DNA of 27,009 nt from a virus (taxonomy: Duplodnaviria; Caudoviricetes): positions 1 through 27,009 of IMG/VR virus record IMGVR_UViG_3300042350_000102; one strand, given 5' to 3'. Below the pieces are notes generated by a model that saw nothing but the letters and a program-made list of their open reading frames with translations, ran no database searches and had not been told where the DNA came from. This document shows, in pieces, positions 1 through 27,009 of this stretch (positions are counted from its first letter, which is position 1; each line of letters opens with the position of its first letter). Made by a program: the position numbers and the translations under genes.

Positions 1-806
1 CTAGTCAAGGTCAGCTTAACTTGGCACGACAAAAATTTGCATGGGAACAAGCTAACCCAGGCTTTGAACTTAAAGAAGCTGAAGACGGCTCAATTGTTGG
101 TGTCAACAAACGCACATTGCAAGCCTTCCCAGTATCTATTGGCGGGGCTGCACCAGCTGTTGCGCCAATGGCCGCGCCAGCTGCGTCTGGTATGCCAGGC
201 GCTAGAGTTCAAGCAATCCCTGGCATGACTAGCGTGTTAGATCAGCAAGCCCCTGCAACAGCGCCTATGGCTGGAACGCCATTGCGCGGCAAAGGCACTG
301 CACTGACCGAATCGCAAGGCAACGCCACGGCTTACGGCATGAGGATGAGAGAAGCCAATGCCATTTTGGAGCCATTAGAAAACGCAGGGAAAACAAATAC
401 TGGTTTGATCAAAGGCGCAGTTAGCGGGGCCGTGGGGCTTGTGCCATTTATTGGCGACAAACTTGAAGATGTGTCTGGCTCTATCTTTAATGCACTGCCG
501 CGAGTGCTGGGTGGTCTTAGCCCAGAGCAACAACAAGTGGCTCAAGCAAGGATCAATTTTATCACGGCCATTTTGCGGAAAGAATCTGGCGCTGCAATTG
601 GTGCAAGTGAATTTGCGACTGCGGAGAAGAATTACTTTCCCAAGCCTGGTGATGACGCTGCCACAATTGCGCAAAAGCAAGCGGCTCGGAAGACTGCAAT
701 TAAGGCAATGGAAATTCAAGCAGGGCCAGGCGCCAAGCAAATGGGCGGTGCTGGCGTTTTACCAGGCGCAACCGCAAACAATCCTTTGGGCTTACCAGGA
801 CTTTAA
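1..806 (+). CDS. Putative DNA ejection/internal virion protein (5'-truncated)
   Basis: The frame is open from the window edge, so the TTG at 21 is probably internal. Ala/Gly/Gln-rich, with a C-terminal segment (NFITAILRKESGAAIG..E..YFP.PGD) typical of podovirus ejection proteins. Lies just before the lysis genes. Confidence 0.6.
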   Translation, partial: SQGQLNLARQKFAWEQANPGFELKEAEDGSIVGVNKRTLQAFPVSIGGAAPAVAPMAAPAASGMPGARVQAIPGMTSVLDQQAPATAPMAGTPLRGKGTALTESQGNATAYGMRMREANAILEPLENAGKTNTGLIKGAVSGAVGLVPFIGDKLEDVSGSIFNALPRVLGGLSPEQQQVAQARINFITAILRKESGAAIGASEFATAEKNYFPKPGDDAATIAQKQAARKTAIKAMEIQAGPGAKQMGGAGVLPGATANNPLGLPGL

Positions 807-808
807 TC

Positions 809-2701
809 ATGGCAACACTTGCAGAGTTCCGCGCACAGTATCCGCAATACGATGCCGTGCCAGATGTCAAGCTGGCCGACTCGTTGCATCAAAAGTTTTA
901 CAGCCAGATTCCCAAAATGGAGTTTTACAAGACCATTGGGTTGGGTTCGGCTGCGGCAATACCTGGCGCTGAGAATGTTGTGACTGGTGTTAAACAGCCA
1001 GAAGTGTCAATGCGTGACCGCATCATGGGCGTTATTGAAACGCCTTTGGCACTTGGCGCTACATTGGGCGGCGGGTTAATTTCTCCAATTGTTGGCGTTG
1101 TTGGTTCACTGACTAGCGGCAAATACGGCACACAAGAAGGTGTTCGTGCTGGCCAAGAAGCCATGAAGGCTGTGCAATATCAGCCACGCACACAGACGGC
1201 CAGAGAAGCCTTGGGCGCTGTTGGTGAGTTCTTGCAGCCAGTTACTGGCGCTTTGCCCCCAACCCTCGGCTCTGTTGGTACAAGCATTAACGCTTTGGCG
1301 CCCGCCGCCATGATGCAGGCTGGTGCTGTTACTCGTCCTATTGCAAGACAAGTAACAACGCCAGTGCAAAATGCTTTGGCCAACGTGATGACACGCGAAC
1401 AACAGCCAAGCATGGTTGGCATGGGCGCGGCTAGTACTGATGAAGCCTTAAAGCGCCAGCAACGGTTGGAACAATTTGGCATTCGTGCAACAGCTGGTGA
1501 GCGTGAAAAGAACTTGGCCAAACAACAATTTGAATCTGAAGTTCAACGTGGCGTAATAACTGGCATTTCTGACGAAGCCAAATCCAAGCTGCAAGAACAA
1601 ATGAAACTTTTTGAAGCTGGTAAACAAAAAGATATTGTTAGAAATTTTGAGCGTATGACTGAAGAAGTTGGCGCTGAAATAGCTGATCCAGAAAATATCC
1701 GTGCTGTCGGCAAACTTGTTGACAAAACGCTCAATGATGAGTACACAAAAAAGTACAACGCATACAAATCGTTGTATGCACAAGCAGATAATGCTGGCGA
1801 AACTTTGCAACAAGTGCCATACAAAAATCTACTTGATTTTATTGAAACCAAAACACCAACACAACGCAAAACATTAGACCCAATTTTGGATTCTGTGGCT
1901 GAGTCATTGAGAATGAATGACCCGCAAGGCACTGGCACAATTTCTGTCCGTGCGCTTGAAGACATCTATCAACAGATTGGCACAGTCAAAGACTCGGCAA
2001 GCGCCAAGCCTATGAAAAACATCATTACCCAAATGGGTGAAGGTGCTGGCGGTGAGTTGTACCAAAAAGCACGCGCTGCCAGAGCGCAGTTGGCCAAAGA
2101 GTTTGAAGATGTCAGGCGTGTAGACAAGTTGCTTGGAACAAAAGCTGGTTACGTTGACCGCCAAGTGGCACTAGATGATGTATTTAAATATGTGGTACTT
2201 GACGGTTCATTAGAAGAAATGCGCACGGTCACAAAGCTACTTAAAAAAGGTGGCAAAGAAGGTGAACAGGCTTATGCAGAATTAAAAGGCCAGACCATTC
2301 AACATATGAAAGACATGTTGATTAAAAGCGATCAACCGTCTTTTAGAAACCTTAACACGCTTGTTAATCAACTTGATGCCGAAGACAAACTGGTTTACAT
2401 GTTTGGAAAAAAAGGCCGCGATGAAATTATGGATTTGCGTGATGCAATTAAAGATGTGTTGGTCAAAGAGCCTGGTGCTGTAAATTACAGCAACACTTCT
2501 GGCGCTGTCTTGCGTGGCCTTGAAGCTTTACAAGCTTTAAGATTCCCTGGGGCTAAATCGGCTGCTGAACTTGCCCGTACTAGTGAAGTAACTGGCAAAG
2601 TCAAAGAAGCTCTTCAACAACCAAACCAATTGGCGCCTGCACAACGCAACAAAAACGCACTGCGCATTGACTTGACTGGCATGGCCAATGGAAAAGAATG
2701 A
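809..2701 (+). CDS. Putative DNA transfer/ejection protein, 630 aa
   Basis: Long ORF with a Gly/Ala-rich hydrophobic N-half and a helical charged C-half. Last large gene before the lysis cassette, as in P22-like phages. Function inferred from position and composition. Confidence 0.6.
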   Translation: MATLAEFRAQYPQYDAVPDVKLADSLHQKFYSQIPKMEFYKTIGLGSAAAIPGAENVVTGVKQPEVSMRDRIMGVIETPLALGATLGGGLISPIVGVVGSLTSGKYGTQEGVRAGQEAMKAVQYQPRTQTAREALGAVGEFLQPVTGALPPTLGSVGTSINALAPAAMMQAGAVTRPIARQVTTPVQNALANVMTREQQPSMVGMGAASTDEALKRQQRLEQFGIRATAGEREKNLAKQQFESEVQRGVITGISDEAKSKLQEQMKLFEAGKQKDIVRNFERMTEEVGAEIADPENIRAVGKLVDKTLNDEYTKKYNAYKSLYAQADNAGETLQQVPYKNLLDFIETKTPTQRKTLDPILDSVAESLRMNDPQGTGTISVRALEDIYQQIGTVKDSASAKPMKNIITQMGEGAGGELYQKARAARAQLAKEFEDVRRVDKLLGTKAGYVDRQVALDDVFKYVVLDGSLEEMRTVTKLLKKGGKEGEQAYAELKGQTIQHMKDMLIKSDQPSFRNLNTLVNQLDAEDKLVYMFGKKGRDEIMDLRDAIKDVLVKEPGAVNYSNTSGAVLRGLEALQALRFPGAKSAAELARTSEVTGKVKEALQQPNQLAPAQRNKNALRIDLTGMANGKE

Positions 2702-2922
2702 TGGACTACCAAGTTTTATTCAACATTGCCGTGGCCATTGCTGGCTTCTTTGGTGGTTGGACACTGAACCGCATCTATCAGGCCATTGACCGGCTTGATG
2801 GCGATGTGCGTGGTATGCCTTTGAACTACGTCACACGCGATGACTATCGCAACGACATAAAAGACGTTCGGGAAATGCTCGGTAAGATTTTTGACAAACT
2901 GGATGGTAAAGTTGACAAATGA
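2698..2922 (+). CDS. Small membrane protein (N-terminal TM plus coiled coil), lysis-cassette associated
   Basis: Hydrophobic VLFNIAVAIAGFFGGWTL followed by a heptad-like tail. ATGA overlaps on both sides. Confidence 0.7.
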   Translation: MMDYQVLFNIAVAIAGFFGGWTLNRIYQAIDRLDGDVRGMPLNYVTRDDYRNDIKDVREMLGKIFDKLDGKVDK

Positions 2923-3416
2923 TCATCGATCCCATCACGGCGCTTGCGGGACTACAAAGCGCAATTAGCGTAGTCAAGAAAGCCAGCAAGGTTGCAAATG
3001 ACCTAGCTGGCTTGGCCCCGTCTATCGCCAAGATGTTTGACGCCAAGAGCGTGGCTACCAGAGCTATGGTAGAAGCCAAACGATCTGGCAACAAATCAAA
3101 CTTAGGTACTGCACTACAAATCGAGATGGCGCTTGATGAGGCGAAGCGGTTTGAGGCTGAATTGATGCTCTTATTCCAGGCTACAGGCCGTGCAGACGTG
3201 TGGACTAAGATTAAGCAACGCCAGCAGCAAATGGACATTGAAGATGCTCATTTAGCCAGACAAGCCAAAGAAGAAGAAAAGAAACGCAAAGAAGAAGAAG
3301 AAGAATACATGGCATGGGCGGTTGGTGTTGTTGTGATCGTTATGCTCTTGGGCGCAGTTGGTTGGGGCATTGCTGAGATACAAGATTTTTGTGCCAAAAC
3401 AAGGTGTGGTAGGTGA
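2919..3416 (+). CDS. Hypothetical membrane protein with C-terminal TM
   Basis: 165 aa. Charged coiled coil (KEEEKKRKEEEEE) followed by hydrophobic WAVGVVVIVMLLGAVGWGI. Translationally coupled to its neighbours. Confidence 0.75.
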   Translation: MIIDPITALAGLQSAISVVKKASKVANDLAGLAPSIAKMFDAKSVATRAMVEAKRSGNKSNLGTALQIEMALDEAKRFEAELMLLFQATGRADVWTKIKQRQQQMDIEDAHLARQAKEEEKKRKEEEEEYMAWAVGVVVIVMLLGAVGWGIAEIQDFCAKTRCGR

Positions 3417-3562
3417 ATGAGTACCAGAAACAGTTTGATTTGTTTCTCAAAGTGTTCGTCAGGCTGTGCGTGGCTTGGTATGTCGTTGGTTTTCTGCGCT
3501 TTCTGCCTGATGAGCTGGCCGACAAGGTTGTGAATAAACTACTTGGAATGATTGGACTATGA
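3413..3562 (+). CDS. Small hydrophobic protein, 49 aa (absent from the ORF track)
   Basis: Translated by hand: MNEYQKQFDLFLKVFVRLCVAWYVVGFLRFLPDELADKVVNKLLGMIGL. GTGA overlap upstream and ATGA overlap downstream fill the gap exactly. Confidence 0.7.
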   Translation: MNEYQKQFDLFLKVFVRLCVAWYVVGFLRFLPDELADKVVNKLLGMIGL

Positions 3563-4170
3563 GCGAAGAAAAGCCAGCAGATGTACTAAGCAAGGTGCTG
3601 TCTTATGTGGATAGCCCATTTAAGCTGTTTGCACTGATCCTTATGGCGGTGTTTGCGTTCTCTGGTTACTTTGTTTGGCAAAACCAAGAACTGCTGATGG
3701 GCGCATACAAAGAATCCAAGAAGATGCCAAGCATTGTTGAGGACAGGGTTGAAGACGCTGCGGCACACTTATTCAAAACCACCAACGCCACCATTGTGGC
3801 CGTGTTTAAAGTAAACCCCATGTTTGGAACCAGAGTGCTGTACCGAGCTTACACCAAAGAAGGCCGAGACAAAACCAATGATGGGCTTGATGTTGGATTA
3901 TTTACCCAGAACGCAGCCAACAATGCTGATGTGGTAAAGCTGATGGCAAGTGAGATTCCTTGTGGAGAGTACAAGTCAGCGCAATCTGAAATGGGCTTGT
4001 GGTATATCGCCAAAGGAGTTGCCTACACTTGCCGGATTAGCATCCCACCTGATCCAAGCCGGTTTGTTGGCCAAATTACTGTGGGCTGGGATAATGAACC
4101 CACCGACATTCAGGTGACAAGAACCATGATGGAAATTGCAGCAACCATGCTTTCAAGGAGCAAACAATGA
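3559..4170 (+). CDS. Single-TM protein with a GAF-like C-terminal domain; resembles T4 holin T
   Basis: TM at about aa 23-41, then a soluble domain with two Cys ending YTCRISIPP..FVGQITVGW..MMEIAATMLSRSK, a GAF-type strand-strand-helix pattern. Located in the lysis cassette. Confidence 0.55.
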   Translation: MSEEKPADVLSKVLSYVDSPFKLFALILMAVFAFSGYFVWQNQELLMGAYKESKKMPSIVEDRVEDAAAHLFKTTNATIVAVFKVNPMFGTRVLYRAYTKEGRDKTNDGLDVGLFTQNAANNADVVKLMASEIPCGEYKSAQSEMGLWYIAKGVAYTCRISIPPDPSRFVGQITVGWDNEPTDIQVTRTMMEIAATMLSRSKQ

Positions 4171-4574
4171 TTGGACTAGACGCACTTCTAAACGTGGGCG
4201 GCAAGCTCATTGACAAATTGATTCCAGACCCAGAGGCCAAAGCCAAGGCACAACTAGAACTTTCTAAAATGGCACAAGACGGTGAGCTGGCAAAGATGGC
4301 CAACGAAACCAAACTGTACGAGACTGAGCAAAACAACCTCACACAGCGCGTTCAGGCCGACATGGCATCTGACTCTTGGCTGTCTAAAAATATACGCCCT
4401 ATGACGCTTATATTCCTTTTGGTAGCCTATTCTGGCTTTGCCATTGCATCGATCTTTGAATACGAAACCCGTGGCGCCTATGTTGAGCTGCTTGGCCAGT
4501 GGGGAATGCTCGTTATGTCGTTTTACTTCGGTGGCCGCACCATGGAAAAAATTGCAGACAGGATTAAGAAATGA
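4167..4574 (+). CDS. Holin, 3TM gene-transfer-agent type
   Basis: GKLIDKLIPDPEAKAKAQLEL N-terminus, SDSWLSKNIRP and FYFGGRTMEK motifs, hydrophobic helices. Immediately upstream of the endolysin. Confidence 0.8.
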   Translation: MIGLDALLNVGGKLIDKLIPDPEAKAKAQLELSKMAQDGELAKMANETKLYETEQNNLTQRVQADMASDSWLSKNIRPMTLIFLLVAYSGFAIASIFEYETRGAYVELLGQWGMLVMSFYFGGRTMEKIADRIKK

Positions 4575-4999
4575 ACTTGACCGATCACTTTACTTTAGAA
4601 GAACTCACGCACACAGACCACCGTGCGCTAGATAACACACCAAACGATGCTGAACTTGAGAACATTAAACGCCTGGCTGAATTCCTTGAAGAACTTAAAA
4701 CCGTCTTGGGTGGCAAGCCCATCATGGTTAATTCAGCTTTCCGATCAAAAGCTGTCAATGACGCTGTGGGCAGTAAAGATACTTCTCAGCATCGGATCGG
4801 CTGTGCTGCTGACATTCGTGTACCCGCTATGACGCCAGACCAAGTGGTCAGGGCAATCATTGCTTCAGACCTTGAGTTTGACCAGGTAATCCGCGAGTTT
4901 GACCGCTGGACGCATGTGAGCATACCCAATACGCCAGAGGCCAAACCACGCAAGCAAAAGCTGATCATTGACAAGGCTGGCACTAGGGCGTTTGTTTAG
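4571..4999 (+). CDS. Endolysin, peptidase M15A family
   Basis: LTDHFTLEEL start, SAFRS, SQHRIGCAAD (H-x6-D) and WTHVS zinc-ligand motifs. Confidence 0.9.
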   Translation: MNLTDHFTLEELTHTDHRALDNTPNDAELENIKRLAEFLEELKTVLGGKPIMVNSAFRSKAVNDAVGSKDTSQHRIGCAADIRVPAMTPDQVVRAIIASDLEFDQVIREFDRWTHVSIPNTPEAKPRKQKLIIDKAGTRAFV

Positions 5000-5150
5000 T
5001 CACAGCGCGGTAAGCCTCAATGGCCGTCTTTAAGTCACACTGTAAGTGCTGAATGCGGTCATCTTGCTCACACAACTTGGCGTAGGCTTCTTCGGCAAAC
5101 TTGGCCAAGTTAGCCTGGCTCCATGTAGAAAAGTCTGGTTTGTTACTCAC
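4983..5150 (-). CDS. Hypothetical protein, 55 aa (absent from the ORF track)
   Basis: MSNKPDFSTWSQANLAKFAEEAYAKLCEQDDRIQHLQCDLKTAIEAYRAVTKQTP. GTGA overlap with the upstream gene and an AGGAGA RBS. Confidence 0.65.
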   Translation of the reverse strand: MSNKPDFSTWSQANLAKFAEEAYAKLCEQDDRIQHLQCDLKTAIEAYRAVTKQTP

Positions 5151-5776
5151 GTTCTCTCCTTGATGTCATAGAACCAGTCGTCACCGGCAGACCACTTGCG
5201 CGTGCCGTCTACTGTCCACAGGCGCTGCGCCGCTTGGAAGTCAGGGAACTTTGTCTCGCTTGGTATCAGGCTCTGGTCATACCACAGGCATCGATTGTTT
5301 GGCTGGCAGGCAAACTGGCCATTGTCTAGCGCAATCCAATTAAACGACTTGTGTTCTTCGGCCTGCTCAGTAAAGCCCGTGTCTAAGTCCATGCCCTCGG
5401 CGCAGAAGTCCACCGTGAACAAGTAGCGCCCAAAGTGCCACTCTTTGTCTTTGCCGAGGAACTTGACGCCAAGGTTACGCAAGCCGATCTTCTCAATGAT
5501 TGTGAAGCGGTAGCCCATGCAATCCCACAGTTGCAACGTGTCAATCGGCAGATTGCCAGCGTCTTTGTGCCAGACGTAGGCGTGGATGGGCAGCTTGTCG
5601 TACAGGGCGCCGTAGTTGGGCAACAGCGACTCAATGCGAAACACTTGGCCACGCAAGGCTTTGAGGCTAACCCAGATGGCAGGCTCCAGTTCGCCGTGGC
5701 CCTTGTGGTCGTTGTACAAAAACTCGCGCTTAACAAAGCACTTCATGGGCGGCAGTGATGCCACGATATAACTCAT
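5147..5776 (-). CDS. Hypothetical phage protein, 209 aa
   Basis: AAGGAA RBS. Aromatic-rich globular sequence (LQLWDC, EEHKS, QPNNR) resembling a recurrent aquatic-phage family of unknown function. Confidence 0.8.
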   Translation of the reverse strand: MSYIVASLPPMKCFVKREFLYNDHKGHGELEPAIWVSLKALRGQVFRIESLLPNYGALYDKLPIHAYVWHKDAGNLPIDTLQLWDCMGYRFTIIEKIGLRNLGVKFLGKDKEWHFGRYLFTVDFCAEGMDLDTGFTEQAEEHKSFNWIALDNGQFACQPNNRCLWYDQSLIPSETKFPDFQAAQRLWTVDGTRKWSAGDDWFYDIKERT

Positions 5777-5785
5777 GTGTTTTCC

Positions 5786-5977
5786 TTAGTCATTGATTTC
5801 TTTCTTTGAAGGTGCGTCTAATTCGAGGCGGTAATACTTGGCGGGCATCTTGGCGTTCTTGTCCAGTTGTTTGCGTAGCCAGTCAATGCCGCCAAGTTCT
5901 TGGAAGATCATCATGTGACGATCTGTGAGCCTGATCTGGCGGCCTTTAAGGGGTTCCGGTGGTTTTGGGCGTGGCAT
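5786..5977 (-). CDS. Small basic protein, possible ribbon-helix-helix DNA binder
   Basis: Start moved to ATG 5977 (MPRPKPPEPLKGRQIRLTD..LGGIDWLR). Strand-helix-helix pattern. Confidence 0.6.
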   Translation of the reverse strand: MPRPKPPEPLKGRQIRLTDRHMMIFQELGGIDWLRKQLDKNAKMPAKYYRLELDAPSKKEIND

Positions 5978-6200
5978 GTTTTGTCTTTGTAAGTGCTTCA
6001 TGTAAGCCGGCCAAGCCGCCAACGTGCTGGCCATCAATAAAGATTTGCGGCATCTGGCGTGAGCTTTCTGGCAGATCACTAAGCAATGCAGGGTTTGACT
6101 CGATGTCAATCTCAACATACCTAATGTTTTCAGCCCTCAAAATCATCTTGGCTGTTACGCAGTTAGGGCATTTGTTCTTGGTGTAAATTAAGATTTCCAT
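5946..6200 (-). CDS. Glutaredoxin
   Basis: IYTK..CPNC active site and MPQIFIDGQHVGG motif. Confidence 0.9.
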   Translation of the reverse strand: MEILIYTKNKCPNCVTAKMILRAENIRYVEIDIESNPALLSDLPESSRQMPQIFIDGQHVGGLAGLHEALTKTKHATPKTTGTP

Positions 6201-6439
6201 TATGTTTTCATTTCTCGAATAATTTGAGCAGGCTCATGTGGTTCATAAAATCCATTGCCGTTGTTACGGGCATCAAACGTTTTGGCTATTTCTTCTAGCA
6301 CTTGGTTGCGCTGTGAGGGCGATACATACATATCAAAGTGATATGGCTGTCCTAAGTCACGCAGTATTTGCTTGCCAAGGTTGCTGTTCTTTTCAACATC
6401 GTTGAACGCTTCGTCTTCTTCTTTCGTCCAGTCAGTCAT
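6200..6439 (-). CDS. Hypothetical protein, 79 aa
   Basis: AGGAGA RBS. Stop overlaps the glutaredoxin start. C-terminus is similar to ORF 11657-11878. Confidence 0.75.
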   Translation of the reverse strand: MTDWTKEEDEAFNDVEKNSNLGKQILRDLGQPYHFDMYVSPSQRNQVLEEIAKTFDARNNGNGFYEPHEPAQIIREMKT

Positions 6440-6448
6440 GCTTGTCTC

Positions 6449-6649
6449 CTAAAAAGGTATTTGATCCCATTCCCAATGCTCGCACTCAACCGTGCCGGTA
6501 ATCCACTCTAGCGGTGGTTTAGCGCCAAACTGCTTACACATTCCAACTGCAAAGTTGTTGCACTGTTGGCAATTTACTTGTATCGAATTTACTTGCTTGA
6601 CCTGGCTGTCCAGATGCCTCTTGATGGCGTTCAGTTCTATCAAATTCAT
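6449..6649 (-). CDS. Small Cys-rich protein (possible metal binder)
   Basis: CQQC..C..C pattern and a QIPF C-terminus. In operon orientation. Confidence 0.65.
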   Translation of the reverse strand: MNLIELNAIKRHLDSQVKQVNSIQVNCQQCNNFAVGMCKQFGAKPPLEWITGTVECEHWEWDQIPF

Positions 6650-8249
6650 AATCTTTTACCTCTGTATATTTTCCGTTTTTGCGGGTTGCAATTCTGACTG
6701 GCTCACTAATTTTTCGTCCTTGCAAATAGTCAAGCGCCATCTGAGTGCCAGACGGCATGACCATCTTGTCGCGCTTTAGCCACCAGTCCTGTGCCTTTTG
6801 CTTGGGGTAGCCAACGTGGTTAAAGCACACCCACTCGCTGGCCACGCGCAGCAGGCCGCTGTAGTAGTCAACCCTCATGCTGTCAGGCTTGCCTTCTTTC
6901 CTGTGCATGGCGTAACCAACCTTGGTGATGTCGTGCCACACTAGCTCGGCCATGGCGGTCTGACTTGACAAGAGAGCTGCATAAGACACCTTGGCGTCCA
7001 TTGGCTTGGCTTCTTCTTCCCTGATCGTGCCACCGCAATGCACACACACCATGGCTGCTGGCAAGTTGCGCTCACCGCAGTCGGGGCAGATGCTGTAGGG
7101 CGCCTCTTGTGTGCCTGACTTCTTCTTGGCTTTGCCTTGGATCGTGTCCACCGGCCCCAAGCGCTCCACGGTGTCGGTAAAGTCAAGCACCAAGCAGTCT
7201 GTCTTGCCGTCTGCAATGCGAGTGCCTCGGCCCATGCCCTGCACATAAAGCACCGGCGACTTGGTGGGCCTGCACCAGACAATGCAGTCCACATCTGGCA
7301 CATCAAAGCCAACTGACAGCGCCAGCACAGTGACCAAGCAGTGAATCTGATGGCTCTTAAACTGGCGAATCAAGTCTTCGCGCTCTTGCTTTGGTGTCTC
7401 ACCGCACACAACAGCGCTCACAATGCCAAGTTCATTTAGCTTGTCTGCAAGGCTTTCAGCGTTATCGACACTCGGTGTGAAGGCGATCCATTTCTTGCGC
7501 TCTGAGGCGATTCTGGTGGCTTCTGTGGCCACTTTGGCAAGGTATTTCTCAACCTCGCGGGATAGTTCACCAACCTTGTAGTCACCGTTTGAGATGCCAA
7601 CATGGCTGGCATCAATGCGGGTGCTGATTCTCTCAGCTGGTGGAACTAACGGCGCAATAAACTTCTGCTCAAGCAGCTCACCCATGGACACTCGGCTTGC
7701 GATGCCAGTAAACAAGGGATCGTCACCGTCAGTCAGCCAAACCTGATTGCCCCTGAACGGCGTGGCCGTCATGCCAACTATGCGAAATTTGCATAACTCT
7801 CCGAGTTTAGACAAAAAGGTGCGGTACATGCCTGCGTCCCCTGCCTTCTGGCTCACTAGGTGAGCCTCATCGATCACCACGGCCTTGATGTTGCCAAGCA
7901 AATGCGCGGCCTTGTGGATGCTGCCAATGGTGGCCACAATCACATCGGCGTTGTACTTCTTTGTGCCCAGGCTGGCGCTGACAAAACCCACGCTGATGGT
8001 GTGTGGCAATAAGGCTCTGAGCTTGGCCGCATTCTGTTCGGCCAGTTCCTTGGAAGGAACCAGCACCACAGTGCGCGGGTGAAAGTCTGGCCACTGCTCC
8101 CACATCTGGCGCACAATCTCAGCGCAGATCACCGACTTGCCGGCGGCGGTTGGCAACACCAAAAGAGGGATGTCGGCCTCCTCGGTGTGTTTTGTCCACC
8201 AAGCAAACAAGTCAGACACTGCGCGGGATTGGTACTCACGCAATTTCAC
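6534..8249 (-). CDS. Superfamily 2 (DEAH) helicase, RadD/YejH-like, with Zn ribbon
   Basis: LREYQ, PTAAGKS, DEAH, TAT, QGMGRGTR and CPDC..CVHC motifs. GTG at 8249 follows a GAGGAG RBS. Confidence 0.92.
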   Translation of the reverse strand: MKLREYQSRAVSDLFAWWTKHTEEADIPLLVLPTAAGKSVICAEIVRQMWEQWPDFHPRTVVLVPSKELAEQNAAKLRALLPHTISVGFVSASLGTKKYNADVIVATIGSIHKAAHLLGNIKAVVIDEAHLVSQKAGDAGMYRTFLSKLGELCKFRIVGMTATPFRGNQVWLTDGDDPLFTGIASRVSMGELLEQKFIAPLVPPAERISTRIDASHVGISNGDYKVGELSREVEKYLAKVATEATRIASERKKWIAFTPSVDNAESLADKLNELGIVSAVVCGETPKQEREDLIRQFKSHQIHCLVTVLALSVGFDVPDVDCIVWCRPTKSPVLYVQGMGRGTRIADGKTDCLVLDFTDTVERLGPVDTIQGKAKKKSGTQEAPYSICPDCGERNLPAAMVCVHCGGTIREEEAKPMDAKVSYAALLSSQTAMAELVWHDITKVGYAMHRKEGKPDSMRVDYYSGLLRVASEWVCFNHVGYPKQKAQDWWLKRDKMVMPSGTQMALDYLQGRKISEPVRIATRKNGKYTEVKDYEFDRTERHQEASGQPGQASKFDTSKLPTVQQLCSWNV

Positions 8250-8394
8250 GGCTGCGCTCCTCAATCATTTTGTCGGCAATGGCGTAGGCATTTTCCACAG
8301 CTGTCTTTCTGTCGCCATTGGCCAACAAGCCAGTTAAGGCTGCGGCGGCCAGATAGTCTCTGAGGGTAATGTCTTGGATCGGTGGGGTGTTCAT
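8236..8394 (-). CDS. Small phage protein of the 'TLRDYFAA..AY..AD.M' type, 52 aa (absent from the ORF track)
   Basis: MNTPPIQDITLRDYLAAAALTGLLANGDRKTAVENAYAIADKMIEERSREIA. ATGA overlap with the nuclease stop. Confidence 0.75.
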   Translation of the reverse strand: MNTPPIQDITLRDYLAAAALTGLLANGDRKTAVENAYAIADKMIEERSREIA

Positions 8395-9479
8395 ACAAAC
8401 CTTCCGTTGTGTTTTGTGCGCAGCTCAAGCGCTTGTTGGTCAACCAACATGATCTTGTCTTTACAACCGTGGATTTCAGCGCTAGTGATAAAGTCAGGGC
8501 GAAACTCTGGGTCACCATTGACAAACTTCTTGCCATCGGGCATTTGGTAGACAATGCTGCTGTCGTGGGTTCTGTCAATTGGCGTGGCCGTCTTGGCCAG
8601 CAGAATGGGAATGTAGCGGTGACGGTTACAACCTTTGCGCTGATCTTCTGTGGCCAAGTCAATCTCATGCGAAGCGCATGACCAACGGCCTTGGCCGTCC
8701 ATCTCTGGCGTGGCGTGAACGCATGACCGGCAAGTCGGGGCTGGCACATCCGTGCCGTGGCAAATAGCCTGGTAGTCGCAGAACTTGCACTCAAACCATG
8801 TCGGGTCAGTTGATATGCCAACTGGTGGCTCCACGCTGGTGATCACCGCCATGGCCTTGTCGATCAGCTTCTGCGCTTCGTCAGCGTCAAACTCTAAGCG
8901 CTCGGTGTAGATGTCGTCATTGTCTTTGTTGACCACCAGATAGAGTGCCCTGCGGCAACCGTCTTCGCCAAACTGATCGATGCTCCACTTCATGTATATT
9001 TGCATCTGCGCGTAGTGTTCGGGCTTGGCCTTCTTTACGCCAGATTTTTGCATTTCCTTGTACATCTTGTCAGATGCTGTCTTTATCTCCAGTATGTGCG
9101 GAGACTTAGGGGCTTGCGGCAAACCCGTGATGATGCCGTCAGCGTTGCCTTGGAAGTGGTGGCCAGTCGTGCTTTCGCTGAATGACCACTGCTTGCCGGT
9201 GGTTGGGTTAATCTGGTAGACCGTGCAGCCAATGCTTGCCAAGTCTTGGTAGACCCTTGGCTCTTGTAAGTGACCAGATTGGAACACTCGGTACAAGCGG
9301 CCAGAAAACTCGGCAGGCTTGGCCCATCTGAATGAGTACCAGTGCTGGCGCAGACACGGCTTACCAATGGCAGAGGCGCCAAGGTAAGGGCGCTGCGCTT
9401 CCGCGCCATACTTTGCCTTGTAGTAGGCAAAGATGGCATCGGCCACAGGATCAGTAACTGATTGTGGTAGCAAGGCCAT
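8391..9479 (-). CDS. PD-(D/E)XK exonuclease, Cas4/RecB-like
   Basis: YLGASAIGKPC, GH, GNADG, LEIKT, QMQIYM and CKFC..IC cysteine cluster. Start moved to ATG 9479 directly after the SSB stop. Confidence 0.85.
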   Translation of the reverse strand: MALLPQSVTDPVADAIFAYYKAKYGAEAQRPYLGASAIGKPCLRQHWYSFRWAKPAEFSGRLYRVFQSGHLQEPRVYQDLASIGCTVYQINPTTGKQWSFSESTTGHHFQGNADGIITGLPQAPKSPHILEIKTASDKMYKEMQKSGVKKAKPEHYAQMQIYMKWSIDQFGEDGCRRALYLVVNKDNDDIYTERLEFDADEAQKLIDKAMAVITSVEPPVGISTDPTWFECKFCDYQAICHGTDVPAPTCRSCVHATPEMDGQGRWSCASHEIDLATEDQRKGCNRHRYIPILLAKTATPIDRTHDSSIVYQMPDGKKFVNGDPEFRPDFITSAEIHGCKDKIMLVDQQALELRTKHNGRFV

Positions 9480-9480
9480 G

Positions 9481-9987
9481 TCAGCCTTTCCGTGCCCATG
9501 CGGGTGCTTTGGACTTGGCGGCCTCTTGCTCGGCTGTTGGCCATGCAGGCGTGTCAGCTGCGGGTGTTGGTGCAGCAGCTGGTGCGCTGAAACCACCGGC
9601 AGACTCATAGCTTTTAATGTTGTTGCTGGCCTTGTACTGGCCTTGTGCCTCACGCACAGTCACACTGATGCGAACTGGCTTGAAGTGCAGGGCGGCAGTG
9701 TCCATCAACTTAATCACGTTCACAGCGTGGCAAAGCGCAGACAACTGGCTTTGTGCAATGCGCTGGGTGTCTTCGTTACTGTGGCGAATGTTCAAGTTCT
9801 CCCAAACCTTACGGCCTTTGAACTGGCCATCCATGATTTCAAAAGTCAACTTCAAACCCTCACCGTTGCCAGACTTCAATGGCTGCACATCGGACTCGGT
9901 GATGTGTGCTAGGTATGTGCCAGCAGGCAGTGGGCCTGTAGATGCTTGGGGGGCGACTTGGGATGCGTCAAAATTAAACTGAGCCAT
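9481..9987 (-). CDS. Single-stranded DNA-binding protein, DUF669-like
   Basis: PLPAGTY, LKLTFEI..G.FKGRKVWENLN motifs and an Ala/Pro tail ending PAW. Adjacent to the Sak4-like ATPase. Confidence 0.8.
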   Translation of the reverse strand: MAQFNFDASQVAPQASTGPLPAGTYLAHITESDVQPLKSGNGEGLKLTFEIMDGQFKGRKVWENLNIRHSNEDTQRIAQSQLSALCHAVNVIKLMDTAALHFKPVRISVTVREAQGQYKASNNIKSYESAGGFSAPAAAPTPAADTPAWPTAEQEAAKSKAPAWARKG

Positions 9988-10026
9988 GATAAATTTCCTA
10001 AAAAGTTAAGTTACGAACTGGGGTGA

Positions 10027-10773
10027 TCAAGACTGCGCTTGGGTAAGCGCTGCTTGGAATGCCGTCCAGTCAAGCGGCATATTCTGAAGGCCAAAGCGGT
10101 TACCACCGCAATGAGCCGGATGTGGTTCAACGTGCAAGATGCGCTCACCAGTGGTGGTGGCCTTGGTTTCTTTCTTAGAAAACCCTGCGTCTGTCTTGCT
10201 CGTAAAGATGCGGTAGCCTGCGTAGCCAATGACATCAGCCCATTCTTGCACCAAGCCAGCGGCCTTGTCGTGCAGTTTTAGGACATGGCTGTCATAGCCC
10301 TCAGTCAACGGGTCTTCAATGCGCTTGATCTTGTCGTGAGCAATCAAAATGATGCCCATGCCCTTGGCAGAGCGCAAGACCTCAAGGCCAGAGAGCAAGT
10401 TGCGCCATTCCTCGGCGGCGGCCACATAGCCCTTACCAAAGCCTGGCTGCTCGATGTTCTTCCAGTTGTTCTGCTTGCACACATACTCTTGGATCATTGG
10501 CTCTAACCAGTCAAGCGAGTCAATAAACAAGGTCTGAAAGTCATGGTTTTGGTTGATCAGCGTGTCGATGGCCGCATAGACTTCGGGCAGACTGGACGCC
10601 AGAGGGAAGGCGTTTGCGTCAACTGCGTCAGCGCCGTCTTCGGTCAGGATGCCAATGGCGTTGGGCGCCATGGCCGCGAAGGTTGTCTTGCCAATCTTGC
10701 CTTGGCCAACCACAACAATCTTGGGTGAGCGTACACGTTTAGTCTTTGAGATGGAGGATAGATCGAATGCCAT
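10027..10773 (-). CDS. AAA_24 ATPase, Sak4-like single-strand annealing protein
   Basis: Walker A GQGKIGKTT, Walker B LFIDSLDWLE, ILIAH. Classic linkage to an SSB and an exonuclease. Confidence 0.85.
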   Translation of the reverse strand: MAFDLSSISKTKRVRSPKIVVVGQGKIGKTTFAAMAPNAIGILTEDGADAVDANAFPLASSLPEVYAAIDTLINQNHDFQTLFIDSLDWLEPMIQEYVCKQNNWKNIEQPGFGKGYVAAAEEWRNLLSGLEVLRSAKGMGIILIAHDKIKRIEDPLTEGYDSHVLKLHDKAAGLVQEWADVIGYAGYRIFTSKTDAGFSKKETKATTTGERILHVEPHPAHCGGNRFGLQNMPLDWTAFQAALTQAQS

Positions 10774-10774
10774 G

Positions 10775-11143
10775 TTAGTCTTTCAGTTCAATAGATGGTT
10801 TTGCGGGTTTGCTAGTGATGAACACGGCAGCCTTGTTGTAGGACGCTGGGTCAATTTCGGATAGTTGTCGGAGGTAAGCCAAGTTAACTTCGGCTTTCCA
10901 TCTAAATGCACGTTGGGCGTTGTCAGGCAGATCGTCATAGTCGGCGGCCAAGCGGTCAGTATCAACTGAACGGTTGAGCTTCCATGTAATGCTGAAGTCT
11001 TCGTCATTGTGCGTGCCTTCATTGCTCTCAGGCTTGGCAAACTGCTCGGTGATCAAGCCCTCAATGCGCAGGCGCTCGGCCTTGGCTTCGTTCTCGGCCA
11101 ATTTAGCCTGGCGCAGCTGTTCTACCAAATTAGAGATCGTCAT
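10775..11143 (-). CDS. Hypothetical protein in the recombination module
   Basis: ATG 11143 after GAGGA. N-terminal coiled coil and a C-terminal ITSKPAKPSI motif typical of genes preceding Sak4-like ATPases. Confidence 0.75.
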   Translation of the reverse strand: MTISNLVEQLRQAKLAENEAKAERLRIEGLITEQFAKPESNEGTHNDEDFSITWKLNRSVDTDRLAADYDDLPDNAQRAFRWKAEVNLAYLRQLSEIDPASYNKAAVFITSKPAKPSIELKD

Positions 11144-11660
11144 TTTTAAAGTCCTCAAGTGCTGTGGTTGTGATGTGGTCTACAAGGTACTGCAAGAGCA
11201 AGTGGCCAATGTCAACGTCAGTGTTTCTAACGTAAGCGTTGACCAGTTCAATATTCTCAGATGTGCCAGGCTCATTGAGTAAGCCATAGCTGTCGCGTGA
11301 GCCTTCTTCGTCTGGCGTGTACTCTAAGAAGCAAACCAGATCAACACCTTCAAGTTCGCACTCGTACTGGGTAAGCCCTTTGGGGCAGGCGGGTGTCAGC
11401 CCAACCCATGTGCGCTGTGGTGGGGTGGTGTAGAGTGGTTGGTTGTGAACACTGTCTTTTATGATTGGTTTAGTCACATACACCCAATCGCTACCTGTCC
11501 CTTGTGGGAACTTTGAAACCCATGCTCTCCACGCCACAGGCTCCTGTTCTGGCTGTTCCAAGGCTTTAATCAATGCCTCACAAACAACGTATTCGGGCGT
11601 ATTAGGTGAATGAATACCCATGCCAACTTGTGCTAGTTCAATCAATTTGTCTTTAGTCAT
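11130..11660 (-). CDS. Hypothetical protein, apparent fusion of two micro-ORF modules
   Basis: N-half has QPEQEPVAW..PLYTTPPQRTWVGLT. C-half is acidic (PACPKGLTQYECELEGVDLVCFLEY). Confidence 0.7.
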   Translation of the reverse strand: MTKDKLIELAQVGMGIHSPNTPEYVVCEALIKALEQPEQEPVAWRAWVSKFPQGTGSDWVYVTKPIIKDSVHNQPLYTTPPQRTWVGLTPACPKGLTQYECELEGVDLVCFLEYTPDEEGSRDSYGLLNEPGTSENIELVNAYVRNTDVDIGHLLLQYLVDHITTTALEDFKNDDL

Positions 11661-11878
11661 GCTTGTCCCCTAATAATTTCAGCAGGCTCATGCGGGTCGT
11701 AAAACCCAATGCCCTTATCAAGTTTGTCAAACACCTTTGCCAAACGCTCACGCTCATGCTCCGCTACTAGCTTGGCAAAGATTTCAAGGTGCAATAAAGC
11801 AGACGGATGAAATGGTTTTCCTTCTTCATCTATGCCATACGCCTTGTTTGCCATGCGAATAATGTCTTCTTTGTTCAT
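11657..11878 (-). CDS. Hypothetical protein, 73 aa
   Basis: EDIIRMA..LE.FAKLVAEHERE..IIRGQA pattern. ATGA overlaps on both sides. Confidence 0.75.
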   Translation of the reverse strand: MNKEDIIRMANKAYGIDEEGKPFHPSALLHLEIFAKLVAEHERERLAKVFDKLDKGIGFYDPHEPAEIIRGQA

Positions 11879-11970
11879 AGCGGTGCATCCTCAAAGTTGT
11901 CAGGGTTGAACTTGGGCTGACGTTTGTTGTTGTGCTTGGGGTTTGGGAATGGTGGGAATGGCCAAGTCAT
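11875..11970 (-). CDS. Micro-ORF, 31 aa
   Basis: MTWPFPPFPNPKHNNKRQPKFNPDNFEDAPL. ATGA overlaps at both ends. Confidence 0.65.
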   Translation of the reverse strand: MTWPFPPFPNPKHNNKRQPKFNPDNFEDAPL

Positions 11971-12110
11971 GCTGACCACCATGCAACGAGTAAGACGGCC
12001 ATGCCAACGCCAATGGCAATGGCGACAATGAAATCAATGACTGCTTCGCCACGGGCGTTCAGCTTGGCGTTCTTGACTTCGGGGTAGTGAAAGTATTTGC
12101 TGTGTTTCAT
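11967..12110 (-). CDS. Micro membrane protein, 47 aa
   Basis: MKHSKYFHYPEVKNAKLNARGEAVIDFIVAIAIGVGMAVLLVAWWSA. C-terminal TM and an ATGA overlap. Confidence 0.7.
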   Translation of the reverse strand: MKHSKYFHYPEVKNAKLNARGEAVIDFIVAIAIGVGMAVLLVAWWSA

Positions 12111-12125
12111 GTTGTGCTTTCTATG

Positions 12126-12139
12126 GGGGCCGAGGCCCC
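12126..12139 (-). other. GC-rich intergenic hairpin (mRNA stabiliser or processing signal)
   Basis: GGGGC-CTCG-GCCCC on the minus strand between two early genes. No U-tract. Confidence 0.55.
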
Positions 12140-12145
12140 GTTGGT

Positions 12146-12328
12146 TTAGATTGTGAATTCGTTGTTAATGACTGCTTTTTTGGCATCTTTTAAACGCAAG
12201 CAAGACCAGCGAAATTTGCCGTCAACATGAATTTCCCAGCTTGAAGACAATGTGTTGCAGCGGAAACCATAATCCTGAACACGAACGATGGTGACGTTGC
12301 CTTGGGTAAAAACTGTTTTGCGGTTCAT
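12146..12328 (-). CDS. Hypothetical protein, 60 aa
   Basis: TAAGGAG RBS. In the early operon. Confidence 0.75.
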   Translation of the reverse strand: MNRKTVFTQGNVTIVRVQDYGFRCNTLSSSWEIHVDGKFRWSCLRLKDAKKAVINNEFTI

Positions 12329-12340
12329 GTTGTTTGCTCC

Positions 12341-12601
12341 TTAAACCCGTGAAGATTGTGTGCCAACCAATTCGCCATCCATAACCATGAAAGTAAGAGT
12401 CTTGGCAATGTTGAGGGTTTGGCGTGCGCGTTCTGTGTCGTTAAAAGACATGAGGTGTTGAGCGTCTGACATCAAGCCAGCGATTACCATGTTGGCGCCA
12501 GTGAATTGGTATGTGATAGATTCTTTGACTGACTCAATGTATGAGTCGATGTCTTCGAAACCATACATTGCTACGTTGCGGCTAGTTTGTGTTGCGTTCA
12601 T
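12341..12601 (-). CDS. Hypothetical protein, first gene of the leftward operon
   Basis: Start moved to ATG 12601 (AAGGAAACGAAATG). The longer track start would run through the operator region. Confidence 0.75.
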   Translation of the reverse strand: MNATQTSRNVAMYGFEDIDSYIESVKESITYQFTGANMVIAGLMSDAQHLMSFNDTERARQTLNIAKTLTFMVMDGELVGTQSSRV

Positions 12602-12658
12602 TTCGTTTCCTTTGGCCTTTCGGCGTGATGCCAAGAACAATTTCGTTGGCATGGATGA

Positions 12659-12688
12659 ATTATCTAGCATATCGCTAGATGTCGTCAA
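12659..12688 (-). promoter_or_regulatory. Leftward sigma70-type promoter
   Basis: TTGACG-N18-GATAAT on the minus strand, overlapping operators 1 and 2. Confidence 0.6.
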
Positions 12689-12764
12689 GCGTTTTGCTAG
12701 AAATATTTAAATTATTTGTGTAGGTGCTTTCCCTAATACGGAATTGCTCAAGCAATCTGCTAGA
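12662..12764. promoter_or_regulatory. Three operators, consensus TCWAGC-N5-GCTAGA
   Basis: ATCTAGCatatcGCTAGAT (12662-12680), TCAAGCgttttGCTAGA (12685-12701) and TCAAGCaatctGCTAGA (12748-12764), between divergent operons. Confidence 0.75.
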
Positions 12765-12775
12765 CTTTGCGTCCT

Positions 12776-12991
12776 ATGAACACACAAATACCCCCAGATG
12801 AGCGCCGACAACTGGCAGAAAAAGTTGGCATAAACGAGCAATACCTCTACCAATGCCTCACCGGCAGACGTGAGATGTCAGCATGGGAGGCCGTGAGAGT
12901 GGAGCAGGAAAGCCAAGGGCGGCTCACTCGCAAAATGGTGTGCCAGGGCAGCTGGCAGTCTATTTGGCCTGAGTTGGTGGAGACAACGTGA
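12776..12991 (+). CDS. Cro/YdaS-like HTH regulator
   Basis: RRQLAEKVGINEQYLYQCLTGRR helix-turn-helix and W..IWPEL C-terminus. First gene of the rightward operon. Confidence 0.85.
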   Translation: MNTQIPPDERRQLAEKVGINEQYLYQCLTGRREMSAWEAVRVEQESQGRLTRKMVCQGSWQSIWPELVETT

Positions 12992-13721
12992 ATGAGTTGG
13001 CTCTTTTCGCGGGCGCTGGTGGAGGAATACTCGGAGGCCATTTGCTCGGATGGCGAACAGTCTGTGCCGTTGAATGGGAGCAATACCCCGCAAGCGTACT
13101 GTGCGCCAGACAAAATGACGGGCTTCTCCCGCCTTTCCCGATTTGGGATGACGTACAAACCTTTGACGGAAAGCCGTGGCGAGGAATTGTTGATGTCGTA
13201 TCTGGCGGCTTTCCATGCCAAGACATCTCAGCCGCGGGGGGGGGGGGGGAATTGATGGCGAAAGATCAGGAATGTGGCGAGAAATGGCGCGGATCATTCA
13301 CGAAGTACAGCCTGGATTCGTTTTCGTGGAAAACTCACCAATGCTCACTTCTAGGGGACTTGGAAGAGTTCTCGGAGACTTGGCCAAAATGGGGTTTGAT
13401 GCGAAATGGGGAGTGTTGGGAGGCGAAGATGTTGGGGCCGTTCATAGAAGAGACAGAATTTGGATTGTCGCTTCCAACGATAGTCAAATCAGACTCAAAT
13501 GCGACATTAAAAAACAGATTCCTAAATTCACGCCATTTCCGTGGGGCAAAGATGTCAGAGGGATTGAGGATTTGCGAAACAGATCCGACCTCAGTCCATC
13601 CATCATTTGGCGAAAAGACTATGGGGTGGCCGACTATGTGGACCGGGTTAGCGCCATTGGCAACGGCCAAATTCCAAGAGTGGCAGCAACAGCATGGACA
13701 ATACTCAGTGAAAGAATTTAA
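12988..13721 (+). CDS. C5 cytosine DNA methyltransferase, catalytic (alpha) frame, frameshifted at the G14 tract
   Basis: Motifs I (LFAGAGG) and IV (GGFPCQDIS) are in frame 12988. Motifs VI (ENS), VIII (HRRDRIWIV) and X (GNGQIP) are in the 13215-13721 frame. One extra G joins them into 244 aa. Confidence 0.85.
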
Positions 13722-13728
13722 TGACTAA
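12992..13728 (+). CDS. Overlapping +1-frame polypeptide, candidate methyltransferase beta subunit, frameshifted at the same tract
   Basis: ORF 12992-13255 plus the 3' part of the 12988-13728 frame form one 245-aa ORF with one extra G. It carries motif IX-like VHPSFGEKTMGWPTMWT, which the alpha frame lacks. Confidence 0.65.
13236..13249 (+). repeat. Poly-G homopolymer (G14)
   Basis: GCCGC-G14-AATTGAT, directly after catalytic motif IV. Confidence 0.95.
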
Positions 13729-15811
13729 CCTAACAACAATATTCCCTAACGGCTTTGCGGCAGCCACAGAAAGCCAAGACCTGATCAACCCAGAGGAAGG
13801 GTTCAGAAGGCATTGTGAGGCTGCTGGCCTGCTGATCAAAGACCAGATCATTGCTGATGGTGAGATACACCGTGTGGCGCATGTGTCGAGCAAGAAGGGT
13901 GCGCTAGACGGCTGGTATATCTTGCACACCAGTGGCAAGGTTCCTGTGGGCATTGCAGGCTGTTGGAAAGAGCCAGTCTTTGAAGCCAAATGGGTGGCAG
14001 ATACTGGCCGTGCCATGTCGTTCACTGAGCGCTTTGAACATGACAAGTGGGTAGCTGAAGTTAAGGCCAAGAAAGATGCGGATCGGTTGGCCAGTCAGGC
14101 GGTGGCCGCAGAGCGTGCAGAGGATGAGGTGGGAACGTATGCGGATGCAAGCAATGACCATCCTTACCTTGTGCGCAAGCATGTTGGCGCCAACGGGATC
14201 AAGATTGACCGTGCAGGCAGACTGGTTGTGCCGGTGATCAATCAGGCAGGCGAGATATTGAGTTACCAAACCATTGATGCAGATGGCAACAAGCGGTTCC
14301 TAAAAGGCGGCAAGATCGAGGGCGGGTTTTACGAACTGCGTGGTAACCGTAAGATCGTGTTTATTGGTGAGGGCTTTGCCACTTGCGCATCGATCCATGA
14401 AGCGACTGGCTACACGGTGTTAGTGGCGTTTGACTGCGGCAACTTGGCCAAGGTGGCCAAGAGCGCCAAAGAAATGTTCCCAGGCTCAAAGATTGTGATT
14501 GGCGCAGACAATGACCAGTTTACGGAAGGCAACCCTGGCGTAACGAAGGGCCGTGCAGCTGCGGCGCTGGTGTTTGGTGAGATTGTGTACCCATCGTTTT
14601 CAGATTCGGACATGGTGGACAACAAGCCCACAGACTTCAATGATTTGCATTGCCTGCAAGGTTTGGATGCCGTCAAAGAGCAGATTGAGCGAGTGGCAGG
14701 GCCAATGAAAGACAAACTGGCGTTTGAGTTTAGTCGGGCAGACAGCTTGCAACTCACGCAAATCAAGTGGATCGTGGATGATTACATCGAAGCAGACTCG
14801 CTGGCGCAAGTGTTCGGTGACCCAGGCGGTGGTAAATCGTTTGTGTCCATCGACATTGCCTGCTGTGTGGCCACAGGCCGTGCCTGGCATGGCCATGAGG
14901 TTAAGCAAGGCAGCGTGTTTTACATTGCCGGTGAAGGCCACAATGGCTTGGCACGGCGTTTCAAGGCATGGCAGATTGGCAACGGCACGAGCTTGGACGG
15001 TGCGCCACTGTACAAGAGCCATAGGGCGGCGCAGCTGTATGACGCGACTGAGGCTGCGGTGGTGGCTGAAAGCATTAAAGAGCTGTCAGCGCAGGCCGGC
15101 ACGGTTCCATCACTGATCATCATTGACACCTTGGCGCGTAACCATGGCGGCGATGAAAACAGCACCCAAGACATGAATGCGTTCATTCAGCACCTTGACA
15201 CCTACTTGCGCCAACCATGGAACTGTTGCGTTTTGGTGGTGCATCACTCCGGCGTGGCTGACAAGGATCGTAGCCGTGGATCAACAGCCCTGAAGGGCGC
15301 CTTGGATGCGGAATATCGATGCCAGCTAGATAGCGGGACAAAGACCATAGCGTTTGAGTCTAAGAAGATGAAGGATGCAGAGATGCCTGCGCCTAAGAAT
15401 TTTCAGATCACGCAAGTGGACTTGCCAATCCAAGACAAGCACGGTTTGGCGGTCAAGGGTGCGTACCTTACAGCCGTGGACATTAGCGGCCTAACCAGCT
15501 CAATCCAGAAGAAAACATACCTTGCAGGCAACCAAAGGAAGACCTTGGACTGCTTGGTGGCCATCCAAATGAGCCATGAAAAGAACGGCATTTTGGACTT
15601 GGTGACCTACGATGAGTGGCGCGAGTCGGCCAAAGAACATGGCATTAAATCCAACCGATTTAGGGAAGTTGTTGATAGCCTGGTCAAAAAGTTGTTGGTT
15701 TTGGAGGACTCTAGAGGTTACAGAACCAGACCTAATGTAGATGCTATTGTCGAACCGAAACTTACCGAATCGGTAACCGAATCGGCTAATTCGGTTGAAC
15801 CGAAACTATGA
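13721..15811 (+). CDS. Primase-helicase (TOPRIM plus AAA_25/RepA-like SF4 helicase)
   Basis: HPYL, IGEGFAT and GADND (TOPRIM). GDPGGGKS Walker A, LIIIDT Walker B, VVHH, RGSTAL. Confidence 0.92.
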   Translation: MTNLTTIFPNGFAAATESQDLINPEEGFRRHCEAAGLLIKDQIIADGEIHRVAHVSSKKGALDGWYILHTSGKVPVGIAGCWKEPVFEAKWVADTGRAMSFTERFEHDKWVAEVKAKKDADRLASQAVAAERAEDEVGTYADASNDHPYLVRKHVGANGIKIDRAGRLVVPVINQAGEILSYQTIDADGNKRFLKGGKIEGGFYELRGNRKIVFIGEGFATCASIHEATGYTVLVAFDCGNLAKVAKSAKEMFPGSKIVIGADNDQFTEGNPGVTKGRAAAALVFGEIVYPSFSDSDMVDNKPTDFNDLHCLQGLDAVKEQIERVAGPMKDKLAFEFSRADSLQLTQIKWIVDDYIEADSLAQVFGDPGGGKSFVSIDIACCVATGRAWHGHEVKQGSVFYIAGEGHNGLARRFKAWQIGNGTSLDGAPLYKSHRAAQLYDATEAAVVAESIKELSAQAGTVPSLIIIDTLARNHGGDENSTQDMNAFIQHLDTYLRQPWNCCVLVVHHSGVADKDRSRGSTALKGALDAEYRCQLDSGTKTIAFESKKMKDAEMPAPKNFQITQVDLPIQDKHGLAVKGAYLTAVDISGLTSSIQKKTYLAGNQRKTLDCLVAIQMSHEKNGILDLVTYDEWRESAKEHGIKSNRFREVVDSLVKKLLVLEDSRGYRTRPNVDAIVEPKLTESVTESANSVEPKL

Positions 15812-15951
15812 ACCGAATTAACCGAAACTTACCGAAACTTACCGAAACTGCCGGCTCAAACAGTCGGTATTTCGAACCGAAACTTACCGAAAGTGCTTAT
15901 AAGCACATTCGGTTTCGGTTCGTAAACTGTTTCGGCTCGGTTCGGTTCGGT
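15751..15951. repeat. ACCGAA iteron array with a palindromic centre; putative replication origin
   Basis: Ten direct ACCGAA copies (15754-15891, several as ACCGAAACTT), five inverted TTCGGT copies, and palindrome GTGCTTATAAGCAC (15893-15906). Confidence 0.8.
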
Positions 15952-15992
15952 TTTGGGAAAATCGGGCAAGGTTGGGAAAGTTGGGGATTGGC

Positions 15993-16340
15993 ATGATTGA
16001 AGTAGAAATGGACATGAAAATTGTGTCGGTGGCCAACATGCGGTTGCATTGGGCGGCCAAAGCAAGGTTGACTAAAACCCAACGGCAAAAGACTAGGATG
16101 GCTTTGGCAGCTGTCGCACAGTCCTATGGCGTGGAGATACTGCCAGTCACCGTGGTGTTGACCAGAGTGGCTCCAAGGAAGCTAGATGGCGACAACTTGC
16201 AGTCTGGGTTTAAAGCAGTCAGGGACGGTGTGGCTGACTGGCTTGGCGTTGATGACGGCAGCGACATGATCGAGTGGCAGTACAACCAAAGGTCTGGTGG
16301 GCCGAATGTGTACAAGGTTGAGATTGAGGTGATAACATGA
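15993..16340 (+). CDS. RusA-like Holliday junction resolvase
   Basis: RKLDGDNLQSGFKAVRDGVA..LGVDD fits the RusA D-x-D-N..K..D..DD pattern. Lies between the replication and packaging genes. Confidence 0.75.
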   Translation: MIEVEMDMKIVSVANMRLHWAAKARLTKTQRQKTRMALAAVAQSYGVEILPVTVVLTRVAPRKLDGDNLQSGFKAVRDGVADWLGVDDGSDMIEWQYNQRSGGPNVYKVEIEVIT

Positions 16341-16341
16341 C

Positions 16342-16409
16342 GGTGTGCGCAGTTGCCATTGCCGCACCTTCGGGGAAAGCGCCAGTTGGTGTGAGTACCT
16401 TCTTTTTTT
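16342..16409 (+). promoter_or_regulatory. Two-hairpin RNA element with U-tract upstream of terS (possible terminator or attenuator)
   Basis: Stem GGTGTG..CGCACC, then GGG-GAA-A-GCGCC-AGTT-GGTGT-G-AGTA-CCT, then TCTTTTTTT and the AAGGAG RBS. Confidence 0.5.
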
Positions 16410-16422
16410 AAGGAGTTTACAA

Positions 16423-16935
16423 GTGACTGATAACTTGGCGTCAGAAATGACAGTGCAAAGAGAAGGCCCAGGCCGTCCAGCTTTGTTTCCGGCAGAACAT
16501 GAGGCTTGGCAAAATATCCTGCGTGGCATCTCAGAAGGCAAAAGTCTGACTAGCACCCTTAGAACCGAGGGAATGCCCAGTTACTCGCTGGCGCGTCAAA
16601 TGATCAAGAACAACCCAGAGTTCAGGGCGGCTTACGAAAAGGCCGTAGAAGACCGCGCAGACCGTTTGGCAGAGGAAATCATTGAGTTGTCAGACAAAGA
16701 GCTTCCAGACGGTTTAGAAGGCTCTATGGCTAGTGCTTGGGTTCAACAGAAACGTCTGCAAGTTGAAGCACGCAAATGGGTTGCTGCAAAACTTAAACCG
16801 AAAACCTACGGTGACCGCATTGATGTTGCCGTGACCGATCACAGGATTAGCGTCATGGATGCGCTGACACAAGCCAAACAGCGCGTGTTGATGGATAACA
16901 GTAACGTGGTAGATGTGGAAGCAAAGCAGGCGTAA
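16423..16935 (+). CDS. terS: Terminase small subunit (Sf6-like)
   Basis: ISEGKSL HTH, AD.LAEEIIELSD and RLQVEARKWVAAKLKPKTYGD motifs. GTG 16423 after AAGGAG. Confidence 0.88.
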   Translation: MTDNLASEMTVQREGPGRPALFPAEHEAWQNILRGISEGKSLTSTLRTEGMPSYSLARQMIKNNPEFRAAYEKAVEDRADRLAEEIIELSDKELPDGLEGSMASAWVQQKRLQVEARKWVAAKLKPKTYGDRIDVAVTDHRISVMDALTQAKQRVLMDNSNVVDVEAKQA

Positions 16936-17043
16936 TCGGGAAGGTTATGCGCTTTTTGCATAAAAATTGTACGGTTACGCGCACGCGCGCGTGTTGCATA
17001 AACGCAACGAAAAGAAAGCCAAACAACAAGAAAAGCATCGTCT

Positions 17044-17071
17044 GCTTTATACAATGACCATTATGTTAAGT
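17044..17071 (+). other. dif-like XerC/XerD recombination site
   Basis: GCTTTATACAA-TGACCA-TTATGTTAAGT has 11-6-11 architecture. The right arm matches 10/11 of the XerD arm TTATGTTAAAT. The left arm is divergent. Confidence 0.65.
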
Positions 17072-17081
17072 TGACCCTGAG

Positions 17082-17170
17082 TTATCCACAGAAAAAATAC
17101 TACTCAGGCATTACAGTCTGAGTTATCCACAGGCAATTGTGGACAACTGTGGAAAAGTACCTGTGGACAA
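17082..17170. promoter_or_regulatory. Cluster of five DnaA boxes
   Basis: TTATCCACA at 17082 and 17123. Inverted TGTGGACAA at 17138, TGTGGAAAA at 17148 and TGTGGACAA at 17162. Confidence 0.75.
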
Positions 17171-17300
17171 GCGCCCACAGGCCGCCAGCCGGCCAATGGG
17201 GAGGGGGTAGGGCCGGCGCAAAAGGGCCGCAGGAACGGTAGCCCCGCGAACATTTTTTAAAATATTTTTAATTTTTATTTTTTCGTTTAACATCGCCCTA

Positions 17301-18827
17301 ATGCAAACCACAATCTACAAGCCCGAAGACGAACAAGAGTTGATGGCCACGCTGTGGACACCGGCCATTGCCGATGACCCAGAGGCGTTTGTGCTGTTTG
17401 CCTTCCCTTGGGGTCAGGAAAATACACCTCTCCAAAACTTCAAAGGCCCTCGCAAGTGGCAGCGCGAAGTCCTGCGTGAGATAACTCAGCACATTAAAAA
17501 CAACCAGGGCAAAGTTGACTTCAACACCCTGCGCAGTGCTGTGTCCTCTGGCCGTGGTATTGGTAAGTCTGCGCTAGTCAGCTGGCTCACTATCTGGATG
17601 CTATCGACACGCATAGGCTCAACAACGATCATTTCGGCCAACAGCGAAGCCCAGCTGCGTGCGGTGACATGGGCCGAGATCACAAAGTGGTTGGCCATGA
17701 GCATCAACAGCCACTGGTTTGAGGTTGCAGCCACCAAGATCACCCCTGCGGCATGGCTCACTGAACTGGTTGAAAAAGACCTTAAAAAAGGCACAAGATA
17801 TTGGGCTGTTGAGGGCCGCCTGTGGTCAGCAGAGAATCCTGATGCTTACGCTGGTGTCCACAACTTTGATGGTGTGATGGTGATCTTTGATGAGGCATCA
17901 GGTATTGATGACTCGATTTGGGCTGTGACGGCTGGCTTCTTTACGGAGAACACACCAAACCGCCTTTGGCTGGCTTTTTCCAATCCACGCCGAAACACTG
18001 GTTATTTTTATGAGTGCTTTAACTCCAAGCGCGACTTCTGGAGTAATAAGGTGGTTGACGCACGCACGGTGGAAGGCACGGACAAACAGGTTTACCAGAA
18101 CATTATTGACGAATACGGCCCCGACAGCTCACAAGCCCACGTTGAGGTTTATGGCATGTTCCCATCTGAGGGTGATGACCAGTTTATTCCGGCTGACATT
18201 GTGGATGAGGCCATGAGCAGGCCAAAATACAAGGATCAGACGGCGCCAATCATCATTGGAGTTGACCCTGCACGCTTTGGCGCTGACGCAACGGTGATTG
18301 CTATTCGCCAAGGCCGCGACATTGTGAGGATTGACCGCCACAGGGGCGATGACACCATGACTGTGGTTGGCCACATCATTGAGGCCATCGAAGAATTCAG
18401 CCCTGCCCTAGTGGTTATTGACGAAGGTGGGCTTGGCGCTGGCATTGTTGACCGTTTGAAAGAACAACGGTACAAAATCAAAGGTGTCAACTTTGGCAAT
18501 AAATCGGCAAATCCCATCATGTATGGCAATAAAAGGGCCGAAATGTGGGGAAAAATGAAGGAATGGCTACGTTCTGCCAGCATTCCCAAAGATAGGTTCT
18601 TGAAAACTGATTTGGTTTCGCCTATGATCAAACCAGATTCGAGGGGCACTATATTTTTGGAGTCAAAGAAGGACATGAAGGCAAGGGGCCTTGCATCTCC
18701 TGACGCAGCTGACGCAATATGCGTGACGTTTGCGTTTCCGGTGGCTCATAGGGAATATACTGCGAAGGAAAGAACCCGCGCATATTCTGACCGCACGGCA
18801 GTTGCAACTTCATGGATGGGAAGTTAG
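17301..18827 (+). CDS. terL: Terminase large subunit
   Basis: SSGRGIGKS Walker A, VIFDEA Walker B, SNP, and GVDPAR and SPDAADA nuclease motifs. Confidence 0.95.
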   Translation: MQTTIYKPEDEQELMATLWTPAIADDPEAFVLFAFPWGQENTPLQNFKGPRKWQREVLREITQHIKNNQGKVDFNTLRSAVSSGRGIGKSALVSWLTIWMLSTRIGSTTIISANSEAQLRAVTWAEITKWLAMSINSHWFEVAATKITPAAWLTELVEKDLKKGTRYWAVEGRLWSAENPDAYAGVHNFDGVMVIFDEASGIDDSIWAVTAGFFTENTPNRLWLAFSNPRRNTGYFYECFNSKRDFWSNKVVDARTVEGTDKQVYQNIIDEYGPDSSQAHVEVYGMFPSEGDDQFIPADIVDEAMSRPKYKDQTAPIIIGVDPARFGADATVIAIRQGRDIVRIDRHRGDDTMTVVGHIIEAIEEFSPALVVIDEGGLGAGIVDRLKEQRYKIKGVNFGNKSANPIMYGNKRAEMWGKMKEWLRSASIPKDRFLKTDLVSPMIKPDSRGTIFLESKKDMKARGLASPDAADAICVTFAFPVAHREYTAKERTRAYSDRTAVATSWMGS

Positions 18828-19088
18828 ATGGCTACAAAGAAAAATGTCTCTCTAAGCGTTGGCCGTGGCGAAAAGTTGCCGGTGTCTAAGGGTGCTGGCT
18901 TGACCGCCAAAGGGCGCGAGAAGTACAATCGAGAAACTGGCTCTAATCTTAAGGCGCCAGCGCCTAACCCTAAGACTAAAGCAGATCAGGGGCGCAAGGA
19001 TTCATTTTGTGCAAGAATGGGCGCAGTAGCGGCCAACGCCAAAGATGGCGAACGCGCTAAAGCAGCTCTTAAACGATGGAAGTGTTGA
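18828..19088 (+). CDS. Small basic protein, 86 aa
   Basis: Lys-rich, with GLTAKGR..NLKAP..RKDSFCARM..ALKRWKC pattern recurrent in aquatic phages. Confidence 0.8.
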   Translation: MATKKNVSLSVGRGEKLPVSKGAGLTAKGREKYNRETGSNLKAPAPNPKTKADQGRKDSFCARMGAVAANAKDGERAKAALKRWKC

Positions 19089-19089
19089 T

Positions 19090-19242
19090 ATGGCTACCAA
19101 ACCCGGCTTATATGCCAATATCCATGCAAAACGTGAGCGCATAGCCGCTGGCAGCAAAGAAAAGATGCGCCAGCCAGGCGACAAGGGTGCGCCCACTGCC
19201 AAAGCGTTTAAAGAATCTGCCAAAACTGCGAAAAAGAAATAA
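19090..19242 (+). CDS. Small basic protein, 50 aa
   Basis: MATKPGLYANIHAKRERI..APTAKAFKESAKTAKKK. Starts 1 nt after the previous stop. Confidence 0.75.
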   Translation: MATKPGLYANIHAKRERIAAGSKEKMRQPGDKGAPTAKAFKESAKTAKKK

Positions 19243-19244
19243 TC

Positions 19245-19673
19245 ATGGCAAATACCAAGCCAATTGGCGTTGCATACGAAGACCAGAACATCATTGGTGC
19301 TGATATTGTTCAAGCCACCAACATTGCCACCACTGGCACGATTGGTTATGCAGCTGGCGCTTACGACACCGTAACTCAGCAAAATAACAAAACAACAGCA
19401 GTCACGATTAACACGCCTTCTGGCCAGATTATTACGGCCAACGCTCAGATGGCCCCTAGCGCCAATGCGGTGTTTGTGGTCAATTGCAGTGCAGTCAGCA
19501 CCAAAGATGTGGTGGTGATCAGTGTGGCCTCTGGCGGTACATTGGGCGCGTACAACGTGTTTATCGTGGCAGTCAGCAATGGCTCGTTCACGGTAGAAAT
19601 CAAGAACGTGACAAACAACGCATACAGCGAAGCCATCCATTTGAACTACGCCATTTTCCACACGGAGACTTAA
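19245..19673 (+). CDS. Putative virion structural protein (beta-rich), 142 aa
   Basis: Thr/Ala/Val/Asn-rich and located in the late operon. Confidence 0.65.
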   Translation: MANTKPIGVAYEDQNIIGADIVQATNIATTGTIGYAAGAYDTVTQQNNKTTAVTINTPSGQIITANAQMAPSANAVFVVNCSAVSTKDVVVISVASGGTLGAYNVFIVAVSNGSFTVEIKNVTNNAYSEAIHLNYAIFHTET

Positions 19674-19811
19674 ATGCCACTGGTTAAATCAAAATCACCC
19701 GAAGCCTTTCGCAAGAACGTCAAAGCTGAAGTTAAAGCTGGCAAGCCCGTCAAGCAGGCCGTGGCCATCGCGTATTCAGTCAAACGTGAAGCAGAAAAGA
19801 AGAAAAAATAA
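19674..19811 (+). CDS. Small basic protein, 45 aa (absent from the ORF track)
   Basis: [45 protein letters not shown]. Its stop overlaps the portal ATG. Confidence 0.75.
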
Positions 19812-22000
19812 TGGCTGATCCAACCGGAATGGTCGCGGCGGCTAATGTAGCCGCTGGCGGCAAACCACCAAAGTCTGACTCAGATATTCTGACAACCGCC
19901 CGCGCTCGGTTGGACATGGCAGTCTCCGCACTGGCCGAGAGCCGCGAAGATGAGATAGACGATCTGCGCTTTTATGCCGGATCACCTGACAACCACTGGC
20001 AGTGGCCTGCTGACGTCCTTGCCACTCGCGGTGCGGTGCAAGGTCAGACGATCAACGCACGCCCAACATTAACGATTAACAAACTGCCGCAGCACGTTCG
20101 TCAAGTGACGAATGACATGCGTCAGAACCGCCCAGGCGCAAAGGTCATCCCAGTCGATGACAACGCTGACGTGGAAGTGGCTGAGATTTTTAACGGCATG
20201 ATTCGCCATATTGAGTACATCTCTGACGCTGACGTGGCATACGACACGGCCTGCGAGAATCAGGTGTCTTACGGCGAGGGTTACATCACCCTGATGACCG
20301 AGTACTGTGACGAGAACACATTCGATCAAGACATCAAGATTGGCCGAATTCGCAATAGCTTCTCGGTTTACATGGATCCGCTGATCCAAGACCCAACGGG
20401 TGCAGACGCCAAGTATTGCTTTATCACCGAAGACCTGACCAAAGCAGAATACGAGCGCCAGTACCCAGATGCTGCGCCTATCTCTACGCTCCAGTCCCTT
20501 GGTGTAGGCGATCAGTCAATCAGCAACTGGCTCAACGAAGACACAGTGCGTATTGCAAGTTACTACTACATTGACTACGACAAAACCAAGCTGAATTTGT
20601 ACCCTGGCAACCAGTCGGCCTTTGAAGGCACGCCTGAAGACAAGATGCTCAAGGACATGTTTGGCAAGCCTGTCAAATCACGCATGTCTGAGCGCCCACG
20701 GGTGATGTATTGCAAGATCAACGGCTATGAAATCCTTGAACAAAAAGAGTGGGCTGGCAAATGGATTCCTGTGATCCGTGTGATCGGCAACGAGTTTGAG
20801 GTTGATGGCCGTATCTACATTTCTGGCCTTGTGCGTAACGCCAAAGATGCCCAGCGCATGTACAACTATTGGGTCAGCCAAGAAGCTGAGATGCTGGCTC
20901 TGGCGCCCAAGGCTCCGTTCATTGGCTATGGTGGCCAGTTCGAGGGTTACGAGGACAAGTGGAAGACCGCCAATACGAACAACTGGCCCTATCTGGAAGT
21001 CAATCCAGACGTTACAGACGGCCAAGGCGCAGTTCTGCCACTACCCCAGCGTGCGCAGCCGCCAATGGCCTCCACGGGTCTATTACAAGCCAAGGCAGGG
21101 GCATCTGAGGACATCAAGTCTACAACTGGCCAATATAACGCTTCTCTTGGCATGGGTTCCAACGAACGCTCTGGCAGGGCTATCTTGGCTCGTCAGCGCG
21201 AGGGTGATGTTGGCACATACCACTATGGTGACAACCTGACCCGTGCCGTGCGCCATGTGGCTCGTCAGTTGGTGGACTTGATTCCTAAGATTTACGACAC
21301 CCAGCGCATTGCTCGCATCATTGGTGAAGATGGCGAGACTAAAATGGTCAAGATTAACCCTGACCAACCAATGCCAGTCAACAAGATTGTCAATGAACAG
21401 GGTATTGTGATTGAGAAAATCTACAATCCTGGTGTTGGCAAGTACGATGTGGTGGCCACAACTGGCCCAGGCTACGCAACCAAGCGCCAAGCGGCATTAG
21501 AAGCCATGGCGCAGCTGTTGCAAGGCAACCCACAATTGTGGTCTGTGGCTGGCGACTTGTTTGTGAAGAACATGGACTGGCCTGGCGCTCAAGAGATGGC
21601 CAAGCGGTTCCAGAAGACCATTGATCCTAAGTTCTTGTCGGACGACAATGACGATCCAGCATTGCAGGCGGCGCAGCAACAGATTCAGGCCATGGGCGCT
21701 GAGATGGAGCAGATGTACCAGATGATCCAGAATGTCGGCAAATCTATTGAGATGCAAGACATGGAGCGCAAGGACTTTGAGGCTCAGATCAAAGCATACG
21801 ATGCCGAAACCAAGCGGATTGCTGCTGTGCAGGCCGGTATGACTGAAGAACAAATCCAAGACATTGCTATGGGTGTTGTCGCTGCGGCCATGGAGTCGCA
21901 AAACACAATGAACCAGATGCCTGAGATGCGTGAGGAATCCATGCCCATGGAGATGATGCCCCAGCAAGAAATAATGCCTCCACAAGGAATGCCACAATGA
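19811..22000 (+). CDS. Portal protein, P22-like
   Basis: 729 aa. DDLRFYAG..QW, RPTLTINKL, GLVRNAKDAQRMYNYW, SGRAILARQ, GKYDVV..GP.YATKR motifs and a Gln-rich barrel tail. Confidence 0.93.
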   Translation: MADPTGMVAAANVAAGGKPPKSDSDILTTARARLDMAVSALAESREDEIDDLRFYAGSPDNHWQWPADVLATRGAVQGQTINARPTLTINKLPQHVRQVTNDMRQNRPGAKVIPVDDNADVEVAEIFNGMIRHIEYISDADVAYDTACENQVSYGEGYITLMTEYCDENTFDQDIKIGRIRNSFSVYMDPLIQDPTGADAKYCFITEDLTKAEYERQYPDAAPISTLQSLGVGDQSISNWLNEDTVRIASYYYIDYDKTKLNLYPGNQSAFEGTPEDKMLKDMFGKPVKSRMSERPRVMYCKINGYEILEQKEWAGKWIPVIRVIGNEFEVDGRIYISGLVRNAKDAQRMYNYWVSQEAEMLALAPKAPFIGYGGQFEGYEDKWKTANTNNWPYLEVNPDVTDGQGAVLPLPQRAQPPMASTGLLQAKAGASEDIKSTTGQYNASLGMGSNERSGRAILARQREGDVGTYHYGDNLTRAVRHVARQLVDLIPKIYDTQRIARIIGEDGETKMVKINPDQPMPVNKIVNEQGIVIEKIYNPGVGKYDVVATTGPGYATKRQAALEAMAQLLQGNPQLWSVAGDLFVKNMDWPGAQEMAKRFQKTIDPKFLSDDNDDPALQAAQQQIQAMGAEMEQMYQMIQNVGKSIEMQDMERKDFEAQIKAYDAETKRIAAVQAGMTEEQIQDIAMGVVAAAMESQNTMNQMPEMREESMPMEMMPQQEIMPPQGMPQ

Positions 22001-22359
22001 AAGCAAATGAATTTTTAGGCTTGCTGTTCTTGGCGCGGGATGTTGCACATTCCGTACACTTGAACACCCGCAGTTTTAGCAAGCACGAAGCGCTCAACAT
22101 CTTCTACAACCGCATCATTGGTGCGGCTGACGACTTTGCCGAAACCTATCAGGGCCGGTATGGTCTAATTGGCCCTATTACCTTGAATTCGGCCAAGAAG
22201 ACGGCTAACATCACTGAATTCTTGCAGGACTCACTTGCTGAAATTGAAGCAGCCCGTTACGATGTGTGTGATAAATCTGATTCAACAATGCAACAATTGA
22301 TAGATAATATCGTTGAGATATATCTTCGCACGCTGTACAAGCTCAAATTCTTGGCATAA
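21997..22359 (+). CDS. Ferritin/Dps-like four-helix protein (DUF5856-like)
   Basis: H..HLNT.SFSKHEAL..FY..I...D.FAE.YQGRYG and terminal LYKLKFL. Confidence 0.7.
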   Translation: MKANEFLGLLFLARDVAHSVHLNTRSFSKHEALNIFYNRIIGAADDFAETYQGRYGLIGPITLNSAKKTANITEFLQDSLAEIEAARYDVCDKSDSTMQQLIDNIVEIYLRTLYKLKFLA

Positions 22360-22365
22360 GGAAAC

Positions 22366-22677
22366 ATGATGGAACTTTTAAACCCAATGAGCAAAGCGGA
22401 TTTCCCCGCTTTTACCGCAACAGCCGGTGCAAGCGCAGGCAACACAACCGCATGGAATGCAGGCCCACAAGGCGTTTTGGTTTGGTGCGAAGTGCCTTGC
22501 TACGTTGAAGTTGGTGTGGGTGCTGTTGCCACTAGCGCCAGCACACCGATCCCTGCTTACACGCCAATTCCTTTTGTTCTGACACTCAGTTCAAACGGTT
22601 CTCCTTGGCGCGTCAGTGTGCTGCGAATTGGTAGCACAGACGGCACTGCGTACTGCAAACCTATTAACAAGCAATGA
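22366..22677 (+). CDS. Hypothetical virion-associated protein
   Basis: AAGGAA RBS, beta-rich, late operon. Confidence 0.7.
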   Translation: MMELLNPMSKADFPAFTATAGASAGNTTAWNAGPQGVLVWCEVPCYVEVGVGAVATSASTPIPAYTPIPFVLTLSSNGSPWRVSVLRIGSTDGTAYCKPINKQ

Positions 22678-22838
22678 GCTTTGGTGTCGCCCTTCGCAAT
22701 TCGGTGGCCATTGGCCTAGCCGGTATTGTCACGCTGTTTTCAGGTACACGCGACAGTGGCGCATCGGTAGGCAATCTTCTCACTGAATCTGGAGATAATT
22801 TGGTGCAAGAAGATGGTGGACAAATTCTTTTGGAGTGA
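22674..22838 (+). CDS. Small protein with LLTESGDNLVQEDG..ILLE motif, 54 aa (absent from the ORF track)
   Basis: ATGA overlap with the upstream gene. The motif is typical of fibre/spike adaptor peptides. Confidence 0.7.
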   Translation: MSFGVALRNSVAIGLAGIVTLFSGTRDSGASVGNLLTESGDNLVQEDGGQILLE

Positions 22839-22843
22839 CCTAA

Positions 22844-23323
22844 ATGGCCGTATTTCTCTCCCCCGTGGGCGGCGTTGCGGCCCAGTTTTTCACAAATACT
22901 GGCGCAGTATTGACTGGCGGCAAGCTGTTTACTTATGCGGCTGGGACAACAACGCCGCAAGTTACTTACACAACTAGCGCGGGGAATGTAGCTCGTACCA
23001 ATCCCGTTGTGTTGGATGCTGCGGGCCGTGTTCCTGGCAGCGGCGAAATTTGGATTTTGCCAGTTTCATACAAGTTTGTTTTAAAAGATTCAAACGATGT
23101 ATTGATTGCAACATACGACAATATTTTTGGCTCTGGCGCTTTTGCGGTTACAAATTACACAGGCAATGGCTCAACTGTTGCGTATGCAGTTACGGGAAAT
23201 GTGGTTGCTGTTTACATTAACGGCGTATATCAAAACAGAAACACATATTCTGTTACGGGCGGCACTTTGACATTTACTGAGGCTCCGCCTGTTACTTCTT
23301 TAATTGAAATTCTGTACAACTGA
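22844..23323 (+). CDS. Tailspike/fibre attachment-domain protein
   Basis: QFF...G..L.GGKLFTYAAGTTTP..TY..NPVVLDAAGR N-terminal virion-binding motif plus a short VYINGVYQ..TLTFTEAPP repeat unit. Confidence 0.7.
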   Translation: MAVFLSPVGGVAAQFFTNTGAVLTGGKLFTYAAGTTTPQVTYTTSAGNVARTNPVVLDAAGRVPGSGEIWILPVSYKFVLKDSNDVLIATYDNIFGSGAFAVTNYTGNGSTVAYAVTGNVVAVYINGVYQNRNTYSVTGGTLTFTEAPPVTSLIEILYN

Positions 23324-23335
23324 TAAGGGATCATC

Positions 23336-23968
23336 ATGGCAGATAAAAAGATTTCCGCGCTGACCGCAGCCTCAACTCCGTTGGCGGGGACTGAAGTTCT
23401 GCCAATTGTTCAATCAGGCGCAACGGTTAAAGTTGCCGTATCGGATTTAACAGCAGGCCGCGCAATTAGTGCGACTACTGTAACTGCATCAACCGGCGAT
23501 ATAACATCAACTGCTGGAAATTTTGTAGTTGGTACGTCTGGCAAAGGCATCGACTTTTCTGCCACACCAGGCACAGGCACAAGCGAGTTGTTGGCTGACT
23601 ATGAGGAAGGTACGTTTACGGCAACAATGACCCCTGAAACAAGTGGAACAATCACACTTGAAACCACTGTGCAGACACTTGTTTACACTAAAGTTGGACG
23701 ATTAGTGTATGTAAACGGGCTTCTTCAAGTAAATTCAGTTTCATTGCCAGTAGGCAGCTACGTATCAGTCACGCTACCTTTTGTCGTTATTAACACGGGC
23801 AATCAGTCAAGATTTGGTAGCGCTTCTGTGGTAAATCAAGCTGGCACATATTCAAATAAAGTGTTGTTGGGCGTAGAGGGCACTAGCGTTGTTCGGTTGT
23901 ATATCACCGCATCTACTATTGCTAGTACTGATCAATTTTCTTTTGGTTTTAGCTACGCAACAACATAA
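23336..23968 (+). CDS. Tail fibre-like protein
   Basis: MADKKISAL N-terminus and LADYEEGTFT..YTKVGRLVYV..LPF C-terminal fibre domain. Confidence 0.7.
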   Translation: MADKKISALTAASTPLAGTEVLPIVQSGATVKVAVSDLTAGRAISATTVTASTGDITSTAGNFVVGTSGKGIDFSATPGTGTSELLADYEEGTFTATMTPETSGTITLETTVQTLVYTKVGRLVYVNGLLQVNSVSLPVGSYVSVTLPFVVINTGNQSRFGSASVVNQAGTYSNKVLLGVEGTSVVRLYITASTIASTDQFSFGFSYATT

Positions 23969-23977
23969 GGAAAAATT

Positions 23978-25498
23978 ATGGCATTAACCAAAGCAACTTA
24001 TTCCATGATTACTGGCGCAAGCATTAACGTGCTTGATTATGGCGCTACTGGCAATGGCACTACGGATGACACAACGGCAATTCAAGCCGCTGTAAACGCT
24101 GGCGTTGCACAAAATAAAGCGGTGTATTTTCCAAATGGAACTTACATCATTACTTCCACAATAAACTTACCAAACAACATTGCATTACTTGGTGAAACAC
24201 CAAGAAAAATTAACCAAAATATAAATACATACGGCACAATTATTAAAACAGCCGCTGACATCACAATGATGAAAACAACGGCTGTAATGCCAGCGTTTAC
24301 ATTTGGTATTCGAATTGAAAATATTTCATTTTGGGGTAATGGAAGCACTGGTTCTGCATTGACCATTGGTGATGACGCTGAAAATCATTTGTCTTTTGGT
24401 ATTACGCTACGCAACATTGACATTGAGTATGTTGGCAATGGCATTAAATTAAATGGCGCTGCTTATGTGACATATCTTGAAAATATCACAATGGCTGGTA
24501 CAGACCGAGCAGGAAGCTACGGGATTTGGTATAGGCGTTGCCAGATTGCAGAATGTCATGCAATGAAGATTGAAAACTTTGCCAATCTTTACTTTATCCA
24601 ATGGAGTAGTCACATTTCGCTTTACGATTGCTCTGCATCTTTCAATGTTCCTGCAATTGCAAACGGCAATAATTTGCTAAGAATTTATGGCAGCTACCAT
24701 TGCAACTTTTATGGTTGCGTTTGGGAAAATCTGGCTGATAGTTCTGGGTCTGTTATTGAAGTAAACATTTTTGAATTTTTTAGCGATCCAGCAAAATCAA
24801 CAAGTAATCGTTTTTACAATTGCATTTGGAATGGAATTGGCACTAGCGCTTGCCGTGTAAAAATTGGAAGTCTTGTTCCGCTTGGGCCTGCGGTTGAAAA
24901 AACATACTTTGAAAACTGCACCTTTCTTAAATTCGGTACTGTTGCAACCGATTTTGCATTAGATAACGCACGGGGTACGGTGCTAAATCAATGCTACTCA
25001 ATTACTGGTTATGATGGTTCTGACGATGACCTGCCTTTTATGACTGGTGTTGATGCCGAGATGCAGATTTACAGCATTAACGGCATACAGTTTAACGGTG
25101 CGGAATCAACATTCTCGCCAGCTTTGACAAGCGTAAGCGGAGGGGGTGGTGTTGGTGTTGCATATTCGGCCCAAGTTGGAAATTGCTACAAGGTTGACAA
25201 GACTGTTACTTTTAACATTCGCATGACGCTCAGTAACAAAGGTGCAAATACTGGTAATGTTGCGCTTGGTAATTTGCCATTTGTTGCTGATGGTGGCGCG
25301 TCTGACACATACCCTGTAACAATTATTGGCACATCACTTGCCGCTGGTGTTACGCAACCCATTGTCGGCTACATCATTGGCGCATCGCAACAGATAAATT
25401 TGTTTAAGTTTGTGACTGGAAGCATTGGTCCATTGCTTGATACCGACTTAACGAACACAAGCAGCATCTTAATTTCTGGAACTTACATTGCGGTATAA
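23978..25498 (+). CDS. Tailspike/depolymerase with a pectate-lyase-like beta-helix
   Basis: NVLDYGATGNGTTDDTTAIQAA..VYFPNGTYII motif and Asn/Cys ladder repeats (FYGC, FYNC, FENC). Confidence 0.85.
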   Translation: MALTKATYSMITGASINVLDYGATGNGTTDDTTAIQAAVNAGVAQNKAVYFPNGTYIITSTINLPNNIALLGETPRKINQNINTYGTIIKTAADITMMKTTAVMPAFTFGIRIENISFWGNGSTGSALTIGDDAENHLSFGITLRNIDIEYVGNGIKLNGAAYVTYLENITMAGTDRAGSYGIWYRRCQIAECHAMKIENFANLYFIQWSSHISLYDCSASFNVPAIANGNNLLRIYGSYHCNFYGCVWENLADSSGSVIEVNIFEFFSDPAKSTSNRFYNCIWNGIGTSACRVKIGSLVPLGPAVEKTYFENCTFLKFGTVATDFALDNARGTVLNQCYSITGYDGSDDDLPFMTGVDAEMQIYSINGIQFNGAESTFSPALTSVSGGGGVGVAYSAQVGNCYKVDKTVTFNIRMTLSNKGANTGNVALGNLPFVADGGASDTYPVTIIGTSLAAGVTQPIVGYIIGASQQINLFKFVTGSIGPLLDTDLTNTSSILISGTYIAV

Positions 25499-25568
25499 AC
25501 GTGCCAGTCCGTTTGACTGGAAATCTTAATACCTGACTGGATAGTTGGGTTGGAAACAAGGAAATATC

Positions 25569-25808
25569 ATGGCTCTCGAAAAAATTGAAATTGTCGATCT
25601 GATTGAAGTAATTGAAAACGGTTCAATCCAAGTTCGCACCAAGACCGCTATCATGGAAGATGGAAAGCAAATCAGTAGCAACTTTCACCGCCACGTTGTC
25701 GTGCCCGGTGCTGACGTAAGCGCTGAAGATGCTAAAGTGCAAGCAATTGCAGCTGCTGTCCACACACCTGAAGTTATTGCTGCATATCAAGTTGCACAGC
25801 CAGAGTAA
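25569..25808 (+). CDS. Small tail-fibre-associated protein (possible chaperone)
   Basis: ATG 25569 after AAGGAA. IEV..NG.IQVR..EDG..IS..FHRHV motif. Follows the spike gene. Confidence 0.7.
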   Translation: MALEKIEIVDLIEVIENGSIQVRTKTAIMEDGKQISSNFHRHVVVPGADVSAEDAKVQAIAAAVHTPEVIAAYQVAQPE

Positions 25809-25873
25809 TCTGGTGTAAGATTAAAACAACTGTATCGGCCCAGTAGACCGAGGAATCTTAGGATTCATAAAAA

Positions 25874-26665
25874 ATGACTGAAGAAGTCCAAGCCCTAGCG
25901 GAAGTAGACTCCGCGCCAACCACGGATGTGACGGCCACACCTGAAGTTGCTGAAAGTACGCCGGAAGTCGCTGAGAACCAAGTCGAACAAGCCGCAGAGG
26001 AAAAGAAGTACTCTCAGGCTGAAATTGATGCGATGATCGGCAAACGCCTCGCAAGAGAGCAACGTAAGTGGGAAAGAGAGCAAGCAAATCGGTCTGCGGA
26101 ATCGCAAATCGTGAAAGCTGCACCAACTGCGTCCGTTGACCAGTTTGAAAGCCCTGAAGCCTATGCGGAAGCAATGGCCTATCAGAAAGCCGAAGAACTA
26201 TTGGCCAAACGTGAAGCAGCCAAGCAGCAATCAGCCGTTCTCGAAAGCTATCAAGAGCGTGAGGAAGCAGCGCGGGACAAGTATGATGACTTTGAACAAG
26301 TCGCCTACAACCCCAAGCTACCGATCACAAACGTGATGGCTGAAACGATCCAGTCTTCGGACATTGGGCCTGAGTTAGCGTACTACCTTGGCTCAAATCC
26401 AAAAGAAGCAGATCGCATCTCACGCATGACGCCACTCGGTCAGGCGAAAGAGATTGGGAAAATTGAAGCCAAATTGGCATCATCGCCCCCGATCAAGAAA
26501 ACAACATCTGCGCCCGCGCCGATTTCTCCTGTCACTGCACGCTCCGCTGGAGCAGCAACTTTGGACACTACAGACCCACGCTCTATCAAGAGCATGACGA
26601 CTTCGCAGTGGATTGAAGCTGAACGTGCAAGACAGATTAAGAAGCTACAAGCACAGACCCGCTAA
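25874..26665 (+). CDS. Scaffolding protein
   Basis: Acidic N-terminus, coiled coil, GPELAYYLG.NP.EA.RI..EIGKIEAKL and AP.PI.P motifs. Directly before the coat gene. Confidence 0.85.
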   Translation: MTEEVQALAEVDSAPTTDVTATPEVAESTPEVAENQVEQAAEEKKYSQAEIDAMIGKRLAREQRKWEREQANRSAESQIVKAAPTASVDQFESPEAYAEAMAYQKAEELLAKREAAKQQSAVLESYQEREEAARDKYDDFEQVAYNPKLPITNVMAETIQSSDIGPELAYYLGSNPKEADRISRMTPLGQAKEIGKIEAKLASSPPIKKTTSAPAPISPVTARSAGAATLDTTDPRSIKSMTTSQWIEAERARQIKKLQAQTR

Positions 26666-26684
26666 TTTTTAAAGGATTTTTAAA

Positions 26685-27009
26685 ATGTCTAACAGTATTC
26701 TGACCATTGACATGATCACAAGGAAGGCCTTGGAGATCTTGGAAAATAACCTCGTTCTTACCCGTAACGTGAACCGCCAGTATGACGACAGCTTCGCTGT
26801 TGAAGGTGCTAAGATTGGTTCAACCCTCCGTATCCGTTTACCTGACCGCGCTCTGGTAACTGACGGCGCCGCCTTGCAAGTTCAAGACGACAACGAGCAG
26901 TTCACCACTTTGACCGTTGCCAGCCAAAAGCACATCGGTGTCAACTTCACATCTGCTGAATTGACCATGCAATTGGATGACTTCGCAGAGCGTGTGTTGA
27001 AGCCTCGTA
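26685..27009 (+). CDS. Major capsid protein, P22 coat family (3'-truncated)
   Basis: MSNSILTIDMITRKALEILENNLVLTRNVNRQYDDSFAVEGAKIGSTLRIRLP. AAGGA RBS. Open to the window end. Confidence 0.92.
   Translation, partial: MSNSILTIDMITRKALEILENNLVLTRNVNRQYDDSFAVEGAKIGSTLRIRLPDRALVTDGAALQVQDDNEQFTTLTVASQKHIGVNFTSAELTMQLDDFAERVLKPR

Follow-up and report, generated by a model that had tools for sequence, protein, structure and literature searches.

A run of guanines in the catalytic loop of a phage gene probably forms a contingency locus that, through slipped-strand phase variation, toggles a predicted two-subunit C5 cytosine methyltransferase, the two chains of which (here called alpha and beta) would be read from overlapping frames of the same DNA. 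Because the length of the tract differs between samples of the same phage, it is likely to turn both predicted enzyme halves on and off together, and reversibly. The locus is a candidate switch, and the gene that holds it would determine how the phage methylates its own DNA.

Results

The methylase gene occupies a variable slot in a tailed-phage genome

The window (the whole 27,009-nucleotide stretch of DNA that was analysed) is a complete contig of a tailed phage with a P22-like portal, terminases, a helicase, a recombinase and lysis genes (Pfam, PHROG). Its sequence is found mainly in lake-water metagenomes, with 11 metagenome runs holding at least half of the window's words, and the nearest relative of its terminase comes from a freshwater-spring phage (77%). 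Outside the locus studied here, positions 5147-5776 on the minus strand strongly match PHROG 3704, which carries the label ferredoxin / auxiliary metabolic gene (E 5e-73), and give no Pfam match, and positions 23978-25498 on the plus strand encode a pectate-lyase-like protein (PF12708, E 7e-19) that is probably a tailspike depolymerase. The methylase locus sits between a cro-like gene and a primase-helicase gene, and comprises the following features.

12767-12991, plus strand: Cro/YdaS-like HTH gene (Pfam YdaS, E 7.5e-5, under the curated cut-off)
12979-12982, plus strand: Shine-Dalgarno-like GGAG, 5 nt upstream of the alpha GTG and 9 nt upstream of the beta ATG
12988-13235, plus strand: N-half of predicted alpha, motifs I-IV, catalytic PCQ at 13213-13221 (Pfam PF00145, E 8e-10; PHROG 363)
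12989-12991, plus strand: stop TGA of the Cro/YdaS-like gene, overlapping the alpha GTG and directly 5' of the beta ATG (sequence GTGAATG)
12992-13255, plus strand: N-half of predicted beta, which stops at 13255 in the G14 allele (87 aa)
13236-13249, plus strand: G14 tract in catalytic-loop codons, 18 nt past the PCQ codons
13248-13721, plus strand: C-half of predicted alpha, motif VI ENS at 13329-13337, motifs VIII and X (Pfam PF00145, E 8e-13)
13250-13728, plus strand: C-half of predicted beta, reached from the 12988 start when the tract is G14, with its stop 8 nt into the primase gene
13594-13641, plus strand: motif-IX-like block VHPSFGEKTMGWPTMW in beta (family consensus LNPxWxEWLMGWPLGW)
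13721-15811, plus strand: Toprim/AAA_25 primase-helicase (Pfam AAA_25, E 8e-38; Toprim_3)

Relatives of the phage in 7 of 8 metagenome runs join position 12982 to 13720 across a 7-nt filler and so cleanly lack the methylase gene, which is therefore accessory. Two more joints (12985-13742 and 12986-13748) also skip it, with different fillers, and the slot between the cro-like and primase genes is a variable module. Elsewhere in the window, contigs in metagenomes X5 and X8 join across a 2.5-kb early region (9843-12399), again with a 7-nt filler, so that relatives may lack this region as well.

Tract length decides which halves of two overlapping frames are joined

The tract is the sole G/C run longer than six in the 27,009 bases, the next longest being G6, which agrees with the preliminary description of this DNA: it had reported no comparable run in the window and had placed the G14 just after motif IV, a position that we confirm. 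Two start codons lie 4 nt apart within GTGAATG, the GTG of alpha at 12988 and the ATG of beta at 12992, and the GGAG upstream would serve as a ribosome site common to both. Both frames are whole at G12, G15 and G18, and other lengths cross them. At G15, alpha runs for 244 aa from its GTG to a stop at 13721 and carries motifs IV, VI, VIII and X, while the +1 frame, beta, runs for 245 aa from its ATG and ends at 13728. At G14, the length in the window, the GTG start crosses frame to yield a 246-aa chimera that keeps PCQ and lacks ENS, RDRIW and GNGQ, and with them motifs VI, VIII and X, and the ATG start yields an 87-aa stub with its stop at 13255. Our frame bookkeeping thus reproduces both the pair of whole frames at G15 and the chimera at G14 lacking ENS, VIII and X, as first described. 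When the tract is G13 or G16, translation from the GTG ends after 88-89 aa, and translation from the ATG passes into the catalytic C-half to give a beta-N/alpha-C product of 242-243 aa. The tract is, in other words, a coding simple repeat whose length change shifts the frame, as is expected of a contingency locus.

Both methylase stops overlap the start of the primase gene: the TAA of alpha shares bases with its ATG (TAATG), and the overlap for beta is ATGACTAA. The primase-helicase is likely, from this arrangement, to be translationally coupled to both methylase frames. At every tract length one of the two starts reads through to a stop overlapping the primase start, so switching off would likely spare translational coupling to the replication gene. 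In 61 of 67 homologues with a run, and in 75 of 90 without one, a downstream ORF begins no more than 15 nt from the stops; the spared coupling is a property of the family and is not particular to its run-bearing members.

Since the crossed products are full length (246 and 242-243 aa), we weighed the possibility that the locus is a switch with more than two states, in which the chimeras (alphaN-betaC at G14, betaN-alphaC at G13 or G16) remain functional, e.g. by complementing as fragments to give altered or partial methylation, or serve some separate purpose. In the G14 allele the alpha C-half might be made from an ATG at 13215, the accessible text of PMC3404938 describes C5 methylases that complement as fragments, and some clusters of near-identical sequences are mostly off-frame. 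Against this, the break that each chimera makes in the Rossmann-type catalytic domain comes immediately past motif IV, and the best complementation splits reported in that same text fall after motif VIII; we regard functional chimeras as quite improbable. A broader version, in which one slippery run is a multi-state recombiner that arose many times and at several sites in a family of about 30,000 clusters, its slips swapping C-halves with replication spared and its crossed products conferring a distinct methylation state in place of OFF, is somewhat easier to entertain and still rather unlikely.

Alpha resembles C5 methyltransferases and beta resembles a second subunit

Alpha is likely to be a C5 cytosine DNA methyltransferase and is the predicted catalytic chain. 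The features that characterise PF00145 (motifs I-VIII with PC and ENV/ENS, and motif X) are found together in the G15 product and not in the G14 product as given. The alpha family profile aligns to M.HhaI (E 1e-20), and a structural model of the homologue L002 matches M.HaeIII/M.HhaI (E 2.5e-13, pLDDT 77). The commonest loop in homologues is AAGKGAGIDGERSG, the one that the preliminary description had named for related phage enzymes. In the window, the loop lysine aligned with Lys89 of M.HhaI, a residue that contacts DNA, is replaced by the run, so the ON allele might be weak; glycine at the Lys89-aligned site is also encoded by non-run codons, in 22 of 110 cases. Vibrio phage 1.091.O (L323, L505) carries a dual-frame C5 methylase and, about 1 kb downstream, a second C5 methylase of 303 aa.

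The preliminary description offered no identity for the +1 frame; its reading as a second subunit is our addition. Among 144 in-frame homologues the 5' part of beta is open in 143 and the 3' part in 141, where synonymous shuffles predict 37 and 2.8, and the third (+2) frame is open in none of the same homologues. Beta is accordingly a second conserved ORF inside the catalytic gene. Cultured phages of Salmonella and Vibrio, in which alpha alone is annotated, also have an uninterrupted beta frame, and the beta profile matches 29,879 clusters at 50% identity. Some of these matches (P0006, P0083, P0116, P0119 and P0126) are 450-550 aa long and may contain long variable regions or fusions. In the Stenotrophomonas phage S72 (L322, 907-1671) the 5' part of beta contains stops, and an internal beta start, closer to the layout of the two-polypeptide methylase M.EcoHK31I, would therefore be expected there.

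The C-half of beta matches PHROG 1008, 'DNA methyltransferase' (E 5e-8), and the best conserved block of beta, LNPxWxEWLMGWPLGW, is spaced as is motif IX in single-chain enzymes, e.g. LTPRECARLQGYPDSY; alpha appears to have no motif-IX-like block. The MG[WF]P block was the best match for canonical motif IX, taken from five enzymes, in 63 beta chains and 2 alpha chains out of 92 each; the match exceeded the 99th shuffle percentile for only 4 of the 92 beta chains. An HMM of the beta block searched against eight proteins gave no significant match to motif IX, searches with beta gave no Pfam or PDB match, and beta modelled alone was of low confidence (pLDDT 52) with no fold match. Taken together, our comparisons suggest that beta is likely a second methylase subunit in the M.EcoHK31I layout.

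Tract length varies in the same phage and frame varies across the family

Contigs that bridge the tract from 13198 to 13352/13361 with no other difference from the window read G13 (X1), G15 (X2), G14 (X3) and G15 (X4). These contigs, one of which may be the window's own source, come from four studies (2020-2024), and the readings are of contigs, not reads, with a depth of 22-29 on the bridging contigs. Tract lengths in the same phage come from X1-X4 only, as in X5-X8 no indel is recorded and no listed piece bridges the run, and the exact allele of the window had no match in the searched JGI metagenome records. At the level of contigs there is therefore length polymorphism among near-identical genomes, in both directions. 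The preliminary description had held that with an assembly artefact the reads would uniformly show G15 or a non-homopolymer sequence; the four contigs give neither. Sister phages in the same runs as X1-X4 have an ordinary A-rich loop that is read normally, so the instrument does read this loop. We had also considered a single-sample assembly artefact or a two-colour poly-G tail, which is ruled out, as both flanks are bridged in four studies and the sister A-rich loops are normal.

Across the family, with duplicates removed, 77 of 104 run-bearing genes are in frame and 27 are out of frame (15 at -1 and 12 at +1), compared with 0 of 73 run-free genes (Fisher p 1.6e-7; the family p-values overstate independence because the records are related and partly duplicated). 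A scan of JGI metagenomes, a set that overlaps the viral one, gave 107 distinct records, of which 70 are in frame, 19 at -1, 11 at +1 and 7 unscored. More than one tract length occurs in 13 of 49 near-identical clusters, among which some records are the same contig filed twice, and one cluster holds all three frame states. Twenty of 31 off-frame alleles are fully covered, and 18 of these 20 are otherwise intact in both frames. Three of four GTDB matches were parsed (L317-L319, MAG contigs), all of them off-frame at +1; L319 lies within a 414-kb Gallionella contig and is possibly a prophage. In L081, L106, L357 and L396 the alpha C-half ends early or the two frames end far apart, which suggests a second frame change in the variable region.

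These data bear directly on the simplest alternative, namely that the run is real, stable and in frame (G15) and that the off-frame alleles were created by errors of sequencing or assembly in so long a G homopolymer. All tract-length data are from contigs, a few of which end in or just past the run (L103, L146 and L169; 2 of 120 in JGI), and in X1 depth is lower on the bridging contigs than beside them (22 vs 40). Library stutter mostly shortens runs, yet +1 alleles are nearly as frequent as -1 alleles (12:15 and 11:19). Errors would also have to account for an off-frame consensus in about a quarter of records, G9-G10 runs included, and for near-identical clusters that are mostly OFF, and they leave unexplained both the preference for pure G (88 of 110) and the concentration of runs in one gene. 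We consider error an unlikely explanation and a variable tract the better one.

Codon choice and recurrence suggest possible selection for mutability

Aligning homologues, as the preliminary description had proposed, shows that poly-G recurs at the same loop and is scattered over the tree. A run of at least eight is found at the loop in 11 of 66 distinct homologues with a readable loop (among the best 80). Of 119 viral stretches sampled for the general loop, 8 carry the run, and pattern-search estimates put the totals at about 200 run-bearing viral stretches among some 4,600. Where the loop reads Gly-Gly-Gly, in any codons, it is pure G in 88 of 110 cases, against 1.2% expected from the Gly codons of the same genes, and the motif I Gly-Gly-Gly of those genes is pure G in none. 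Other G/C runs of at least eight were counted in 803 kb, and 14 of 20 fall inside the methylase gene, which makes up 27% of the bases (p 8e-5).

To follow the history of the run, a FastTree phylogeny was built from 170 alpha chains, for which motif I, a complete C-half and standard spacing were required, with the loop left out. The run needs 36 changes among the 170 rows, at least 14 of them forced by well-supported branches, compared with 55 when shuffled; tract states thus cluster on the tree, where recombination could spread one allele and where gains, losses and recombination are indistinguishable. The closest kin of the window, L001 and L002 (88%), lack the run. Runs also recur at other sites of the gene, at the ILGG codons after motif I (36 stretches, L444-L479) and in motif I itself (23 stretches, L480-L502), where they measure G7-G17 and likewise include off-frame alleles. 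The loop run was absent from all 44 scored genes that had a 5' run, but only about two would be expected at the family rate, and we do not claim that run sites exclude one another.

The recurrence could instead mark a mutational hotspot with no selected function, an accessory gene that drifts G-rich, slips and heads for loss. There are relatives entirely without the gene, the loop is free of runs in about 95% of the family, and 2 of the 20 fully covered OFF alleles carry a second disruption. Decay of this kind is nevertheless hard to reconcile with three quarters of run-bearing alleles being in frame, with both frames being intact in 18 of 20 OFF alleles, and with runs that arise repeatedly at several sites of the gene and rarely in flanking DNA. 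We think it decidedly improbable that the run lacks a selected function.

Discussion

The tract had been described as a switch acting on both frames, and this reading is now supported by length polymorphism in the same phage, by the off-frame alleles (27 of 104 run-bearing against 0 of 73 run-free genes) and by the codon bias (88 of 110). In the mechanism that we propose, alpha and beta would assemble as in M.EcoHK31I and methylate the phage DNA. Both chains would be whole at G15, and at G14 or G13/G16 each start would be joined to the wrong C-half or to a stop. Polymerase slippage during replication would reset the length of the tract, giving ON and OFF genomes. Methylated DNA is helped against methyl-blocked restriction and harmed by methyl-dependent nucleases; ON genomes may thus resist host restriction enzymes that are blocked by 5mC, and OFF genomes may escape 5mC-dependent (Type IV) nucleases. 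Progeny would then be a mixture of methylated and unmethylated genomes, which we infer to reflect a trade-off between restriction-modification and Type IV systems, and the locus allows the idea to be tested that phages hedge against restriction of both kinds, methyl-blocked and methyl-dependent. An assembled methylase of this kind that looks 'frameshifted' need not be an error or a pseudogene, and the second frame, usually unannotated, is probably half of the enzyme.

Phage contingency loci and a dual-frame C5 enzyme are each known, and their combination was not found in the literature searched. No publication on a repeat-switched dual-frame phage C5 methylase was found; subscription journals and bioRxiv supplements lay outside the search, and the SSR tables of Gomez et al., in one such supplement, may list methylases. 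PMC8788219 does not mention methylases.

The closest enzyme by layout is M.EcoHK31I, a two-polypeptide C5 methyltransferase that recognises YGGCCR (PMC2836561, PMC3404938). As described in the accessible text of these papers, its second polypeptide likewise lies in another frame within the catalytic gene, its alpha comprising motifs I-VIII plus X, its beta motif IX, a likeness that is one of description; that text mentions no repeat tract. The window's beta, by contrast, begins only 4 nt past the alpha start and equals alpha in length, and its methylase is phage-borne, with no cognate endonuclease seen.

Bacterial phasevarions, in which repeat slippage in Type III mod genes switches a DNA methyltransferase on and off (as summarised in PMC3711429), are chromosomal, mostly m6A and defined by the host regulon that they regulate, and we do not class the locus among them. 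Among phages, a poly-G in the methylase of Bordetella phage BPP-1 is cited in the accessible text of Gomez, Barrick and Waters (bioRxiv 10.1101/2025.10.21.683753), and in sequence records the tract of this gene, bpm, is G8, G9 and G10 in BPP-1, BIP-1 and BMP-1. As in the window, bpm is a phage DNA methylase whose G-run differs among sibling phages and which lies between a cro-like gene and a primase-helicase, although the window's primase showed no homology to BPP-1 bbp29. It differs in being an adenine (N6_N4) methylase read in a single frame, and its run falls at codon 195, late in the gene.

Gomez, Barrick and Waters introduced the name phage contingency loci in their 2025 preprint, the accessible text of which gives them as shown for two coliphage genes, T2 agt and T4 rIIA. 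T2 agt, as presented there, is similar in that homopolymer slippage toggles a DNA-modifying gene, with a trade-off between two restriction systems. The slippery repeats of agt are runs of A in a glucosyltransferase read in one frame; its frameshifts lie near 7e-4, and its switching was shown experimentally. The window has instead a long G-run in a predicted, dual-coded methylase, and off-frame consensus alleles make up about a quarter of those recorded. To these systems the present locus adds one phage at three tract lengths across four studies, together with codon-level signs of selection for mutability and repeated origins in a widespread natural candidate from environmental phages.
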